A stretch of 64,000 nucleotides of DNA from Deltaproteobacteria bacterium (GCA_016218765.1 JACRCZ010000056.1:28162-92161); one strand, 5' to 3'; positions 1 to 64,000 are shown, counted from the first letter of the stretch. Notes: generated from the sequence alone by a model not told the origin. Translations and numbers: made by a program.

Positions 1-2
1 GG

Positions 3-317
3 CCGGCGTACGAGACCGCCAACGACTACGTCCAGGTCTTCCTGCACGGTGGCGTCGAGGACAGCTACAACATGGCGGTGCAGGTGCTGCACTTCGACCA
101 GATGGCGCAGAGCGACGCCGACTGGCTGAACGGGTTCGGGCACGACGTCCTGGTCTGCGATCACGGCGGCGGCCACGCCGCGCCCGTCGCGGGTTTCGGC
201 GCAGACCAGATCGTCCGCTTCTTCGCCGACCACCCGCTGGGCACGATCGACTCGCCGTACGCGGCGGGGCTTCCCGCCGGACTGCCGTCCTACTGCGTCT
301 TCCAGGCCGGATCGTAG
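3..317 (+). CDS. C-terminal fragment of a probable alpha/beta-hydrolase (esterase/depolymerase-like); begins before the window
   Basis: Frame is open from base 3 (PAYETANDYVQVFLHGGVEDSYN...CDHGGGH...). The LHGGxxD and HGGGH segments resemble the catalytic Asp and His regions of alpha/beta hydrolases. Confidence 0.4.
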   Translation, partial: PAYETANDYVQVFLHGGVEDSYNMAVQVLHFDQMAQSDADWLNGFGHDVLVCDHGGGHAAPVAGFGADQIVRFFADHPLGTIDSPYAAGLPAGLPSYCVFQAGS

Positions 318-324
318 GTTCCGC

Positions 325-942
325 TCACGGCGTCGTCGCCGGGCACGCGCGCCCGGCCTTGCCGGCCTCGAAGGCGCGCACAACGGATTCCTGCGCCGAC
401 GCGGGCAGGCGCAGGCGGAACGCGGAGAGGAAGTGCCGGTCGTCGAACGGCAGGACGCCGGATGCCGCCAGGGCGCCAAGGACGACGACGTTCTGTCCCT
501 GCCGCGACCCGCACGCTTCGGCAATGCCGACGGAGTCCACGTCCACGACCCGCACGCAGGTCCGCCGCAGCTCGCCGAGGATGTCGACCACGGGCGGATA
601 CTTCGCGGCGCCGAACGCGACGCTCGGCGGCACCCACGGCCCGACGGCGACGATGGCCGTCGTCCGGGGCGAGCAGTAGCGGAAGGCCCGCAGGGCCTCC
701 AGGGGCTCGAACGCCACGAGCACATCGGCCTCGCCGTCGCCGACCTGCGGCCCGTGCGCGGGTCCGACGACCACGGTCGAGACCACCGATCCTCCGCGCT
801 GGCTCATCCCGTGGATCTCGCTGAGGACGACATCCAGGCCGGCTGCCATCGCCGCGTCGCCGAGCAGCAGCGAGGCGAACAGCGAGCCCTGGCCGCCGAC
901 GCCGCAGAACACGAACCGCAGCGGCTGCGCCGTCCCCGTCAT
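325..942 (-). CDS. iorB: Indolepyruvate:ferredoxin oxidoreductase beta subunit
   Basis: Motifs CGVGGQGSLFAS, SEIHGMSQRGGSVVS, ADVLVAFEPLEALR and NVVVLGAL. The ATG at 942 overlaps the iorA stop (ATGA). Confidence 0.9.
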   Translation of the reverse strand: MTGTAQPLRFVFCGVGGQGSLFASLLLGDAAMAAGLDVVLSEIHGMSQRGGSVVSTVVVGPAHGPQVGDGEADVLVAFEPLEALRAFRYCSPRTTAIVAVGPWVPPSVAFGAAKYPPVVDILGELRRTCVRVVDVDSVGIAEACGSRQGQNVVVLGALAASGVLPFDDRHFLSAFRLRLPASAQESVVRAFEAGKAGRACPATTP

Positions 943-3900
943 GCCCCACTCCCCCACGGGCCCGGGGCGATCGCTCCGTTCGGGCACATCTGGGCGCAGA
1001 CGCTGCAGCCGTTGCACGACGTCGCATCGATCGCCGCCTTGCCCTCGCGCACCACGATCGCCGGGCAGGCGAGCGTCTCCACGCACGCCAGGCAGTGCCC
1101 GCACATCCCGCACGCCAGGCAGCGCGCCGCCTCCGCCTGCGCATGGTCCTGAGCGTCTCCCTCCCACAACCGCCGCTCACGGACGACCCGCCCCGGCTCG
1201 GGCACCTGCCACGAATCGTCGGTCCGCACGGCCGGCAAGTCGAGCGGCGCGGCGGCGGCGCCGCGGAGAAACACATCGATGCCCCAGGCGGCACGCTTGC
1301 CGGCCGCGATGGCGTCGACCACCGTCCACGGCCCGCTCACGGCGTCGCCACCGGCGAAGACGCCGGCGCGCTTCGTCGCCAGGGTCGTCGCGTCGACCTC
1401 GATGCGACCCGCCGGGTCGACCGCAAGTCCCAGCGCTTCCGCCGGTCCCGGATGGCCTTCCTGTCCGACGGCGACCACGACGAGGTCCGCATCCAGCTCG
1501 AATTCCTCGCCGGGGACGGGCACCGGGCGCGCGCGTCCCGAGCCGTCCGGCTCGACCAACCGCATGCGTGCGCACCGCAACCCCGCGACCCGGTCGTCCC
1601 GCCGGAGCACCTCGACCGGTCCCGCCAGGAGCTCGAACCGCACGCCCTCGCGTTCGGCGGCCTCGCGTTCCCCGGGTTCGGCGGACATCTCGGCCGCGGT
1701 GCGCCGGTAGGCCACGACGACGGAGCCGGCCCCTTGGCGCCGCGCGGTGCGGGCGGCATCGATCGCGGCGTTCCCGCCGCCGACGACGACGACCCGCGCG
1801 CCGGGCAGGCGCCGCGGGTCCCACGTCGCGCCTCCGGGGAGCGGCGAGGCGTCCGCCGCCGCCGCGAGCAGGTCGAGCGAATCGACGACGCCCTCCCCTG
1901 CCTCGCCCGGCACGGCGAGCCGCCGCGTGCGTCCGGCGCCCGTCGCCAGGAACAGCGCGTCGAAGCGCTCGGGGCCGGCGAGCAGTGCCTGCGCGTCGAC
2001 GTCCCGGCCGAGCTCAGCGCCCATCCGCAGCGTGACGCCCATCCGCCGGATGACGTCGATCTCGCGGCGCAGCACCTCGCGCGGCAGGCGGTGCGCGGGG
2101 ATGGCCGAGGCCATCAATCCGCCCGGCTCGCGCGCCCGGTCGAACACCGTCACGTCGTGGCCCCGGAGCCGCAGCTCGTACGCGGCTTGCAGCCCCGCGG
2201 GACCGGCGCCCACGACGGCGACACGCTTGCCCGTCGGCGACACGGCGGCCGCGCGGGCCAGGAGGTAGTGCTTCTCCGGCGGATCGTCGCTCGCGGCGGC
2301 ATGACGCTTGAGCGCGAGGATGGCCAGAGGGTCGTCGAGCTTCGCGCGCACACAGGCGGTCTCGCAGGGGTGGTGGCAGACGTGCCCGAGCGTCCCCGGG
2401 AAGGCGACGCGCTCGCGAATCAGCTCCAGCGCGGCGCGCGGCCGGCCGGCCGCGACGTGGGTGACGTAGCCCATGGCGCAGATTCCCGCGGGGCACGCCG
2501 CGGTGCAGGGCGGCGTGGGGGGCACGGCGGGACGAGTGCGCGCCGCCGAGGATCCGAACAGCTCCAGGCGGCGGGCGGAGCGGAACACCTTCGTGGCGGC
2601 GTCGAGCGGCACGGAACAGGGGCTTCGATCCGCGGTGGTGCCGCAGGTGCAGCAGTCGCCGGCCGCGACCTCGAACGGCGCCTTCGCCACGGTCCCCGCC
2701 GGCGGCTCGGGGTGCAGCCGGCACGGGGCGCGGAACAGGACGACCGCGACGCCGTCGTGCGCGATGGCGCGGCGGAGGCCCTGCACGGCGCCGGCGGTGT
2801 CGAGCGGGTCGAGGATCTCGAGGTGGGTGACGCCGCAGGCGCGGACGAGGTCCTCGATCTTCGCGTGGCGGAAGGCGCGGCCGGCGCGCTGGGCGGTGCC
2901 CGGATGCGGCTGGTGGCCGGTCATGGCCGTGGTGAGGTTGTCGAGGATGACGACGACCTGGCGGTACCCGCCGTGGACGGCGTTGAGCAGGCCGGTGATG
3001 CCGGAGTGGAAGAACGTCGAGTCGCCGATGTAGGCGAAGACCGGCTGGTCGGTCTGGCGCGAGAGCGAGGAGGCCAGGTTGATCGCGCCGCCCATGCAGA
3101 TGAGGTGGTCGGCCTGGTGGAAGGGCGGGCCGTAGCCGAGGGTGTAGCACCCGATGTCGTTCTCGAAGATCGCGCGGTCGCCGGTCGCCACCTTGGCGGC
3201 GTAGAACGCGGCGCGGTGCACGCAGCCCGCGCAGAGCACGGGCGGCCGGGGGGGGACGGCGAGGGCAGGGCGTGCGGGAGGGGGAGGAGGCGTCCACGCC
3301 GCGCCCGTCAGGGCGGCCACGGCGCCGGTCATCAGCGCCGCGTTGAACTCTCCCGTGCGCGGCAGGTGGCCCGAACGCTTGCCCAGCACCTGGGGCCGGC
3401 GCCGCGCGCGGAACGCCGCCAGCTCGACCTCGTGTTCCAGGAACGGCTCCAGCTCCTCGGCCACGAGGATCCGCCGCTTCCAGCGCAGGAACCGGCCGAG
3501 CATCTTCTCCGGCACGGGCCAGGTCATCCCCAGGCGCAGGACGGCGACCTGCTCGGCGACGCCGAGCGCGGACAGCGCGTCGAGCGCGTAGGCGTGGGCG
3601 ATGCCCGAGGCGACGATGCCGACGGTGCCTTCGCCGGCGGCGACATTGAAGGGTGAACTTTCCGAGATGCGGGCCGCCCGCGCCATCGCCTCGAAGTGCC
3701 GCCGGCGATTGGCCGGCGCGTTGGCGGGCATGTTCACGAAGCGGCGCGGGTCCCGGACGATGGCGGCGGGCGGCGGACGGATGGGCAGGATGTCGCCCAG
3801 CGTCACCGCGCCGCGCATGTGGGCCAGCCGCGTCGTGATGCGCAGGATCACGGGCAGCCCGACCTCCTCCGAGATGTCGAAGGCCGCGCGCGCCATGCGC

Positions 3901-4349
3901 CGCGCGTCCTCGGGCGAGGCCGGCTCGAGCACCGGCACGTCGGCCAGGCGGCCGTAGTGCCTCGTGTCCTGCTCCGTCTGGCTGGAGTGCTGGGCGGGGT
4001 CGTCGGCCACGACCAGGACGAAGCCCCCGATCACGCCGACCGCACCCAGCGTCAGGAACGGGTCCGCCGCGACGTTGAGCCCGACCTGCTTCATCGCCGA
4101 CAACGCGCGTCGTCCGCCCCAGGCCGCGCCCGCGGCCACCTCGATGGCGACCTTCTCGTTGGTCGAGTACTCGAAGTGGTGTCCCCGCTCGGCCGCCGTC
4201 CGGGCGAGCGTCTCGGAGACTTCCGTCGAGGGCGTGCCGGGATACGACGCGACGACGGCCACGCCGGCCTCGATCGCGCCGCGCGCAATTGCCTCGTTGG
4301 CCAGCATCAGGCGACGTTCCCCCGCGGCCTGGTCGAGCAGCGGATGCAT
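939..4349 (-). CDS. iorA: Indolepyruvate oxidoreductase alpha subunit fused to a GltD-like FAD/NAD(P)H oxidoreductase module, with a C-terminal 2x[4Fe-4S] domain
   Basis: IorA motifs LANEAIARGA, YPGTPSTE, NEKVA, KQVGLNVAADP, CAGCVHR, DIGCY and GDSTFFHSG..LDNLTTAMTGHQ. These are followed by the GltD-type PCTAACP..VCHHPCETAC, two Rossmann motifs (GAGPAG, GGGNAA) and GDAVSGP, then CGHCLAC..CP and CNGCSVCAQMCP. Start taken at ATG 4349. Confidence 0.9.
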   Translation of the reverse strand: MHPLLDQAAGERRLMLANEAIARGAIEAGVAVVASYPGTPSTEVSETLARTAAERGHHFEYSTNEKVAIEVAAGAAWGGRRALSAMKQVGLNVAADPFLTLGAVGVIGGFVLVVADDPAQHSSQTEQDTRHYGRLADVPVLEPASPEDARRMARAAFDISEEVGLPVILRITTRLAHMRGAVTLGDILPIRPPPAAIVRDPRRFVNMPANAPANRRRHFEAMARAARISESSPFNVAAGEGTVGIVASGIAHAYALDALSALGVAEQVAVLRLGMTWPVPEKMLGRFLRWKRRILVAEELEPFLEHEVELAAFRARRRPQVLGKRSGHLPRTGEFNAALMTGAVAALTGAAWTPPPPPARPALAVPPRPPVLCAGCVHRAAFYAAKVATGDRAIFENDIGCYTLGYGPPFHQADHLICMGGAINLASSLSRQTDQPVFAYIGDSTFFHSGITGLLNAVHGGYRQVVVILDNLTTAMTGHQPHPGTAQRAGRAFRHAKIEDLVRACGVTHLEILDPLDTAGAVQGLRRAIAHDGVAVVLFRAPCRLHPEPPAGTVAKAPFEVAAGDCCTCGTTADRSPCSVPLDAATKVFRSARRLELFGSSAARTRPAVPPTPPCTAACPAGICAMGYVTHVAAGRPRAALELIRERVAFPGTLGHVCHHPCETACVRAKLDDPLAILALKRHAAASDDPPEKHYLLARAAAVSPTGKRVAVVGAGPAGLQAAYELRLRGHDVTVFDRAREPGGLMASAIPAHRLPREVLRREIDVIRRMGVTLRMGAELGRDVDAQALLAGPERFDALFLATGAGRTRRLAVPGEAGEGVVDSLDLLAAAADASPLPGGATWDPRRLPGARVVVVGGGNAAIDAARTARRQGAGSVVVAYRRTAAEMSAEPGEREAAEREGVRFELLAGPVEVLRRDDRVAGLRCARMRLVEPDGSGRARPVPVPGEEFELDADLVVVAVGQEGHPGPAEALGLAVDPAGRIEVDATTLATKRAGVFAGGDAVSGPWTVVDAIAAGKRAAWGIDVFLRGAAAAPLDLPAVRTDDSWQVPEPGRVVRERRLWEGDAQDHAQAEAARCLACGMCGHCLACVETLACPAIVVREGKAAIDATSCNGCSVCAQMCPNGAIAPGPWGSGA

Positions 4350-4407
4350 CCGGGGCCGAAGGTTGCCTACATCGGGCCGCAAGGCAAGGAAATTGGGTTG
4401 TCGGTTC

Positions 4408-5031
4408 CTACCGCGTGGACGAGAAGGCGTCCGTCTCGTCGAGGGGCATGGCGATCTGGCGGGGGGCGTCGGGCTCGAAGCAGCGGCGGCAACGCGCCTC
4501 GTACTTCCCCTCCGCCCCGACGACGATGCGCTCGTCGGAGGCGATGAGCCGCTGCGAGCGGTTGGCCGGGGCGCCGCAGCGCGCGCAGACGGCGAGGGTC
4601 TTGGTGACGTACTCCGCGACGGCCAGGAGCTGCGGCACGGGCTCGAAAGGGCGGCCGAGGTAGTCCTGGTCGAGGCCGGCGACGATCACGCGCTTGCCGA
4701 GGTTGGCGAGTTTTTCGCAGACGTCCGCCACGTCGCGCCCGAAGAACTGGATCTCGTCGATCGCCACGACCTCGGTGCGATCCGCGACGTGGGCCAGGAT
4801 CTCCTCCGCCTTGGCGACCATCTCCGCCGGGACGCTCATGTCGCTGTGGCTGACGATCTGGTCGCGGCGGTAGCGGTCGTCGAGCTGCGGCTTGAAGACC
4901 TGCACGCGCTGGCGGGCGATCTGCGCGCGGCGCACGCGGCGGATCAGCTCCTCGCTCTTCCCGCTGAACATGCTGCCGCAGATCACCTCGATCGACCCGA
5001 GCCCGCGCACGAATCCGTGGAAGTCCGACAT
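4408..5031 (-). CDS. tdk: Thymidine kinase
   Basis: P-loop [25 protein letters not shown], and Zn ligands CARC/CRRC. An AGGAGG RBS precedes ATG 5031. Confidence 0.95.
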
Positions 5032-5116
5032 CCCGTCGCCCCTCCTGGCCGGCAGGGCGAGCCTAGCGGATCGGGAGGGCGCGGAGAAGGGGGGGAGGGA
5101 GGACGCGGGGGGGAGG

Positions 5117-5166
5117 GAGGGCGCGGAGATCCGGCTTACCGCTGAGACGCTGAGGGCGCTGAGAGG
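5117..5166. repeat. Dispersed 50-bp periodic element, copy 1 (copy 2 at 36021-36070)
   Basis: gagggcgcggagatccggcttaccgctgagacgctgagggcgctgagagg aligns to 36021-36070 with about 2 substitutions and 2 single-base indels. Confidence 0.8.
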
Positions 5167-5201
5167 AACGCTGAGAGCACAAGGGGGTGGGGCTACCCAC
5201 G

Positions 5202-5249
5202 ACCGCTCCACCGCTCCACCGCTCCACCGCTCCACCGCTCTACCGCTCT
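5202..5249. repeat. Tandem octamer (ACCGCTCC)4(ACCGCTCT)2
   Basis: Read directly. The array contains the TAG stop (5240-5242) of the adjacent minus-strand gene. Confidence 0.9.
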
Positions 5250-6283
5250 GCCCACCCCGTCACGTCGCCCCATGGAGTCGGCAGGAGCACCCACAGGCCG
5301 GGTGGGGGACCGTCTTCGATGCGGTCGAGCCGCACGTCGGCGAAGCAGAATGCGACGACGTCGCCGTCCGGTCCTGTTCGCAGCTCGGTCCCGGCGCGGA
5401 GGGAGACCCGCTCGGACTCCTGCGCGTCGTCGCCCGCCGTCGAGGGCTCCGCTGACGCGGGCGGCGCAGAGTCGGCGACGGCCAAACGATCGGCGCGCAC
5501 CCACCCGCGCACGAGCAGAGTGGGAGAGGGATACAGCACCTCGCGCCAGCCGTCCTCTTCCGCCCCGAGGCTCTTGACCCGCACGTGCGCGTTTCCCTCG
5601 GGCCGCAGCACGGCCAGCACCGCCCCGTCCGGGCGGTCGTGAACGGTCGTTTCCGGCGCCGTCTCCAAGTCCGCGACCTCGAACGCCACGTTGAAATCGT
5701 GCCGTTCGTAGACGCGACCGACGCGCGTCTCGATCACCCATCCGTGGGCCCGCACGGCCGGCGTGTCCACGTCGAACAGCACCCAGCCGTCCTTGCGTTC
5801 GACGGCGACGCCCGGACCGCCCGGAACGAGCTGGACGCCTGGACCGTCGCCCGCGATCGGCTCGTCCGGGGCGGGGCAGAGCACGACCCGCTCGGTCGGC
5901 ACGGCCGCGAGGTCGTCGGGGCGGACCCACAGCGCGACGCGCATGCCTGCGCCCTCGACGACGACACGCACGGCCTCGGACCGCTCCTCGGCCACGAGCA
6001 TCTCGAGCGGAGGCGCCGGCGAGGCGTCGCCCGACGGTTCGCGCCACGGTTCGTCGAAGGACGGCTTCCACTCGCCCGCACGGCCGAGCACCGCCCGGCG
6101 CGGGTGTTCGGCGCTGAACCCGTCGTAGAGGGCGTGCGGATCGGGTCCGGACACGGCGAGCGAAACGTCCCGACCCGGTGGAACCGGGTCAACCGGAACG
6201 GCGCCATGACCCGCGGGACAGGCCGCGAGGAGCGGGGCCGTCGCCCCGAGCACCGCAACCCAAGTCGTCCAGCGTCCGCGCAC
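5240..6283 (-). CDS. Hypothetical lipoprotein, possibly with SH3-like beta modules
   Basis: GTG 6283 with a GGAGG RBS, signal peptide ending LLAAC, and recurring RAHGWV/LVRGWV/DVTGWA segments. Confidence 0.6.
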
Positions 6284-6430
6284 GCTCCGCCTCCCCAACC
6301 CGACGAGGGAACCGTAGGACCACCGGCGGTGCGAGGTCAACGCCGGCCGCCGCGCGCCCCCTGACCGAACCGCGGGCCTCGGGCCCGCGGCTGCTTCGTC
6401 GCCGCCGGCGCTGCACGCGGGCGTTCGATG

Positions 6431-6439
6431 TGCTAGCGT
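6431..6439 (+). promoter_or_regulatory. Extended -10 element (TG-c-TAGCGT) 6 nt before ATG 6446; probable leaderless transcript
   Basis: Motif spacing fits, and there is no Shine-Dalgarno before the ATG. Confidence 0.35.
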
Positions 6440-6445
6440 CCAGGC

Positions 6446-8167
6446 ATGCGCTTGTTGTCGTTCGCGGCCTTCGTCGCCTGGGGATGCGGACACGACTGGT
6501 CCGCCGCGGGCGACACGGGAACCGAGTCCGTTCCCGGCGATGCCGAAGACCTCGTCCCGGATGAGCCCGAAGCGGACGGGGATGCGGATGCGGACGACGA
6601 CGACGCGGCACCGACCGACGATGGGGCGCCCGACGGCGACGAGTGGGGGACGGAGTTTGACGGCGACGACGACGGCGGGGACGACGTCGACGGCGGGCAC
6701 GAGTGCGCGGTCGACTCCGACTGCGACGATGGCGACCCCTGTACGCTCGACCGTTGCGACGCGGACGCCCGGTGCGGGAACTTCGCGCAACCGGACGACA
6801 CCTCCTGCGGGACCGACTCGATCTGTTGCGCCGGGGCCTGCGTCGGTGCGCTCGACCCGGCCCACTGTCTGACCTGCGACCGGACCTGCTCGCCAGGTCC
6901 GCACGGCGCCGCGCTTTGCCTCCCGTCGGGATGCGGCCTGTCCTGCGAGCCCGGGTGGGGCCACTGCAACGCCGACTTCGTCGACGGCTGCGAGACCGCA
7001 CTGGCGGACGACGAATCGCACTGCGGCGGCTGCGGCACGGGCTGCTCCGAGGGGGAATCGTGCGTCGCCTCGGACTGCGTCGCGAGCTGGCAGCCGGTGA
7101 CCGACGCCGGCGCGCCGACGGCGCGACGCCACCACCGCGCGAGCTGGACGGGGACCGAGATGATCGTCTGGGGCGGGACGTCGGGGAGCGCGCTGCGCGA
7201 CGGCGGGCGCTACCGGCCGGCGGACGGCACGTGGACGACGATGGCGGCGGCGCCCGGGGCGATGGACGCGCGCTACCGACATGTCCAGGAGTGGACCGGA
7301 ACCGGGATGATCGTCTGGGGCGGTACGCGCAGCGGCGGTCTGGGCCTCGCTGCCGACGGCGGCGGCCTGTACGACCCGACCGGCAACACCTGGGCGATCA
7401 TCGACTCCGGCACCATCGAACGCTCCGATCCGACTTCCGTCTGGACCGGCACCGAGATGCTCGTCTGGGGCGGGCTGGTTTCCTGGCCGACGGCGGTGCG
7501 CGACGACGGCGTGCGCTACGACCCCGCGACCGACAACTGGGAGGTACTTCCGCCGATGAGCTGGAGCAGCCCCCGCTGGTCGGCCGTTGCGGTCTGGACG
7601 GGGACGACGATGCTGGTCTGGGGCGGTTGGCGGCAGACGACGGGGACCCCCAGCGCCACGGGCGATCGGTTCGATCCGGCGACCGGCGCGTGGCGGGCGA
7701 TGTCCACGACCGGCGCGCCCGCCGCGCGGGGGGCCGCCACGGCGGTGTGGACGGGGAGCGAGTTGCTCGTCTGGGGCGGCGCGACCAGCGATGCCGTGGG
7801 CTCCGCGCCGTCGGGCAGCCTGGGCGACGGCGGCGCGTACGATCCGGCGGCAGATACGTGGCGGGCCATCTCCCCCATCGGAGCGCCGAGCGCCCGGCAC
7901 CATTATTCGGCCGTGTGGACCGGCACTCGGATGATCGTCTGGGGCGGACAGCTCGCCAACGGCGATCCGGCCCTGGGTGACGGCGCCGCGTACGACCCCG
8001 CGACCGACACGTGGACGCCGATCACGATGTTCGGAGCGCCGGCCGCCCGTCGCGGACACACGGCGATCTGGACGGGCACGGAGATGGTCGTCTGGGGCGG
8101 CTCCACCGTCACGGGAAGCACGACCGTCCATTTCCGGGACGGGGGGCGCTTCACGCCGCGCGAGTAG
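6446..8167 (+). CDS. Lipoprotein with acidic linker, Cys-rich repeats and a 7-bladed Kelch-like beta-propeller
   Basis: Lipobox AWGC, CDDGDPCT-type Cys repeats, and seven copies of WTGxxMxVWGG followed by G..YDPATDxW. Confidence 0.8.
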   Translation: MRLLSFAAFVAWGCGHDWSAAGDTGTESVPGDAEDLVPDEPEADGDADADDDDAAPTDDGAPDGDEWGTEFDGDDDGGDDVDGGHECAVDSDCDDGDPCTLDRCDADARCGNFAQPDDTSCGTDSICCAGACVGALDPAHCLTCDRTCSPGPHGAALCLPSGCGLSCEPGWGHCNADFVDGCETALADDESHCGGCGTGCSEGESCVASDCVASWQPVTDAGAPTARRHHRASWTGTEMIVWGGTSGSALRDGGRYRPADGTWTTMAAAPGAMDARYRHVQEWTGTGMIVWGGTRSGGLGLAADGGGLYDPTGNTWAIIDSGTIERSDPTSVWTGTEMLVWGGLVSWPTAVRDDGVRYDPATDNWEVLPPMSWSSPRWSAVAVWTGTTMLVWGGWRQTTGTPSATGDRFDPATGAWRAMSTTGAPAARGAATAVWTGSELLVWGGATSDAVGSAPSGSLGDGGAYDPAADTWRAISPIGAPSARHHYSAVWTGTRMIVWGGQLANGDPALGDGAAYDPATDTWTPITMFGAPAARRGHTAIWTGTEMVVWGGSTVTGSTTVHFRDGGRFTPRE

Positions 8168-8197
8168 GTGCCCTTCCCCCGACGGTTCCGGTCCCCG

Positions 8198-11100
8198 CTA
8201 GCCCAGATACCCCCGCCTAGCCAAACCGAAGGGCAATGGCACCGAAGGGACGGAGGCGGGCGCGGCGGAGGAGGGATCCACTTCCATCATCGCCCATGCG
8301 GTCGCGACGGAGTCGTCGAGGACGTAGCGGGCGGTGAGGGTGCGGCCGCCGATGCTGGCGCGGTGGGCCTCGGCCTCGCCGACCAGCTCGACCGTCGCCT
8401 CGCCTTCGTGCATCCCGACCACACGCACGTCGCGCGGGTCGACGGCCATGCCAACCCCCAGGGCCTTCGTGACCGCCTCCTTCAGCGTCCACAACACGGT
8501 CGCGCCGTCGCCGTTGAGCCCGACCGCGCCGGCCAACCGCGCCTCGTCGTCCGTCAACACGTGACGCACGAACGCCTCGTCCCGCGGCTCCACACGCTCG
8601 ACGTCGACTCCCACGCGGGTGCCGGAATTCCGCGGCGCCAGCACCGCGATCGCCCTCCCCGCCCCGTGCGAGATGGCCAGGAGCGGCAAGAGGTGCTCCA
8701 GGTCCGTGCGACCCGCAACGCGCACCACCGGCGCGCCGCGGGGATCCGCCGCCACGCCGATGTCCTTGTCCCGGATCGCCGCGCCCTCCGTTTCCAGCAG
8801 GAACGCCGACACCAGACGCTTGGCGGCGACTCGCCCGCCCAGCCAGTCGACGCGGCGCTTGCGCGACCCGATCTGCCGGAACAACGTCGCCTCGGCCGGC
8901 CCCAGCACCGCCGCGGCCACCACGTCCGCACTCGCCGCCAGCACGTCCAACCGCACGTCGACGCTCTCGGGCGAATCGAGGAACGACGCCGTCGCCGGCC
9001 GCGCCCCGGCCAACGGACCGGTCTCGATCAACGCCACGTCGCGCAGCCGCTCGAACACCGCGCCGTCCTCCCCGAGCAGCTCGACGTCGAAGACGTGCAC
9101 GCGCGCGCCGGTTCCGGCGGCGGTCGTTCCTTCCTTGGCCCGCACGCGGACCACGATCTCCCGGCCGGGCGCCGGCGTGTCGAGACGTTCCGCGCGGCCG
9201 ATCCCGTGCGGCAACGCATTCACGCCGTGACGGCACATCGTCCAGAGCCCGGCGGCCTGCAACCCGATCTCGCGCAGGCGCGGCCCGCAGAGGTCCCCGA
9301 ACGTCGCATCGGCCGCCGACGGCGGAATCACCGCCCGCGCGACGAGCCCCTCCGGACCCACGCCCGTCGCCGCTGTCAGCACCCGGAAGCTCGGACCGTG
9401 GAAGAAGTGCCGGTAGATCTCCGGCGCTTCGGGCCCGCGCGCTTCCAGCAGCCGCAGTTGGCCCAGCGGCCCCAGCGTCGGGTCCCCCTTGGCGCTCCTT
9501 TGCGTTCTTGGCGCACTTTGCGCGAAATCCCTTCCCCCGTCGGACATCGCCGCGGCCTTCGCCCGGAAGTGCACCGCCTCCAGGGGTCGTCCCGTCGCCG
9601 CGGTCGAGCGCGACTCGAGCACGCACTCCACGCCGTCCGCTCCGCGCTTCGCCCGCGCGACGACCGTCACCGGCCGCCCCGGATGGGCGCGAACGGGGCG
9701 CTCGAAGGACACGTCCTCGATCGCCACGTTGCCCGCGCCAAGAACGCGGCGAGCGGCCTGGGTCATCAACTCCAGCCCGACGACGCCCGGGAGGACCGGG
9801 ATGCCCTCGATCACGTGATCGAAGAGGAAGGACTGCCGTTCGGGATCGAGGACCAGCGAAACCTCGGCCTCATCGACGGGGGCCGCGAGTCCGATGCCGC
9901 CTTCGCGGAGTTCGGCGGCAGAACCGTCGAACGACTTCGGGGCCGGAAGCGAAGGAACCATGACCGCGGGCGCAGCCGCGACGCTCGCCGCCTCGCCGGC
10001 GATACGGGGTTTCGCGAGCGCGCCGAGCTTCCCGCAGACGACGACCTCGCCGATGGCGCCGCGGTCGATGAGGTCAGCGGCGAGGGGCACGCCGATCTCC
10101 GGCGGCAGGAGGTCGACGCCGCGCTCGACGAGGATGGTGCGCATGCCGCCCGCGACGGCCATGCCGATGCCGTCCCAGCCGGTCCAATCGATGGCCAGCG
10201 CGCGCGTCGCCGGGTCGTTCGAGGTGATCTCCCACGCCAGGCGCGCGACGGTCTCGTTGGCCGCGGAGTAGTCGATCTGGCCTTCGTTGCCGAAGCGCCC
10301 GGCGACCGAGCCGAAGACCGTGAAGAACGCGGGGCGGTCGTCGCGCACCAGGGCCCACAGGTGCAGGGCGCCCAGCGCCTTGCCGCGAAAGACGCGGTCG
10401 AAGCCGGCCGCGGTCTTCGAGGCCAGGGGCCGGCTCTCCTCGACCCCGGCGCCGTGGACGACGCCGCCGATGCGGCCGAAGCGCTTCCGCACGCCGTCGA
10501 GCGCCCGCGCCACCGCGTCGCGATCCGAGAGATCGCACGACTCGTAGTGGACCTCGGATCCCGCCGCGCGGTAGGCGGTCAGCGCGGTCGCGGCGCCCTT
10601 CGCCCGGCGCAGCGGGACCAACTCGGCGTCGACGCGCGCCGGCGTCACGCGCTCGCCCATCGCCGTCAGGCGCTGCCGGATCGCGGCCCGCTCGGCCTCC
10701 AGATCCAGGTTCTCGGCGCCTTCGGGCGGCCGCGCCACGATGTCGAGCACCGCCAGGCGGCAGCGGTGCCGCCGCGCCAGCTCCGCGCCGATCGCCGCGG
10801 TGATGCCGCCGGCGCCGCCGGTGAGCACGACGACCGATTCGGGACCGAGGTCGGGCGAGCCGGCCGACGGGACCTCGCGCGCCAGCGCCGGCGAGCGCCT
10901 GCCGCCCGCTACCCCGACCTCGACCATGCCGTCCGCCGTCGCGGCCTCGGCCAGAATCGCCCCGACGACATCCGCGGCGCCGTTCAGCGGCGACACGTCG
11001 ACAGCCTTCACGACCGCCTGCGCCCACTCGCGCGCCACGGCCTTGGTGGCGCCGGTGAGCGCGGCGCCCAGCGTCGAGCCGGCCGGAGCGGTGCCGATGC

Positions 11101-14100
11101 CGCACGAGCCGCCGTTGCGGGTCAAGGTGATCAGGAACGAGTCGGCCACGGGCGTCCCGGCCTGCCGCTCGAAGGTCCGCGCCAGGTGGAAGAGGAACCG
11201 CACGCGGCCGTGGACTTGCGCCGCGTCGTCACCGCACGCGTCGGTGATGCCCAGCAGGTTGACGATGCCGAGCGGGCGGCCGACGGCGAAGCAGAAGCCG
11301 AGCGCCGACTCGAGGTCGGCCTCGAGATCGGCGCCGTCGCCCGCCGGCTCCGCGTAACGCAGCGGCAGCACCCGCACGCCCCGGCGCCGCAGCTCGGATT
11401 CGAGCTCACGGGCCCGCGGGCCGCCGTCGCTCGCCACGACCAGCGCACGACCCGCGACGGACGCGGCCTCCGCGGAAGGCGGAAGTCCCTCGTTGGCGAC
11501 ACCCCAGACGCGGAAGCGGCCTCCGCCGAGGTCGCCGAAGTCGATGCTCGTCGGGTCGAGGCGCTCGCCTTCCGGCGCCGGCGGGATGCTCGGCCGCACG
11601 CGGGCGGCGGGCCGCTCGGCCTTCGGCGTCGCGTCGACCGCGCGCAGGGTGTGGCGCACGACCCGGGTCTCCGGCCGCGCGTAGCCGGTCACCGCACGGA
11701 GCCAATCGGCGTGCTTCGTGGCGTCGATCCGCCCGTCGAGACGCTCCGCCACGCGGCGGTAGAGCGCGCAGGCGATCTGCGAGCCGAAGCCGGCGGCCAG
11801 GCGCAAGGCGTACTCGCACTCGTGGGGTCCGCCGCGCGAGAGGTTGAGGTCCCCCAGCTCGGGATCGGGCTCGCGCAGGTTGGGGATCGGCGGCGCCTCG
11901 CCGCGCACGAGCGCGGTGAGCGCGACGGCGTCTTCCAGGCCGGCGCCCATCGGGTGGCCGGTGTAGCCCTTGGTGTTGGTGACCAGGACGTGCCGGGCGT
12001 TTTCCCCGAAGGCGCGGCGCAGGGCGGCGATTTCGGCCGAGGCGCTGCCGCCGCGGGCCGGGGTGTAGGTCTCGTGGGACATGAACAGGCAGCGCGGCGC
12101 CAGGTCGGCGCGGGCGAGGCCGTGGAGGCGCTCCGCGTCCGCGACGAGCGCCTCGACCACCTCGGCCACGTGGCCGCTGTCCAGCCGCAGGGCATGGCCG
12201 CCGCTGTTGGCGCACCGGGTCGCCAGGACTTCCGCGAGCGGCATCACGCCGCGCTCGGCGCACGCCTCGGCGGTCTCGACGATGAGCGCGACGGCGCCCA
12301 TGCCGAGCAGCATGCCGTGGCGCCGCCGGTCGAACGGCAGCGCCGCGTCCTCGGCGCGCTCGTCCGTCGCCGCGGCGCCGGTGGCCAGGAACCCGGTGCC
12401 AATCCACGGCAGCAGCGCGTCGCTCGTCACGTCGTCGGCGCCGACGACGATCACCCGGCGGCAGCGGCCCGAGCGGATCCAGTCCTCGGCGGTCGCCAGC
12501 GCGAGCGACGTCGACGCGCACGCGGCATTGACCTGGAGGTTGGGGCCGGTGGCGCCGGTGAACGCGGCCACCTGGGCGTGCCCCAGGGCGAGCACCTCGA
12601 GCAGGAACGTCCGCGAGAACGACTTGGACGCGCCGCCGTTGTTGCGGGAGGCGATCTCGGAGGCGAAGCGGTCGTAGCCCGGGAAGGCCGAGGCGAAGAT
12701 CACTCCGGTCTCGCGGCCGACCGCCTCGGGCAGGCGCCAGCCGGCGCCGACGAACCCGCCGTTGCGCGTCGGCCGCTTCGTCTCGACCAGCGGCAGCCCG
12801 GCCTCGCGCAGCGCCTCGACCGTCGCCGCCAGCGCGAGGCGCGAGGTGGCGTCCAGGGTGCCGTCCAGCTCTTCCGAGGCGCCGTAGTCCTCGACCAGCC
12901 GCACGTCGTGGCCACGCGCGGCGAGCCGGATCACGTCGTCCGTGCTCTTCACCGCCGTCATCGTGGGCTCGCCGTCGGCGGCCTTGACGACGCGGACGAC
13001 GTTCTTGCGCACCATCTCCTGGCGCAGCCCTTCCGGGACCGAGTCGAACAGGGTCTCGCCGCGCAGCAGGCGATCGAAGTGGGCGGGGTCGAACGGGTCG
13101 TCGACGCCGGGCAGGCCGAGCGCGAGGCCGCTCACCACGACGGGAGTGCGGGAGGGGCGCTCGACGACGACGGGGGGCGGTGGGACGGAAGGGGGGCGGG
13201 AGGGAGTCGTCGGTTTTCGGTTTTCGGTTTTCGGTTCCGGGCCGGACCCCGCATCCGAACCGCGGGCTTCAGCCCGCGGCTGAGCCGAGGCACCCAGGCG
13301 CAGGTCCAAGCCCGGGGAGCGGGCGTCGAGGTCGACGGGGACGCCGTCGGCCCAGAGGGTCGCCAGGCCCTCGAGCAGCGAGCGGATCTCGCCGCGCTTG
13401 GGGAGGTTGGTCGTGCAGGCCGTCACGCAGCGTCCGGCGAGGATCTCGCCGACGAAGCCGCTGAGGGCCTTCTTCGGGCCGCACTCGACGAAGACCGCGA
13501 CGCCGGACGCCGCCATGCGCTCGACGATGCCGATGAACTCGACCGGCGAGGCGACCTGGCGCGCGAGCAGCGTTCGGATGCCGTCCGGGGAGTCCGGGTA
13601 CGGCTCGGCGTTGACGTTGGAGTAGACGGGGATGGCCGGCGCGTGCACGTCGGCCGCGTCGAGCACCTGGCGCAGCGGGACGGAGGCGGATGCGACGACG
13701 GCGGAATGGAAGGCGTGGGAGACCGGCAGGCGCGTGCACGGCACACCGCGGGCGTCGAACAGCGCCATCGCCTTGCGCACGGCGTCGGTGGCGCCGGCGA
13801 TGATGGTCTGGGAGGGCGAGTTCTTGTTCGCGGGGAGGACGTAGCCCTCGACCTGCCGCAGGACGTCCTCGACGACGCCGAGCGGCGCGGCGACGGCGGC
13901 CATCCAGCCCGGGTCGCCGCCGGCCGGCGTCGCGGCGGCCATCTCGCGGCCGCGCGCCGCGACGATGCGCAGCGCCTCGTCGACGCGCAGCACGCCGCCG
14001 ACGACGCACGCGGCATACTCGCCCAGCGAATGTCCGGCCACCACGTCCGGCCGCAATCCGTGCTCGCCGAGCAGCCGGGCGATGGCGACGTCGCAGGCGA

Positions 14101-17074
14101 CCATGGCGGGCTGCGTGATGGTGGTCATGCGCAGCGCCGCTTCCGCATCGCCGCCGGCCTCGCCGAAACCCGCACCGAAGATGAAGCTCGTCAGCGGCCG
14201 GCCAAGGATCGGCTCCATCACGGCGTCGGCCTCGCGCAGCGTCTCCGCCACGACCGGATGCCGGCGCGCCAGTTTTTCGCACATCCCGACCCACTGCGAG
14301 CCCTGGCCGGGGAAGAGCCACGCGGTCTTTCCCTCGGGCCGCGGCTGCTGCGGCCCGCGCAGGAAGACTCCCTTCGTGGCGAGGGTGGTGCGGCCCTTGC
14401 CGCCGAGGAGCGCGTCCATGGCCAGGCGGGCCTGGCCCGCCAGCTCGCCGATCGAGGTCGCGGCGAGCGCCGCGCGCCACGGCATTTCCTGTCCGGCGCG
14501 CCGTGAAGCCGCGAGGCGGCGGAGCTCGCCGCCCGCATCGCACTCGGCGGCCAGCGACCGCAAGGCATACGCCAGCGACTGCTCGTCGACTCCGCCCAGC
14601 GTGACGACCTCGCCGTCGAGCTCGGGCGTGGGGGGCGCCGCCGGAACGACCGCGGCCGCACTCGCCGCCGTCGCCGACGGCGCCGTCGGGTCCCCCGTAT
14701 CCGAACCGCGGGCTTCAGCCCGCGGCTGAACGTCGGCGGAAGCCGCACCCTGGCCCCGAAGGGACTCGGCGACTGTGCCGCCGAGCAGGGTGCGGTTCGG
14801 TTCGCGGAGGGTCGGGGCCGCCGCCGACGTCGCCGCGCCCACGGTCTCGATGCGTTTCATGACGTAGTCGGCGAGGTCGCGGAGGCGCGGGTAGTCGGCC
14901 AGGCGGAACTTCTCGTCCCGCGGCAGCCCGTAGCGCTCGCGCACGGAGGCGAGGATCTCGGCCTGCTTCACCGTATCGACGCCGAGGTCCGCTTCCAGCT
15001 CGAAGTCCAGCTCGATCTCCGCCGCGTCGTACCCGGTCTTCGCGCACAGCACGTCGATCAGCGCCTTGGCCACGTCGTCCGGGTGGTGGCCGGGCGTGGG
15101 CGCCGCAGGCGCGCTCGCCGGTGCCGCCACGGGCGTCGCGGGCTGCGTGGCGCCCCTACCGGTCAATTCCACCGGCGTGGTCGGGGTCGGGGACACCGGA
15201 GGAGGGGCCGGCGTCGCGGGCGCACTCGCCGTCGGCGCCGAGGGCGCCGCCGGCTGCGTGGCGCCCCTACCGGTCGACTCGTGCGCCGTCGCGGTTCCGC
15301 CCACGGTTTCGATGCGCCGGACGACGTAGTCGGCGAGGTCGCGGAGGCGCGGGTAGTCGGCGAGGCGGAACTTCTCGTCCCGCGGCAGGCCGTAGCGCTC
15401 GCGCACGGAGGCAAGGATCTCCGCCTGCTTGACGGTGTCGACGCCGAGGTCCGCTTCCAGCTCGAAGTCCAGCTCGATCTCGGCCGCGTCGTATCCGGTC
15501 TTCGCGCAGAGCACGTCGACCAGCGCCTTTTCCACCTGGGCACGATCCACCATTTCCGCCTCCCCGACCGGCGCGACCGGCTTCGCCGGCTGCGCCTCTG
15601 CAACGACCACCGTCCCGCCGGGCCCCCCGGCGGACTGTTCGGGCACCGTCACGCGGCTCTTGCCGGCCGATTGCGGCCGCCATTCCTCGAGCACGACATG
15701 GAAGTTGGTTCCGCCGAATCCGAACGCGGAGACACCGGCGCGCCTCGGCTCGCCCGCCGGCGGCTCGCTCCACGGCTCGGCCTCGGTCTGGATCCGGAAC
15801 GACGACCCTTCGATCCCGCAAGCGGGGTTGTGGCTGGCGAAGTGCATGGTGGGCGGGAGCACGCGGTGGTGGAGCGCGAGGGTGGCCTTCAGCAGGCCGA
15901 CCGCTCCCGCAGCCGCCTTGAGATGCCCGATCTGCGACTTGACGGAGCCCAGGGCCACGGGGCGCGACTTGCGCCCGTCGCCCCACACCTGGTGCAGGAC
16001 GGTCGCCTCGGCGGCGTCGCCGACACGGGTCGAGGTGCCGTGCGCTTCGATGAGGTCGACCGTCGCGGGGTTCACGCCGGCCGCGGCGTACGCGCGGCGC
16101 ACGGCGCGGAGCTGGCCCTGGGGGTTCGGCGCGGTGATGCCCTTGCCGCGCCCGTCGCTGGACCCGCCGACCGCGCGGACCACGGCGTAGATGCGGTCGC
16201 CCGCCCGCTCGGCGTCCTCGAGCCTCTTGAGCACGAACACCGCACAGCCCTCGCCCATGACGAAGCCGGTGGCTCCGGCGTCGAACGGGCGGGAGCCGTC
16301 GGGGGAGAGCGCGCCGATCTTGCAGAACTTGACGTAGGTGGCGGCGCTCATGCCGGTATCGACGCCGCCGCTGACGACGACGTCGCATTCGCCCGCGCGC
16401 AGGGCGCGGCCGGCGGACGCCAGCGCGGCCAGCGAGCTGGCGCAGGCGGCGTCGACGGTGTAGTTCGAGCCGCCGAGGTCGAGGACATTGGCGACGCGGC
16501 CCGCGATCACGTTGGACAGCTCGCCCGGCATCGTGTCCTCGGTCAGCACCGGCAGCGGTCGCTTGTAGTTCGCTTCCACCGAGCGCAGCAGGCGATCGCG
16601 CAGCTCGGCCGGCAGGTCGCTCCAGCCGTCCGCGGCGACGAGCGCCCGGGCGAACTCCGGGAAGAGGACGCGCGCGGCGGTCTTCTCGCGGCGGTCGCCG
16701 CCCAGGGCATTGCCGAGGATGACGCCGCAGCGTTCGCGATCGAGCGCGTCTCCCGCGTCGCGCAGCGCGTCCTCGACGCTCGCCAGGGCGACCCGCTGCG
16801 CGTCGTCCATGGAATCGACGACGGCGGGCGGAAGGCGGAAGCGCTTGCGGTCGAAGGCGAAGCCGGTCAGGAACCCGCCAATGCGGCTGTAGGTCCGATC
16901 GGGCGCCGCGGGATCGGGCGACCAGTACAGCGCCGAGTCCCAGCGCTCGGGCGGCACCTCGCGCACGCCGTCGCGACGCGCCAGCACGCCCTCCCAGAAC
17001 TCGCCGGCGTCGAGTCCGATCGGCGTTCGCGCGCCGACGCCGACGATGGCGACGTCGAGCTTTTCCCCTGCCAC
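8198..17074 (-). CDS. Iterative type I PKS/FAS-like megasynthase: KS-ACP-ACP-AT-KS-(structural KR)-KR-DH-PPTase, about 2958 aa
   Basis: KS1: DAACASS, HGTST, KSQIGH. Two ACPs: LEADLGVDTVKQAEIL. AT: FPGQGSQ, GHSLG, HAFH. KS2: NAACAS, SHETYT, KGYTGH. KR: TGGAGGIT, YSAAN. DH: HVIEGIPVLPG. Sfp-type PPTase: GVDVE, WTLKEAVTKA. Start taken at GTG 17074. Confidence 0.93.
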   Translation of the reverse strand: MAGEKLDVAIVGVGARTPIGLDAGEFWEGVLARRDGVREVPPERWDSALYWSPDPAAPDRTYSRIGGFLTGFAFDRKRFRLPPAVVDSMDDAQRVALASVEDALRDAGDALDRERCGVILGNALGGDRREKTAARVLFPEFARALVAADGWSDLPAELRDRLLRSVEANYKRPLPVLTEDTMPGELSNVIAGRVANVLDLGGSNYTVDAACASSLAALASAGRALRAGECDVVVSGGVDTGMSAATYVKFCKIGALSPDGSRPFDAGATGFVMGEGCAVFVLKRLEDAERAGDRIYAVVRAVGGSSDGRGKGITAPNPQGQLRAVRRAYAAAGVNPATVDLIEAHGTSTRVGDAAEATVLHQVWGDGRKSRPVALGSVKSQIGHLKAAAGAVGLLKATLALHHRVLPPTMHFASHNPACGIEGSSFRIQTEAEPWSEPPAGEPRRAGVSAFGFGGTNFHVVLEEWRPQSAGKSRVTVPEQSAGGPGGTVVVAEAQPAKPVAPVGEAEMVDRAQVEKALVDVLCAKTGYDAAEIELDFELEADLGVDTVKQAEILASVRERYGLPRDEKFRLADYPRLRDLADYVVRRIETVGGTATAHESTGRGATQPAAPSAPTASAPATPAPPPVSPTPTTPVELTGRGATQPATPVAAPASAPAAPTPGHHPDDVAKALIDVLCAKTGYDAAEIELDFELEADLGVDTVKQAEILASVRERYGLPRDEKFRLADYPRLRDLADYVMKRIETVGAATSAAAPTLREPNRTLLGGTVAESLRGQGAASADVQPRAEARGSDTGDPTAPSATAASAAAVVPAAPPTPELDGEVVTLGGVDEQSLAYALRSLAAECDAGGELRRLAASRRAGQEMPWRAALAATSIGELAGQARLAMDALLGGKGRTTLATKGVFLRGPQQPRPEGKTAWLFPGQGSQWVGMCEKLARRHPVVAETLREADAVMEPILGRPLTSFIFGAGFGEAGGDAEAALRMTTITQPAMVACDVAIARLLGEHGLRPDVVAGHSLGEYAACVVGGVLRVDEALRIVAARGREMAAATPAGGDPGWMAAVAAPLGVVEDVLRQVEGYVLPANKNSPSQTIIAGATDAVRKAMALFDARGVPCTRLPVSHAFHSAVVASASVPLRQVLDAADVHAPAIPVYSNVNAEPYPDSPDGIRTLLARQVASPVEFIGIVERMAASGVAVFVECGPKKALSGFVGEILAGRCVTACTTNLPKRGEIRSLLEGLATLWADGVPVDLDARSPGLDLRLGASAQPRAEARGSDAGSGPEPKTENRKPTTPSRPPSVPPPPVVVERPSRTPVVVSGLALGLPGVDDPFDPAHFDRLLRGETLFDSVPEGLRQEMVRKNVVRVVKAADGEPTMTAVKSTDDVIRLAARGHDVRLVEDYGASEELDGTLDATSRLALAATVEALREAGLPLVETKRPTRNGGFVGAGWRLPEAVGRETGVIFASAFPGYDRFASEIASRNNGGASKSFSRTFLLEVLALGHAQVAAFTGATGPNLQVNAACASTSLALATAEDWIRSGRCRRVIVVGADDVTSDALLPWIGTGFLATGAAATDERAEDAALPFDRRRHGMLLGMGAVALIVETAEACAERGVMPLAEVLATRCANSGGHALRLDSGHVAEVVEALVADAERLHGLARADLAPRCLFMSHETYTPARGGSASAEIAALRRAFGENARHVLVTNTKGYTGHPMGAGLEDAVALTALVRGEAPPIPNLREPDPELGDLNLSRGGPHECEYALRLAAGFGSQIACALYRRVAERLDGRIDATKHADWLRAVTGYARPETRVVRHTLRAVDATPKAERPAARVRPSIPPAPEGERLDPTSIDFGDLGGGRFRVWGVANEGLPPSAEAASVAGRALVVASDGGPRARELESELRRRGVRVLPLRYAEPAGDGADLEADLESALGFCFAVGRPLGIVNLLGITDACGDDAAQVHGRVRFLFHLARTFERQAGTPVADSFLITLTRNGGSCGIGTAPAGSTLGAALTGATKAVAREWAQAVVKAVDVSPLNGAADVVGAILAEAATADGMVEVGVAGGRRSPALAREVPSAGSPDLGPESVVVLTGGAGGITAAIGAELARRHRCRLAVLDIVARPPEGAENLDLEAERAAIRQRLTAMGERVTPARVDAELVPLRRAKGAATALTAYRAAGSEVHYESCDLSDRDAVARALDGVRKRFGRIGGVVHGAGVEESRPLASKTAAGFDRVFRGKALGALHLWALVRDDRPAFFTVFGSVAGRFGNEGQIDYSAANETVARLAWEITSNDPATRALAIDWTGWDGIGMAVAGGMRTILVERGVDLLPPEIGVPLAADLIDRGAIGEVVVCGKLGALAKPRIAGEAASVAAAPAVMVPSLPAPKSFDGSAAELREGGIGLAAPVDEAEVSLVLDPERQSFLFDHVIEGIPVLPGVVGLELMTQAARRVLGAGNVAIEDVSFERPVRAHPGRPVTVVARAKRGADGVECVLESRSTAATGRPLEAVHFRAKAAAMSDGGRDFAQSAPRTQRSAKGDPTLGPLGQLRLLEARGPEAPEIYRHFFHGPSFRVLTAATGVGPEGLVARAVIPPSAADATFGDLCGPRLREIGLQAAGLWTMCRHGVNALPHGIGRAERLDTPAPGREIVVRVRAKEGTTAAGTGARVHVFDVELLGEDGAVFERLRDVALIETGPLAGARPATASFLDSPESVDVRLDVLAASADVVAAAVLGPAEATLFRQIGSRKRRVDWLGGRVAAKRLVSAFLLETEGAAIRDKDIGVAADPRGAPVVRVAGRTDLEHLLPLLAISHGAGRAIAVLAPRNSGTRVGVDVERVEPRDEAFVRHVLTDDEARLAGAVGLNGDGATVLWTLKEAVTKALGVGMAVDPRDVRVVGMHEGEATVELVGEAEAHRASIGGRTLTARYVLDDSVATAWAMMEVDPSSAAPASVPSVPLPFGLARRGYLG
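9488..9530. repeat. Imperfect 9-10 nt periodic element (cttggcgc/ctttgcg units) in frame inside the PKS DH region
   Basis: cttggcgctcctttgcgttcttggcgcactttgcgcgaaatcc, translated as DFAQSAPRTQRSAKG between the two hotdog halves. Confidence 0.55.
13211..13236. repeat. Heptamer array (CGGTTTT)3CGGTT in frame in the PKS AT-KS2 linker
   Basis: Read directly; encodes EPKTENRKP. A related array lies intergenically at 48974-49004. Confidence 0.85.
13253..13283. repeat. 31-bp palindromic element (CCGCGGGC-TTCA-GCCCGCGG hairpin), copy 1, in frame in the PKS
   Basis: atccgaaccgcgggcttcagcccgcggctga is identical to 14699-14729; both read QPRAEARGSD. Confidence 0.9.
14699..14729. repeat. 31-bp palindromic element, copy 2, in frame in the PKS ACP2-AT linker
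   Basis: Identical to 13253-13283. Confidence 0.9.
15141..15164. repeat. 24-bp GTAG-type REP-like element, copy 1, in frame in the ACP1-ACP2 linker
   Basis: ggctgcgtggcgcccctaccggtc (minus strand GACCG-GTAG-GGGCGCCACGCAGCC) is identical to 15252-15275; reads TGRGATQP. Confidence 0.8.
15252..15275. repeat. 24-bp GTAG-type REP-like element, copy 2
   Basis: Identical to 15141-15164. Confidence 0.8.
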
Positions 17075-17160
17075 TTCACACCCCCGACGACTTCTCCGTT
17101 GCGGCAAGCCGGAAACGGCCGGCCGGACGGCCCGCGGGACGAGCCGTCGCGCCGCGACCA

Positions 17161-17176
17161 AGCGAGAACGGTGCCA
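17161..17176 (-). promoter_or_regulatory. Candidate sigma54 (-24/-12) promoter for the PKS
   Basis: Minus strand TGGCAC-CGTTC-TCGCT has exact GG-N10-GC spacing and lies about 85 nt upstream of the GTG. Confidence 0.4.
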
Positions 17177-17346
17177 CACGGGGCCGGGACCGGACACCGC
17201 CGCCACCGGCCCGACCGCGACGGAATCACGAGCTTCGAAGGGCGGGCGGCCGAGGTGCGCAGCGCGCTACGCACCCGCCAAGGCACCGGGAAGGCATCCG
17301 CCGCTTCGCACGCCGCGAAGCGGCGTTCGCACCCGTTACGCCAGCC

Positions 17347-17367
17347 GCCCTTCGACAGGCTCAGGGC
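17347..17367. repeat. 21-bp imperfect palindrome GCCCTTCGACAGGCTCAGGGC (intergenic copy)
   Basis: Exact reverse complement at 45937-45957; variants at 35990-36010 and 45857-45876. Confidence 0.85.
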
Positions 17368-17425
17368 CGGCGTGCCGCCCGCCCACGCATGGCGAGGGGT
17401 GCGACCGCGATTGCCACGCCAACGG

Positions 17426-18196
17426 CTACGCCAGACGCCGGCGCACCACCTCGGCCAGGAGCAGCACGAGGACGACGACGAGGAACGGGCGGATGACGCG
17501 TTCGCCCCGGCGCAACGCGACCATCGACCCGAGCTGATTGCCGGCGATGCCCGCGGCCGCGGCGTAGAGCGCCAGCGGGAAGACCACCCGCCCGCCGGCG
17601 AGGAAGACGACGACGGCGCCGGCGTTGCTGGCCAGGTTCACGAGCCGTGCGTTGCCGGACGCCGTGAGCAAGTCGAAGCGCAGCGCCAGATGGAACCCGA
17701 TGGCCAGGAACGTCCCCGTCCCGGGACCGAAGAAGCCGTCCCACGCGCCGACGAGCAGGCCGAGCACCGCCGCCCTGAGCAGCGGCCGCCCGGCCTCGCC
17801 GCCGGCTGCGAGCGGCGCACGGCGGAGCAGCCGATCCTGGAACAGGAGCACGACGAGCGCCCCCGGGACCAGAACGAGCACGACGGTGTGTACCGTGGCC
17901 GGCGGGACGAGCAGCACGGCGCGGGCCCCGGCCGCCGAGCCAACGAGCGCGCCGGCGGCGGCGACGAGCGCGGTGCGCACGTGGATCCTGCGCGCGCGCC
18001 AGTAGCGCCACGTCGCGGTGAGGGTGCCCAGCACGGACGAGAACTTGTTGGTCGCCAGGGCAGCGTGGGGCGGCAGGCCGAGCGCGAGGTACGCGGGCAC
18101 GCTGATCAGCCCGCCCCCGCCGGCGATCGAATCGACGAACCCCGCCAGGAATACCAATCCGCACAGCGCGACGATCGCCCACAGGGAGAGGTCCAC
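17426..18196 (-). CDS. TSUP (TauE/SafE sulfite exporter) family membrane protein
   Basis: LAGFVDSIAGGGGLI, ATNK, GAWDGFFGPGTGTF and NLASN motifs, with about 8 hydrophobic segments. Confidence 0.9.
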   Translation of the reverse strand: MDLSLWAIVALCGLVFLAGFVDSIAGGGGLISVPAYLALGLPPHAALATNKFSSVLGTLTATWRYWRARRIHVRTALVAAAGALVGSAAGARAVLLVPPATVHTVVLVLVPGALVVLLFQDRLLRRAPLAAGGEAGRPLLRAAVLGLLVGAWDGFFGPGTGTFLAIGFHLALRFDLLTASGNARLVNLASNAGAVVVFLAGGRVVFPLALYAAAAGIAGNQLGSMVALRRGERVIRPFLVVVLVLLLAEVVRRRLA

Positions 18197-18326
18197 GATT
18201 GCTCCGCTCGCGGGCGGATGGCCCCGCGGCGCGCGCGACCCTAGCGCGGGTTGACCTTACGTTCCAGCGGCGTCAGGCTGCCGGTCGAGAACCGCGGCGC
18301 CCGCGGGCGCAAGGAACGGCGCGACC

Positions 18327-18965
18327 ATGGAGCGAACCGCTACCCTTCCCCATCGGTGTCCATCGGTGTTCATCGGTGGTTTCCTCCTTGTCCTGACCGG
18401 ACTACCCGGCTGCAGGAGTCGCCCGACGGGCGCGGACGGGAGCCACGAGACCGCGGTCACGGCGGCGACGGCGGCCGGGGACGGCGCGGCGACGGCGGCC
18501 GGGGACGGCGCGGCGACGGCGGAGGACGCGGCGACCGCGAGCCCGGTGCCCGGCGCGGAAGGCGGCGCGGAGGCGCCCGCGGCAGGCCCCGAGGACGTCG
18601 TGCGCCGCTACATCCTGCTCGGGGCGGCGGGTGGGGATCTGCGGCAGGCGCGCGAGCTGGTCGATCCGCGCTGCCTCGACGCGGGCGTCGGCCGGGTCGA
18701 GGCCGTGATCCTGCTCGGCGCCCGCATGGCCGTCGGCAGCGTCGAGACGACCCTGCTGGCATCCGACGAGGCGACCGCCAAGGTCGAGGCCCGCATCTCG
18801 GGGTCGGTCTACGCCGCCGACCCGGCCGGCTCCGTGGAGGTGCTCGGAACCAACGTCGACATCCGCGTCGGCGAGCTGAGCGCGAGCGGCATGGTCCGGA
18901 CGGCGACGCTGCGGCTGAAGAAGATCGACGGCTCCTGGCGCGTGACCTGTCGCGAAGCCGAGTGA
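18327..18965 (+). CDS. Hypothetical lipoprotein
   Basis: Signal peptide ending LPGC, an Ala/Thr/Asp linker, and a C-terminal NTF2-like-looking segment (LKKIDGSWRV). Confidence 0.6.
   Translation: MERTATLPHRCPSVFIGGFLLVLTGLPGCRSRPTGADGSHETAVTAATAAGDGAATAAGDGAATAEDAATASPVPGAEGGAEAPAAGPEDVVRRYILLGAAGGDLRQARELVDPRCLDAGVGRVEAVILLGARMAVGSVETTLLASDEATAKVEARISGSVYAADPAGSVEVLGTNVDIRVGELSASGMVRTATLRLKKIDGSWRVTCREAE
18345..18383. repeat. Decamer repeat element (CATCGGTGTY)n inside a signal-peptide coding region, copy 1
   Basis: cttccccatcggtgtccatcggtgttcatcggtggtttc matches 26315-26353 at 37 of 39 positions. Confidence 0.9.
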
Positions 18966-18990
18966 CCGGCGCGGGGGCGGCCGGGGCGGT

Positions 18991-20781
18991 TCAGCAGCTC
19001 CCGCGGCACTCGCCCGTGTGCCCGCCGCTCGTGCAACACGACGCGGGGGCCACGCAGGAGACGCCGTCCACCGGGCAGATGCAGGCGTAGGACGAGCAGG
19101 CGCTGCCGGTGGGGTCGCCCAGGCAGTCGGAGTCGGCGCAGCAGTTGCCGGGGTTGCGGCAGGCGCCGCCGCAGCAGACGCCGGTGCCGCCCACCGCGCA
19201 CGTCGTCCCGTCCGGCTGGCGCACGTCGGCCGGGCAAGCCGAGGCCGAGCCGGTGCAGTTGTCGGGGATGTCGCAGCCTCCGGAGGGCGGCCTGCAGACC
19301 GTCGTCGCCGGGAGGTAGGCGTTGGGCGGACAGGCCGCCGACGTCCCCGTGCAGCTCTCGGCCGCGTCGCAGCCGCCGGGCGCCGCGGGACGGCACTCCG
19401 TCGCCGCCGGGCGGAAGACGTCGGCCGGGCACGGGGCCGAGGTCCCCGTGCAGTTCTCCGCGACATCGCAGCCGCCGAACGCCGCGGGACGACAGACGAC
19501 GGTTGCGAGCGCCACCAGGTCGGCGGGGCACGCGTCCGACGAGCCGGAGCACCGTTCCTCGACGTCGCAGGTCCCCGCGGCGGCGCGACATACTGCGGTG
19601 GCATCGAGCTTCGCGTCGGGCGGACAGGCGGCCGAAGTCCCGTCGCACCGCTCTTCGGCATCGCAGGCGCCGGCAGCCGGACGACAGGCGACGGTCGGGC
19701 CGGAACGCAAGTCGGACGGGCAGAGCAGCGAGGAGCCGTCGCAGCTCTCGGCGGGATCGCAGGCCCCGGCCGATGCCCGGCACTCGACGGACGACGTCGC
19801 CGGGACGCAGGCGTCGGTGCCGTCGTCGCAGCCGCCGACACAGCCGCCGATCGGGCAGGGGGGAGTTCCCGCCTCGCAGCCGCCGGCGCCGTCGCACGTC
19901 TCGCCGCCGTTGCAGAACGAGCCGTCCTCGCACGACGCGCCCGCCGGCACGGGGCTCCAGCTCCAGGGATCGACGCCGGGCCGGCAGGCCAGGCAGGCGT
20001 TGGCGGGGTCGACGGTGTCCGCCGGGATGCACTCGCCCGCGATGATGCACCAGCCCGGCGCGGCGTCGCAGCGCGCCTCGGCCCCGACACAGGCCTCGCA
20101 GGAGAGCGTGCAGCGCGCGCCGCTCCCGGCGCAGTCGCCGGACGCGCAGGCGTCGGCGACGGTGCACCAGTCGAGGTCGTCGCAGGGGGTGTCGTCGGGC
20201 TCGTCGACCGGGCCGCAGGCGCCGGTCGCGGGGTCGCAGACGTTCGTGCGGCAATCGGTGTCGCCGGACGGATCGCACACGACGACCGTGGTCTCGTCGA
20301 CGACGCACAGTCGATCGCGGCAGACGAGCGTTCCGTTGCACGGGTCGCCGTCCTCGTGCGCGGCGCATTCCGGGGTCGCGTCGCACTGGCAGTCGTTGGG
20401 GCCCGGAACGCACTCCAGGTCGGCGTTGCAGGTGTCGCCGTCGGTGCACGGGTTGCCGTCGTCGCAGGCGCCGCCCGCGTTGGACAGGTGGAAGCAGGAG
20501 CGGCCGCTGACGACGCTCTGGCAGGTATCGAGCGTGCACGGGTCGCCGTCGCCGCACTCGACGGCGGCATGGCAGGACCAGGTGCAGTCGGACTCGCAGC
20601 CGTCGCCGGGCGTCGCGTTCCGGTCGTCGCACTCCTCGGCGCCCTGGAGGACGCCGTCGCCGCAGATCTGCGGGCCGCCGTCGGCCTCGCCGCCGTCGCC
20701 GCCGTCGCCGCCGGCCAGACCCCCGGTGCTCAGCCCGCACCCGGCGGCGAGAGCGAGCAAGAGGAGGAACGCGCGCCTCAC
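18991..20781 (-). CDS. Cys-rich lipoprotein with myxobacterial-type CGDG and CDDGDPCT repeats and six disintegrin-like repeats
   Basis: GTG 20781 overlaps the upstream stop (GTGA). Lipobox AAGC, CGDGVLQGAEECDD, and six copies of CRxxxxxCDxxExCxGxSxxCPxD. Confidence 0.85.
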   Translation of the reverse strand: MRRAFLLLLALAAGCGLSTGGLAGGDGGDGGEADGGPQICGDGVLQGAEECDDRNATPGDGCESDCTWSCHAAVECGDGDPCTLDTCQSVVSGRSCFHLSNAGGACDDGNPCTDGDTCNADLECVPGPNDCQCDATPECAAHEDGDPCNGTLVCRDRLCVVDETTVVVCDPSGDTDCRTNVCDPATGACGPVDEPDDTPCDDLDWCTVADACASGDCAGSGARCTLSCEACVGAEARCDAAPGWCIIAGECIPADTVDPANACLACRPGVDPWSWSPVPAGASCEDGSFCNGGETCDGAGGCEAGTPPCPIGGCVGGCDDGTDACVPATSSVECRASAGACDPAESCDGSSLLCPSDLRSGPTVACRPAAGACDAEERCDGTSAACPPDAKLDATAVCRAAAGTCDVEERCSGSSDACPADLVALATVVCRPAAFGGCDVAENCTGTSAPCPADVFRPAATECRPAAPGGCDAAESCTGTSAACPPNAYLPATTVCRPPSGGCDIPDNCTGSASACPADVRQPDGTTCAVGGTGVCCGGACRNPGNCCADSDCLGDPTGSACSSYACICPVDGVSCVAPASCCTSGGHTGECRGSC

Positions 20782-22169
20782 AGGAGGATCTCGTCCTGGC
20801 ACACGCCAATCTCCATGATCATGTAGAAGAGCGTCAGCTCCTGCTCGTACAGCCCCGGATGCCTCCCGCCGCTGGTGCTGCCCACGGTGTGATAGGTCGT
20901 GAACAGCACGCGCCCGCAGCCGTACTGGAACGACACGGTGAAGGGGTGCGGGGTGTCGTAGTCCCAGGTGTCGACGGTGTGGCTGGTGCCGTCGAGATCG
21001 TCGGCGGTGTAGTTCCACGGTCCTTCGACCCAGGTGATCGGCATGCCGCGCACGACGGCGCCCGTGTCCGGATCGGTTCCCATCTCGCCTTCGAACAACC
21101 CGCCGATCGTGTCCCAATTCTCGAGGGTGTCGAAGCCGTCGTCGAGCAGGTCCTGGGCATCGAGCCAGTCGTGGAGCCCGGTATCGACGGCCGTGGACGG
21201 CGCGTCGAAGGGCGGACCGTGGTTGCAGGTCGGGGGATTCGTGTCCGCCTCGCTGCACCCGCCGTAGAGCGGGCTGTTGAACCAGATGAAGTCGGGCCAG
21301 GGCTGCTCCACGACGGGCATGGCGTAGTCCGAGACGTACAGCTTGCCGCCCTCGGCCACGTACTGCCGCACGCGGTCCTGGACCTCGACGTTGCCCATGA
21401 AGCGGAAGATGGCGTTGTAGGAGCAGTTGAAGAAGATGATGTGGTACGGGCGCATGGTCTCGATGGCGCCGAGCAGGTCCCACTTGTTGGCGCCGTGGTG
21501 TTCCGTGTCGCCGTTGTCGTAGAGGTCGAACGGGGCGTCGGTCTGGTCGTAGTCGTAGCCGTACGCGGAATCGTCCGCGCCGATGCCGACCTTGGCCAGG
21601 ATGTCCTCGATGTGGTCGTAGTCCCCGTAGAGTACGGCGATGTTCGGGATGGTGTCGCCGATCGCGCGATCGGTCCGACTGGGCAGCGTCGTGCGCCACA
21701 CGTCCAGGTCGTAGTCGCCTTCCGTCGCCGGGACGTCGTACTCGGCCACGCGCCGGAACTGGCCTTTCTGCACCGCCAGCCAGTAGTGCCCGCCCGGAGG
21801 AAGGGCGAGCAGGAACGAGCCGTCGGCGGCGGACATCGTGTGCGGCACGGACGGGTCGAGCGTCACGCACTCCTCGCAGTACACCTCGTCGGGGATTTCG
21901 GGAGGCGGCGCGAGGTAGGCGGCGACGAGCGCCCCGGAGACCGGGAAGAGCGACGGCGCGTCGGGCGGCGCCGGCCCCCACACGGTACCGTGCAGGCGCG
22001 CCCCGGGGGGGACGTACGCGTCGGCCTCGGCGTCCCCTCCCCCGCCTTCGTCCCCGGCGCCACCCTCGTCCGTGCGCCCCACGTCGCCGTGGACCGTCTC
22101 GTCCGGATCCGAGCATCCCGGCCCGCCGGCCAGCACCAGGCAACCCACGACCCACGTCCATCGCCGCAT
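20778..22169 (-). CDS. Lipoprotein with a carboxypeptidase-regulatory-like (Ig-like) domain and an uncharacterised C-terminal domain
   Basis: GGAGG RBS, lipobox GPGC, GTVWGP..PVSGALV..SAADGSFLL..VQKGQFRR segment, and typical GC3 codon bias. Confidence 0.75.
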   Translation of the reverse strand: MRRWTWVVGCLVLAGGPGCSDPDETVHGDVGRTDEGGAGDEGGGGDAEADAYVPPGARLHGTVWGPAPPDAPSLFPVSGALVAAYLAPPPEIPDEVYCEECVTLDPSVPHTMSAADGSFLLALPPGGHYWLAVQKGQFRRVAEYDVPATEGDYDLDVWRTTLPSRTDRAIGDTIPNIAVLYGDYDHIEDILAKVGIGADDSAYGYDYDQTDAPFDLYDNGDTEHHGANKWDLLGAIETMRPYHIIFFNCSYNAIFRFMGNVEVQDRVRQYVAEGGKLYVSDYAMPVVEQPWPDFIWFNSPLYGGCSEADTNPPTCNHGPPFDAPSTAVDTGLHDWLDAQDLLDDGFDTLENWDTIGGLFEGEMGTDPDTGAVVRGMPITWVEGPWNYTADDLDGTSHTVDTWDYDTPHPFTVSFQYGCGRVLFTTYHTVGSTSGGRHPGLYEQELTLFYMIMEIGVCQDEILL

Positions 22170-22236
22170 GGCGCACCTCCGAGGCACCGTCAGTGTGGAC
22201 GATCTCTCGCGCACCGGCAAGGTGCGGGAGGAATGC

Positions 22237-23055
22237 TCAGTAGCACGCGCAGTCGGTGGGGGAGGAGCAGATGCCGAAGGTGAAGCCCGAATCGCGGCAG
22301 GTGTCGGAGCAGAGGCCGGGATCGCAGGCGCCGGGATCGGACTTGAGGCCCTCGGCGCCGCCGTCGCCCGGCGGCGGCAGGTCGCCGCCGGAGTCGCGGC
22401 CTTCCCAGCCGTCACGGCCCTCCCAGCCCTCGCGGCCGTCGCGCGGCGGCGGGCCGCCGTCGGTGGGCGGGGGATCGCCGTCGGTGCCGCCGTCCGAGCC
22501 GCCGCCGTCGCAGACGCAGCGGTCGCGGATGCACCGTCCGCCCGAGGCTCCGCCGATCAGGCATTCGATGTTGCAGCTCGTGTCGTCGCAGCCGCCGCCG
22601 TCGGAGCCGCCGTCCGGGCCGCCGTCGGGGCCCCCGCCGTCGCCCATGCCGTCGCGCATCCCGTCGCGCATCCCGTCGCGCATCCCGTCGCGCATCCCGT
22701 CGCGCATCCCGTCGCCCATGCCGTCGGGCGGGGCGTCGGGAATCGCGTCCGCGACGCCGTCGGGCGGCGGGGCGTCGGCGTCCGCGTCCGCGTCCGCGGC
22801 CGAGCCGTCCGGGGCGGGCGTGTCGGCGTCGGCGTCCGCGGCGTCGCTCACGCAGCGGCACGCATCCTCCGCGCAGTAGCCGTCGTCGAAGCCGACCACC
22901 CGGCACGCGTCGCGGCACTCGTCCGGAACGCATCCCCCCGCGCCGGGCACGTCGAAGCACCAGCCCGCGCCGCATCGCGGCTCGTCGAAGTCGGAACGAC
23001 CGCCGCACGAGACGGCGACCCACACGATGACGACCGCGGGAAGAATGGTCTTCAT
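22237..23055 (-). CDS. Lipoprotein with three defensin-pattern (C-x4-C-x3-C-x9-C-x4/5-C-x-C) modules separated by acidic repeat linkers
   Basis: AGGAG RBS and lipobox AVSC. Modules at 22852-22932, 22510-22590 and 22243-22326. Confidence 0.8.
   Translation of the reverse strand: MKTILPAVVIVWVAVSCGGRSDFDEPRCGAGWCFDVPGAGGCVPDECRDACRVVGFDDGYCAEDACRCVSDAADADADTPAPDGSAADADADADAPPPDGVADAIPDAPPDGMGDGMRDGMRDGMRDGMRDGMRDGMGDGGGPDGGPDGGSDGGGCDDTSCNIECLIGGASGGRCIRDRCVCDGGGSDGGTDGDPPPTDGGPPPRDGREGWEGRDGWEGRDSGGDLPPPGDGGAEGLKSDPGACDPGLCSDTCRDSGFTFGICSSPTDCACY
22651..22710. repeat. 12-bp tandem repeat (GTCGCGCATCCC)5 encoding (DGMR)5
   Basis: Five exact units with variant units on each side. Confidence 0.9.
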
Positions 23056-23125
23056 GAGCCCGCTCCTTTCGGGCGGAGGTGTACCACATCCGCAGCGTCG
23101 GGCAAACGCCGACGAGCGACGAGGG

Positions 23126-24223
23126 TCAGGGGCCGGGGGCCGCGGGAGCCAGCGCGCGGGCGCCCAGGGGGATGCAATCGCGGCGGATGGCGGGTTCCTC
23201 GCCGGCGGCTCCGCCGCAGCGCAGCTCGAGGCACCGGCCCTGGGTCCAGGGAAGGAAGACGACGTACCAGAGCTGCGGCCGCGGCTCGTCCATGCGCACG
23301 AAGAAGCTGCGGCCCTCGCCGAGAGGGGACGACACCGGGAGCATCGCCAGGCCCTCGTCGAGCTCGGGTCGCGCGCCCGCGGCGGTGAAGGCGTCGAGGA
23401 CGCGGACCATGCGTTCCGGGTCGGCGGGGCGGCAGTCCGGCCGGTCGTAGACGTGGACGGAGAGCCGGCCCTCCGGGCGGAGGGCGCGGAAGAGCGCGCC
23501 GTCGTGCGGCAGGAGGGTGCTTTCCTCGCGGAGGATGTACCAGCCGTCGGGCACGGAGAGGCGCAGTCCGGCGCGGGGGTCCACGCGGACAGGTCCGTCG
23601 TACGACTCCGCCGCGACCTGCTCCACGGCGCGGGACGTGGTGAACATCCCGGTGGCGGTGGTCACGACGAGCGCGACGGGGTAGAGGGCGAAGAGGCCGA
23701 GCGCTCCGAGTGCCCGCTTGGGGCCGGGCTCGCCGACCGCCAGCAGGAGCGCGGCCGGGAACACGGTCGCGGCCTCCAGCACGTAGGACGGGTGCCGCGT
23801 CTTGGCGTACGAGAGCACGGCGAACAGGATGCCCACGGCGGCCAGCCCCGTGGAGAACAGCCGCGCCTGCTTCGCCTCGCGCAGCACGGCGAACGCCACG
23901 ATCAGCGCCGCGATTCCCCCCGTGTAGAACTCGGGCCCCATCCGCGCCGGCAGGAGGGGCACCGGCACGGCCCGCACCAGGACCGGACCCACGAGGTGGA
24001 CCAGGGCATAGCCGGCCCAGAGGATTGCCAGGACGACGCCCGGACCGTGCGGTCGCTGCAGCATGCGGAGGCTCTTGCCCTTGTGGGTCTCCACGTACCC
24101 CGCGAGGTACTCGTCCCGGCAGCGTTTGGAACAGACGGGGATCTTGGTTCCCGGGTCGCCGCACACGGGCACCTGGATCGGCTGGCGCGTGAGTTTCCCG
24201 CAGACATGACACTTGCTCGCCAC
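23126..24223 (-). CDS. Membrane protein with an N-terminal Cys-rich (CxxC...C...CxxxC) putative Zn-binding region
   Basis: KCHVCG...CSKRC followed by about 5 hydrophobic helices and a soluble C-terminal domain. GTG 24223 is preferred over ATG 24232 because of a -10 box 7 nt upstream. Confidence 0.6.
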   Translation of the reverse strand: MASKCHVCGKLTRQPIQVPVCGDPGTKIPVCSKRCRDEYLAGYVETHKGKSLRMLQRPHGPGVVLAILWAGYALVHLVGPVLVRAVPVPLLPARMGPEFYTGGIAALIVAFAVLREAKQARLFSTGLAAVGILFAVLSYAKTRHPSYVLEAATVFPAALLLAVGEPGPKRALGALGLFALYPVALVVTTATGMFTTSRAVEQVAAESYDGPVRVDPRAGLRLSVPDGWYILREESTLLPHDGALFRALRPEGRLSVHVYDRPDCRPADPERMVRVLDAFTAAGARPELDEGLAMLPVSSPLGEGRSFFVRMDEPRPQLWYVVFLPWTQGRCLELRCGGAAGEEPAIRRDCIPLGARALAPAAPGP

Positions 24224-24230
24224 GGGTCGC

Positions 24231-24236
24231 ATCCTA
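24231..24236 (-). promoter_or_regulatory. -10 box TAGGAT 7 nt before GTG 24223 (probably leaderless)
   Basis: Spacing matches the other leaderless candidates in the window. Confidence 0.3.
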
Positions 24237-24256
24237 CATCGTTCGCGGTCCCGCGG

Positions 24257-25204
24257 TCACCGCGGGGCGCGGCCGGGGTCGACACGCGAATCGGCCCCGG
24301 GTTCCTCGGAGACGAAGAAACGGGCGGACGCGACGCGCCCCGACGTGCGGTCGAGGCGCAGGAACGCGAGCCCGCGCTCGCGCCGCCCCCGCGCCGCCAG
24401 CTCGAAACGGAACGACACGCTCCACCCTGCCGGCGTCACGTCGGCCGCGGAGAGGCGCGCGCCCGCGGGCAGGGACGCCAGCCAACGGGCCGGGGACACC
24501 CGACCCGGCGCGGCGGTCGCGCCGTCCTCGCCCGGAGCATCCGGGGATCGGTCCACGGGATGCTCGACCTCTGCCCCCGGCCCCGAGAAGAGCGCCGCGA
24601 GAGCCCCTTCGTCGCGCGCCGCCACGGCCGACGCCACCGACTCGACGACGTCCCGGCCCCGCCGGCCGACGCCGTCCACCATTCCGCGCGAGTATCCGAG
24701 CGTTCCGGCCAGGCCCTGGATGCGCAGCATCCGGAGCGACAGCCGGGCCATCGTCGCCAGTCCTCGCCCTCCGCCGCGCAGCGCCTGCAGCGACATGCGC
24801 GGCAGCTCCCAGTGCGCCGCCAATCGCCCGATCCGCAGGGCGCCCGCCTCCCCTGCCAGCTGGTAGAGCAGGTGCGACGGGACGGTCAGCTCCAGGCCGG
24901 TCGACAGGCGCGTGTGGATGAGCACGTCGCGCGCGACCTCGCGGCCCGCGACGATGTCCTCGCGCACCTCGAAGCGGATGTCGTTCGGCGCGATGAACGT
25001 GTCCCAGAAGCGCCCCAGCTCGTCGTCCGGCGGATGTCCGCGCCTGCCGGCACCCTTGCGGTGCGGCGCGCTGCCCACCGGATCCTCGACCACCGCGCCT
25101 TCGGTGAACAGCGCGAGCCAGGCGTCCTTGTCGTGCCGCGCGACGCACGCCGGGGACGCGTCCACCAATTCCAGGGCCCGCTCGCGCGTCGGCGTCGTCG
25201 GCAT
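24257..25204 (-). CDS. SnoaL/NTF2-like (ketosteroid-isomerase-like) protein with two domains
   Basis: HDKDAWLALFTEGAVVEDPVGS is a typical N-terminal NTF2-like motif. A second degenerate copy (RDEGALAALFS..VEHPVD) follows. Confidence 0.75.
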   Translation of the reverse strand: MPTTPTRERALELVDASPACVARHDKDAWLALFTEGAVVEDPVGSAPHRKGAGRRGHPPDDELGRFWDTFIAPNDIRFEVREDIVAGREVARDVLIHTRLSTGLELTVPSHLLYQLAGEAGALRIGRLAAHWELPRMSLQALRGGGRGLATMARLSLRMLRIQGLAGTLGYSRGMVDGVGRRGRDVVESVASAVAARDEGALAALFSGPGAEVEHPVDRSPDAPGEDGATAAPGRVSPARWLASLPAGARLSAADVTPAGWSVSFRFELAARGRRERGLAFLRLDRTSGRVASARFFVSEEPGADSRVDPGRAPR

Positions 25205-25211
25205 CCGCGCG

Positions 25212-25239
25212 AGACTACCCGTGCGCCGTGCCGCGTCAA
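25212..25239 (-). promoter_or_regulatory. sigma70-type promoter TTGACG-N16-TAGTCT, 7 nt before ATG 25204 (leaderless)
   Basis: Both hexamers are near consensus and there is no SD. Confidence 0.5.
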
Positions 25240-25322
25240 GTGGCTGAGGCGCGCCGCCGTCGGGATCGGCTCGCCGAACGCGTCGCCGCCGGAGGGTCCC
25301 GCGATCGGGCCGGCCGGTCGCC

Positions 25323-25802
25323 CTACACGAAGAGCTGGACGTCGGCGTCCGCGGCGAAGTCGAGGAACGCGGCGGCGCCGGCGACGTCGGCACCCTCGAT
25401 CAGATCCTCGGCGGCGACGCCCATCACGCCCATCGTCGTCGAGCAGGCGAACAGCTTGACGCCGGACTCGCGCGCCATGGTCAGGAACTCGGGCAGGGTC
25501 GGCAGGTTGGCCTTGCGCATCCAGCCCTTCATCATCGCCGTCGCCGCGGCGGTCATGCCGGGCAGCACGCCGAGCACATTGGGCATGGGGACGGGCATGG
25601 CGGGGTTCGCCAGAGGCGGCACCTTGAGCTTCTTGTGCTTCTTCTTGTGCAGCACGTCCAGGCCGTAGAAGGTGAAGAAGATGCCGGCCTCCCAACCCAT
25701 GCTCGTCGCGGTCGTAGCCAGGATCAGCGGCGGATAGGCGTAGTCCAGGGTCCCGCGGGAGGCGACGATGGCGATACGTCGCGGACGGGAGGGAGCGGTC
25801 AT
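25323..25802 (-). CDS. DsrE/DsrF-like (DsrE2/peroxiredoxin-like) sulfur carrier
   Basis: GTLDYAYPPLILA, IFFTFYGL, FACSTTMGVMG and GAAAFL. The start overlaps the tusA stop (ATGA). Confidence 0.85.
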   Translation of the reverse strand: MTAPSRPRRIAIVASRGTLDYAYPPLILATTATSMGWEAGIFFTFYGLDVLHKKKHKKLKVPPLANPAMPVPMPNVLGVLPGMTAAATAMMKGWMRKANLPTLPEFLTMARESGVKLFACSTTMGVMGVAAEDLIEGADVAGAAAFLDFAADADVQLFV

Positions 25803-26050
25803 CGGGTGCCGCTCTTGCGCACGTAGAAGACGTGCACGCCATCCTCCAGGCGCGTGTCGAGCAGCTCGTGCCCGGTCTGGCGGGCGAAGGCAGGGAAGTC
25901 GCGCAGCGAGCCCGGGTCGGTGCAGAGCAATCGCAGCACCTGGCCCGAGGTCATCCGGGCCAACGCCTGCGACGCCTTGTACACGGGCATCGGACAGAGC
26001 ATCTTCCGGCAGTCCAGGGTCAGGTCGGATGCGATCGGTTCCTCCGCCAT
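25799..26050 (-). CDS. tusA: TusA/SirA-family sulfurtransferase
   Basis: LDCRKMLCPMP (CPxP), TDPGSLRDF, 83 aa. Confidence 0.88.
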   Translation of the reverse strand: MAEEPIASDLTLDCRKMLCPMPVYKASQALARMTSGQVLRLLCTDPGSLRDFPAFARQTGHELLDTRLEDGVHVFYVRKSGTR

Positions 26051-26296
26051 CACGCCCCCTTCGGCCGGCGCGCACGCGCGCCAGACAACGCCGGCACCGT
26101 AACGACGACCCGCCAGACGGTCAAGAGCGAGAGCGCGAGCCGAGAGCACGAGCGGACCGGAACCACCCCTCCCGCCCACTCGACCCAGGCCGCCACGGAC
26201 CCGTTCCGCCCGTTCCGCCCATTTGACCCCCGGGCTCGCTCGCGTCAGTCTGTCGTCCGGCGCCCGCGGCCCGCGCGGGACGCAGGGAGGACGACG

Positions 26297-27373
26297 ATGC
26301 CACGGCTCCAGACGCTTCCCCATCGGTGTCCATCGGTGTCCATCGGTGGTTGCTTCCTTCTGTTCTCCGTCCTCGTGCCCCTTTCCCCCGCCTGCACCCC
26401 GAACGCGGCGGACGACGACGAAGCGGGGAGCGAGACGGGGGACGCCATCGATGCGGAGCACGTCTCCGACGGGCGGGAGCGGCCGGCGGAGGAGGAGATC
26501 ACGGTGCCTCCCAACCCGATCGCGCCGGAGCGCTACGATTGCGGCGCGCACGACGACCCGCCGCCCGAGCGCACGAGTCCCATCGCCTGGAGCTGCCTCC
26601 TCGACCACACATGCCGCGAGCGTTTCATCATCGGCCACCGGGGCGCCGGCGGTGATTTCGGCGTGGTTGCGCCCGAGAACTCGCTGGCCGCCTTCCGCGC
26701 CGCCATCCTGATGGCCACCGACTACCTGGAGACGGATCCGCGCGTGACGACGGACGGCGAGGTGATCCTGTTCCATGATCCCGAGGTCGACCGGGTGATG
26801 GAGGGCACGGGCACGATCGAGGCGATGACGTTCGCGCAGGTGCGCGCGTTGTCGTTCCAGACGGACAAGTACGAGGGGGACTTCTCGTGCGAGCGCATTC
26901 CGACGCTGCGCGAGGCGATCGCGCTGTGCCGCGACCGGGCGATCCTGATGCTGGACATGAACAAGACGGACGACGTGGAGGCGGTCGTCGCCGTCATCCA
27001 GGAGGAGGACGCGGTCGACCAGGTGATCTTCGACACCTCGAGCCTGGACAAGATCGATCGCGCGCTGACGCTCGAGCCCGGCCTGGCGATCCAGATCCGC
27101 CCGGACACGGCGGCGGACATCGCGCCGCAGGTCGAGCATTACGCGCCGCTCATCCCGACGATCGTGGAGCTGGAGGCGAACATCCTGGAGGAGGGTGCGC
27201 CCATCGTGCACGCCCTGCCCTCGCGCGTCACGATCGACGTCTTCCTCAGCGCCGACCTCCGCGCCGTCTTCCTGGGCGACCTCGCCGCCTACGCCGCGTG
27301 GTACGACGACGGCGCGGACATGCTGATGACCGAGCGCCCGTATCTCGCCGCGATCGCGCTCGGCCGCCTGTAG
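26297..27373 (+). CDS. Glycerophosphodiester phosphodiesterase family lipoprotein
   Basis: GGAGG RBS, lipobox SPAC, GHRG, PENSLAAF, ETDPRVTTDGEVILFHD and IPTLREA. Confidence 0.85.
   Translation: MPRLQTLPHRCPSVSIGGCFLLFSVLVPLSPACTPNAADDDEAGSETGDAIDAEHVSDGRERPAEEEITVPPNPIAPERYDCGAHDDPPPERTSPIAWSCLLDHTCRERFIIGHRGAGGDFGVVAPENSLAAFRAAILMATDYLETDPRVTTDGEVILFHDPEVDRVMEGTGTIEAMTFAQVRALSFQTDKYEGDFSCERIPTLREAIALCRDRAILMLDMNKTDDVEAVVAVIQEEDAVDQVIFDTSSLDKIDRALTLEPGLAIQIRPDTAADIAPQVEHYAPLIPTIVELEANILEEGAPIVHALPSRVTIDVFLSADLRAVFLGDLAAYAAWYDDGADMLMTERPYLAAIALGRL
26315..26353. repeat. Decamer repeat element (CATCGGTGTC)n inside a signal-peptide coding region, copy 2
   Basis: Near-identical to 18345-18383; both read LPHRCPSVxIGG. 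Confidence 0.9.
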
Positions 27374-28327
27374 CTACGTCTGCGGCGCGAGCGACGTCAA
27401 CTCCAGGCGGGTCGACTCGACGTGGTCCGCGAGCCCCGAGGTCCGGCTCTCGAAGTCGAGCCGGAGCAGCATGCCGGTGTCGGCGGCGTACCAGGCGTCG
27501 CGGTGCTGGGCGCCGCTCTGGCCGCCGGAGACGACGGAATCCCGTCGCACGTGCCAGGCATCGACGGCCACGCCCCCGATGGTCAGCCGCTCCACTCCCA
27601 CGAACGTGTCCGTTGACGCGAGGTCCTGCGAGGCCCCGACGAGACCGGTGCTCACCGCGCCGCAGTCCCGGGACCACGTCGCCCCCGGCGCCAGCCCGGC
27701 ACGGACCACCTCCGGCTGCCGGCAGGCCAGGGTCGTGCGGATCTCCATCCCGAAGCGCACGTTGTCGGTGACGACCTCCTTCTCCTCGAGGACCCTCCCG
27801 GGCGCGGCGACCCAGCGGAAGGCGGTGCGGTGCCGGTCGAAGTAGTGGACCGTGAGCGTCCAGCCGTCCGCTTCGTTCCGCAGCGCCGCGGGGACCGTCG
27901 CCGGCAGCTCGCGCCGCTCCGAGCCGAACACCGGCGCGATCGTCTCGTAGAAGCCCGACGCCGCGAACGTGTAGACCCCAGCGGGCGGCGGACCGAGACG
28001 ATCCGGCGCGCCCGACGTGCGGACCACGCTCCCCGCGACGCCCTCCGCCCGGAGCCCCGTCAAGACCCGCTCGACCCCGGCGGGCGCCAGGGTCCCGGAC
28101 TGCAGCACGACACGCAGGACCGCGTAGGTGCCGGCGACGACGACGGCGAGCGTGAGGCCCACCGACACTGCGGCGACCCGCAGCCCGTGCCGTCGCATCC
28201 GGGTCCGCTCGCCCTCGGCCCCGAGATCGCCGGCGCGAGCGCGGGGGCGAAGGACGAGCCAGGGCACAACGCCAACGGCGAGTCCCAGCAGGAAGGCGAT
28301 GGCGAGCGAAACCGGATCCCAGCTCAT
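27374..28327 (-). CDS. Hypothetical membrane-anchored protein
   Basis: GAGG RBS, two N-terminal hydrophobic segments and a beta-rich periplasmic domain. Confidence 0.6.
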   Translation of the reverse strand: MSWDPVSLAIAFLLGLAVGVVPWLVLRPRARAGDLGAEGERTRMRRHGLRVAAVSVGLTLAVVVAGTYAVLRVVLQSGTLAPAGVERVLTGLRAEGVAGSVVRTSGAPDRLGPPPAGVYTFAASGFYETIAPVFGSERRELPATVPAALRNEADGWTLTVHYFDRHRTAFRWVAAPGRVLEEKEVVTDNVRFGMEIRTTLACRQPEVVRAGLAPGATWSRDCGAVSTGLVGASQDLASTDTFVGVERLTIGGVAVDAWHVRRDSVVSGGQSGAQHRDAWYAADTGMLLRLDFESRTSGLADHVESTRLELTSLAPQT

Positions 28328-28475
28328 CGTTCCTCGACAGTCACCCGCAGGGTGGCGGGAGCGGGGCGCGAAGTCAATTGAACGCGGGCGGCCCCGCCGG
28401 CGTCGAAGCCCCTGTTCGCCGGCGCCGCGCTTGCGGCTGGATCGGCGGTGACGGGGGGAGTAGAAACGGATCCGG

Positions 28476-29252
28476 ATGAGAACGTGGACACCATTGCTCG
28501 GCCTTGTCGCACTCGCCGCCGTGGGTCTGGCCTGGAACGGCGCGGAGGACGGCGAGACGGAGGTTTCGGCCGAGCCGTACGCGGGGACGTGGGCGCAGCT
28601 CCGGGTGCAGACCGCCGTCGCGGACGTGCCCGTCCTGGGCCACCTGCGGGTCAAGACCACGACGATTCTCCGCCTGCGCATGTACCCGTCGGGGCACAAC
28701 CTGTCGGTGGCGGTCGAGGCTTGCAGCATGGAGCAGGACGCGGGGATCCCGCTGCTCAAGGTGCGCTTCCCGGAGGACCTGGTCCGGCGCGCGGGGCGTT
28801 TCGAGACGTCGGCATCGCTGCGGCGCGAGGGGGACGGGGTGCAGTTCTTCCAGCCGCGCCGGTGGCTGGTGTTCGGCGCGCACCTGGAGGACGAGGATGC
28901 CGACGCCTTGCCGACGGACGGTGCGGACGAGCGCGTCTGGGACCAGGACGAGGACGGGCATCCCGGGGTGACCGTCGAGGTCCGCGGGCTCCTCGACGCC
29001 GACCTCTACCTCGTCCAGCGGAGCTGGACTTCGCTGCGAGGCACGGTGGCCGGGACGGACCGGATCGACGGGCGCATCCAGTGGAGCGAGGACCACGCGG
29101 TGCTCGGGTCGACCAGCTCGTTGTTGTCGAGCCTGCCGCCGAGCACCCCGGACCCCGACCCGGAGGCCAGCACGTTCCGCACCACGCGGATCGACGGCGA
29201 CCTCGACTGCGCGGAGATCGTCGCCCAACGCGACACCCTCTTCGCCCGATGA
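28476..29252 (+). CDS. Hypothetical secreted protein
   Basis: Signal peptide, and a DQDEDGHPG acidic, possibly Ca-binding motif. Confidence 0.65.
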   Translation: MRTWTPLLGLVALAAVGLAWNGAEDGETEVSAEPYAGTWAQLRVQTAVADVPVLGHLRVKTTTILRLRMYPSGHNLSVAVEACSMEQDAGIPLLKVRFPEDLVRRAGRFETSASLRREGDGVQFFQPRRWLVFGAHLEDEDADALPTDGADERVWDQDEDGHPGVTVEVRGLLDADLYLVQRSWTSLRGTVAGTDRIDGRIQWSEDHAVLGSTSSLLSSLPPSTPDPDPEASTFRTTRIDGDLDCAEIVAQRDTLFAR

Positions 29253-29262
29253 CGCCCGCGCG

Positions 29263-29316
29263 TCCCGCACTCCCCGCACCTCCCGCACTTCCCGCACTTC
29301 CCGCACTTCCTGCACT
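29263..29316. repeat. Tandem nonamer (TCCCGCACT)6, intergenic
   Basis: Read directly; two units are variant. Confidence 0.9.
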
Positions 29317-29385
29317 TTCGTTGCCGAGCCGCCGCGACGGCGGTATCCTGCCGCGGGAAGCCGGCGCGGAAGGCGGCGCGCGCGA

Positions 29386-31107
29386 ATGAAGGACCTGGTC
29401 GGCCAGCGAATCGCCGGGAAGTACGACGTGACCCAGCGGATCGGGGGCGGAGCGGTGGCCGACGTCTACGAAGCGGTCCACAACCGGCTCAACCAGCGTG
29501 TGGCGATCAAGGTCCTGCGCCGGGAGTTCACCCGCCTGCCCGCGGTGACGCGCCGTTTCCTCACCGAAGGGCGCGCCGCGAGCGCGGTGCGGCACCCCGG
29601 CATCATCCAGGTCTTCGATGTCGACCAGCTCGACACGGGCGAGCTGTACATCGTCATGGAGCTGCTGCAGGGCGACGACCTGGCGGTGGCGCTCGAGCGC
29701 GAGCGCCAGTTCGAGCCGGCGCGGGCGGCGGGGGTGGCGGTCCAGATCCTCGACGCGCTCGACGCGGCCCACCGCGCCGGCGTCGTCCACCGCGACCTCA
29801 AGCCGGAGAACGTCCTGCTGTGGGCCGACGCCCAGGGCCGGGAGCGGGCCAAGATCATCGATTTCGGCGTCGCGCGCCTGGAGCGGGAGGGGCCGGCGGC
29901 GCTGCGCAAGACGGCCGAGGGGACGATCGTCGGCACGCCGTACTACATCTCGCCGGAGCAGGCGCGCGGGGAGCAGGATATCGACCACCGCACGGACGTG
30001 TACGCGGTCGGGGTCATGCTGTTCGAGATGCTGACGGGCGAGCTGCCCTACACAGGCACGTCGGTGCAGGGCATCATCCAGCGGATGCTCGAGGAGCCGT
30101 TTCCCAGCGTCCGGGCGCTCGAGCCGTCGCTCCCCGAATCGCTCGAGGCGGTGATCCTGCGTGCCACGGCGCGGCGTCGCGACGACCGCTATCCTTCCGC
30201 GGCGGCTTTCGCGGACGCGCTGCGCACCGCGACGGGCCTCGGGGTGCCCGCGCACGTGCCGGCTGGCGCCCCGGTGCCGCCGGACACGCGCGAGGAGTCG
30301 GGCGACGAGCGTGCAACGATTCCCGCGCCGGCGGGGTACGAGGTGGAGCTGGCCGAGGCGGTGTCCGCCGAACCCCCGGTGCGGGCCGTACCCCCGACCC
30401 GCCGTCCGCCGTCGCAGCAGACGGCCGAGGCGGTCGCGCTGCCCAAGGTCCAGACGGTGGTCGTGCTTCCGACCCGCCTGTGGCTGTTCGTTCTCGGCGG
30501 GGCCGTCGCGGCCGCGGCGGTCGTCGCGGTCCTCTTCGTGTTCGTCTTCCGCCGGCCTTCCCCGTCCGCGGAGTCGGGAGCCCGGCCGGCCGGCGCGGCC
30601 GTCGAGGCGGGTGCGCCGGGCGGTCCGGCCGCGGGTGCGGTCGCGGCCGGTGACGCGGGCGCCGTCGCGACGCCGTACGCAGGGGCCGGATCGCCGGCCG
30701 ACGCGGCCGAAGCGGGGCCGGCGATCGCCTCGGCCAAGGAGGCCGGCCCGGACGCCGCCGTCGCGCCGCCGGTCCTGCCCGAGGCCGCCGGCGGCGATGC
30801 GGCCACGGTCCGCCTGCTCCGCCTCCCCCGCGGCGCCGTGGTGACGCTGGATGACGTGCCGGTGGAGGCGGTCTTCGCCGCGCCGATCGCGGACTCGCCG
30901 CGCCGCCTGCGGGTCGAGGCGCCGGGCTGGAGGACGTGGGTGCGGACAATCCGCGTCGGCGGGGATCTCGAGGTGGTCGTCGACATGGAGCGGCGGGATG
31001 CCGTTTCGCCGACCGGCGACGGCGGCGGGCCGCGACCCGCCGACGCCGGCTCCTCGCGTTCCGCGGACGTCCCCCGTCCGCTGGCCAACCCGTTCGGCGA
31101 CGCCTGA
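29386..31107 (+). CDS. Hanks-type Ser/Thr protein kinase with a TM helix and extracytoplasmic C-terminal domain
   Basis: IGGGAVADVY, VAIK, HRDLKPEN, DFG, GTPYYISPEQ, DVYAVG, and a TM segment LWLFVLGG...VFVF. Confidence 0.93.
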   Translation: MKDLVGQRIAGKYDVTQRIGGGAVADVYEAVHNRLNQRVAIKVLRREFTRLPAVTRRFLTEGRAASAVRHPGIIQVFDVDQLDTGELYIVMELLQGDDLAVALERERQFEPARAAGVAVQILDALDAAHRAGVVHRDLKPENVLLWADAQGRERAKIIDFGVARLEREGPAALRKTAEGTIVGTPYYISPEQARGEQDIDHRTDVYAVGVMLFEMLTGELPYTGTSVQGIIQRMLEEPFPSVRALEPSLPESLEAVILRATARRRDDRYPSAAAFADALRTATGLGVPAHVPAGAPVPPDTREESGDERATIPAPAGYEVELAEAVSAEPPVRAVPPTRRPPSQQTAEAVALPKVQTVVVLPTRLWLFVLGGAVAAAAVVAVLFVFVFRRPSPSAESGARPAGAAVEAGAPGGPAAGAVAAGDAGAVATPYAGAGSPADAAEAGPAIASAKEAGPDAAVAPPVLPEAAGGDAATVRLLRLPRGAVVTLDDVPVEAVFAAPIADSPRRLRVEAPGWRTWVRTIRVGGDLEVVVDMERRDAVSPTGDGGGPRPADAGSSRSADVPRPLANPFGDA

Positions 31108-31207
31108 GCTTCGAATCCGCGGCTGCCGGCGGTAGGTCAGGCCTATCCGGCCCGGACAGGGAGAGGTGGGGAGGCCGGCTGGAGAGAGGGGGATGGTCTG
31201 GCCGGTC

Positions 31208-33223
31208 TCACCCCCAGGCGGTGGCGATCAGCCCGGCGGTGAGGCAGAAGTGGAAGGCGCGGAGGAGCGTCTTCCGGTCGGCGTCCGGCAGCCGGCCCTG
31301 GACGCGGGCCAGGGCCTCCACGCCGCTCATGCCGCCGTCGACCGTGTCGGCGATGGCCGCTTCCGCGTCCCGCAGCGTCCACCAGTCCCGCGGCGGACGG
31401 GGCCGCGGTGCGGGAAAGACGTCGAGCGGGGCGGTGGTGGACCACCACTCCTCCTCTTCGCCCTCTGCCAGCGTATGGGCGATCCCCTGGCGCAGCAGAT
31501 CTTCCGCGGCGGGCGCGAGGCACAGCTCCTGATCGCACGGGACGCCGCGATAGAAGGTCCACTCGCCGGCCGTCCAGAGGTAGAGGTCGAGCAGTCGCTG
31601 TCGCAGGTGGGCGCAGAAGAGCTCGAACAGGGTGACGGGGTCGAGCACCTCGATCGCGACCAGGGCGTCGGCGAGCTTGCCGCCGTAGCGCGGGGCGACC
31701 GCGAGCGCCATTTCCAGCTCCGTCGGGCGGATGGCGCCGGTGGACAGCAGGAAGTCGCCGAGCTGCTCGCTGCGGACGTTCGAGGAGACGTACAGCGGGT
31801 GGCCTTCGACCAGGTAGACTTCCTTGCGCAGCCGCTGCTCCTCGAAGGCGAGCATGCCCGTCTCGCGGTCGGCGGCGAGGGTCAGGAACACGGCGGCCAC
31901 GGTGTCCTCCTCGACGCGGCCCTTGCGATCGGGCTGCAGCGGGAGCACGACGCTGACGGTGGTCTGGCCGAGGAGCGGCAGGTGCTGGCGCAGGCCCGGC
32001 ACGGCGGTGAGCGGGAGGAAGCTGCCGTCGTTGATCGCGGCCTGGTCCATGGCGGTGAACTCGGCCGTGAGCACGCCGTCCACGGCGCGGGCGTACGGCA
32101 TCGGACCGAACTCGCGTCCGTCGCGCTTGCGGATGCGGTATTGCAGGGTCGGGACGGAGCGGGTCGATTCGGAGACGGCGGGTTCGCGAGGGCCGACCGG
32201 CTGGTCCTCGGACGGCGTCAGCGTGTAGCGCAGCACCTCGGCGTCGCCGACGTCCCCGGGCCGCAGCAGGGCCTCGACCGTCTCGGCCAGCTCCCGGGGC
32301 CCGACATGCAGGCCGGTACGGTAGGAGAAGTCGAGGAGCTCCTGGCGCATCGCGCCGGCGTCGGGCGGGCGTTCCGAGGGCTCGCGCGCCAGGCTGCGCA
32401 GCAGGATGCGGCGCAGCTTCGCCGGCACGTGTTTCTCGAAATCGTCGGTCAGGTGCAGGCGCACGTCGCGGATGCTGGACAGCACGGCGAGGTCGGTGTC
32501 GCCCTGTAAGGGCGAACGGCCCAGGAGCAGCTCGGCCATCAGCACGCCGACGGCGAACAGGTCGGAGCGCGCGTCGAGCGGCGCCCCGGCGATCTGCTCC
32601 GGCGAGAGGAACCGGATCTTGCCGCGCAGCCGCCGCCGCCGGCGCGTCTCGGCCTCTTCGCTCGGCAGCAGGGCCAGGCCGAAGTCGCCAAGCTTCACCT
32701 CGCCTTCGCGCGAGATCAGGATGTTCGACGGCGAGATGTCGCGGTGGACGATCCCCAGTATGCCCCCGGCATCGTCCCGGAGATTGTGGATGTGCTCGAG
32801 TCCGGCGAGCATTTCGGTCACGACGCGCACGACCGGGCCGAGGCCCAGCTTCCGGCCCTGCCGGGAGAGCCGCCGCGTCACCTTCCAGCAGTCCAGGCCC
32901 GCGACGTACTCGGTGGCGATGTAGCAGCGGCCATCGACCACTCCCGAGTCGCGGAGGCGCACGACGTTGGGATGCGCCAGGCGCGAGGCGATCCGGGTTT
33001 CGCGCCGGAACAGCTCGATGAAGTCCGGGATCTGGGCCAGCTCCGGGAGCAGCCGTTTGACCGCCACCCGCTCCGCCGCGCGCGCCGGATCCGCGGGCCG
33101 CGCCAGGAACACCTCGGACATCCCCCCCGACCCGAGCCGGCGCAGGAGGACCCACGCGCCGAACGGCGCGCCGCCCGGGCACGAGCCTGCCTTTCCCTGT
33201 CCTGCGGTCTCCGGCTCCGGCAC
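31208..33223 (-). CDS. Cytoplasmic Ser/Thr protein kinase with C-terminal accessory domains (DUF4388-like)
   Basis: LGSGGMSEVF, VAVK, HRDISPSN, DFG, FLSPEQ and DLFAVG. GTG 33223 has a GGGAG RBS. Confidence 0.9.
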   Translation of the reverse strand: MPEPETAGQGKAGSCPGGAPFGAWVLLRRLGSGGMSEVFLARPADPARAAERVAVKRLLPELAQIPDFIELFRRETRIASRLAHPNVVRLRDSGVVDGRCYIATEYVAGLDCWKVTRRLSRQGRKLGLGPVVRVVTEMLAGLEHIHNLRDDAGGILGIVHRDISPSNILISREGEVKLGDFGLALLPSEEAETRRRRRLRGKIRFLSPEQIAGAPLDARSDLFAVGVLMAELLLGRSPLQGDTDLAVLSSIRDVRLHLTDDFEKHVPAKLRRILLRSLAREPSERPPDAGAMRQELLDFSYRTGLHVGPRELAETVEALLRPGDVGDAEVLRYTLTPSEDQPVGPREPAVSESTRSVPTLQYRIRKRDGREFGPMPYARAVDGVLTAEFTAMDQAAINDGSFLPLTAVPGLRQHLPLLGQTTVSVVLPLQPDRKGRVEEDTVAAVFLTLAADRETGMLAFEEQRLRKEVYLVEGHPLYVSSNVRSEQLGDFLLSTGAIRPTELEMALAVAPRYGGKLADALVAIEVLDPVTLFELFCAHLRQRLLDLYLWTAGEWTFYRGVPCDQELCLAPAAEDLLRQGIAHTLAEGEEEEWWSTTAPLDVFPAPRPRPPRDWWTLRDAEAAIADTVDGGMSGVEALARVQGRLPDADRKTLLRAFHFCLTAGLIATAWG

Positions 33224-33298
33224 CTTCGACCTCCCGGCGAGCAGCTCGATGGTCCGCGGGACGCACTCCCAAGTCAAGCCGGGCGCTGCGCCCCGCCG

Positions 33299-33682
33299 CT
33301 ACGTCCTGCCCGACGACGATTCCGGCGGGTCGTCGCGGTACGCGGCCCGCCACGGCTCGCGGCGGTTGCGGAACGCGTCCAGCACCGCCTCGTGCAGCGC
33401 CCGCACGGCCAGGTCGGCCACATGTTCCGTTCCGGGTGGCAGCTCGCCGATGCGCGGGAGCAGCTCGGGCGCGTGCAGCGCCAGCACGTCCCCCGGGGCG
33501 CGGCCCTGCGCGAACGCGGCCGCGGCGGCCGCGGCGGCGAGGGTGTTCGTGCACCCCCGGACCCGGAACTCGCAACGCTCGATCGTCGCGCAGCCGAGCC
33601 ACACGTGCATCTCGCAGCGATCCCCGCACTCGCTCTCCGCCCGTCCGATCCCCCCGGCCCGCCCCTCGCAACACGCGCCCAC
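33299..33682 (-). CDS. IscU/NifU-N-like Fe-S scaffold homologue lacking the third conserved Cys
   Basis: ECGD and FRVRGC motifs are present, while LPPGTEHVADLA replaces the usual LPP..xHCS/A. AGGAGG RBS. Confidence 0.65.
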   Translation of the reverse strand: MGACCEGRAGGIGRAESECGDRCEMHVWLGCATIERCEFRVRGCTNTLAAAAAAAAFAQGRAPGDVLALHAPELLPRIGELPPGTEHVADLAVRALHEAVLDAFRNRREPWRAAYRDDPPESSSGRT

Positions 33683-33917
33683 CTCGATCCGCCTCCTCCC
33701 CCCCCGCTCTTCCGGAAGGTATCACGAAACCCGGGCCGCCACGCTTCCTCGTGCCGCCGCTTCCGCCCCACACCTCGGGCCCCCCCACTCGTCCCAGACA
33801 ACCAACCTCCCCACTCGCCCCGATCGACCAACTCCCCCCTCGTCCTCCTTGCCGGTCCCCGCCCGATGTGCTGCACTATGCGTTCGGGGGCTTGGCCTCC
33901 GGGAGGTGGCCCGATCC

Positions 33918-35969
33918 ATGAAGCGATGGAGAACCGTTGCGGCGCTGTCCTGGGCGCTGGCCGCGTCCTGCGATGGAAGTGCGACCCACACGACACCGGA
34001 CGAGGGCCAGCCGCCGCAGGAGGTGTGCAACGGCCGTGACGACGACGGGGACGGCCACTGCGACGACGCCTACGAGTGCTGTGCGGGGAGCGCGGTGGCG
34101 TGCGTGACGTCGTGCGGGACGGCGGGCTGGCAGCGCTGCACGGCGGACTGCCGCGTGTCGAGTGCGGAGGTGTGCCGGAAGCCGTCGGAGACGTGCAACG
34201 ACATCGACGACGACTGCGACGGGCAGACGGACGAGGTTCCGGAGTGCGGGGGCCGCTGGTTGTGGCGGAACCCGCTGCCGAGCTGGAACACGCTGAGCGC
34301 GGTCTGGCCGCTTCCGGACGGGACGGCCTGGGCGGTCGGCGCGGGCGGGGCGATTGCGCGGTGGGACGGGAGCGCCTGGACGGCCCAGCTATCGCCGACG
34401 ATCGAGGATCTGCGCGGCATCGCCGGTCCCGCCGGCGGGCCGCCGCTGTTCGCGGTCGGGCTGCACGGCACGACGCTGCGTTTCGAGGGTGGCGCGTGGA
34501 CGCGCGACACGGCTCCCGTCGCGGTCAACCTCCACGCGGTGTGGGTGGACGCGACGGGGACGGAGGCCGTGGCGGTCGGCGACCAGGGGACGGTCCTGCG
34601 GTGGAACGGCTCCGACTGGTTCGGCGGGACGGCGGGCACGGCGGAGGACCTGTTCGGGGTGTGGGGCGCGTCCGCGGACGACGTCTTCGCCGTCGGCGGG
34701 CACCGCGTGCTCTGCCGCTGGGACGGCTCGTCGTGGACGGCGCAGCAGCCGTACACCGACGAGGGCTGGCTGGAGGGGGTGTGGGGCTCGAGCGGCTCCA
34801 ACGTCTACGCGGTCGGTCGGGACGGGTGGGTCCTGCGTTTCGACGGTGCGGCGTGGCGTCGCGTGGGTCTGGCGTCCGAGGAGGACCTGTGGGACGTGTG
34901 GGGGACGGGTGCGAGCGACGTCTATGCCGCGGGGTCGCGCGGCACGATGCTGCACTGGGGCGGCGCGGCGTGGCTGCCGATGCCGACGGCGGCCGGCACG
35001 TCGGGCCTGCGCGGTCTGGGCGGCACCGGCGCGCGGGACGTGTGGGCCGTGGGCGAGTTCGGCACGGTCCAGCGCTACCAGGGCGGCGGATGGCTCGCGA
35101 TGGAGCACGGGCCGAACGACGACCTGGAGGCCATCGTCACCGTTCCCGGCGGAGGGATGCTGGCGGTCGGGCGCCACGAGGACACGACGTCGAACCTGTG
35201 GACCTCCGTGGTCTGGGGCTCGGACGCCGGCTGGCGCGCCGACCTGTGGTCGATCCGCGGCCAGATTCGCGACGCGTGGGCGGCCGGGCCGGACGACGCC
35301 TGGGTCGTCGGCTGGACCGGGGCGATCCACCGCTTCGACGGCGTCGCCTGGACGCGGGTCGACTCGGGGACGACGCGCGACCTCGAGGCGATCTGGGGCC
35401 TCGACCCCGCGCTGATCTACGCGGCCGGCCAGGACGGGACGCTCCTGCGCTGGGACGGCGCCGCGTGGACGGCGCTGGAGTCGTCCACCGACCGCGATCT
35501 CCACGACGTCCGCGGGCTACGGCCGGACGACATCTGGGCCGTCGGGGACGACGGCGCCGTCGTGCACTGGGACGGCATCGCCTGGACCGGCCACACCACG
35601 AACTCGCGCGCGAACCTGCTCGCGGTCGCCCCGGCGGCGGCGAACGCCGTCATCGTCGTGGGCGAGCAGCCGGGGACGAGCGGCGCGGGGACGGGCGCGG
35701 TGCTGCGCTGGGACGGGGCGCGCTGGGCGGAGGACGAGGAGTGGTTCCCGGAGCCGATGCTCGACGTCGTCGCCGTCTCCGCGACGGACGCCTACGCGGT
35801 CTCCGGGGCGGCGACGTGGCACTTCGACGGCTACGTCTGGACGGCGCTGGCCACCACCGGCGTCGGCCGCACGTTCGCCAGCGACATCTTCCGCGCCGTC
35901 GTCCACGACCCCGCCCGCGGCCTCCTCACCGCCGGCGGACACGGCGCCATCCTGGAGTGGCGGCCGTAG
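33918..35969 (+). CDS. Lipoprotein with Cys/Asp-rich putative metal-binding repeats and about 14 beta-propeller-like blades
   Basis: Lipobox AASC, two copies of E(V/T)CNxxDDDxDG, and repeated LxxVWG...VWAVG..G..LRWDG..W. Confidence 0.8.
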   Translation: MKRWRTVAALSWALAASCDGSATHTTPDEGQPPQEVCNGRDDDGDGHCDDAYECCAGSAVACVTSCGTAGWQRCTADCRVSSAEVCRKPSETCNDIDDDCDGQTDEVPECGGRWLWRNPLPSWNTLSAVWPLPDGTAWAVGAGGAIARWDGSAWTAQLSPTIEDLRGIAGPAGGPPLFAVGLHGTTLRFEGGAWTRDTAPVAVNLHAVWVDATGTEAVAVGDQGTVLRWNGSDWFGGTAGTAEDLFGVWGASADDVFAVGGHRVLCRWDGSSWTAQQPYTDEGWLEGVWGSSGSNVYAVGRDGWVLRFDGAAWRRVGLASEEDLWDVWGTGASDVYAAGSRGTMLHWGGAAWLPMPTAAGTSGLRGLGGTGARDVWAVGEFGTVQRYQGGGWLAMEHGPNDDLEAIVTVPGGGMLAVGRHEDTTSNLWTSVVWGSDAGWRADLWSIRGQIRDAWAAGPDDAWVVGWTGAIHRFDGVAWTRVDSGTTRDLEAIWGLDPALIYAAGQDGTLLRWDGAAWTALESSTDRDLHDVRGLRPDDIWAVGDDGAVVHWDGIAWTGHTTNSRANLLAVAPAAANAVIVVGEQPGTSGAGTGAVLRWDGARWAEDEEWFPEPMLDVVAVSATDAYAVSGAATWHFDGYVWTALATTGVGRTFASDIFRAVVHDPARGLLTAGGHGAILEWRP

Positions 35970-35989
35970 GGGAGGACGCGGAGAGGAGG

Positions 35990-36010
35990 GCCCTTCGGCG
36001 AGCTCAGGGC
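35990..36010. repeat. 21-bp palindrome variant GCCCTTCGGCGAGCTCAGGGC
   Basis: 18 of 21 positions match 17347-17367; lies between convergent genes. Confidence 0.7.
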
Positions 36011-36020
36011 GCCTTCGGCG

Positions 36021-36070
36021 GAGGGCGCGGAGACCGGATTCACCGCTGAGACGCTGAGGGCGCGGAGAGG
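36021..36070. repeat. Dispersed 50-bp periodic element, copy 2
   Basis: Aligns to 5117-5166. Confidence 0.8.
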
Positions 36071-36084
36071 TGCGCTGAGGGGGG

Positions 36085-38064
36085 TCAGTAGGCGTTGAAG
36101 ATCTCGAAGTCGTGCGGCGCATCCTCGACGCCGATGAAGCCGACGCGGTCGTTGGGTACCGGGACGCGACGGAGGCGGCAGCCGGGGCGGCAGCGCAGGG
36201 TCTCCAGCCAGTGGTAGCGCAGGACGAGGCTGCCGCCGGGCGAGCCGCGGACGGCGATGCGGTTGAGCCCGGCCCGCACCTCGCCCGGCCCGTCGCCGAC
36301 GAGGAGTCGTGACGGCTCGCGCACGCGGTAGATGCGGTGGCGGAAGACGACGTTCTCCAGCCGCAGGAGGTCGGTCCGGCTTTCCAGCGCGGGGATGGGG
36401 TTGGAGATCACGACCCACTTCACGGCGTACTGCTGCAGGTACTGCCGGAGCTGCTCGGGCCCGGGCATCTCGGTCCCGGGAAACCGGCGGAAGAGGTTGG
36501 CGTCGCTGTGGGCGAGGTTGATCTCCTTGAACCCGCCGATGACCTGCGCCTTCGTGGCCCACGCCAGGTGCTCGCCCAGCATCCACCACTCGACCAGCCA
36601 GCGGCCGGACCCGTCGTCGTGCGCATCGACGAAGGCCGCCATCGCGGGCAGATCCTCGGCCGTGCCCGGCCGGTGGCGGAAGTCGAACGGGGCGGGCCAG
36701 CGGATGGTGCCGAAGTAGATGCCGCCGTTGACGTCGGGCGGCGGCGCCGGCAGGGGGCGGGTCTGCTGCGGCAGGAGCTCGGGCACGAAGTACAGGACGT
36801 CGCGCGCGAGCCGCGGCACGGTCACGAAGAGCAGCAGTCCCACCAGCCCCCAGGCCGCCGCCGGCGGTCGCGCCGCGCGCAGGGCGCCGATGCCCCGCTC
36901 CAGGAACACCGCGGCCGGGATCACGGCCAGGTACATCGCCGGCAGGATGAAACGGTACGGCTGCACCTGCCGCAGGAAGCCGAGGTAGCCGCCGAAGTAG
37001 CTGACGAAGAGCAGGACGCCCAGCGCCGCCGCGAACGGGGCGAAGCGCCGGTCGCGCTCGCGCCGCCACCACCAGAGGCCGAGGGCCGCGCCGCCGAGCG
37101 CCAGGAAGCGGAAGCCCGACCGCACCGCGACCACGCCCGAGACGGACGGCTCGTTGAGCAGCCCGAGCCAGTCGGTGAGCACGTAGTCCACGGTGGCGTC
37201 GAGGTAGAAGCCCGAGTCGAGGATGTAGCTCCAGAAGCGCAGCGTCGGCCGCAGCCACCACAGGTTGGCCACCACCGCGCCGACCGCGACGGCCGCGACG
37301 CCGAGGTGTTCGCGCCAGCCGAGCGTCCGGACGTCGCGCAGGTAGAGGACGGCCATCGGCGGGGCGAGGAGGAAGAAGGAGTAGGGGTGCAGGTTGAGCA
37401 GCAGGGAGAGCAGCGCCAGGACGGCCAGGAGCCACCAGGGATCGCGGGTCGCGCGCCAGCGCCAGAAGGCCGCCAGCGGCAGCAGCCACAGGTAGGCGGC
37501 GAAGCCCCAGCAGATCATCCCGACCCAGGCGCACCAGTGGGCGAGCGCGTCGAAGAACCAGCACGCGGAGCCGAGCGCGGCAGCGGCGACGGCGGTCCAG
37601 GGGCGGACGTCGAAGAGGCGCGCGGAGGCGTAGAACACGAGCGGCACGAGGAACGCGGCGAGCCAGAGGAAGAGGTTGAACGCAATCGGCCGCGGGACGC
37701 CGAGCGACTCCAGGCCGATCGTCCAGGCCTCCCAGGCCTTGTTGTCGGCATCGAAGATGACGCCGGAGATCTGTCCGGCGAGCTGCTGCGGGTTGTAGGC
37801 CCAGGTGCGGCCGGACTGCCCGTAGGCTTCCGCCGCCGCGTGCACCTGTCCGTAGTGCGTCTCCCAGTCGAATCCCGGCAGCGGGCGGGTCGAGAGGATC
37901 ACGGCGGGCGGGTCGAAGTACAGCGCCAGGCCGACGTGTGCGGCGACGACGGCGAGGAGGCCGAGCAGGGGCGCGGCGCGACGCAGGGGGGCCGGGCGCG
38001 CGTCCTGCGGCGCCTGGTCCCGCGTGCCGGACGACCCCGGCCCGGCCGCCGCCTCGCCGCTCAT
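36085..38064 (-). CDS. Polytopic membrane protein of the GT-C-like / 6-pyruvoyl-tetrahydropterin-synthase-related (YfhO-like) type
   Basis: Acidic luminal motif PGFDWETH after the first TM, about 11-12 hydrophobic segments including LHPYSF and QPYRF, and a soluble C-terminal domain. Confidence 0.6.
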   Translation of the reverse strand: MSGEAAAGPGSSGTRDQAPQDARPAPLRRAAPLLGLLAVVAAHVGLALYFDPPAVILSTRPLPGFDWETHYGQVHAAAEAYGQSGRTWAYNPQQLAGQISGVIFDADNKAWEAWTIGLESLGVPRPIAFNLFLWLAAFLVPLVFYASARLFDVRPWTAVAAAALGSACWFFDALAHWCAWVGMICWGFAAYLWLLPLAAFWRWRATRDPWWLLAVLALLSLLLNLHPYSFFLLAPPMAVLYLRDVRTLGWREHLGVAAVAVGAVVANLWWLRPTLRFWSYILDSGFYLDATVDYVLTDWLGLLNEPSVSGVVAVRSGFRFLALGGAALGLWWWRRERDRRFAPFAAALGVLLFVSYFGGYLGFLRQVQPYRFILPAMYLAVIPAAVFLERGIGALRAARPPAAAWGLVGLLLFVTVPRLARDVLYFVPELLPQQTRPLPAPPPDVNGGIYFGTIRWPAPFDFRHRPGTAEDLPAMAAFVDAHDDGSGRWLVEWWMLGEHLAWATKAQVIGGFKEINLAHSDANLFRRFPGTEMPGPEQLRQYLQQYAVKWVVISNPIPALESRTDLLRLENVVFRHRIYRVREPSRLLVGDGPGEVRAGLNRIAVRGSPGGSLVLRYHWLETLRCRPGCRLRRVPVPNDRVGFIGVEDAPHDFEIFNAY

Positions 38065-38141
38065 CTGCCGCGCGTCCCGTGTCGCCGGATCGCCGTTCCG
38101 CCGCCGAGCATCGGGCGGCATCGTCCCTGCCCGGTGGTGGG

Positions 38142-38172
38142 TTGTCAAGGTTCGCGCCACCTGTGCTAGTGT
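38142..38172 (+). promoter_or_regulatory. TTGTCA ... TG-c-TAGTGT extended -10 promoter, 8 nt before GTG 38181 (probably leaderless)
   Basis: Motifs read directly; no SD. Confidence 0.4.
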
Positions 38173-38180
38173 GCGCGGCC

Positions 38181-40655
38181 GTGAGCGAATCCGGGGAAAC
38201 GGGAGCATCCGCGCCGCCGGCCGAGCCGCCGGCGCCGGACGTGGGACGCGCCGCGGGGGTTTCCGACCTGTCCCTGGGTCTGGGCATCGCCCTGTTCAGC
38301 CTGGTGCTGCTGGCCTACGAGGTGGTGCAGATCCGGGTCTTCGCGTACTCGGTCAACCCGGCCTTCGTCTGGTCCGTCATCGCCATCACGATGCTCGGCT
38401 TCGGCATCGCCGGGGCCGTGCTCAGCCTGTCGGCGCGGCTGCGCCGGGCGCCGTTGGGGTACGTCCTGGCGGCCGGCTGCGTCGGATTCGGCCTCACGGG
38501 CCTGGCGGCCAACGTGCTGTTCGCGCGCACCTCGCACCTCATGCACTTCGAGTCGAGCCTGGCGAGCACCTTCACGTTCGCGACGATCGCGGTCGTCGTC
38601 CTCGCCACCCTGCCCTACGCCTGCGGCGGGTTCGTGGTCGGCTCGATCCTGAGCCGTCGCAGCGAAGCGGTCGGGCGGCTCTACGCGTTCAACCTGGTGG
38701 GCAGCGCCGCAGGCTGCTTCGCCGTGAATTTCCTGTTGCGGCCGCTGGGGGCCGAGCGGCTGGTCCTGCTGCTGCTGGCGGTGGGCGCGGCGAGCGCGGG
38801 GCTGTTCGTGGAGTCTTCCCGGCGGGCCTTGCGGTGGGGGGTGCTGGGCGCCGGGGTGCTGCTGGCGCTGGCCGCGCTTGGGGGGCCGTCGCTGCTCCCG
38901 TTCCAGCCGGACGCGAAGGACGGGCTGGTGCGGACGGCGGAGATCTACCGCGAGCACGGGGGCGGGGAGCCGATCCGGGAGTGGGAGGCGTGGGATCCGA
39001 TCGGGAAGATCGACATCACGTCTTGGCGCGGGCAGAGCATCTGGACGCCGGACCCGCTCCCGTTCAAGGGCTACACGCAGGACGGGGGCGCGTCGTCGGT
39101 GCTGGTGGGGCTGGGGGCGGGGCACGCGGCGCGGATGAAGCTGTTCGACGACACGGTGTACGGCGTGGCGCACCAGCTTCGACCGGGGGCGGACACGCTG
39201 GTGATCGGGCTGGGCGGCGGTCCGGACATCCAGTCCGCGCTGCAGCACGGCGCGCGCAGCGTGGTCGGCGTGGAGATCAACCGCTCGGCGGCCGAGGCGG
39301 TGCGGGGACCGTTCTCGAAGTTCGTCGGCGACGCCTACAACAAACCGAACGTGCAGATCCTGGTGCAGGACGGCCGGAGCTATGCCCGGGCGACGAGCCG
39401 TCGTTTCGACGTGATGCAGATGTCGGGGACCGACACCCTGACGGTGCAGTCGTCGGGTTCGTTCGTGATGGCGGAGTCGTACCTCTACACGGTGGAGGCG
39501 TTCGAGGACTACCTGCGGCTGCTCCGGCCGGACGGGATGCTGGCGATCGTCCGGTTCGGGGCGGAGCCGTACCGGCTGGGCGCGATCGCGACGACGGCGC
39601 TGCGCCACCTGGGCGTGGCGCGGCCGGACCTGTGCGTCGTCGTCCTGAGCCAGGCGCGGATGAAGCTCAGCCTGGTGAAGAAGGTGCCGTTCGCACCGGG
39701 CGAGCTGGACGCGATCGATCGCATCGTGATGCGCAGCGCCTCGTCCAACGAGGGCATCGCGTTCCCGCCGTACGACATCTACGGGCTGCGGTTCGGCGAT
39801 CCGCTGGTCCGGCTCTACGCGCCGGACCGGCCGGGCAACGAGCCGGAGATGAACCGTCTCTTCGGGGCGATCCGGGACCGCCAGGATCCGGGGTTGCGCG
39901 TCGTGCCCACGGACGACCGCCCGTTCTACTTCGCGGTCGACCTCGTCAACTACTTCACGGGCGGGCCGGTGAACCCCGCCGCCGGGGCGCAGGTCGGGGC
40001 GTACATGCGCTTCATGGGCATCCTGGTCGCCGTCGCGGTGGTGCTCATCGTGGTCCCGCTGCTGGCGTTCCGCGCGCGCCGGCTGCGGTCGCGGGGTGCG
40101 CTGCCGGCGCTGGCCTATTTCTTCCTCATCGGCGTCTGTTTCATGCTGCTCGAGGTCGGGTTGCTGCAGAAATCGGTCTTGATCGTCGAGCATCCGGCGT
40201 ATTCGGTGTCGATCGTGCTGGCCTCGCTGCTGCTGTCGAGCGCGCTGGGGAGCTGGCTGTCGTCGCGCGTGCGGCTGTCGCCGCGGGCGATCGTCGGTCT
40301 GGCGGCCGCGGTGATCGGGGTGGTCGGCGGCGCCTACGTGCTGGTGCTGACCCCGCTGTTCGACGCGCTCCTGGCCTGGCCGTTCGCGTTGCGCATGGCC
40401 GCGGTCGTGGTGATCGTCGCGCCGCTGGGCACGGCGATGGGCGTGTTCTTCCCCACGGGCCTGCGGCGGCTGGGCGAAGGGGGCGGGCCGCTGGCGCCGT
40501 GGGCGTACGGCGTCAACGGCTTCGCGTCGGTGCTCGGCACGGTCCTCTCGATGCCGCTCGCCGTGCTCTTCGGCTTCACCACCGTCTTCGCCATTGCCGT
40601 CGGCGCCTACCTCCTCGCCGCCGTGGCGTTCCTCGGGTTTCCGCGCGAGGCCTGA
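38181..40655 (+). CDS. Membrane-bound spermidine-synthase-like / SAM-dependent transferase
   Basis: About 7 N-terminal and about 6 C-terminal TM helices surround a class I SAM domain (LVIGLGGGPD, VGVEIN, DGRSY, FDVMQM). Confidence 0.8.
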   Translation: MSESGETGASAPPAEPPAPDVGRAAGVSDLSLGLGIALFSLVLLAYEVVQIRVFAYSVNPAFVWSVIAITMLGFGIAGAVLSLSARLRRAPLGYVLAAGCVGFGLTGLAANVLFARTSHLMHFESSLASTFTFATIAVVVLATLPYACGGFVVGSILSRRSEAVGRLYAFNLVGSAAGCFAVNFLLRPLGAERLVLLLLAVGAASAGLFVESSRRALRWGVLGAGVLLALAALGGPSLLPFQPDAKDGLVRTAEIYREHGGGEPIREWEAWDPIGKIDITSWRGQSIWTPDPLPFKGYTQDGGASSVLVGLGAGHAARMKLFDDTVYGVAHQLRPGADTLVIGLGGGPDIQSALQHGARSVVGVEINRSAAEAVRGPFSKFVGDAYNKPNVQILVQDGRSYARATSRRFDVMQMSGTDTLTVQSSGSFVMAESYLYTVEAFEDYLRLLRPDGMLAIVRFGAEPYRLGAIATTALRHLGVARPDLCVVVLSQARMKLSLVKKVPFAPGELDAIDRIVMRSASSNEGIAFPPYDIYGLRFGDPLVRLYAPDRPGNEPEMNRLFGAIRDRQDPGLRVVPTDDRPFYFAVDLVNYFTGGPVNPAAGAQVGAYMRFMGILVAVAVVLIVVPLLAFRARRLRSRGALPALAYFFLIGVCFMLLEVGLLQKSVLIVEHPAYSVSIVLASLLLSSALGSWLSSRVRLSPRAIVGLAAAVIGVVGGAYVLVLTPLFDALLAWPFALRMAAVVVIVAPLGTAMGVFFPTGLRRLGEGGGPLAPWAYGVNGFASVLGTVLSMPLAVLFGFTTVFAIAVGAYLLAAVAFLGFPREA

Positions 40656-40668
40656 CCGCGCCCGTGCG

Positions 40669-43200
40669 CTATTCGATGTAGCCCAGGGCCCGCAGGATCG
40701 CTTCCTCGCGCCGTGCGGGCGGCCGCGGGGCGCGGTGGGCCAGCGACCACAGCGGCGCCGCGACCTCGACCAGCTTCGCCCGCCATTCGACGAACAACGG
40801 GTCCTCGGCGGCGACGGCGGAGCGTTCCGCCGGATCCGAGGAGAGCAGGTACGCCTCCCACGCGTCGTCGCGCGGCACGTGGATCAGCTTGCGCGCCGCG
40901 TTGCGGGCGCACACGGCTTCCGTGCGATCCGCGTTCCTCCCCGGGTCGGCCTGCACGTAGTGCGAGGTCTGCCCGTAGACCACGCGCTGGGGTCCGGCCG
41001 CCTCCGCCTGCGCCAGCGTCATCCCGTCCAGGCCCTCGGGAAGCGGCAGGCCGAGGCGCTCGAGGAGCATCGGCAGCACGTCGACCAGGGAGACCTGGGC
41101 GGCGACGTGTCGCGGTCCGGTCGCGTCGGGATCCAGGACGACCAGGGGCACGCGCAGCAGCGTGTCGTAGAGATCGAACGAGTGCCCGTAGTGGCCGTGC
41201 TCGCCGAACTCCTCGCCGTGGTCGGCGAGGACGACGACGATCGTCTCGCGGTCGAGTCCCTGCGCCGCGAGCAGCTCGAGCAGCCTGCCGAGCTGCTCGT
41301 CGAAGTAGCGCACCTCGCCGTCGTACAGGCTCTCGAGCCGCCGCAGCAGCGGCGGCCCGACGGCGATGCGCTCGCCTTCGCGCACCGACATCTCGCCCAG
41401 GTCGCCGCGCACGTCGACGGGGAAGCCGCCGGCGATGGCCAGCACCATGGGGCGTACGGCGGGGTTGCCGAAGATGCTCCAGGTGTCGTGGTCGACGGAG
41501 CCCGTATAGGCGGGGTCGAAGATGTCGTAGAAGGGCTCCGGCGCGACGTACGGCGCGTGCGGCTCCATGAAGTGGGCGTAGACGAAGAAGCGTTCCTCGC
41601 GGTGCCGCACGATCCAGTCGGCGGCCTGGTCCATCACCCGGCCTGCGTTGGCGAACAGCGCCTCGCCGTGGTCCTCGAAGCCGTCGATGAATCCGTGGTC
41701 CCGGCCGAGCAGCGGATTGGAGGTGAATCCGGCCGTGCTGTAGCCGGCCGCCCGCAGTCGATCGGCCCAAGTCTGCCAGCTCGCCGGCAACAGCGAGCGT
41801 TCGGGATGGATCACGCGATGGCGCACGGGGTAGACGCCGGTGAACAGCGAGGCCACCGAGGGGAGGGTCCAGGACGCGGCGGCCGACGCCTGGTCGAAGA
41901 TCAGGCCCCGCCGGGCCGCGGCGGCGTCGAGATGCGGAGTGGTGTCGCGTCCGTACCCGTACAACCCCACGTGGTCGGCGCGCAGGGAATCCGCGAGCAG
42001 CACGACGACGTTGCGCCCGCCGTCGCCCCGCGCGCGCCGCGGCACCGGTTTCCGCGTCACGACCTCGAGCTGCGTGAATCCCGGCGTGGCCCACTCCGGC
42101 GGCAGGTCGCTGGCGGAAACCAGCTCCAGCTCGATCGGTCCCGCGGCGGCGAGGCCGAGCGGCAGCATGCCGGAGGTCTCGCGCGGCCACGGTCCCACCG
42201 CCCCGGGCTCGATGGCCAGCGCCCGGGCCCCCGCCGTCGTCCAGGTCTCCTCGCCCGCGCCGCCGGCGACCCGGGTGCGCACGGTGAACCCGACCGTGCC
42301 GGCCCGTCCCGCGCCGTCCGCCGGCCAATGCGGCAGCACGTGGAAGCGGAAGCGCAGGGCATCGGCCGGACCCGCCTCGAGGCGGTAGCGCAGCGACGAG
42401 CCCTGGGGCACGACGACCGCCGGGCGGAGGGCCATCTCGGCCACGAGCCCGACCTTGATCTCGTGCGGCGCGTTGCCCTGCCCGTTCGCCAGGCGCGACG
42501 CCTGCGGGAACAGCTCGAGCAGGTCCTGCCGCGACGTCTCGGCGGCGACCGTCGTGCGGTCCCCGGGCGGCTCCCGGTGTTCGGAGACGATCGCGGGCCA
42601 CGACCAGTCCGCGATCAGCCCTTCGCGCCCGCCGCCGGCCGACAGGACGAGGTCGCAGCGCGCGCCGGGCTGCGCGGGTTCCGGCAGCGCCACGTCCGCC
42701 TCCGCCCACTCGTTCGTCCCCGGATCCCGCGCGTCCACGGTCGCGGCGAACAGGCGTTCCAGGCCGGCGCCGCGGTCGATCTCGACGCGGAACTCGATCG
42801 GCGCCGCCTCGCCCTTGGTCCGGATCGTGATGCCGTAGCCGAACGTGAGCCGCGCCCCGGGCGGCAGCGGCACGCTGCGGAACCGGAGCCGCAAGGGAGG
42901 CGTGAACATCAGCGCCTCGCGCTGGTCGTCCCGCAGCACCGGGAACCCCTTCTCCACGTGGCCCGGGACCCCCTCGTACACGACGTCGGCCAGCCGCGTG
43001 AACAGCTCGAGCCGTCCCGTGAACGGCTCGGATTCGCCGACCTCCGCGATCTGCCCGTCGGACCAGGCGACGACCTGCGCGGCGCCGGACGCGGCTGCGC
43101 CGCCGGACGAGGACTTGCGGGAGCAGCCGGAGGCGAGCGCCAGGAGCAGCAGCGCGGCCGGGACGCCTGGGCGCCATGAGAAGCACGACCCGTTGAACAA
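40669..43200 (-). CDS. Alkaline-phosphatase-superfamily (sulfatase-like) lipoprotein with Thr at the nucleophile position
   Basis: TTG start with a GGAGGAG RBS, lipobox ASGC, NVVVLLADSLRADH, SWTLPSVASLFTG, HFMEPHAPY, LADHGEEF and RVPL. Confidence 0.85.
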   Translation of the reverse strand: MFNGSCFSWRPGVPAALLLLALASGCSRKSSSGGAAASGAAQVVAWSDGQIAEVGESEPFTGRLELFTRLADVVYEGVPGHVEKGFPVLRDDQREALMFTPPLRLRFRSVPLPPGARLTFGYGITIRTKGEAAPIEFRVEIDRGAGLERLFAATVDARDPGTNEWAEADVALPEPAQPGARCDLVLSAGGGREGLIADWSWPAIVSEHREPPGDRTTVAAETSRQDLLELFPQASRLANGQGNAPHEIKVGLVAEMALRPAVVVPQGSSLRYRLEAGPADALRFRFHVLPHWPADGAGRAGTVGFTVRTRVAGGAGEETWTTAGARALAIEPGAVGPWPRETSGMLPLGLAAAGPIELELVSASDLPPEWATPGFTQLEVVTRKPVPRRARGDGGRNVVVLLADSLRADHVGLYGYGRDTTPHLDAAAARRGLIFDQASAAASWTLPSVASLFTGVYPVRHRVIHPERSLLPASWQTWADRLRAAGYSTAGFTSNPLLGRDHGFIDGFEDHGEALFANAGRVMDQAADWIVRHREERFFVYAHFMEPHAPYVAPEPFYDIFDPAYTGSVDHDTWSIFGNPAVRPMVLAIAGGFPVDVRGDLGEMSVREGERIAVGPPLLRRLESLYDGEVRYFDEQLGRLLELLAAQGLDRETIVVVLADHGEEFGEHGHYGHSFDLYDTLLRVPLVVLDPDATGPRHVAAQVSLVDVLPMLLERLGLPLPEGLDGMTLAQAEAAGPQRVVYGQTSHYVQADPGRNADRTEAVCARNAARKLIHVPRDDAWEAYLLSSDPAERSAVAAEDPLFVEWRAKLVEVAAPLWSLAHRAPRPPARREEAILRALGYIE

Positions 43201-43232
43201 GAACCCCTCCTCCTCGCCGCCGGTCTACCCGG

Positions 43233-43871
43233 CTACGACTTGCGGTTCAACCCCGCCGTCGGACAGACGTCGACGCAGCGCATGCAGCCGGCGCAGTTCC
43301 CGGGCAGCGGGTCGCCCTGGAACGTGGACAGCACCGCGCGCGGGCCGCGATGCGCGAACTCGAGCAGCGGGTCGTCCGGGCGCACGCGGCGGCACTCCAC
43401 GATGCACCGCTTGCACCACACGCACTTGTCCGGCTCCAGGCGGATCGCGGAGTGGCGCTCGTCCGCCGGCGTCGCGATCGGCCGCAGCGGGAAGCGCTTC
43501 GACCGCAGCGGCCACTTCTCGCGCTTCGCGATCCGGATCAGCTCGCACGTCTTGAGCGCCGCGCAACCGTGGCACGTCGGCGCGTGCGCCCCGAGGATCA
43601 GCTCGAAGCCCGTGCGCCGCAGCGCGGCCAGCTCGGGCGTCGCCACCCGCACGACCATCCCGTCCTTCGGTCGCACCGCACAGCTCAGGACCGGCTCCGC
43701 CCGACCCTCGAGCGCCACGAAGCACAGCCGGCAGTTGCCGTCCGGGAACTCGTCGCGGATGGCGCAGAGGTTGGGGATGTGGATCCCGGCGTCCAGCGCC
43801 GCCCACAGCAGCGGCTGCCCGGTGTCGGCGGGCACCTCGCGGCCATCGATGCGGATCGTCACGCGCGCCAT
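43233..43871 (-). CDS. Fe-S-only subunit ([2Fe-2S] + [4Fe-4S]) resembling the N-terminus of HydA/NuoG or HoxU; no catalytic domain
   Basis: IPNLC..GNCRLC..SC ([2Fe-2S]), HxxxCxxC..C, CVWCKRC..C and CAGCMRCVDVCP; 212 aa. The ATG overlaps the upstream TGA. Confidence 0.85.
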   Translation of the reverse strand: MARVTIRIDGREVPADTGQPLLWAALDAGIHIPNLCAIRDEFPDGNCRLCFVALEGRAEPVLSCAVRPKDGMVVRVATPELAALRRTGFELILGAHAPTCHGCAALKTCELIRIAKREKWPLRSKRFPLRPIATPADERHSAIRLEPDKCVWCKRCIVECRRVRPDDPLLEFAHRGPRAVLSTFQGDPLPGNCAGCMRCVDVCPTAGLNRKS

Positions 43872-46459
43872 CAGGAGCAGCTCCGTTCCGGCGGGGTGCC
43901 GGGCTCGGCCGGGGAGGAGATGACGACGGCGTCGTACTCGGCCGGACAGACGCGGGCGCACGAGCGGCACTTCACGCACAGGGCCGGGTCGATGACCTTC
44001 TTGCGCGTCCTGGGATCGGTGGTGATCGCCTCGGTCGGGCAGCTCCCGACGCAGGCGTCGCACCCGCGGGCGCACTTCGTGAGGTCGATGCGGTAGCTGA
44101 TGAGCGGCCGGCAGACCTTGGCCCGGCACCGCTTTTCCAGGATGTGCTCCTCGTACTCCTCGCGGAAGTGCCGCAGCGTCGTCAGCACGGGTCGCGGCGC
44201 GGTCTTCCCCAGGTTGCAGGCCGAGCCTTCGGCCACGGACTTGGCCAGGTCCTCCAGCTCGCGCAGGTCGCCGGGGATCCCGGCGCCGCAGGTGATGCGC
44301 GTCAGCAGCTCGAGCAGCCGGTGCGTCCCTTCGCGGCAGAAGGTGCACTTGCCGCACGACTCGCCGCGGGCGAACTCCATGAAGTAGCGCGCGGACTCGA
44401 CCAGGCAGTCGTCCTCGTCGAGGACGACGAGTCCGCCCGAGCCCATCATCGCGCCGGCGCCGGCGAGGGAGTCGAAATCGACGGGCGTGTCCAGCGCGGA
44501 GGCCGGCAGGCAGCCGCCGGAGGGCCCGCCGATCTGCACCGCGCGCAGCGCCTTCCCCCCCGGCACCCCGCCCCCCAGCTCGTGGACGACGCGGCGCAGC
44601 GTCGTCCCCATCGGCACCTCGATCAGGCCGGGGTTGACGATCTTCCCGGCGAGCGCGAACACGGCGGTTCCCTTGCTTCGCGCGGTGCCGACGGCCGCGA
44701 ACTCCCCGGCTCCGCGCTCGAGGATCCTCGCGGTCGCCGCCAGCGTCTTGACGTTGTTCAGCACGGTCGGGCGGCTCCACAGCCCCTGCTCGGTCGAATG
44801 CGGCGGCCGGACGCGGGGGTAGCCGCGCCGGCCCTCGAGCGAGGCCATGAGCGCGCTCGACTCCCCGCAGACGAACGCGCCCGCCCCCTGGCAGATCTCC
44901 ACGTCGAAGGGAATCGCCGTGCCCATCATCCCGTCGCCCAGGACGCCCGCCGCCCTCGCGTTCCGGACCGCCTCGGTCATCGTCCGCACGGCCAGCGGAT
45001 ACTCGGCGCGGACATAGACGTAGCCGCGGCGCGCGCCGACCGCGTGCCCGACGATCGCCATGCCTTCGAGGATCGCGTGCGGGTCGCTTTCCATGAGCGT
45101 GCGATCCATGAACGCGCCGGGATCCCCTTCGTCACCGTTCGCGATCACGTACCGCTCGTCCCCCGGCGCCTTGCGGCACTCCTCCCACTTCCGCGCCGCG
45201 CCGAACCCGCCGCCGCCCAGTCCGCGCAAACCGGCGCGCCGCACCTCGGCGATCACGTCGTCGGGCGGCACGGTCAGGGCTTTGGCCAGGCCCGCGTAGC
45301 CGTCGTGCCGCACGTACTGCTCCACGTCGGCGGGCACGATGCGTCCCGCGCGCCGGAGCAGCCAGCGCCGTTCGCCCGCGTAGCGCGGCAGGTCGTCCAT
45401 CACCGGCAGCAGCTCGTTCGGCTCCAGCGCTCCCAGCACCAGCTCGAACGGCGGCTCCTCCCCCGCGAGAAGTCGCGTCGCGATCGACTCCGCCGACGCC
45501 GCACTCAGGTGCCCGAAGACCAGCGGCGGCCACGCCGGATGCCGCACGATCGCCAGCGGCTCCGCGTAGCAGTGGCCCAGGCACCCGACCTCGAGCACGT
45601 GCCAAGGGGGAGTCGGGGGGGGAGTCGTGAGTCGTGAGTCGTGAGTCGTGAGTGCGGGCACGGACGAGCCGGCGACGCGGCGGAAGGCCTCAAGGACCTT
45701 GTCGGCACCGGCGGCCTTGCCGCAGGTCGCCGTTCCGACCCAGACGGTCGGCGTGGTCCCGTCCCAGAGGGCGCCCCACGCGGCGTCGGCGCGGGCGCGG
45801 AGGGCGGCGAGGTAGGAGAGGGGACCGGTCGCGGGCACTGGCTCGTGGCTGGCGCCGCCCTGAGCTGGTCGAAGGGTCGCTGGTGGCTGGTGGTCGGGGG
45901 CGGGCCCGCCCCGGACGGCGGTCGACGGTCGGCTTCGCCCTGAGCCTGTCGAAGGGCGGTCGACCGTCGCGGGTGCGGTCGGACCGGCTCCGAGCCCCGT
46001 CGTCGGTCCCCGGCCGTCCTTCGCTTCCAACTCCGCCTTGAGGATGATCCCCTGGACGGTGGTGGGGTCGGCCTTGGCGTGGATCGCCTGTCCGTCGAGG
46101 ACGACGGGGGCGAGGGTGCAGCAGCCGACGCAGGCGACGCGGTCGAGGGAGAACTCGCGATCCGTGGTCGTCTGTCCCGAATCGATGCCCAGGCGGCGGC
46201 GCCACTCGTCGAGGAGGATCTCCGAGCCCTTGAGATGGCAGGCGGTGCCGCAGCAGACGCGGACGGCGTGGCGTCCCGGCGGGTGGAAGCGGAACTGGTC
46301 GAAGAAGGTCGCGACGCCCCACACTCGCGCGGCCTCAACGCCCGACTCCTGCGCGATGCGCAGCATCGCCTCGCGCGACAGGTAACCCCCCGCGCGCTGC
46401 GCCTCCTGCAGCGCGGCGATCAGCCGCCCCGTGCGATGGGAAGGGGACTCACGACTCAC
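43871..46459 (-). CDS. Fused NuoE/HydC + NuoF/HydB-type NADH-binding flavoprotein
   Basis: NuoE-type CCGTAC/CVGCC, a Trx-like domain (TCG..GCLGHC), GLRGLGGGGF, NGDEGDPGAFMDR, GAFVCGE, GGPSG, ESCGKCTFCREG and two C-terminal ferredoxin motifs. The exact start is uncertain because the GTG lies inside a heptamer array. Confidence 0.88.
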   Translation of the reverse strand: MSRESPSHRTGRLIAALQEAQRAGGYLSREAMLRIAQESGVEAARVWGVATFFDQFRFHPPGRHAVRVCCGTACHLKGSEILLDEWRRRLGIDSGQTTTDREFSLDRVACVGCCTLAPVVLDGQAIHAKADPTTVQGIILKAELEAKDGRGPTTGLGAGPTAPATVDRPSTGSGRSRPSTAVRGGPAPDHQPPATLRPAQGGASHEPVPATGPLSYLAALRARADAAWGALWDGTTPTVWVGTATCGKAAGADKVLEAFRRVAGSSVPALTTHDSRLTTPPPTPPWHVLEVGCLGHCYAEPLAIVRHPAWPPLVFGHLSAASAESIATRLLAGEEPPFELVLGALEPNELLPVMDDLPRYAGERRWLLRRAGRIVPADVEQYVRHDGYAGLAKALTVPPDDVIAEVRRAGLRGLGGGGFGAARKWEECRKAPGDERYVIANGDEGDPGAFMDRTLMESDPHAILEGMAIVGHAVGARRGYVYVRAEYPLAVRTMTEAVRNARAAGVLGDGMMGTAIPFDVEICQGAGAFVCGESSALMASLEGRRGYPRVRPPHSTEQGLWSRPTVLNNVKTLAATARILERGAGEFAAVGTARSKGTAVFALAGKIVNPGLIEVPMGTTLRRVVHELGGGVPGGKALRAVQIGGPSGGCLPASALDTPVDFDSLAGAGAMMGSGGLVVLDEDDCLVESARYFMEFARGESCGKCTFCREGTHRLLELLTRITCGAGIPGDLRELEDLAKSVAEGSACNLGKTAPRPVLTTLRHFREEYEEHILEKRCRAKVCRPLISYRIDLTKCARGCDACVGSCPTEAITTDPRTRKKVIDPALCVKCRSCARVCPAEYDAVVISSPAEPGTPPERSCS
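45622..45653. repeat. Heptamer array (GAGTCGT)4GAGT in frame inside the HydB-like Trx domain
   Basis: Encodes LTTHDSRLTT. Confidence 0.9.
45857..45876. repeat. 21-bp palindrome family variant in the HydC-HydB linker
   Basis: gccctgagctggtcgaaggg; its reverse complement matches 17347-17367 except for 2 central bases. Confidence 0.75.
45937..45957. repeat. 21-bp palindrome, exact copy, in the HydC-HydB linker
   Basis: Exact reverse complement of 17347-17367; encodes RPSTGSG. Confidence 0.85.
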
Positions 46460-46478
46460 GACTGATGACTCACGACTC
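46446..46478. repeat. Heptamer array (GACTCAC)n, inverted relative to 45622-45653, overlapping the HydC start
   Basis: gactcac gactcac gactgat gactcac gactc. Confidence 0.85.
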
Positions 46479-46489
46479 GTTTCTCACCG

Positions 46490-47461
46490 CTACCCCAGGT
46501 GCTTGCGCCACTCCGGCGCCCAGTAGGCGAGGATGAAATCGGCGCCGGCGCGGCGCAGGGCCACAGCCGCCTCGCGGATCAGGCCGGAAAGATCGCCGTA
46601 GCCCTTCTCGGCGGCGGCGTGGAGCATCGCGTACTCGCCGCTCACGTGGTACGCGGCGATCGGCAGCAGGGTCCGCTCGCGCAGGCGCTGGATAATGTCG
46701 AGGTAGAACATGGCGGGTTTGACCATGAGCATGTCCGCGCCCTCTTCCTCGTCGAGGAGCGACTCGCGGAGCGCCTGGTTCACGTCGTCGTACGGCGCCT
46801 GGTAGCCGCGGCGGTCGCCGAAGGCGGGCGCGGAGTTGGCGGCCTCGCGGAAGGGTCCGTAGAGGGCCGAGGCGAACTTCGTGGAGTAGCTGAGGATCAG
46901 GGTGTTCTTGAATTCCGCGGCGTCGAGCGCCCCGCGGATGGCGCGCACCTGGCCGTCCATCATCGCGGACGGCGCGACGACGTGGGCGCCGGCGCCGGCG
47001 TGGGAGACGGCCATGCGGCCGAGGGCCTCGATGGAGAGGTCGTTGTCCAGCTCGCGGCCCTTGAGGATCCCGCAGTGCCCGTGGTCGGTGTATTCGCAGA
47101 GGCAGACGTCGGTGAAGCGCACCAGGTCCGGGTACGCCTTGGCGGTGACGCGGAGGGCCTGCTGGACGAGGCCGTCGTCGCGGCAGGCGCCCGTGCCGCC
47201 CGGGTCCTTGTCCTCGGGAACGCCGAAGAACAGGACGCCGCCCACGCCGGCTTCCGCGGCCGGAAGCAGCTCCTGCTCCAGCATGTCGATGCTCACCCGG
47301 GCCTGTCCGGCGAGGCTGGCGATCGGCTCGCGCCGTTTCGCGCCGTCGATCAGGAAGACCGGGTAGATGAGCCGGGCCGGGGGCACCGCGGGCGCCGCGA
47401 GCATGCGGCGCAAGGACGGGGTCGAGCGCAGCCGCCGCATCCTGGTTTCGGGGAATCCCAT
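46490..47461 (-). CDS. hemB: Porphobilinogen synthase (delta-aminolevulinate dehydratase), Zn-type
   Basis: RMRRLR, DVCLCEYTDHGHCG, APSAMMDGQV, YSTKFASALYGPFREA, MVKPA and AYHVSGEY. GGGAGG RBS. Confidence 0.97.
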   Translation of the reverse strand: MGFPETRMRRLRSTPSLRRMLAAPAVPPARLIYPVFLIDGAKRREPIASLAGQARVSIDMLEQELLPAAEAGVGGVLFFGVPEDKDPGGTGACRDDGLVQQALRVTAKAYPDLVRFTDVCLCEYTDHGHCGILKGRELDNDLSIEALGRMAVSHAGAGAHVVAPSAMMDGQVRAIRGALDAAEFKNTLILSYSTKFASALYGPFREAANSAPAFGDRRGYQAPYDDVNQALRESLLDEEEGADMLMVKPAMFYLDIIQRLRERTLLPIAAYHVSGEYAMLHAAAEKGYGDLSGLIREAAVALRRAGADFILAYWAPEWRKHLG

Positions 47462-47577
47462 CGTCGTCCTCCCGCGCGGGCCTCCCGCTCCCTCTCCATC
47501 CGTCGAGGGCGGCCGCGCAACGCCGGAGAACATAGTACAAGTCGGGCCGGGTGCGTAGGGGGCGGGGACGGGACGGG

Positions 47578-48912
47578 CTACAGCAGGATGACCGTGCGGA
47601 GCTGGAACCCGGTCATGTCGGAGTAGGTGTAGGGCCGGCTGCCGACCGAGAAGGTCTCGACCTCGTAGGTCGTCGGGTTGATCTTCGCCGCGTGGCTGCT
47701 TTCCTCCGCCACGGCCCAGACGTTGTGCTGGAAGTCGATCGCCACCCCGACCACCGAGCTGCCCACGCCCGGCACGTCGTGCACCAGCTCCACCGTGTCC
47801 TCGCTGATCTGGAGCACGTTCCCGCCCGTGTTGGCGACCCAGACGGACCCCAGGCCGTCCACCGCGAGGCCGCGGAAGAAGTTCGTCATGCCCGGTGCCG
47901 TGTAGGTGGTGTTCGTGGCCGTCGCCGGGTCATGCCGGTTGACGCAGCTCCCCGTCAACGTCCGGCCCGACGTCCAGATGCGTCCCTGGGCATCGGCGGT
48001 GATGCCGTAGCCGCAGGGCACCGTGACGTAGCTCGTGTCGAGCGCCGACGTGTTCACCCGCGCAAGCTGGCACATGCCGATCGTGCACATCGCGCCGACG
48101 ACCCAGAAGTTCCCGCGACCGTCAATGACACCGCCGTACGGCGAGTTCGTCACGCGCGTCTGCTCGAGGATCGCGCCGTCGTCGCCGTCGAGCTTGAACA
48201 CCTGGTTGCTGGTCAGCGCACCGATCCAGACGAAGCCGCCCTCGCCCGTCTCCGCGTTCTCCGTACCGTCCCACGCCGTCGCCCGCGCGCCGATCGCGCT
48301 GCCCCCGGAGAGGGGCGAATTCCAGAGCATGCACTCGTCCTCGCCCCAGGGCTTGACGTCGGTCGGTCCGGTCGAGGTCTGGATCGTGCCGTCGCCGTTG
48401 CGGTCGATGCAGTCCTCCAGGAGGCCGGCGAACTTGGTCACCGAGGACGGTCCACCGGAAACCTCGCGGTTGGTCACGACCATGTCGCCGTGGAGGTTGA
48501 CCGAGGTGCGCGAGGGGTCGCCGCCCGTCGTCTGCGGGCTGGTCCAGTACCGCCCGACCTCCACGCCGTCCAGCGTGCACAGCTTGGAGAGCTTGCCCTC
48601 GCCGGTGTCCGCGATCCAGATGTAGGAGTACTCGCCCGTCTCCTCGCAGCGGCTGCCCCATCCGCCGCCCTCCTCCGCGGCAGCGTCCTCCGCTCCGCCG
48701 CCGTCGTCGCGCGGCACGTCGGCGTCCGCGTCCGCGTCGGCTCCGGGGTGCCCGGAGCACTGGCAGGACCCGCCCACGCACGCGCCGCCGAGGTATCCGG
48801 TACCGAGGCACTGCGACGTGCACGCCGCGGGCTCGCACACCGCACCGCCGTCGTCGCCACACGCCGCCAGCGGCAGCATCGCCAAGCCTAGGCACGCCAG
48901 TTGCTTGATCAT
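47578..48912 (-). CDS. Lipoprotein with one defensin-pattern module and a Vgb/NHL-like beta-propeller
   Basis: Lipobox LAAC, six-Cys module at 48757-48837, YIWIAD..GKLSK, PSRTSVN, and C-terminal PYTYSDMTG. Confidence 0.8.
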   Translation of the reverse strand: MIKQLACLGLAMLPLAACGDDGGAVCEPAACTSQCLGTGYLGGACVGGSCQCSGHPGADADADADVPRDDGGGAEDAAAEEGGGWGSRCEETGEYSYIWIADTGEGKLSKLCTLDGVEVGRYWTSPQTTGGDPSRTSVNLHGDMVVTNREVSGGPSSVTKFAGLLEDCIDRNGDGTIQTSTGPTDVKPWGEDECMLWNSPLSGGSAIGARATAWDGTENAETGEGGFVWIGALTSNQVFKLDGDDGAILEQTRVTNSPYGGVIDGRGNFWVVGAMCTIGMCQLARVNTSALDTSYVTVPCGYGITADAQGRIWTSGRTLTGSCVNRHDPATATNTTYTAPGMTNFFRGLAVDGLGSVWVANTGGNVLQISEDTVELVHDVPGVGSSVVGVAIDFQHNVWAVAEESSHAAKINPTTYEVETFSVGSRPYTYSDMTGFQLRTVILL

Positions 48913-48940
48913 CGCGATCCTCCCTCTCCGACCCCACGGG

Positions 48941-48968
48941 AGTGTACGAGGGGGACGCGGCGCGTCAA
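48941..48968 (-). promoter_or_regulatory. sigma70-type promoter TTGACG-N16-TACACT
   Basis: Near-consensus hexamers about 30 nt upstream of ATG 48912. Confidence 0.5.
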
Positions 48969-48973
48969 GTACT

Positions 48974-49004
48974 TGGTTCGCGGTTCTTGGTTCTCGGTTT
49001 TCGG
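48974..49004. repeat. Heptamer array tggttcg-cggttct-tggttct-cggtttt
   Basis: Same family as 13211-13236; intergenic, abutting the -35 box. Confidence 0.7.
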
Positions 49005-49149
49005 CCCGGACCCAGACCGCCGGCCGACGACGAGGACGATGAGACGCCTGGCGTCTGAACACCCCACGACCGGGGTGCTGACTCCCCATTTCCGGCCGAC
49101 CGACCGGCCGAAAACGTGGTAATTCCCGGGAACGAAGGGCCGTTCCGCA

Positions 49150-49165
49150 CGGCACGGAGCATGCA
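49150..49165 (+). promoter_or_regulatory. Candidate sigma54 promoter CGGCAC-GGAGC-ATGCA
   Basis: GG-N10-GC spacing, about 40 nt upstream of ATG 49207; two mismatches to consensus. Confidence 0.3.
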
Positions 49166-49206
49166 CCGCACGCGCGCGCGGATCGGGGAGCCGCAGGAGG
49201 AACACG

Positions 49207-50910
49207 ATGAAGAACTCGCGAGGCATGCTGTTGGGGTCGCTGGTCCTGTTCGCCGCCGGGTCCGGCTGCATCGCGGCCGGCGACGCGGGGGACGAGGACA
49301 ACCCGTTCCTCCAGGACATGAGCAACGACGGCAAGGAGGACACGGGGTACGTCAACCCGGACGGCATCGAGGTCGAGGTCGACCTGGAGGGCGACGTCGA
49401 GGCGTCGAGCTGGCGGATCTGGGACGCGCCGGCCGAGGTCGGGCAGTTCGCGGTGACGTACCTGCGCAAGCGCGGCGAGTTCTACGTGGAGAGCCTGGCC
49501 GAGGACGCGACGTCCGACCGCCGGGTCGAGTGGCAGGTCGACGGGACGTGGCTGACGGCCGCGGCGGCGCGCGAGCGGGGGACGGCCGGGATGCGCCACT
49601 TCCGGATCCGCGGCGTCAACGCCGTCCTCCTGCACTCCGCCTCGCGCGGCGTCGCCGTGGGCTCCGCCTTCACGGCCAAGGTCCCGCTCAAGCCCTACGA
49701 CGTCATGACCGACGCGGGCGACCGCTGCGCCGAGCCCGACGACCACATGGGACTCTCCTCCTCGATCTACTGGTACCTCTGGGACCCGGACCGCAGCGGC
49801 TGCGACATCGCGAAGCAGGACCTGCGCGTCACGGTCTCGCGGATGTTCGACGCCAGCCGCACGACCTACCCCGAGTACGACCGCCTCGTCGCCGACGGCC
49901 AGATCACCTTCGTCGTGCTCTTCGGCTCGATCGACGACGACCTCACCGACAACGACCCGGGCGTGCGCAACATGAACCGCATGATCCGCAACCTGACCTC
50001 GGGCGGCTACGCCGAGGTCTCCCCCCGCCCCGCCGTCGGGCGCCGCTTCATCAAGCGCGTCGCCGGCATCGACGTCGTGGCCGACCTCTACTCGCCGTAC
50101 GAGTTCTCCGGCCTGGGCGACATGGCCCACTTCTCCAACTTCCAGAAGGCGCTCTCCGAGCACGAGATCGTGGCCTACGACGGCCACAGCATGCTGGGCG
50201 CCAGCGACTTCTGGTCGCGCCCGACCTACCCCGGGTTCTACCAGATCTACCTCTACGGCGGCTGCCTGGGCTACGAGTACTACGTCCGCCCGATCCTGGC
50301 CGGCAAGGGCGGCTGGGAGAACGTCGACATCATGTCCAGCGTGGTCGAGGTTTCGGCCGACGCGAACGCGTACGCCGCCCCGTTCCTGGCCAAGGTCGTC
50401 TGGGCCCTGGAGAACGGCTACAAGGCCTCGTGGAAGGATCTGCTGACCGTCGTCCGCCGCAACGTCGGCGACTCCACCTTCGGCGCCAGCGGCGTCCGCG
50501 ACAACTGCTTCTCCCCCGACGGCTCGCTCTGCACGACCGAGCCGCCGCCCCCGACCGGCGACACGCGCACCTACGAGAACGCGACGCCGGCCGCGATCCC
50601 CGACGACGCTCCGGCCGGCATCACGTCCACCATCGTCGTGCCCGACGCGCTCACCCCCGCCGCCGTGACGGTGGACATCGACCTGGTGCACACGTGGATC
50701 GGCGACCTGCGCGTGACCGTGGTCCACGACGGCGTCGAGGCCGTGCTGTGGGACAACACGGGCGACTCGGACGACAACATCGTCCGGAGCTTCCCGCTCG
50801 CCGCCTTCGCCGGCCGCCCCGCCGCCGGCGAGTGGACGCTCAAGGTCGTCGACTCCGCGGCGCGGGACGTCGGCACGCTGAACCGCTGGGCCGTCAAGCT
50901 CGACCTGTAG
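49207..50910 (+). CDS. Lipoprotein with an uncharacterised N-terminal domain and a C-terminal proprotein-convertase P-domain
   Basis: AGGAGG RBS, lipobox GSGC, and P-domain motifs IPDD, HTWIGDL, GEWTLKVVD..DVGTLNRW. Confidence 0.8.
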   Translation: MKNSRGMLLGSLVLFAAGSGCIAAGDAGDEDNPFLQDMSNDGKEDTGYVNPDGIEVEVDLEGDVEASSWRIWDAPAEVGQFAVTYLRKRGEFYVESLAEDATSDRRVEWQVDGTWLTAAAARERGTAGMRHFRIRGVNAVLLHSASRGVAVGSAFTAKVPLKPYDVMTDAGDRCAEPDDHMGLSSSIYWYLWDPDRSGCDIAKQDLRVTVSRMFDASRTTYPEYDRLVADGQITFVVLFGSIDDDLTDNDPGVRNMNRMIRNLTSGGYAEVSPRPAVGRRFIKRVAGIDVVADLYSPYEFSGLGDMAHFSNFQKALSEHEIVAYDGHSMLGASDFWSRPTYPGFYQIYLYGGCLGYEYYVRPILAGKGGWENVDIMSSVVEVSADANAYAAPFLAKVVWALENGYKASWKDLLTVVRRNVGDSTFGASGVRDNCFSPDGSLCTTEPPPPTGDTRTYENATPAAIPDDAPAGITSTIVVPDALTPAAVTVDIDLVHTWIGDLRVTVVHDGVEAVLWDNTGDSDDNIVRSFPLAAFAGRPAAGEWTLKVVDSAARDVGTLNRWAVKLDL

Positions 50911-51517
50911 CCCGCCCGGCCGCGCCCGGGATCTCCTCCTCCTCGGTAATCACCCGATCGACCGGCAAGTCGCAATCGTCGCAGGGCACCTCCTCGACGA
51001 CCTGCAGCGCGAAGGCCAAGGCGATACGCGGCGCAGGACACGCGGCGAGGAAACGGTCGTAGAAACCGCCGCCGTAGCCCAGCCGCCGGCCGGTTCGATC
51101 GAAGGCGACGCCGGGCACGATCACCAGGTCGATCTCGCCGGGCCCGACGCGCGGGCAGGAGACCGCGGGCTCCAGGATGCCCTTGAACCCCGGCGCGAGG
51201 TCGTCGAGGGCCGAGACGACCGCGTGCTCCATCGTCCACGTCTCGCGAAGCACCACGGGCAGCACTGGCCGCCGGCCCGTCTCCAGGAGCCTCCGCACGA
51301 TGCGCAGCGTGTCCACCTCGGAGCCGAAGCCCGCGAACAGGTGCACGGTGCGCGCACGCTGCAGCTCGGGCCGGGCCATGAGCCGGCTCGCGATGGCCTC
51401 GGACCAGGCATCCCGCGACGCGGCGTCGACGGCGTCGCGGGCACGGATCACCCGTCGCCGGAGCGCCCGCTTCGCCTCGCGAAGGTCGGCCGGGTCGTGC
51501 GGGTCCGGGCTGCGCAT
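50894..51517 (-). CDS. ygfA: 5-formyltetrahydrofolate cyclo-ligase
   Basis: KRALRR, SEVDT, GILEP and IVPGVAFDRTGRRLGYGGGFYDRFL. Confidence 0.92.
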   Translation of the reverse strand: MRSPDPHDPADLREAKRALRRRVIRARDAVDAASRDAWSEAIASRLMARPELQRARTVHLFAGFGSEVDTLRIVRRLLETGRRPVLPVVLRETWTMEHAVVSALDDLAPGFKGILEPAVSCPRVGPGEIDLVIVPGVAFDRTGRRLGYGGGFYDRFLAACPAPRIALAFALQVVEEVPCDDCDLPVDRVITEEEEIPGAAGRATGRA

Positions 51518-51529
51518 CGCCGGGGAGCA

Positions 51530-51700
51530 TCGTCCCGGAGAAACCCCGCCGTCAATCGGCTGGACGTGTTGCGGACCCGTTTCCGAGCCTTAGTGTGCGA
51601 GCATGGGCGCCGACCAACCGGTGGGCCGCCTGATCGGATTCGTCGCCGTGGAAGGGAACTGCCGGGGCGTGCCTCCGGACGGGATCCCGCCGCGCCGCCT
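51530..51700 (-). ncRNA. Possible structured RNA (6S/ssrS position, or GEMM-I-like motif) upstream of ygfA
   Basis: Sits where ssrS usually lies relative to ygfA. Contains ACUAA-GGCUCG-GAAA-CGGGUC-CGCAA ... GCGGGGUUUC. Not verified by a covariance model. Confidence 0.2.
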
Positions 51701-51751
51701 TGCCGGGCCGACCCCGACGGGGAGCGTGGACAGCAGGAAAGGGGTTTGGCC

Positions 51752-52192
51752 ATGAACGGACGACACCTGATCGCCCTTGTCGCCGGGACGCTGGTGCTGG
51801 CCTGTGTTGCCTCCAATCCGAACGCGGGGAGCGTGACGCCGCGGGTGGCCGCGGCGGGCGCGTCGAAGGTCGTGGCGACGACCGCGACGGCCCCGTCCGA
51901 GCCGCCCGTGCCTGCCGGCGCGGCGCCGCTGGTCGACCGCGCGCGGCAGAACCTGCAGGCGCGGCGGATGGTGGCGCACCCGGGCGAGATTCGCGTGCTG
52001 TCGGTCCAGGCGGTCGACTGGCCGGACGCGGGCCTGGACTGCCCCGATCCGGAAGCCCGAGTCCGGCCGGCGACCACGCCCGGCTACCGGATCGACCTGG
52101 AAGCTGCGGGGCGGAGGTTCGAGTACCACACCGACACGGCGTACTCGATCGTGCTCTGCTCGGAGGGCCAACCGGCGCGGGTGCGGCGATAG
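51752..52192 (+). CDS. Small lipoprotein with a DWPDxxLxCP...TPGYRI..EYHTD domain
   Basis: Signal peptide ending VLAC and a recognisable uncharacterised-family motif. Confidence 0.65.
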   Translation: MNGRHLIALVAGTLVLACVASNPNAGSVTPRVAAAGASKVVATTATAPSEPPVPAGAAPLVDRARQNLQARRMVAHPGEIRVLSVQAVDWPDAGLDCPDPEARVRPATTPGYRIDLEAAGRRFEYHTDTAYSIVLCSEGQPARVRR

Positions 52193-52196
52193 CCGC

Positions 52197-52649
52197 TCAC
52201 CGCGATCCGCCCGGGAGGCGGGATTCCGGCGGGGATTCGCGCACGGCCACCGCCGGCGAGCGGATCGCGAGGTCCGCGCGGAGGAGGAGCAGGGCGAAGA
52301 CCAGGTTACCGGCGCCGGTGAGCGGGAACAGCACGCGTGCTGCGAGCGTGACGTCGCCGGCCAGCAGCGAGCAGGTCGTGTCGGTGAAGACGTCGGAAAG
52401 CCGCACGCCGGCCACGACGGCGAGCCACCAGGCTTCGCGCCGCCAGCGCAGCAGCGCCATGAGCTGCACGAGGAAGAACGCCGTCCAGTTCGCCGCGCAG
52501 CGCGGCAGCAGCGCCTGCGGGTCCACGTAGCCGGCCCCGTGCCACACCCGGAACCACAGCTCGGGCATCGTCCAGGCCCACACGGAGAGCACCAGGTCGA
52601 GGACCGCGAGGAACGCGAGCATGCTGGTGACCGGGATCTTCGTCGGCAT
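52197..52649 (-). CDS. Hypothetical membrane protein (about 4 TM)
   Basis: Four hydrophobic segments. Start may be 52667. Confidence 0.6.
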   Translation of the reverse strand: MPTKIPVTSMLAFLAVLDLVLSVWAWTMPELWFRVWHGAGYVDPQALLPRCAANWTAFFLVQLMALLRWRREAWWLAVVAGVRLSDVFTDTTCSLLAGDVTLAARVLFPLTGAGNLVFALLLLRADLAIRSPAVAVRESPPESRLPGGSR

Positions 52650-52753
52650 CAACCGCGACTCGTTCATGCGAACGCACGATAGGACCCGCCCCGCGGTGGC
52701 GCAACGTCCGCGGCGCGGCAGGACGACGTGCGTTCACGATAACAGATTTTCGC

Positions 52754-52781
52754 TTGACATGATGGACGCGTTCGCTATGCT
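52754..52781 (+). promoter_or_regulatory. sigma70 promoter TTGACA-N16-TATGCT for cysH
   Basis: Perfect -35 and near-consensus -10 in an AT-richer patch. Confidence 0.6.
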
Positions 52782-52857
52782 GAACATCGCCGCGCGGCGC
52801 CGCGAGACGGGGCGCCGGGCGTCACGGCCCCGGAAAGGGGCACAAGGAGGCGTGAAC

Positions 52858-53598
52858 ATGACATCCCTCGCTGTCGCCGCGACGGAGCGGCTGGTCGAAG
52901 ACGGGAGAACCCCGCCGGAAGGCGCCGGGGCCGAGGACATCCTGCGCTGGACGTTCGAGCGGTTCGGCGCCGAGGCGGCGGTCTCGTCCAGCTTCGGCGC
53001 GGAGGACGTGGTCGTCATCGACCTCGCCCTCCGCGTGTTCCCCGCGGCGCGGATCTTCACGTTGGACACCGGCAGGCTCCCGGAGGCGACCTTCGAGGTC
53101 GCGGAGCAGGTGCGGCGCAGGTGGAGCTGCGGCATCGAGGTGTTCGCGCCGGATGCCGCGGACGTGGAAGCCCTCGAGCGCGCCGACGGGTTCTTCTCCT
53201 TCCGCGAGTCGCTCGCGGCGCGCCATCGCTGCTGCGAGGTACGCAAGGTGCGACCCCTCGCCCGCGCTCTCGCCGGCCGCGCCGCGTGGATCACCGGCCT
53301 CCGCCGCGAGCAGAGCGTCACGCGGACCGACGTGTCCGCCGTCGAGCTCGACCGCTCCCACGGCGGAATCGTCAAGGTCAACCCGCTCGTCGCCTGGACC
53401 AACGACGACGTGTGGCGCTACGTCCGCACCCACGACCTGCCGTACAACCGCCTCCACGACCAGGGCTACCCCTCCGTCGGCTGCGCCCCCTGCACGCGGC
53501 CCGTGCATCCGGGCGAGCATCCGCGCGCCGGGCGCTGGTGGTGGGAGCTGCCCGAACACAAGGAGTGCGGCCTGCACGTGAACGGCGACGGGATCTGA
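52858..53598 (+). CDS. cysH: Assimilatory APS/PAPS reductase, Fe-S (APS-reductase) type
   Basis: SSSFGAED, TLDTG, CCEVRKVRPL, ITGLRREQS, KVNPL, GYPSVGCAPCT and ECGLH. The CC plus CxxC cluster ligands are present. AAGGAGG RBS. Confidence 0.93.
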   Translation: MTSLAVAATERLVEDGRTPPEGAGAEDILRWTFERFGAEAAVSSSFGAEDVVVIDLALRVFPAARIFTLDTGRLPEATFEVAEQVRRRWSCGIEVFAPDAADVEALERADGFFSFRESLAARHRCCEVRKVRPLARALAGRAAWITGLRREQSVTRTDVSAVELDRSHGGIVKVNPLVAWTNDDVWRYVRTHDLPYNRLHDQGYPSVGCAPCTRPVHPGEHPRAGRWWWELPEHKECGLHVNGDGI

Positions 53599-53657
53599 AC
53601 CGCCGGTCCCGCGGTTCGGGACGACGCGTCGGCCTTCTGCGGCCCGGACGTCCCGCG

Positions 53658-54380
53658 TCAGCGCGCACTCTCGCCGGGGGGCTCCGGGGGCTCCAGCACC
53701 TCGCGGACCTTGAAGTTGTCGGTCTTGGACGACGCGGAGGCGAACCCGCCGGCGGGGTAGCGGCCGCCGTCCCGACCGCCGTCGGACGACGGTCCCGACG
53801 ACGACTTGCTCTCCGGCCCGGGCTCGGGCTCCGGGGCGAAGCCCGCCGCGGGCGCCACCCACACCTTGTACTCGGCGCCCCGGTTGGGTGTGAGGTCGTA
53901 GGGGAAGAGCTGCACGGTGATGGCGCCTTCCGCCGCGTGGTCGCGGTCCACGCCGGTGGCGTGGCCGCAGGAGCGGAGGAACCAGATGTCGCCCCGCCAT
54001 TCCCAGAACGCGGCGTCGTACGCGACATCGATCACGCCGGCCGCGTTGACGTGGATCCGGCGGCACTCGATGGGATCGGACGACAGGAGCACCTTCCCCG
54101 CCGGGTCGGTGACCTGGAAGTAGTAGTCTCCTTCCGGCAGCGCCGCCGCGCCCGACGGGGCGAGCGGGCCGGGTCCGCCGTCCAGGTAGACGTCCCAGCG
54201 CGAGTCGAAGTCGACGTTGCGGTTGACGTAGCGGCCGTCCCAGGTCGTGGTGAAGATCGCCCCGCGCAGCGGCGCGTCGCGCAGCCCGAGCGCGGCCGCC
54301 GACGGGTCGTCGTCGGCCGGCATGGTGCACGCCACGAGAGCGGAAAAGAGGGCTCCGTACACGACGTCGTTGCGCAGCAT
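53658..54380 (-). CDS. Hypothetical lipoprotein
   Basis: GGAGGAGG RBS, LVAC lipobox, and AIFTT..G..VNxN..VYLDGGP..LPEGDYYFQVTDP segment. Confidence 0.7.
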   Translation of the reverse strand: MLRNDVVYGALFSALVACTMPADDDPSAAALGLRDAPLRGAIFTTTWDGRYVNRNVDFDSRWDVYLDGGPGPLAPSGAAALPEGDYYFQVTDPAGKVLLSSDPIECRRIHVNAAGVIDVAYDAAFWEWRGDIWFLRSCGHATGVDRDHAAEGAITVQLFPYDLTPNRGAEYKVWVAPAAGFAPEPEPGPESKSSSGPSSDGGRDGGRYPAGGFASASSKTDNFKVREVLEPPEPPGESAR

Positions 54381-54469
54381 GGCCTCCTCCCATTCCGGCG
54401 GCGCGCCGCTCCTGCCGGGGACCGTCCCGCTTGCGGCGGGAGTTCCGGCGGGTCGCCGGCCGCGAGCGC

Positions 54470-54485
54470 AGCAACGGGCGTGCCA
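54470..54485 (-). promoter_or_regulatory. sigma54 promoter TGGCACG-CCCG-TTGCT
   Basis: Exact match to the TGGCACG-N4-TTGCW consensus, about 90 nt upstream of ATG 54380. Confidence 0.65.
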
Positions 54486-54636
54486 GGAACCCGTCGCACG
54501 CCGGCGATCGGCCCCGCGTCCCCGGGCCCGTCGCCGCGCCCGCCGCGCCGGCCGGGACGTCGACAATTGACAATCACGCCTTGACGATCCGGTCGAACTT
54601 GGAAGCGCGGCGAGCGACGATTGAGGGAAAACGCCC

Positions 54637-57387
54637 CTATCGTCTCCCCGCGTGCGCCCAACCCAGTCCGAGCGCGGCGAGGCAGCTTGCGGCGAGGCAC
54701 AGGCCGAGCGTGCGTGCGGGGGGCAGGGGGATCAGGGTCAGGGCGAAGCCGATCGCGGCCAGCACGGGGCCGGCGATCCAGGCGGTACGCCGGGCGTCCC
54801 ACCACGACGCCGCGCCGCCGTGCGTCGTCCCGGCGGCGGGCAGCAGCAGGAGGGAGGCGAGCGTTCCGGCGAGCAGGACGGCGGACGCGAACGTCACCGG
54901 GAGACCCGGATCCCCCGGGAGGCCCAGCAGTCCGGCGCCGCCGAAGGCCAGCGAGGCGGCGACGAGCGGCACGATCGTGACGGGGATCGCGCGGCCCAGG
55001 CAGCGCATCGTCCCCGTCCAGCCGGTGGCGCAGGCCGCCGTACCGAGTCGCGACTCTCCGCCGTCGCCGACCAGGAACAGGAGCACCCACAGCACGAGTC
55101 CCAGCACGGCGGCGGCGAGAAAGGCGGTGGTGAGCCCGCGGATCGTCGCGGCGCGCACCGACGGCGCGGCCAGCGGCATCCCGCCGACGCGGACCGCCAG
55201 CGGGACGCCGTCGCCGGGCAAGGCGATCCCGCCGTCGCGCAGCTCCGACGACGCGGCGAGGATCTCGGCCTCCGCCCGTTCCGCGCGGTCCGGGTCGCCG
55301 GTCTCGGCCAGGGCCCAGGCCTGGACGAACGGCGGCAGCCGCGTGCGGCTCTCCCCTTCCGTCGAGACGCGCGAGAGGGCTTCCACGAGCCCCTCCGTCT
55401 CGCGCTTGAGTCCGATGTCGTCCCCGGCCGCCGGCGGGAAGACGGCGACGAGCGCCGTGCGGACGGCATCCTCGTCGACCTTCCCCGCGGCCGCGATCCG
55501 CGCGGCCAGCGCCGCGGCCTCGGCCGTGCCGACCGGCAGCGGCTCCTCGGTTTCCAGGTCCTTGACCAGCACCCAGGTCGTCCCGTCGGCGAAGTGCTCG
55601 CCGATCCGCGACCGCAGCGCCGCCTCGTCGGGACCGGCCGGCGCCGCCGTGCGGTCGAGCAGGTCGCGCAGGAGCGCGGGTGTGCGCCGGTCCGAGGCGA
55701 TGTCGAGGCGCGCGAGGCGCGAGCCGAGCCGATCGACCAGCTCGGCGACCATCCTGGCCCTCGTCGGCTCGTCCGCGTCCGCGAACAGACGGTAGCGCGT
55801 CGCTCCGGGAACGGTGCCCGAGAGCACGTCCCGCACGTGCACCGCGTCGGCCACGGTCGCCCGCGGATCGATCTTCACGAGCACGGCGGCGGCGTCGTGC
55901 GAGGGCCGCACGAGCTGTCCCAGTCCCGGCTGTCCCTCGGCCAGCCAGAAGAACTTGCGCACGCCTTCGGCGCCCGGCGGCAGCTCCGACGCCCGTCCGT
56001 ACGCCTTGCCCTGCGTGCGCACTGCCCCCAGGAGCGACGTCACGGACAGGACCGCCGGCTCGGCCAGCGCCGCGGATTCGAGCGCCCGCAAGGCGTCCAG
56101 CGCCTCGGGCGTCGCGATGTCGCCGTGCACGGCAGCCACGAGGGTCGCCGTGCCGTCGAAGTGCCGCAGCAGGAACTGCTCCGCCTCGTGCGGCCCGCTG
56201 CCCGGCCGGAACGCCTCGCCCGGCTCCACGGCCGCGCGCAGGCGCGGGACGCCGACGTAGGCCGCGGCGCAGGCGAGCGTGAGCACCAGGGCCAGCGCGG
56301 GCCGCGCGCGTGGCACGCCGGGGGCCGGCGCGCCGGCGGTCGCCGGTCGCGAGGCACCCGCCAGGGCCGGGAGGACGAGCGCGGCGAGGGCGAGGTTCGC
56401 CAGGCCGCCGGCCAGGAGCAGGAACGCGGCGTCGGCGGCGCCGGCGAGTAGGGCGCCCAGGGCCGCGATGGCGGTCCAGGCCGCGACGCCCTGGGCCACC
56501 GGTCCCGCGCCGCGCGCGCGCGCGGCCGCCGTGCCGTCCGCGCGGAGCACGAAGCTCGCGAGGGCGAAGGTCGAGCCGGCCGCGGCGACGAGGGCGACGA
56601 GGGCGGAGGACGCCAGGGGGCGGCCGAGGGCCGCGGCGGGGCACAGCGCGGCGGCGGCCGAGACGCCGGCGGCGGCGAGCGCGAGGACGTGCGGGACGGT
56701 CCGCTGCGGCGACACGAAGGGCACGAGCAGGAGGACGGCCGCGACGAGCAGTCCCAGGAGCGGCGCCGCGCTGGTCTGCGCCGTGGACACGGCCAGGGCG
56801 GCGCCGGGCGCCCCGTCGACGTAGATCCGGCCCCCTTCGAGCAGGCGCTGCGCCAGGTCGGCCACCTCGCGCGCCGTCTCGCGCTCCGGGCGCGCGGCCG
56901 GGTCGAGCCGCACGGGGATCAGCGCGGCCGAGCCGTCCGCGGCGACCAGGTTGCCCACGACCAGGCCGTTGGCGAGGACCTCGCGCCGCACGGCGTCGAG
57001 CCGAGCGGGGTCCTCGGGGATCGGTCGCGGCACGAGATCGGCCACCTCGGTGGTCGACGTCCCGGCCTTGATCAGCGGCACCTCGGTGAAGCAGACGACC
57101 TCGGCCACGCCGGGGACCATCGCGGCGTCGCGGGCGAACTTGCGCAGCCGGTCGAGCGAGTCCTTGGCGAAGAGGTCGTCGCGCTCGACGCCGATGAGCA
57201 GGGTGTCGAGCATGCCGAACGGGCCGGCCGCGGCCCGGAACTCCCGCACCTCGGGATCGTCCGCGGGGAGCATGGAGAGCGGGTCGTCGTCGAACCGCAC
57301 GCGCAGGGCGCCGAAGGCGGCGGCGCCGAGGAGCGCGGCGCCGGCGAGCACGGCGAGGGTCGTGCGGCGGGCGGAGGGAGTCGGCAT
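54637..57387 (-). CDS. MMPL/RND-family transporter-like membrane protein (divergent)
   Basis: N-terminal TM then RVRFDDDPLSMLPADDP (typical of MMPL proteins), two TM bundles and two periplasmic loops. Confidence 0.7.
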   Translation of the reverse strand: MPTPSARRTTLAVLAGAALLGAAAFGALRVRFDDDPLSMLPADDPEVREFRAAAGPFGMLDTLLIGVERDDLFAKDSLDRLRKFARDAAMVPGVAEVVCFTEVPLIKAGTSTTEVADLVPRPIPEDPARLDAVRREVLANGLVVGNLVAADGSAALIPVRLDPAARPERETAREVADLAQRLLEGGRIYVDGAPGAALAVSTAQTSAAPLLGLLVAAVLLLVPFVSPQRTVPHVLALAAAGVSAAAALCPAAALGRPLASSALVALVAAAGSTFALASFVLRADGTAAARARGAGPVAQGVAAWTAIAALGALLAGAADAAFLLLAGGLANLALAALVLPALAGASRPATAGAPAPGVPRARPALALVLTLACAAAYVGVPRLRAAVEPGEAFRPGSGPHEAEQFLLRHFDGTATLVAAVHGDIATPEALDALRALESAALAEPAVLSVTSLLGAVRTQGKAYGRASELPPGAEGVRKFFWLAEGQPGLGQLVRPSHDAAAVLVKIDPRATVADAVHVRDVLSGTVPGATRYRLFADADEPTRARMVAELVDRLGSRLARLDIASDRRTPALLRDLLDRTAAPAGPDEAALRSRIGEHFADGTTWVLVKDLETEEPLPVGTAEAAALAARIAAAGKVDEDAVRTALVAVFPPAAGDDIGLKRETEGLVEALSRVSTEGESRTRLPPFVQAWALAETGDPDRAERAEAEILAASSELRDGGIALPGDGVPLAVRVGGMPLAAPSVRAATIRGLTTAFLAAAVLGLVLWVLLFLVGDGGESRLGTAACATGWTGTMRCLGRAIPVTIVPLVAASLAFGGAGLLGLPGDPGLPVTFASAVLLAGTLASLLLLPAAGTTHGGAASWWDARRTAWIAGPVLAAIGFALTLIPLPPARTLGLCLAASCLAALGLGWAHAGRR

Positions 57388-57423
57388 GGCAACTCCTGGT
57401 GTGGGACCGGGCGTCGCCCGGTG

Positions 57424-58164
57424 CTAGGCCGAGCGGTCGTTCTCGGCGGGCTGGTTCTTCGCGACGGGGCGCCAGTAGATGATGCGGGTGCAGTTCGGGC
57501 ACTGCAGGACGCGCTCGCCCCGCTGGACCTCGTTGTAGATCTGCGGCGGGATCTGGAGGTGGCAGCCCTGGCAGTTGCCGCCAATCACCTCGACCATCGC
57601 CTGGGGCTTGCGCCGGCGGATCCGGTCGTACAGCGACAGCGTCTCGCGCGGGACGCGCTTCTCGATCGCGGCGCGCTGCGCCACGTGCGCCTCGCGCTCG
57701 GAGTCGAGCTGATCGATCTGGCGCTTGGTTTCCGCCTCGCGGGTCTGGAAGCCTTCCTGCAGCTCGCGGAACTGCTCCTCCTTGGCGCCGATCGACTTCT
57801 TCAGCGTCTCGACCGTTTCCAGGAGCTGGAGGATCTCCTTCTCCCGCACCTGGATCGCCCCCTTGATCATGTCAATCTCGCGCTGCGCCGCGTTGACCTC
57901 GCGCTCGTTGCGCGCCTGGGCCATCTTGCCCTTGCTCTTGGTCAGCAGCTCGTTCTGGAGCAGCACTTCCTGCTGGAGCTCCGCGAGGTACTTGTCGTCC
58001 TCGGCAAGCTGCTTGCGCTCGCGATCGATGATCCCGTAGATGCGATCCAGATGGGTCTTCAGGTCGGCCAGCTTGTCGGGCAGCTCTCGACGCTGCGTGT
58101 CGATTCGGAAAACTTCCAGGTCGATCTTCTGCAGTTCGCTCAGGTCCTCGATCGCCCTCTGCAC
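57424..58164 (-). CDS. C4-type zinc-ribbon / coiled-coil protein (DUF164-like)
   Basis: LQKIDLE start, a long coiled coil, CQGCHLQIPPQ and CPNCTRIIY. AGGAGG RBS. Confidence 0.9.
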   Translation of the reverse strand: MQRAIEDLSELQKIDLEVFRIDTQRRELPDKLADLKTHLDRIYGIIDRERKQLAEDDKYLAELQQEVLLQNELLTKSKGKMAQARNEREVNAAQREIDMIKGAIQVREKEILQLLETVETLKKSIGAKEEQFRELQEGFQTREAETKRQIDQLDSEREAHVAQRAAIEKRVPRETLSLYDRIRRRKPQAMVEVIGGNCQGCHLQIPPQIYNEVQRGERVLQCPNCTRIIYWRPVAKNQPAENDRSA

Positions 58165-58270
58165 CGGCCAACCTCCTGCCGCGCGCCCCGCCGCACCACG
58201 TCCCCCTCTTCTCAACCCGGCCGCGGCCCTCGTTCCCGACCTCGACCGCCTCCCCCTCCCGTTTCAACCC

Positions 58271-58346
58271 GGTGGGCCCACCTGGGATTGAACCAGGAAC
58301 CGCCCGGTTATGAGCCGGGAGCTCTCACCGCTTGAGCTATGGGCCC
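58271..58346 (-). tRNA. tRNA with CAT anticodon, probably tRNA-Ile2 (lysidine); CCA not fully encoded
   Basis: GGGCCCA/TGGGCCC acceptor stem, D arm GCTC/GAGC, anticodon arm CCCGG-CTCATAA-CCGGG and T loop TTCAATC. C4 and C5 in the acceptor stem are consistent with TilS substrates. The 3' end reads ACCG. Confidence 0.9.
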
Positions 58347-58364
58347 CACGGCGAGCGCGCGCGG

Positions 58365-58394
58365 ACTATAGATCGGTCGCCGGACAAGTTGCAA
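58365..58394 (-). promoter_or_regulatory. Probable sigma70 promoter for the tRNA (TTGCAA-N18-TATAGT)
   Basis: Read directly; -10 box lies 18 nt upstream of the mature 5' end. Confidence 0.4.
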
Positions 58395-58439
58395 CGACCG
58401 ATTCGCCCTGGTAGGGATTCGACCGGAAGGAGGCCCCAC

Positions 58440-59789
58440 GTGACCCGACTCTCCTCCGCCGCCCTGATCCTCGCGCTCCTGCCGGCCGCCGCGCCCGCCG
58501 CGCCGCTGGACATCCCGGTCTCGACCCGCACCCTGGACAACGGCCTGCGCGTCGTCGTCGCCCCCAACCACCTCATCCCCACGGTCGCCGTCACCGTGCA
58601 CTACGACGTCGGCTCCGCGATCGAGCAGCCGGGGCGCACGGGCTTCGCCCACCTCTTCGAGCACATGATGTTCGAGGGGACGACGAGCGTCGGCAAGATG
58701 GAGCACTTCGCCATCGTCGCCGAGGCGGGCGGGATCTGCAACGGCTCGACGGGCCCGGATCACACGGAGTACTGGGAGTCGGTCCCGCGCAACGCCTTCG
58801 AGCTGGCCCTGTGGCTGGAAGCCGATCGCATGACCGCGCTCGACCTGTCCCCCGACAACTTCGAGAACCAGCGCGACGCGGTGATCCAGGAGCGGCAGGA
58901 GAACTACGACAACCAGGCCTACGTCCCCTCCTTCCTGCGCATCAACGAGCTGGCCTACCCCGGCTACTTCGCCTACTCGCACTCCGTGATCGGCGACCGC
59001 GCCGACCTGGAGACGATGCCGTTCGAGGACACGGTGGCCTTTTTCCGGACCCACTACGTCCCCGCCAATGCCGTGCTCGTCGTGGCCGGCGACGTCGGGC
59101 CGGACGAGGCGTTCGCGGCGGTGGAGACGTACTTCGGGCAGATCCCGGCGGGGGATCCGCCCCCGTTCGAGTTTCCCGACTACGCGCCGGCGGCCGGCGA
59201 GCGCGTCGAGTCGCTGGTCGATCCGCTCGCTCCCCTCCCCGCCTTCCACATCGCGTGGAACGTCCCGCCCTTCCGCTCGCCCGACTCCTACGCTCTCGAC
59301 CTGCTCGCCACCTGGCTCACCGACGGGGAGACCGCACCGCTGTACCGCGACCTGGTGAAGGACCGCGCGCTCGTCGCGGAGCTCTCGGTCGGCCTGGACG
59401 GGCGGCGCGGGCCCGACCTGTTCTCGGTCTTCGCGGTCTGCACGCCGGGGCACGAGCCGGCCGAGGTGCGGGCGGCGGTGGACGAGTGGCTGGACCGCCT
59501 GGCGGTCGAGGGCATTCCGGAGGACGGGCTCCGGCGCGCGAAGAACCTGCGCCAGAAGCGCTTCCTGGAGGGGATCCGCACCAACCTCCGCTTGGCCAAC
59601 CAGCTCGCGCGCTACCAGCTCTACTACGGCGACGCGACGCTGCTCCTGGGCGAGCTGGATCGGTGGGACGCGGTCACGACCGAGGACGTGCGGCGGGCCG
59701 TCGAGACCCGGCTCCGCCGCGACAGCCGCGCGGTGCTCGACGTGCTCCCGCCCCCTCCGCCCGCGCCGCAGCCGCCGTCCGCGCCGTGA
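58440..59789 (+). CDS. Secreted M16 (pitrilysin-like) zinc peptidase
   Basis: TLDNGLRVV, YDVGS..E..GRTGFAHLFEHMMFEG (HxxEH), NGST and YVPANAVL. GGAGG RBS. Confidence 0.92.
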   Translation: MTRLSSAALILALLPAAAPAAPLDIPVSTRTLDNGLRVVVAPNHLIPTVAVTVHYDVGSAIEQPGRTGFAHLFEHMMFEGTTSVGKMEHFAIVAEAGGICNGSTGPDHTEYWESVPRNAFELALWLEADRMTALDLSPDNFENQRDAVIQERQENYDNQAYVPSFLRINELAYPGYFAYSHSVIGDRADLETMPFEDTVAFFRTHYVPANAVLVVAGDVGPDEAFAAVETYFGQIPAGDPPPFEFPDYAPAAGERVESLVDPLAPLPAFHIAWNVPPFRSPDSYALDLLATWLTDGETAPLYRDLVKDRALVAELSVGLDGRRGPDLFSVFAVCTPGHEPAEVRAAVDEWLDRLAVEGIPEDGLRRAKNLRQKRFLEGIRTNLRLANQLARYQLYYGDATLLLGELDRWDAVTTEDVRRAVETRLRRDSRAVLDVLPPPPPAPQPPSAP

Positions 59790-59807
59790 GCGCGGTCACG
59801 GCTCCGA

Positions 59808-61139
59808 CTACATTCCCGACGACTGTTCCAGGCAGCCCATCATCTGGTCGCACGGCAGGGCGAGGCAGTGCCGGGCCGCGTTGAGCTCGCCGAAGGTGTC
59901 GGGATCGTCGAGCGCGGCGGCGAGGCACATGCCGCCCACGCCGGACAGGAGCTCCTCCTTCATGCCGGCGATCATCTGCGCCGTCGAGGGGTCGGTGGCG
60001 GCGCCCATCGCCTCGCCCAGCAGCGTGTCCCAGCAGCGGTCCAAGGCGGCCGGGAGCTGTCCGCACAGCGCAATGGTCTCCGCGGGCAGCGTCGCGACCC
60101 GCGCGGGGTCGGGCGGCGAGCCGAACGGCCCGGTGTCGTCGGTCCCCTCGTCGTCGTCCGTCCCCGCCAGGTTCATCTCGCCCATGCACTCCCACATCCG
60201 GTCGCAGTCCTGCTCCAGGCACGCGACCATCTGTTCCTGCGCGCCCGGCGGCAGCTCGGACAGCCCCCGCCGGCACTCCTCGACGGCCGGCCCCAGGTCG
60301 TCCGCGGGAAGCTCGACGTCGACGCACTGTGCGGATCGGATCACCATCTTGGTGCACAGGTCCGCGTCACCCGGCAGCGCGACCGGTCCGTCGTCGTCCC
60401 CCTCTTCCCCGCCTTCCTCCTCCCCACCCTCGTCTTCCGTCATCAGCGCGGCGATGCATTCCATCTTCGCGCCGCAATCGGCCACGGCGTTGCAGGAGCG
60501 CAGCGCCGCCTGCCGTTCGGCCGGCCAGGCGCCGGACTCCTTGCGGCATTCCTCCAGCGCCTCGGTGGCCTCGGCGGCGTCGAGCGCCTCGCCGAACTCC
60601 TCCGAGAAGCAGTTCATCATCGCGGGGATCAGGGTCGCGCACGGATCGGGATCGTCCGGGGGCGGCGGAGCGGCCGGACCGGCCGGGCCGGTCGCCGGCG
60701 CGGCGGGAGCGGCCGGTCCGATGGCCTTGAGCTCGGTCGCGAGCTGCGCCGCGCCGAGCGCGCGGTCGAACGCCGGCGCGTCCGACTCGGCCATCCGCGC
60801 GCGTCCCGTGTCGCGCATCGCCTCGAGCGCGGGAGGAGGCGAGGCGGCGGAGGGCGCGGCGGCCGTCGCGCCCGGTCGGCCTCGACCGCCGCCGAGCAGG
60901 CCTGCGAGGAGGGACCCGCCGCCGCCGACCTTGGCCGGCGCGGCGCCCGCCTCGCCGGCGGCCGTCTCCCCGGCCGCGCCGGCGTCCGCCGCAGTCGCCG
61001 TCGCCTCGGCCGGCGCCGCGGCTGCCGCGTCCGTCGCGGGTGCGGGGGGTGCCGTCGCTTCCTCCGTCTTCTTCTTGCACGCGCCTCCGGCCGCCATCGC
61101 CGCGCAAACCACGACCGCCCATTTCGTGTTCGACGCCAT
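59808..61139 (-). CDS. Lipoprotein with an Ala/Pro linker and three Cys-rich helical repeats
   Basis: GGAC-KKK lipobox, and repeats of the form C..(L)...C......E...C......C...MxC. Confidence 0.7.
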   Translation of the reverse strand: MASNTKWAVVVCAAMAAGGACKKKTEEATAPPAPATDAAAAAPAEATATAADAGAAGETAAGEAGAAPAKVGGGGSLLAGLLGGGRGRPGATAAAPSAASPPPALEAMRDTGRARMAESDAPAFDRALGAAQLATELKAIGPAAPAAPATGPAGPAAPPPPDDPDPCATLIPAMMNCFSEEFGEALDAAEATEALEECRKESGAWPAERQAALRSCNAVADCGAKMECIAALMTEDEGGEEEGGEEGDDDGPVALPGDADLCTKMVIRSAQCVDVELPADDLGPAVEECRRGLSELPPGAQEQMVACLEQDCDRMWECMGEMNLAGTDDDEGTDDTGPFGSPPDPARVATLPAETIALCGQLPAALDRCWDTLLGEAMGAATDPSTAQMIAGMKEELLSGVGGMCLAAALDDPDTFGELNAARHCLALPCDQMMGCLEQSSGM

Positions 61140-61210
61140 CGTGCCCTTCCTTCCCCTCCCCCATCCGGCACGCTACCTCCCCGGCCGCGAGGACTCAACC
61201 TCGCCCGAAT

Positions 61211-61238
61211 TTGCGCGATTCCGCGCGGGCCGTATACT
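61211..61238 (+). promoter_or_regulatory. TTGCGC-N16-TATACT promoter, 7 nt before GTG 61246 (probably leaderless)
   Basis: Strong -10 box and no SD. Confidence 0.45.
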
Positions 61239-61245
61239 GAGCCGC

Positions 61246-62877
61246 GTGAGATTCGCGCCATCGTTCCTTTACCTCCCTCTCGCGTTCACCCTCCATTGCA
61301 GCATGTCGGGGGCCGCCGACGACGGGCCCGACGGCGGCCGGGACGTGTCCGACGAGGAGGCGCTGCGCTCGATCCGCTTCGTCGAGGACGGGCCGATCCG
61401 CCTCGTCTACCGCCAGTCGTTCGAGTACTCGGTTCTCGTCACCGACGCCGGCGGTCCCGTCGCGGGAGCCCGCGTCGACGTCGCGCTGCAGGACGGCCAG
61501 GACGCGTCGCTGGATGCGACGGTCCTCCTGACCGGCGCCGACGGCGCCGCCCACGGCTCGCTCGTCGCCGCGACCGTCACCGGCACGTCCCAGCTGCGCG
61601 CGGCGCTGCCGACCGGCGAGACCGCGCTGCTCGAGCTCGAGACCAGCGCTCCCACCGCCGTCCGCGTGACGCTCGACCCGCTCTACGAGGGCGAACGTCG
61701 GGTCCCCGCGTACGACGTCGAGCTGTCTCCCGGGGCGACGTGTCCGGCGGTGTACCGCGGGCCGGGCGACCCGGGCACGACGGTCACCGTGACGGTGAAC
61801 GCTTCCGACCCGTCCTTCGACCTGCCGCTCGCCCTGCTCTACCTGCCCTTGGCGGTCTCGGTGGTGGGCGTGGACGGCGGCGTGTCGCTCACGTGGGGCT
61901 GCACGGACGGCGTGGCGGTCACGCCCGCGGGCGTCGCATCGCTGTCGGTGGTCCTGGCCGACCTGCCCTGGCCGCGCCCGGGCACGCACCCCACGACCAC
62001 GCGGCTCCTGCTGGGACCGCAGGCCGCCGAGGTCGTGCGGGCGATCTTCTCGCCCGTCGCCGCGGCGCTCGACGGGGCAACGTCTCCCGGCGCCCTGGCC
62101 ATCGACGGCATGCTGGCGGCGTTCGACGCCGATGGGAACGCCCCGGCGCGGGAGGTCCTTGCGGCCCGGCGCGCGCTCGACGGGCTCGATGCCGCGGTCG
62201 ATGCGGCGATGCCCGAGTTCGCGGGCGTGCTGCGCGAGGCACGCGACGGCGCCGTCGCGTTCCTGGAGGCGGCGTGGGTCGAGGGTTCGCTCGACCTCGG
62301 CGAGGTCGACGCCGCCGGCGTCGCCGCGTCCGTGGACCGCTGGATCGGCCTGACCGACGGCACGACGGCCGTCCCGTTCGCCGGCGTTTCCGGGCCGGCG
62401 CTGGAAGCGGAGGCCCGCGCCGTCCCGAGCTCGTCCGCGCTGGAGCTGCGCCAGCACGAGATGCCGGTTTCGCTGGCGCGGATCGTCGAGCTGGCCGTCG
62501 GCGCGCGACTAGGCGATTCGGCGTCCGTCTTCACCGGAACGCTCGCCGCGCGCCTCGACGCGCTGGTCCCGTGCGAGGCCCTCGCCGGCGCACTCGCCGG
62601 CTCGCTCGACCTCCTGGCGGTCTGCGACACCGCCTGCCTGGTCCGCTCATGTGCGGCGTGGCACGACGCCCTGGTCGCGTCCGCGGACGCGGTGCTGTCC
62701 GAGGCCGCGACGGGCTACGCCTCGCTGGCGCTCAGCGCCCGCTGCGGCGTCCTGGAGCCCGACGGCGGGCTCGTCGACGCGGGGCGCTGCGACGGCGACG
62801 CGACCGCCCGCTGGAGCGGCATGGCGGGCGGGGATCTTCCCCCGGGCCCCTTCACCGTCGACCCCTCGACGCCGTGA
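61246..62877 (+). CDS. Hypothetical lipoprotein with an N-terminal Ig-like (Big-1-like) domain
   Basis: Signal peptide MRFAPSFLYLPLAFTLHC, and LVTDAGGPVAGARV..LTGADGAA segment. Confidence 0.6.
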   Translation: MRFAPSFLYLPLAFTLHCSMSGAADDGPDGGRDVSDEEALRSIRFVEDGPIRLVYRQSFEYSVLVTDAGGPVAGARVDVALQDGQDASLDATVLLTGADGAAHGSLVAATVTGTSQLRAALPTGETALLELETSAPTAVRVTLDPLYEGERRVPAYDVELSPGATCPAVYRGPGDPGTTVTVTVNASDPSFDLPLALLYLPLAVSVVGVDGGVSLTWGCTDGVAVTPAGVASLSVVLADLPWPRPGTHPTTTRLLLGPQAAEVVRAIFSPVAAALDGATSPGALAIDGMLAAFDADGNAPAREVLAARRALDGLDAAVDAAMPEFAGVLREARDGAVAFLEAAWVEGSLDLGEVDAAGVAASVDRWIGLTDGTTAVPFAGVSGPALEAEARAVPSSSALELRQHEMPVSLARIVELAVGARLGDSASVFTGTLAARLDALVPCEALAGALAGSLDLLAVCDTACLVRSCAAWHDALVASADAVLSEAATGYASLALSARCGVLEPDGGLVDAGRCDGDATARWSGMAGGDLPPGPFTVDPSTP

Positions 62878-63398
62878 CCTCCGCCGCCGACCGCGAAACC
62901 CTCCGGCGGCGCATGGCTGCTGCCGCGAAGCTCGCCGCCCTGCGCCGGACCGAGGAGGACGGGCTGGCCGCGGCGCTGGCCCGTGCCCGCGGTGCGGCCG
63001 AGGCGGCGGGCGAGGCGCGGGCGCGTTGCGAGGAGCGGCGCGCGCGGCTGGGACTCGAGCGCCAGGAGCGGCGCGCGCGACGGCTGGGCGAGGCATCCGG
63101 GCGTCGCGCCGCGCACGCCGCGCACGCGGACGACGAGGATCGCGCGGCGCGCGAGATCCTCCGGCGCGCGGACGACGACGTGCGGCGCGCGCGGGCGGCC
63201 GCCGAGGAGGCCGCGCGGCTCGTCGAGCGCCTCCTGGGGGCGCTGGGCGCCGCGGTTGCCGCACGGCGCGCGGCGGAGGCGGTCGCGGCGCGGGGCGGGG
63301 TCGAGCTGCGGAGGCTGGATGAGGCGGCCGCCGAGGTCGAGCAGGAGGACGTCGCCGTCGCCCGCCAGCACGCCGGCCGCAGGGATCCGCGCCGCTGA
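62874..63398 (+). CDS. Ala/Arg/Glu-rich coiled-coil protein, possibly FliJ/YscO-like
   Basis: The GTG overlaps the upstream stop (GTGA). About 174 aa, entirely helical, with a C-terminal RRLDEAAAE..ED motif. Confidence 0.4.
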   Translation: MTSAADRETLRRRMAAAAKLAALRRTEEDGLAAALARARGAAEAAGEARARCEERRARLGLERQERRARRLGEASGRRAAHAAHADDEDRAAREILRRADDDVRRARAAAEEAARLVERLLGALGAAVAARRAAEAVAARGGVELRRLDEAAAEVEQEDVAVARQHAGRRDPRR

Positions 63399-63502
63399 GC
63401 CGCAGGACCCTCGGCGGGCCGCCGATCGCCTCCCCGGGGCGCCGCTCGACCTTCCGTGCCCCTTTCTTGCCGCGCTCCGTGCCGCGTCGTAGAACGGCCG
63501 CC

Positions 63503-64000
63503 ATGTCTGGTCGGCTTCCAGGCGACCTGGTCGTCGGGCCCGGGCTTTCCGGCGAGCAACGGCCGCGAGCGTTCCGGCTTCCGGCGCGCCGCCTGGCCGT
63601 CGTCGCCCTCCTCGCGCTGGCCGCTTGCCGGTCGCCCGAGCCGGACCGCCGTCGCGACCAGACGCCGCCGTCCGGGCCTGCCCCAACGGAGCCGCGCCCG
63701 TCAGGGCACGACTCGACCGACGATGTCGCTGCAACGGACGCCGATGACCACGTTGGTCCCGGCCTTCCCGACGACGACGCCGGCGCGCCGGATTCCGCGC
63801 CGGACGGCGGCGAGCCGGAGGACGCGACGCAGATTCCCGCTCTGACCGTCGAGCTGGGGACGGCGCTGCAGGGACGGGTCGCCGAGCTGGCAGCGGAGGC
63901 GTTCGCAGCCGGGGAGTTCGAGGACGCCGCGGGGTTCTTCGAGCGGCTGGCGCGGGACACCCCGCGCGACGCGCCGGGCTGGTACGACGCTTCGCTCATG
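63503..64000 (+). CDS. N-terminal part of a lipoprotein with a probable TPR repeat; runs off the window
   Basis: Frame is open from ATG 63503 to the end. Lipobox LAAC, acidic linker, and AAEAFAAGEFEDAAGFFERLA. Confidence 0.6.
   Translation, partial: MSGRLPGDLVVGPGLSGEQRPRAFRLPARRLAVVALLALAACRSPEPDRRRDQTPPSGPAPTEPRPSGHDSTDDVAATDADDHVGPGLPDDDAGAPDSAPDGGEPEDATQIPALTVELGTALQGRVAELAAEAFAAGEFEDAAGFFERLARDTPRDAPGWYDASLM

What the first reader, a model, noticed from the sequence alone, without database searches (positions are those of the whole stretch)
14848..15550. Both ACP domains have Thr in place of the phosphopantetheine Ser, in a protein with its own fused PPTase
Seen: both ACPs read LEADLGVD-T-VKQAEIL where PfaA-type ACPs read LGID-S-IKRVEIL. 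The Thr codons differ (ACC at 15434-15436, Thr547; ACG at 14972-14974, Thr701), so this is not a single base-call error. All other catalytic motifs (KS, AT, KR, DH) are intact, and an Sfp-type PPTase with intact GVDVE and WTLKEA motifs is fused at the C-terminus (about 8900-8300). Established: carrier proteins are phosphopantetheinylated on an invariant Ser, and Ser-to-Thr substitution of E. coli ACP blocks normal modification. Inference: a dedicated cis-PPTase may load Ppant onto threonine, which would be an orthogonal carrier-protein/PPTase pair. The alternative is non-acylated ACPs with a carrier supplied in trans. This is my best candidate for an undescribed system in this window.
Basis: partly seen in the sequence, partly recalled or inferred. 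Interest (0 to 1): 0.88.

Follow-up and report, generated by a model that had tools for sequence, protein, structure and literature searches.

The report
Carrier domains with threonine attachment site
A giant polyketide/fatty-acid-type synthase carries threonine where every studied acyl carrier protein has the serine that holds its phosphopantetheine arm. The same swap is fixed across a very large, uncharacterised enzyme family that keeps its own activating enzyme, which points to an undescribed threonine-linked form of a universal cofactor attachment.

Summary
Window 8198-17206 (-) encodes a 3002-aa KS-ACP-ACP-AT-KS-KR-DH-PPTase synthase. Both ACPs read EADLGVDTVKQAE, with Thr (ACC, ACG) exactly where carrier proteins have the phosphopantetheinyl Ser.

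This is not decay:
- All 893 complete ACP domains in 233 homologues have Thr.
- A codon-neutral scan of species genomes gave 301 Thr against 1 Ser, and the Ser lies in an unrelated protein.
- No synthase mixes conserved Ser-type and Thr-type ACPs.
- Thr-type synthases contain no Ser-type carrier.

A PPTase is fused or lies 2.4-10.3 kb away in 39 of 40 assessable loci. These PPTases keep every catalytic residue and form their own sequence class. In nine genomes that hold both a Ser-type and a Thr-type synthase, only the Thr-type one carries its own PPTase.

Most likely (about 0.6), the dedicated PPTase attaches 4'-phosphopantetheine to Thr. I found no paper describing this, and E. coli ACP S36T is not modified. 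No biochemistry exists, and rare all-Ser members show the two states can interconvert. The synthase family is partly known (Type R, 2011), but its Thr is not mentioned there. Mass spectrometry is the decisive test.

The parts
8198..17206 (-). Whole synthase gene, 3002 aa from GTG (a database call starts at 17074). Domain order is KS-ACP-ACP-AT-KS-KR-DH-PPTase.
15659..17056 (-). KS1 (residues 51-516), with Cys in DAACASS at 16433-16453 and both His motifs
15305..15547 (-). ACP1 (residues 554-634), motif EADLGVDTVKQAE. The site Thr591 is codon ACC at 15434-15436.
14843..15085 (-). ACP2 (residues 708-788), same motif. The site Thr745 is codon ACG at 14972-14974.
13475..14320 (-). Acyltransferase (residues 963-1244), with GHSLG and HAFH
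11327..13189 (-). Second KS-like domain (about residues 1340-1960). It keeps Cys (NAACAST) and two His, so it is not a Gln-type chain-length factor.
10172..10834 (-). Ketoreductase (residues 2125-2345)
9020..9853 (-). PKS-type dehydratase (residues 2452-2729), with HxxxGxxxxP at 9785-9826
8201..8944 (-). Fused Sfp-type PPTase (about residues 2755-3002). It has GVDVERVEPRDEAF at 8570-8611 and WTLKEAVTKALGVG at 8450-8491, and belongs to the class specific to Thr-ACP synthases.

Best explanation
The two ACP domains are working carriers, and their 4'-phosphopantetheine arm is attached to the hydroxyl of the invariant Thr at the start of helix II instead of the canonical Ser. The C-terminal Sfp-type PPTase of the same polypeptide installs the arm from CoA by the usual Mg2+/Glu-base mechanism. 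This PPTase belongs to a distinct class that always travels with Thr-type synthases, either fused or as a nearby gene. The holo-synthase then works as an iterative PUFA-synthase-like PKS. Shown here: the Thr position, its invariance, the intact PPTase, the linkage between the two, and the separate PPTase class. Inferred: that Thr is actually phosphopantetheinylated, and that ordinary PPTases serve these ACPs poorly, so that a dedicated enzyme is needed.
For: (1) Position. Thr aligns to the carrier Ser and is the first residue of helix II in a confident ACP model.
(2) Constraint. All 893 complete ACP domains in 233 homologues have Thr, and half of those homologues were recruited through the KS2 region, not the ACP. 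A genome scan with the site codon left open (WSN) gave 301 Thr, spread over ACC/ACG/ACA/ACT, against 1 Ser in an unrelated AT-ACP-ACP protein. The gene is conserved in 3 of 4 other genomes of the same genus, in the single same-family genome searched, and in 4 of 4 same-order genomes.
(3) No other carrier. None of the 233 synthases contains a Ser-type ACP, and no conserved Ser or Cys exists in the domain.
(4) What decay looks like. Seven Thr-type synthases carry one extra ACP-like domain whose motif has drifted (site S/A/P/D/Q/G), unlike the invariant DTVKQAE domains.
(5) All or none. No locus or protein mixes conserved DSIK-type and DTVK-type ACPs: 38 loci are pure T and 34 pure S; 102 proteins are pure T and 35 pure S. 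This holds even where ACP1 is divergent and lies 1100 aa from the other ACPs.
(6) PPTase linkage. 39 of 40 loci have a PF01648 domain 2.4-10.3 kb from the ACPs, and the exception is cut by a contig end.
(7) PPTase class. 84 fused or linked PPTases keep the equivalents of Sfp H90, D107, E109, W147, K150, E151 and K155. They share class-specific residues (Sfp D40>R, K112>E, I114>R, I118>F) that other Sfp-type PPTases of the same genomes lack. The 110-121 segment faces the carrier's loop I and helix II (bioRxiv 10.1101/2025.01.28.635281).
(8) Natural control. In 9 genomes with both Ser-type and Thr-type synthases there are exactly two PPTases. One is a general free-standing enzyme that never lies beside the Ser-type locus. 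The other sits in a long open frame of 2233-4141 aa, about 5 kb from the Thr-type ACPs, in 8 of the 9; in G136 it lies on a separate short contig.
(9) E. coli ACP S36T is not modified by the ordinary machinery (PMC3340395), so a special enzyme is plausible.
Against: No biochemical or mass-spectrometric evidence exists for any member, and I found no precedent for Ppant on Thr. The PPTase active-site residues are unchanged, so nothing in the sequence explains acceptance of a secondary alcohol. The class-specific residues cannot be tied to Thr as such: a charge swap with the Lys at site+2 would also fit Ser-type PUFA ACPs, which have DSIK. Rare all-Ser members of the same architecture exist (P0361 with a fused PPTase; P0280 nested among Thr-type in the KS tree), so Ser is tolerated and specificity may not be absolute. 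Canonical Ser-type pfa clusters also often have a neighbouring PPTase (PMC3098273), so linkage alone is not diagnostic. One relative (L011) has no PPTase within 8 kb.
Confidence: 0.6

Rival explanations
1. Thr does carry phosphopantetheine, but any broad-range Sfp-type PPTase can install it. On this reading the fused or linked PPTase is only a convenience, as pfaE is, and there is no orthogonal pair.
For: The PPTase catalytic residues are ordinary. Ser-type pfa clusters also keep a neighbouring PPTase (PMC3098273). All-Ser relatives keep the same architecture and most of the PPTase signature. L011 lacks a nearby PPTase.
Against: E. coli S36T ACP is not modified. In 9 of 9 genomes the Ser-type synthase relies on a distant general PPTase, while a second PPTase accompanies the Thr-type synthase: fused in 8, and on a separate short contig in G136. 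No protein mixes Ser and Thr ACPs, not even between divergent ACPs. The PPTase class is sequence-distinct.
Confidence: 0.15
2. The Thr is the functional site but bears something else. Candidates are a different CoA-derived or other prosthetic group, or direct O-acylation of Thr without a pantetheine arm.
For: Thr is invariant, but no precedent exists for Ppant-Thr. The PPTase class has its own conserved residues.
Against: The enzyme is a complete Sfp-type PPTase with every CoA/Mg/catalytic residue conserved, and its fold matches 4MRT. KS, KR and DH domains need a long flexible thiol arm, and direct O-acyl-Thr could not reach their active sites (established PKS/FAS enzymology).
Confidence: 0.08
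3. The Thr-ACP domains are unmodified structural or docking domains, and a free-standing Ser-type ACP supplies the carrier in trans.
For: The genome does encode four small Ser-type carrier proteins and a second Sfp-type PPTase on other contigs. ACP S36T is not modified in E. coli.
Against: No free ACP gene lies beside the synthase in the window or in L009-L011. Tandem copy number (1-8) behaves as in PUFA-synthase carriers. A dedicated active PPTase would have no substrate. Truly degenerate ACP-like domains lose the motif, whereas DTVKQAE is invariant.
Confidence: 0.07
4. Strain-specific decay or a sequencing artefact: the synthase is a dead gene.
For: The genome is a MAG of 80% completeness. 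The gene stands alone, without ER, TE or partner genes.
Against: The two Thr codons differ. The 9-kb frame is open with all catalytic motifs intact. GC3 of 0.92 is typical of coding sequence here. The gene is conserved in genus, family and order. Thr is family-wide.
Confidence: 0.01

Closest known systems
Tandem ACP domains of PfaA in PUFA synthases, with their PPTase PfaE (TIGR02813 family)
   Same: The ACP subtype is the same: KTGY in helix I, the (L/M)EADLG(I/V)D-x-(I/V)K core, and tandem copies. The KS, AT, KR and DH types match, and the protein scores 900.6 bits on TIGR02813. Ser-type relatives in the same phylum read EADLG(I/V)DSIK.
   Different: The site residue is Thr, not Ser, and site+1 is Val, not Ile (404 TV and 181 SI against 11 TI and 9 SV). 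The score is below the TIGR02813 cut-off of 1010.1. The ACPs sit between KS1 and AT. There is a second KS in the same chain, the PPTase is fused, and no PfaB/C/D partners are present.
'Type R' secondary-lipid synthase cluster (Shulse and Allen 2011, PMC3098273): Koribacter, Solibacter, Elusimicrobium, Roseiflexus
   Same: It is the same wider family. Relatives from Korobacteraceae, Elusimicrobium and Roseiflexus are among the Thr-type hits, with KS-AT-KS/CLF-ACPn-KR-DH and a downstream PPTase, sometimes after an ACC gene. The product is unknown.
   Different: The paper does not mention Thr: the words threonine and serine never occur in it. In the window's clade the ACPs come right after KS1, there are only two of them, and the PPTase is fused rather than a separate gene.
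Enediyne PKSE (SgcE, CalE8, DynE8): iterative KS-AT-ACP-KR-DH-PPTase
   Same: It is an iterative, highly reducing type I PKS related to PUFA synthases, with a C-terminal PPTase that activates its own ACP (own knowledge; CalE8 ACP paper PMC3107222). The KR-DH-PPTase order is the same, and it likewise has no ER.
   Different: PKSE has one Ser-type ACP after the AT and no second KS. Homology of the PPTase domains was not tested here.
Fungal type I FAS alpha subunit with C-terminal PPTase domain
   Same: The PPTase is fused at the C-terminus of the synthase it activates. The best sequence matches in the PDB to the window's PPTase are these domains (7bc4, 7q5s, 2was).
   Different: The fungal domain is a single-lobe (AcpS-like) PPTase acting on a Ser-ACP. 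The window's domain is a two-lobe Sfp-type fold.
E. coli ACP S36T mutant
   Same: It has the same substitution at the same position.
   Different: It is a laboratory mutant that is not phosphopantetheinylated and cannot support growth (PMC3340395). Here Thr is the conserved natural state.

Membership tests
Acyl carrier protein / PP-binding (PF00550) | Four-helix-bundle fold and profile match | tested here: met
   PF00550 E 6.7e-12 with two stretches. AF2 pLDDT 89.8; Foldseek TM 0.75-0.88 to solved ACPs.
Acyl carrier protein / PP-binding (PF00550) | Invariant Ser at the N-terminus of helix II as the phosphopantetheine acceptor | tested here: not met
   Thr at that position in both domains and in 893/893 homologous domains.
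Acyl carrier protein / PP-binding (PF00550) | Carries 4'-phosphopantetheine | not testable with these tools
   This needs mass spectrometry.
PUFA synthase PfaA (TIGR02813) | Score above the curated cut-off, and KS-AT-ACPn-KR(-DH) order | tested here: not met
   900.6 bits against a cut-off of 1010.1. The order here is KS-ACP2-AT-KS-KR-DH-PPTase.
Type R secondary-lipid synthase (PMC3098273) | One pfaA homologue, KS-MAT-CLF-ACP(3-6)-KR, followed by a separate PPTase gene | tested here: not met
   The ACPs precede the AT, there are two of them, and the PPTase is fused. The ACP motif and KS2 do place the protein in the same wider family: 50-55% identity over KS2 and the KS1 tree.
Sfp-type (group II) PPTase | Two-lobe fold of about 230 aa | tested here: met
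   AF2 pLDDT 90.3. Best Foldseek hits are 4MRT and 2CG5, over 225-259 columns.
Sfp-type (group II) PPTase | Mg2+ ligands (Sfp D107, E109), catalytic base E151, K155, H90 | tested here: met
   All are present in the window's domain and invariant in 84 family PPTases. The Sfp numbering was checked against 1QR0.
Sfp-type (group II) PPTase | Transfers Ppant to a carrier-protein Ser | not testable with these tools
   The only cis substrates have Thr, and activity is untested.
Enediyne PKSE | KS-AT-ACP-KR-DH-PPTase with a single ACP after the AT, and an enediyne cassette (E3/E4/E5/E10) nearby | tested here: not met
   The domain order differs. The neighbours are TauE, a kelch protein and thymidine kinase.

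The most novel reading that the evidence does not exclude
O-(4'-phosphopantetheinyl)-threonine is a natural protein modification used by thousands of PUFA-synthase-like megasynthases across many bacterial phyla and some archaea. A co-inherited PPTase class that accepts Thr installs it, while housekeeping PPTases do not. This would be a naturally orthogonal carrier/PPTase pair that lets a cell run a Ser-type and a Thr-type synthase side by side.
Probability: 0.5. Interest if true: 0.9.

Novelty: new variant of a known kind. Interest (0 to 1): 0.82.

Why it matters
The rule that carrier proteins are phosphopantetheinylated on an invariant Ser underlies the annotation of every FAS, PKS and NRPS, the prediction of 'inactive' carrier domains, and PPTase-based protein-labelling tools. 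A very large natural family that uses Thr would add a new form of a universal modification. Motif-based tools may misjudge these domains (not tested here). It could also supply a ready-made orthogonal ACP/PPTase pair for pathway engineering and site-specific labelling. In addition, it gives a handle on a widespread synthase family whose products are unknown, found in Acidobacteriota, Chloroflexota, Actinomycetota, Myxococcota, Elusimicrobiota and Heimdallarchaeota. The question is directly testable, because cultured carriers and simple MS assays exist.

Tried and rejected
- Exact look-up of the window's own protein found no record.
- Full-text searches found nothing relevant. I searched for the motif (DTVKQ, GIDTV and similar), for phrases naming phosphopantetheinylated threonine, and for Type R organisms or archaeal PUFA-like synthases.
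- I could not model the ACP-PPTase interface.
- I looked for a PPTase residue that explains Thr acceptance. The class signature (Sfp K112>E, I114>R, I118>F, D40>R) is real, but it cannot be tied to Thr. The one all-Ser fused member (P0361) keeps R114 and F118, 7 of 84 Thr-type PPTases also lack E112, and a charge swap with the Lys at site+2 would fit Ser-type DSIK ACPs equally well.
- Twelve 'Ser-only' genomes were meant as a negative control for the PPTase class. Three turned out to carry signature PPTases on contigs cut inside the ACP array, and one of these starts with a Thr-type ACP tail. The control is therefore only partly clean.
- The genome behind L011, a Thr-type synthase without a nearby PPTase, is not held, so I could not check whether it has the PPTase elsewhere.
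- Alternative acceptor residues were rejected. The only Ser in the window's ACPs (ILASVRE) and the Cys (VLCAK) are not conserved in the family.

Full report
**What is in the window.** The finding lies inside one open frame, 8198-17206 on the minus strand. It encodes 3002 aa from a GTG; a database gene call starts 44 codons later. Pfam gives KS (51-516), two PP-binding domains, AT (963-1244), a second KS-like domain, KR (2125-2345), PKS-type DH (2452-2729) and a C-terminal PF01648 PPTase. The protein scores 900.6 bits on the PfaA model TIGR02813, below its cut-off of 1010.1. The neighbours are a TauE exporter, a kelch-repeat protein on the other strand and thymidine kinase. There is no ER, TE, free ACP or other partner gene.

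**The observation.** Both ACPs read LEADLGVDTVKQAEIL. The Thr codons are ACC at 15434-15436 and ACG at 14972-14974, as reported. phmmer against PDB chains aligns this Thr to the phosphopantetheinyl Ser of PigH, CurA, VirA and type II ACPs. An AF2 model of ACP1 (pLDDT 89.8) is a normal ACP (TM 0.75-0.88 to solved ACPs), and helix II begins exactly at the Thr.

**Thr is family-wide.**
- A search seeded on the ACP region and a second search seeded on the KS2 region, which shares no words with the ACPs, together gave 233 homologues.
- An HMM built here finds 897 ACP domains in them. All 893 complete ones have Thr; the other four are truncated.
- No Ser-type carrier motif occurs anywhere in these proteins.
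- A scan of one genome per prokaryotic species used a back-translated motif with the site codon left open (WSN). The Ser lies in a small AT-ACP-ACP protein next to an acyl-AMP ligase, which is a different system.
- The taxa include Acidobacteriota, Chloroflexota, Actinomycetota, Elusimicrobiota, Myxococcota, Bradymonadia, Gemmatimonadota, Rhodothermales and Heimdallarchaeota. Two are isolates: Amycolatopsis sp. NPDC021455 and Mycolicibacterium xanthum Y57.
- An exhaustive HMMER search of 1.84 billion cluster representatives with the ACP profile found 7969 proteins at E<=1e-3 and 1450 at E<=1e-30. These counts cover Ser-type and Thr-type together.
- The synthase is conserved in 3 of 4 other genomes of the same genus, in the single same-family genome searched, and in 4 of 4 same-order genomes.

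**Two discrete ACP classes.**
Of these, 102 are pure Thr-type and 35 pure Ser-type. Seven are Thr-type with one extra, visibly degenerate ACP-like domain (site S/A/P/D/Q/G, motif lost). None mixes conserved Ser and Thr motifs.
- The commonest cores are DTVKQAE (319), DSIKRVE (128), DTVKQVE (58) and DSIKKAQ (34).
- The site residue is coupled to the next residue: TV 404 and SI 182, against TI 11 and SV 9.
- In 401 genomes of the window's own phylum, 131 have a PUFA-type ACP core. In the listed subset, 38 loci are purely Thr, 34 purely Ser and none mixed, and 15 of 44 genomes hold both kinds at separate loci.
- On a KS1 tree of 125 proteins the Ser/Thr label needs only three changes (shuffled mean 13.5). 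The Ser-type protein P0280 is nested among Thr-type ones with 99% support.
- A second all-Ser protein, P0361, has the fused-PPTase architecture, and all four ACPs read DSVKQAE, including a divergent ACP1 about 1100 residues from the others.
- The state therefore switches rarely, and it switches for the whole protein at once.

**The PPTase.**
- The window's C-terminal domain folds (pLDDT 90.3) as a complete two-lobe Sfp-type PPTase. Its best structural matches are Sfp-CoA-PCP (4MRT) and human AASDHPPT-ACP (2CG5).
- In 50 genomes that carry the Thr motif, I could place 40 synthase loci. Of these, 39 have a PF01648 domain on the same contig: 15 at 2.4-3.5 kb (fused or the next gene) and 24 at 8.2-10.3 kb (after a giant acetyl-CoA carboxylase gene). 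The exception is cut by a contig end (examples). With two to four PPTases per 5-Mb genome, chance would give roughly 1%. One relative, L011, has none within 8 kb.
- I aligned 84 fused or linked PPTases with Sfp, whose numbering I verified against 1QR0. The equivalents of H90, D107, E109, W147, K150, E151, K155 and G160 are invariant or nearly so.
- The class has its own conserved residues: Sfp D40>R (81/84), K112>E (74/84), I114>R (81/84) and I118>F (80/84). These are absent from other Sfp-type PPTases of the same genomes and from the window genome's second PPTase.
- Sfp residues 110-121 face the carrier's loop I and helix II (bioRxiv 10.1101/2025.01.28.635281).

**A natural control.** Nine genomes have both a Ser-type and a Thr-type synthase, and each contains exactly two PPTase domains. 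In eight of them, one lies in a long open frame (2233-4141 aa) about 5 kb from the Thr-type ACPs. In G136 it lies on a separate short contig. The other PPTase is free-standing and sits on another contig or about 70 kb from the Ser-type locus. The Ser-type synthase evidently relies on the general enzyme, while the Thr-type one brings its own. The one all-Ser member with a fused PPTase (P0361) departs from 73 Thr-type fused PPTases at two nearly invariant glycines, SHxxG>D and the Sfp G160 equivalent >V. This is a single case, so it is only a lead.

**Interpretation.** The simplest reading is that these are working carriers with the Ppant arm on Thr, loaded by the dedicated PPTase. I put this at about 0.6, plus about 0.15 for Ppant on Thr without PPTase specificity.
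- The 'inert domain plus trans carrier' reading fits poorly. The motif is invariant, decayed ACP-like domains look different, no neighbouring ACP genes exist, and an intact PPTase would have no substrate.
- E. coli ACP S36T is not modified and not functional (PMC3340395). That makes a special enzyme plausible, and it is also the main reason for caution.
- No biochemical data exist, and nothing in the PPTase active site explains use of a secondary alcohol.
- The product and the release mechanism of the window's stand-alone synthase remain unknown. With KR and DH but no ER or TE, it resembles polyene-forming iterative PKSs.

**Comparison and novelty.** The family overlaps the 'Type R' secondary-lipid synthases of Shulse and Allen (PMC3098273). 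That paper describes KS-MAT-CLF-ACP(3-6)-KR plus a downstream PPTase in Koribacter, Solibacter, Elusimicrobium and Roseiflexus, but never mentions the Thr. The window's clade differs in domain order and in the fused PPTase, which recalls enediyne PKSE and the fungal FAS PPT domain. I found no paper describing phosphopantetheine on Thr, but the library is incomplete. Earlier notes of this scan report the same Thr in other genomes. I treated them as leads and re-derived the claims independently.

Noticed in passing
L009 6235-23921; L011 6349-22747; L010 17661-19942: Type-R-like Thr-type synthases are flanked by an acyl-CoA dehydrogenase upstream (in L009 also by ETF alpha/beta and an Fe-S oxidoreductase). 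Downstream lies a giant single-chain acetyl-CoA carboxylase of 1859-1878 aa, with biotin carboxylase, BCCP and carboxyltransferase in one protein. The ACAD/ETF set could stand in for the missing enoyl reductase. The window's synthase has none of these.
   Followed up: partly
P0254 1984-2049; P0291 636-712; P0269 1837-1918; P0281 2189-2255; P0345 1808-1877; P0245 1149-1228; P0257 9-80: Some Thr-type synthases carry one extra ACP-like domain whose attachment motif has decayed (DLGIDSELF, ELGITSIKM, DLGVKDADL, DLGLTQQQF and others). These may be structural pseudo-ACPs.
   Followed up: partly
P0361 (3191 aa) and P0280 (3234 aa): These are rare all-Ser members of the Thr-type architecture (DSVKQAE x4; DSVKVAE x4 plus DSVKSSE). 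P0361's fused PPTase has lost two otherwise near-invariant glycines, which might mean it is no longer needed.
   Followed up: partly
(623 ACP domains): The site residue covaries with its helix neighbours. Thr goes with Val at +1 and mostly Ala at +4; Ser goes with Ile at +1 and mostly Val at +4. This looks like packing compensation for the Thr methyl group.
   Followed up: partly
G000 contig C61: 18653-18853, 22549-22794, 29779-29988, 54576-54761 (loci L005, L002, L008, L004): The same genome has a second Sfp-type PPTase, without the class signature, on a contig with three small Ser-type carrier-protein genes (ELDSID, LGIDSMD, LGLDSID). This probably marks a separate lipid or polyketide cluster.
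   Followed up: no
window about 15139-15162 and 15250-15273; also 13253-13283 and 14699-14729: The inter-domain linkers contain repeated in-frame peptides: TGRGATQP occurs twice between the ACPs, and QPRAEARGSD occurs on both sides of the AT. The second pair is the subject of another first-stage note (e1-5241503).
   Followed up: no
G012:C1 491942-498129 (Candidatus Heimdallarchaeum aukensis, L024): An Asgard archaeon carries a Thr-type synthase with a PPTase domain inside the long open frame, plus a second PPTase in a 208-aa open frame 2.7 kb downstream with the same PF01648 score (52.8 bits).
   Followed up: no
G326 contigs C107, C309, C744 (L189-L191): Short-read MAG assemblies break inside tandem ACP arrays, so the ACP region of such synthases is often missing or split over contigs. 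This can make a genome look as if it lacks the Thr-type motif.
   Followed up: yes

Follow-up and report, generated by a model that had tools for sequence, protein, structure and literature searches.

Two unrelated genes of a deltaproteobacterial genome (GCA_016218765.1, here G000), one for a hypothetical protein (gene A) and the other for a phosphodiesterase (gene B), carry almost the same 39-bp sequence shortly after their start codons. Both lie in the window, the 64,000-nucleotide stretch of DNA analysed here (JACRCZ010000056.1:28162-92161), and the question that they raise is whether this sequence is an N-terminal leader dedicated to protein export, an element that targets translation starts, or a sequence that reached two signal peptides in another way. 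The explanation that we consider likely is the last one, namely that a dispersed triple-decamer module, of which the 39-bp sequence is a solo copy, was captured opportunistically in pre-existing signal peptides and is not a dedicated export cassette.

A repeat shared by two predicted signal peptides

The two sequences, located at 18345-18383 (CTTCCCCATCGGTGTCCATCGGTGTTCATCGGTGGTTTC) and 26315-26353 (CTTCCCCATCGGTGTCCATCGGTGTCCATCGGTGGTTGC), are identical at 37 of 39 bases and begin in both genes 18 nt from the A of the ATG (18327 and 26297). Their common reading frame gives LPHRCPSV(F/S)IGG, with F in A and S in B, directly ahead of a hydrophobic stretch ending in a cysteine (FLLVLTGLPGC in A, CFLLFSVLVPLSPAC in B), all of which agrees with the original prediction. 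As also proposed there, the mature proteins are unrelated: the resemblance between A and B is confined to their N-termini, B is a GDPD, and a profile search of protein A against Pfam and NCBIfam gave no match. The repetitive nature of the sequence was likewise borne out by a genome-wide search, in which the 18-mer CATCGGTGTYCATCGGTG matched 368 times (0 for its reversed control), with four matches in the window, where 0.12 were expected. Sites A and B both consist of 2-3 head-to-tail 10-nt CATCKGTGTY units, followed by a ...GTGG-TT end and a pyrimidine-rich tail (Table 1), and genome-wide blastn matches at site A span 18343-18389.

Table 1. Genes A and B, their repeat copies and their upstream features, in positions of the window
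Feature	Position	Strand	Basis or remark
Promoter-like TTGACC-N14-CGTCAGGCTG, 5' of gene A	18251..18280	+	kept in G004; putative function
SD-like AAGGAA, 10 nt 5' of gene A ATG	18311..18316	+	GAGGAA in sister genome
Gene A, hypothetical (predicted) lipoprotein, 212 aa	18327..18965	+	translation; ordinary short lipoprotein signal peptides in G024, G006 homologues
Site A, triple-decamer module, G-variant: CTTCCC + CATCGGTGTC CATCGGTGTT CATCGGTGG + TTTCCTCCTT tail	18345..18389	+	sequence reading
Alternative in-frame GTG within repeat, gene A	18366..18368	+	no SD; resulting signal peptide w/o charged n-region
Promoter-like TTGACC-N14-CGTCAGTCTG, 5' of gene B	26223..26252	+	kept in G004; putative function
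SD GGGAGGA, 5 nt 5' of gene B ATG	26285..26291	+	identical in G004
Gene B, GDPD-family phosphodiesterase (PF03009), 358 aa	26297..27373	+	PF03009 match
Site B, triple-decamer module, G-variant: CTTCCC + CATCGGTGTC x2 + CATCGGTGG + TTGCTTCCTT tail	26315..26359	+	sequence reading, genome-wide blastn
Alternative in-frame GTG within repeat, gene B	26336..26338	+	

From the reading of their sequences and from their homologues, both proteins are predicted lipoproteins. The predicted signal peptide of A runs from M1 to C29 (18327-18413), with residues 7-21 encoded by the repeat, and that of B from M1 to C33 (26297-26395), with residues 7-22 repeat-encoded. By reading, a positively charged n-region (R3, R10) is followed in both proteins by an uncharged h-region, FLLVLTGL in A and CFLLFSVLVPL in B, and the lipobox and most of the h-region lie outside the repeat. 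Compared with the pattern [LVI][ASTVI][GAS]C, the lipoboxes of A (LPGC) and B (SPAC) are atypical in that both have Pro at -2; those of the sister species (G004, likewise a MAG) are LAAC (A, canonical) and SLGC (B).

Upstream of the two genes, a strict sigma-70 scan found nothing. Some similarity extends beyond the repeat into these regions (p about 0.002-0.007), and two independent neutral insertions do not fully explain it together with the common frame and the common offset.

A rather unlikely alternative starts from these same features: A and B would share a duplicated promoter-leader-signal module of ~130-170 nt, comprising promoter, 5' UTR, start codon and repeat and copied or converted across 8 kb, so that the leader would be a truly portable cassette and the repeat would be conserved because the cassette is. 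Apart from frame and offset, the two genes share an Arg at codon 3, a Thr at codon 6 and TTGACC-N14-CGTCAG-K-CTG at 76 (A) and 74 (B) nt before the ATG, the genome holding only six exact TTGACC-N14-CGTCAG sites including these two. When the 110 nt preceding the repeat are aligned locally, the score exceeds that of 99.3-99.8% of random gene-start regions, and both arrangements are older than the split between G000 and G004. However, identity outside the repeat is low and requires indels, the genome has no third copy of the upstream part, and h-regions and lipoboxes differ between the two genes. The motif was, moreover, defined after the pair had been seen, and its near-consensus -35 box and A2/T6 -10 hexamer could reflect convergence between promoters. 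The 12-mer cggcgcccgcgg, which had been reported upstream of both genes, is indeed present in both and is uninformative, being a common word that occurs 98 times in the genome versus 95 for its reversal.

Start codons, orthologues and repeat-free homologues

In both genes the only in-frame start preceded by an SD is the ATG upstream of the repeat. In G004 the orthologue of gene A retains ATG, repeat and frame, and that of gene B (90% amino acid identity) has an identical 5' region that includes the repeat, without a frameshift. Between the two genomes, which are ~87% identical, each repeat core (A and B) has changed at one of 39 nt, and the substitutions in the h-regions are mostly swaps between hydrophobic or small residues. 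Because the only SD-preceded start lies upstream and the sister genome preserves the frame, the repeat is very probably inside the translated signal peptide of both proteins. The concern that the true starts lie downstream, with the element in the 5' UTR, probably does not apply to A and B.

That concern amounts to a second and unlikely alternative, in which the repeat is largely 5' UTR, A and B starting at GTGs inside the repeat (18366 and 26336) or their upstream ATGs being fortuitous, and adds no more than a start codon and a few residues. Because of the 10-nt period, all three frames of the repeat do contain a GTG, and whatever ORF follows will have one in frame; the score-based gene caller chose these two GTGs, and at most loci where repeat and gene are co-oriented the gene clearly begins 3' of the repeat, with a signal peptide of its own. 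Yet the GTGs are not preceded by a purine-rich SD, and signal peptides starting there (MFIGGFLLVLTGLPGC and MSIGGCFLLF...) are devoid of a charged n-region. The SDs of the upstream ATGs are, on the other hand, kept in G004 along with Arg3, and the sole indel near gene A between the two genomes falls immediately 5' of its ATG.

Ordinary lipoprotein signal peptides (MMRSLCLMLLLVPASAC, MKFLSARRLAVLVGGIGVVAC, MKKLFTATFLPALFIIPFAFAAC and MKHTIRGLVACALIAAC), with the lipoboxes VVAC, ASAC, FAAC and IAAC, occur in the homologues that do not carry the repeat, found for A in G024 and G006 and for B in G006 and G007. Export of A and B is therefore older than the repeat. Together with the in-frame conservation in the sister species, this indicates that the repeat most likely entered pre-existing signal peptides and is translated there.

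Genome-wide distribution and turnover of the repeat

Counting strict copies of the module, defined as (CATCKGTGTY)2-3 ending in GTGG-TTYCC plus a pyrimidine tail, gave 224 copies at 170 loci of the genome and 0 for the reversed control. Although ~90% of the genome is coding by the gene calls used, 181 copies (81%) are intergenic, ~93% lie in intergenic regions that hold at least one gene 5' end, and only 5 of the 224 are deep inside called genes. Copies stand alone or in direct tandem, with 49 direct versus 5 inverted pairs; both orientations are common, and no frame prevails with respect to the downstream gene (31:29:26). Genes adjoining a copy are not enriched in exported proteins when compared with other genes that have an upstream gap (lipoprotein-like, 19% versus 20%; signal-peptide-like, 44% versus 43%), by a gene caller and signal-peptide rule that are crude and over-call, 39% of genes scoring as signal-peptide-like.

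These figures lend no support to either role originally suggested for the element, a portable export cassette or the targeting of translation starts. Against them stand the intergenic majority, the even frames, the two orientations and the lack of enrichment beside exported-protein genes, as well as a lipobox and an h-region that are entirely or mostly not repeat and an export that predates it. Randomness of the copies in frame and position had been named beforehand as evidence against these roles, and as regards frame it is what the census revealed.

Among 61 relatives, the repeat occurs only in this genome and G004, and it is absent from three other genomes of the same genus. Between the two carriers, copy number differs at ~10 of 15 syntenic loci. 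One clean presence/absence difference of 160 nt has no obvious target-site duplication, and other 'empty' sites often retain a single degenerate unit, which suggests that arrays have shrunk in addition to copies being inserted. Leader folds of A and B do not exceed shuffles in stability (z +0.17, +0.33, -1.21 and +0.66), and the repeat has no match in Rfam. It is very unlikely, then, that the decamer array is a functional cis-element (a helically phased protein-binding site or an RNA-level translational control at gene 5' ends) with an incidental coding role, since, despite an exact 10-bp phasing that sets the units on one helix face, the frequency of gene 5' ends beside copies, the near identity of the A and B cores between species and an anti-SD-like word (CCTCC) in the pyrimidine tail, both orientations occur, the distance to starts varies, most syntenic loci show gain, loss or resizing of copies, other genomes of the genus do without the repeat, neither folds nor Rfam lend support, and divergent and tandem intergenic regions are simply the longest available.

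Probable capture of the repeat by signal peptides

Other genes also have N-termini built from the repeat, which supplies the signal-peptide core or the start codon of at least three of them. In an outer-membrane-protein-like gene (C119:93807-95241) the h-region is repeat-encoded in both G000 and G004; the signal peptides of its G002 and G003 counterparts are normal and share with it no more than the cleavage region ARA|DD. The same pattern, with a repeat-encoded h-region, is seen in a gene on C102, and a lipoprotein gene on C72 takes its SD and ATG from an antisense copy.

The coding properties of the sense strand would explain how the repeat is tolerated. This strand is stop-free in all three frames in 214 of 223 copies, versus 65% of random intergenic 45-mers, with a mean hydropathy of +0.91 (versus -0.79) and 5% charged residues (versus 25%). 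Signal peptides accept almost any sequence that retains the n/h/c layout. In the reading that we favour, opportunistic capture, a module of 2 or 3 phased CATC[G/T]GTGT[C/T] units with a GTGG-TTYCC end and a pyrimidine-rich tail would have expanded, in the lineage of G000 and one sister species, to a few hundred mostly intergenic copies that are quickly gained, lost and resized. In A and B, a copy would have come to separate, in frame, the start codon of an existing lipoprotein signal peptide from its hydrophobic core, and, with the start that we infer at the ATG, this copy would be translated as an n-region extension (LPHRCPSVxIGG) contributing one Arg, its tail encoding the first h-region residues (F/C-L-L). 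Such insertions would be tolerated because the sense strand has no stop in any frame, the peptide is hydrophobic and almost uncharged, and signal peptides are permissive; as the signal peptide would be cut off, the mature proteins would be unaffected. Capture would thus be opportunistic, with occasional real exaptation.

Related cassettes in other phyla

The 31-mer of the module is present in at least 115 contigs of Cyanobacteria, Verrucomicrobia, Acidobacteria, Planctomycetes, NC10, Chloroflexi, Proteobacteria and others. Of the 66 adjacent pairs among the matches listed from other phyla, 52 are inverted in a tail-out arrangement. A spacing of 355-433 nt separates nine of these 52 listed pairs, and five of nine pairs read at roughly this spacing have an intact gene in the gap; both gap genes scanned match PF13366 and one also TIGR04256 (PD-(D/E)XK superfamily). 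The left-end copy provides the SD and ATG (MNTD...) of the nuclease gene. In these phyla the module makes up the inverted ends of small GxxExxY/PDDEXK_3 nuclease cassettes; 42 of the 52 listed pairs enclose no gene in the 25-217 nt between them and resemble miniature versions derived from the full cassette.

The window copies have ends identical or nearly so to those of the cassettes over the 31-mer, and the antisense solo copy on C72 does for its lipoprotein what the cassette's left end does for the nuclease. In contrast to the cassettes, they are solo, with no tail-out inverted pair around a PF13366/TIGR04256 gene, and are located within the coding sequence of other genes. The three PF13366 genes of G000 and eight in its relatives have other repeat types at their ends, and no cognate gene with triple-decamer ends was found in this genome or genus; as the G000 MAG is ~80% complete (the MAGs overall, 78-99%), the cognate cassette may be missing from the assembly. 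We found no publication describing triple-decamer ends of these cassettes, nor any description of the function or mobility of the latter.

A more far-reaching reading, which we put forward tentatively, is that the module may be an undescribed mobile unit and a two-faced donor of N-termini that, after its invasion, repeatedly replaced or extended the n- and h-regions of exported proteins' signal peptides. Its antisense strand would offer a ready translation start, with a purine-rich SD and an ATG in each of the three frames, the native start of the nuclease cargo in other phyla, and its sense strand a stop-free, hydrophobic and uncharged coding block.

Comparison with known repeats and significance

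Among the closest parallels are the Rickettsia palindromic elements (RPE), which Ogata et al. reportedly described in 2000 as inserted in frame in protein-coding genes. As with these, a short dispersed and presumably selfish repeat lies in frame within ORFs that are intact in orthologues (A, B and other genes), and would be translated as an extra peptide tolerated owing to its position in the protein. Whereas RPEs are palindromes of 100-150 bp that occupy many different positions in proteins, the module is a direct decamer tandem of ~30-45 bp and not a hairpin, its genic copies occur almost only at N-termini and signal peptides, and its opposite orientation can donate a start codon. The mycobacterial interspersed repetitive units (MIRU), said to have been reported by Supply et al. 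in 1997, are also short intergenic repeats of variable copy number with frames overlapping the start and stop signals of flanking genes. MIRUs measure 46-100 bp, follow the orientation of the operon and lie between the genes of a polycistronic unit, whereas copies of the module point either way and become incorporated in signal peptides.

The REP/REPIN and RAYT systems (PMC8049555, PMC3733652) resemble the module in their dynamic population of hundreds of mostly intergenic short copies per lineage and, in other phyla, in its inverted arrangement flanking a single small enzyme gene. They differ in that the unit is here a direct tandem and not palindromic, its region folding no better than shuffles, and in that the flanked genes read in other phyla belong to the PD-(D/E)XK nucleases (PF13366/TIGR04256) and not to the Y1 transposases. 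The gene-less inverted pairs of other phyla and the presence/absence differences between the sister genomes recall MITEs; unlike these, the G000 copies, solo or in direct tandem, are without terminal inverted repeats, and no autonomous partner with the same ends was found in the same genome (MAGs 78-99% complete). Target-site duplications were not recognised.

The distribution of the module ties a lineage-specific burst of solo repeats to a nuclease cassette found across phyla. Signal peptides evolve fast, and the source of new signal-peptide sequence is rarely visible. The orthologue series appear to catch a selfish repeat in the act of remodelling the n-region (A, B), the h-region (the outer-membrane-protein-like gene and the C102 gene) and the start codon (the C72 lipoprotein), offering a concrete and testable route for the N-terminal remodelling of exported proteins. 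They also carry a practical warning for the annotation of start codons and signal peptides in repeat-rich, high-GC genomes. If the module were indeed a two-faced donor, repeat invasion would systematically drive the turnover of signal peptides and might also change how secreted proteins are expressed.

The two window copies and their genes

Two nearly identical 39-mers, unlike at 2 of 39 positions when compared directly, begin 18 nt past the A of the ATG of a hypothetical lipoprotein gene (A, start 18327) and of a GDPD-family gene (B, start 26297) and are read in one frame, as the original prediction had it. The predicted N-termini are MERTATLPHRCPSVFIGGFLLVLTGLPGC... (protein A) and MPRLQTLPHRCPSVSIGGCFLLFSVLVPLSPAC... 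(protein B), and a family search found a GDPD domain in protein B and no match for protein A. An 18-mer of the repeat occurs 4 times in the window against 0.12 expected, which places the likeness of the two sites far above chance. The word cggcgcccgcgg, noted earlier in both upstream regions, occurs 98 times in the genome against 95 for its reversal and is thus an uninformative, chance GC-rich word.

A and B also share the 18-nt offset, the frame, Arg3, Thr6 and the motif TTGACC-N14-CGTCAG-K-CTG, located 76 nt (A) or 74 nt (B) before the ATG, of which TTGACC-N14-CGTCAG has 6 exact sites genome-wide. Moreover, when the 110 nt 5' of the repeat in A and B are aligned locally, they score higher than 99.3-99.8% of random gene-start regions. 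This extra likeness would be accounted for if a promoter-leader module had long ago been duplicated or converted between the two genes; we consider such an event unlikely, and it is compatible with the main reading of a dispersed repeat inserted into predicted signal peptides. Strict sigma-70 and terminator scans of both 5' regions called no promoter, so that the conserved TTGACC box is what identifies a candidate promoter. When the leaders of A and B, and those of the orthologues in the sister MAG, G004, were folded as RNA (z +0.17, +0.33, -1.21 and +0.66), there was no sign of structured RNA or SD sequestration, and an Rfam scan of 18000-26700 with E up to 1 gave one weak unrelated match only. 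Two small direct repeats also occur in this region: GCGACGGCGGCCGGGGACGGCGCG, a 24-nt direct duplication by which AATAAGDG is encoded twice in a low-complexity linker of protein A, and two copies of CCGTTCCGCC just 5' of gene B's TTGACC box, where the sequence is unconserved in G004.

Probable translation of the window copies

Each gene has a sole in-frame start 5' of the repeat that is preceded by an SD (AAGGAA-10 nt-ATG in A, GGGAGGA-5 nt-ATG in B), no further start lies between the repeat and the Cys, and the codons directly past this Cys have the high third-position G+C of coding sequence in this genome. The G004 orthologues (amino-acid identity 67% for A and 90% for B) retain the ATG, SD, Arg3, repeat and frame. 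Between the two genomes, gene B is unchanged from its SD to the end of the second decamer and the sole nearby indel of gene A lies directly 5' of the ATG. Most changes in the h-region of the B orthologues exchange one hydrophobic or small residue for another (C>S, F>L, V>L, V>L), and the lipobox region is reshuffled too. With SD-preceded ATGs upstream and the frame kept in G004, the possibility that the true starts lie downstream of the element is not borne out. Initiation at the GTG within the repeat (18366 in A, 26336 in B) is a poorer explanation, since these GTGs have no SD and would produce an uncharged n-region; the G-variant read in the A/B frame contributes one Arg (HRC). On this comparative sequence evidence, both repeats are probably translated from the upstream ATG.

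Census, lineage restriction and turnover

The claim that these sequences represent a repeat element is confirmed by genome-wide search. The 18-mer with up to two mismatches has 368 matches in the 5.9-Mb assembly and 0 for a reversed control, and 224 strict copies (core ATCKGTGTYCATCKGTGG, up to 2 mismatches) occupy 170 loci, of which 129 hold a single copy, 30 a doublet, 9 a triplet and 2 a quadruplet, so the repeat is not private to A and B. Adjacent strict copies form 49 direct and 5 inverted pairs. In the module consensus, a C-rich lead-in precedes two or three 10-nt units, and these are followed by GTGG-TTTCC and then by a pyrimidine tail; its variants CATCTGTGT (~120 copies) and CATCGGTGT (~95) exist side by side, seldom mixed inside one copy. 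Genes were called with a crude codon score of our own, which gives 4458 genes and a coding fraction of 90.5%. By these calls, 181 of the 224 copies fall between genes and no more than 5 are found deep within one; as to intergenic context, 75 cases are divergent and 15 convergent, and tandem settings split into 51 co-oriented and 68 anti-oriented.

In a comparison of 61 relatives from the class, the module is present only in this genome (393 overlapping matches) and in G004 (347), which are ~87-90% identical in nucleotide sequence, and three further genomes of the same genus contain 0 copies. Copy number is the same at ~5 and unlike at ~10 of 15 syntenic loci of the two genomes, one locus presenting a clean 160-nt presence/absence difference 45 nt 5' of a gene start. 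Several 'empty' sites retain one degenerate unit, which indicates that arrays also shrink. In orthologous copies the three units switch their variable base together, from G to T or C (see table), which points to homogenisation by contraction and re-expansion or to overwriting by another copy. At one intergenic site, ~10.4 kb upstream of window position 1, G004 carries the decamer module and this genome a CGCAAAGG-type repeat family, which suggests that repeat families share hot spots or replace each other.

Coordinates of the repeat copies, genes and loci discussed in the text
Feature	Location	Details
Site A 39-mer	18345-18383	CTTCCCCATCGGTGTCCATCGGTGTTCATCGGTGGTTTC
Site B 39-mer	26315-26353	CTTCCCCATCGGTGTCCATCGGTGTCCATCGGTGGTTGC
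Direct duplication in gene A	18465-18512	
Direct repeat 5' of gene B	26200-26219	
Outer-membrane-protein-like gene	C119:93807-95241	orthologue series G000 (this genome), G004, G002, G003
C102 gene	C102:34969-36889	orthologue series G000, G004, G002, G003, G005
Double hairpin, C102 orthologue in G004	L183:1360-1440	
Lipoprotein gene	C72:7248-8334	orthologue series G000, G004, G002, G005
Tail-out inverted pair	C132:30390-30465	
Tail-out inverted pair	C152:7813-7895	
Concerted-change pair	L069:2578-2676 vs C63:2611-2741	
Concerted-change pair	L115:410-508 vs C1:979-1169	
Concerted-change pair	L137:5034-5132 vs C111:68305-68396	
Concerted-change pair	L070:1537-1719 vs C128:32152-32242	
Intergenic site with two repeat families	L136:3639-3737 (G004); C13:17633-17754 (G000)	
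PDDEXK_3/GxxExxY gene L170	C98:22297-22647	G000
PDDEXK_3/GxxExxY gene L171	C53:76249-76584	G000
PDDEXK_3/GxxExxY gene L172	C105:21466-21816	G000

Probable insertion into signal peptides

The original prediction went further and proposed a portable export cassette or an element targeting translation starts. Copies do occur in the predicted signal peptides of A, B and other genes, but copies are spread evenly over the three frames of the downstream gene (31:29:26), as expected of random placement, both orientations are common, and in most co-oriented loci the gene's own start and signal peptide stand downstream of the repeat. Genes with a 5' copy are enriched neither in lipoprotein-like (37/199 vs 453/2313) nor in signal-peptide-like N-termini (88/199 vs 1002/2313). 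The repeat is therefore no dedicated export cassette, and start targeting is likewise not upheld; the original prediction is correct in part only. Two N-terminal look-alikes of protein A (L165 and L168) were dropped as antisense intergenic copies.

For a true empty-site comparison, A and B have no orthologues in the congeneric genomes that lack the repeat (G001-G003), and more distant homologues were compared instead. In repeat-free genomes, these have ordinary short lipoprotein signal peptides, both in the A family (MMRSLCLMLLLVPASAC in G024, MKFLSARRLAVLVGGIGVVAC in G006) and in the B family (MKKLFTATFLPALFIIPFAFAAC in G007, MKHTIRGLVACALIAAC in G006). This indicates that export predates the repeat, which would have been inserted into already existing predicted signal peptides. 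Removal of 42 nt from gene A would plausibly leave MERTAILVLTGLPGC, a minimal lipoprotein signal, the exact boundaries being uncertain.

The coding properties of the repeat explain why it is tolerated there. Compared with random intergenic 45-mers, the core plus tail (45 nt) is stop-free in every frame in 214 of 223 sense copies (vs 65%), with a mean hydropathy of +0.91 (vs -0.79) and 5% charged residues (vs 25%); the sense strand is thus open, hydrophobic and nearly without charge. The antisense peptide is hydrophilic (-2.03; charged 36%), with an ATG available in each frame.

A crude screen for signal peptides that require a start inside or 5' of a repeat copy returned 14 genes, in which all three sense frames are in use, and the orthologue series is clear for three. 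The outer-membrane-protein-like gene has normal signal peptides in G002 and G003, ending in ...ARA before DDTHYQ; in this genome and G004 the repeat encodes all that lies 5' of ...SAPS(A)RA before DD (SVFICGFLLF / SVFICGFFFF). Signal peptides of the C102 gene are normal in G002, G003 and G005; in this genome it is MRTADTRRESGSPLLPLHLCSSVFICGFLFPLLACLPSASA, followed by Q and read from a strong AGGAGG-ATG start, and in G004 the upstream arrangement differs. The lipoprotein gene on C72, normal in G002 and G005, has in G004 its own ATG ~85 nt downstream of an antisense copy, and in this genome SD and ATG come from the antisense copy itself (MDTDEHRWGRQGWLLVAFAMTAWITAC).

Two further arrangements were observed at such 5' ends. 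The C102 gene's orthologue in G004 has a GC-rich double hairpin (GAACCGCGGGCTTCAGCCCGCGG ... CGCGCCCTGAAGGGCGCGGTTCGG) that separates its signal-peptide coding sequence from a degenerate decamer copy; this is another repeat type reshaping the same 5' end. Two tail-out inverted pairs of this genome (spacers 39-45 nt) read through as M(D/N)TDEHRWLRP...SVFICVHLW and then a signal-peptide-like stretch, so that translation apparently runs through both arms of a miniature element.

The module in other phyla

In an exact 31-mer scan of one genome per species, at least 115 contigs proved to carry the module; they belong to many phyla and range from 39% to 72% in G+C. Among the matches listed outside G004, the tail-out inverted arrangement accounts for 52 of 66 adjacent pairs, nine of these 52 being spaced 355-433 nt and 42 spaced 25-217 nt. 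Of nine pairs read at about the wider spacing, five hold a gene of ~120-140 aa with its ATG in the decamers (AACCACAGATGAACACAGATG... = MNTD...). Both of the two gap genes scanned match PF13366 (PDDEXK_3), and one checked against NCBIfam matches TIGR04256 (GxxExxY), from which a small nuclease-gene cassette emerges, with the module as its inverted end. A literature search found incidental mentions only and no published description of module or cassette. The closely spaced pairs (25-217 nt), which come from the other-phylum loci L031-L145, resemble gene-less miniature nuclease cassettes; in this genome, copies are nearly all solo or in direct tandem.

No PDDEXK_3 gene with CATCKGTGTY ends was found in this genome and seven relatives; its three PDDEXK_3 genes and eight in relatives have other short tandem repeats at their ends. 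Those of this genome are GGAACAC(G) units, (G)ACGCAAAGG units and GGAGAGGTGGGGAGG, inverted at C53 and C105 and seen as an upstream array only at C98. The same end-repeat words are scattered across the genome as well (34, 12 and 36 exact copies vs 0 for reversed controls), and several repeat families may thus each accompany a nuclease cassette.

Comparison with known elements and significance

Rickettsia palindromic elements insert in frame into genes. They are the nearest functional precedent, although the decamer module is not palindromic. REPIN/RAYT systems (PMC8049555, PMC3733652) are near in population behaviour; they too differ in being palindromic, and the RAYT gene is a Y1 transposase, whereas no cognate gene was found for the module in this genome. 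MITEs are also near in population behaviour, but the local decamer copies have no inverted ends. In all, the broader picture outranks the two copies that led to it: the end of a nuclease cassette found across phyla has multiplied in a burst specific to this lineage and has putatively remodelled signal peptides repeatedly.
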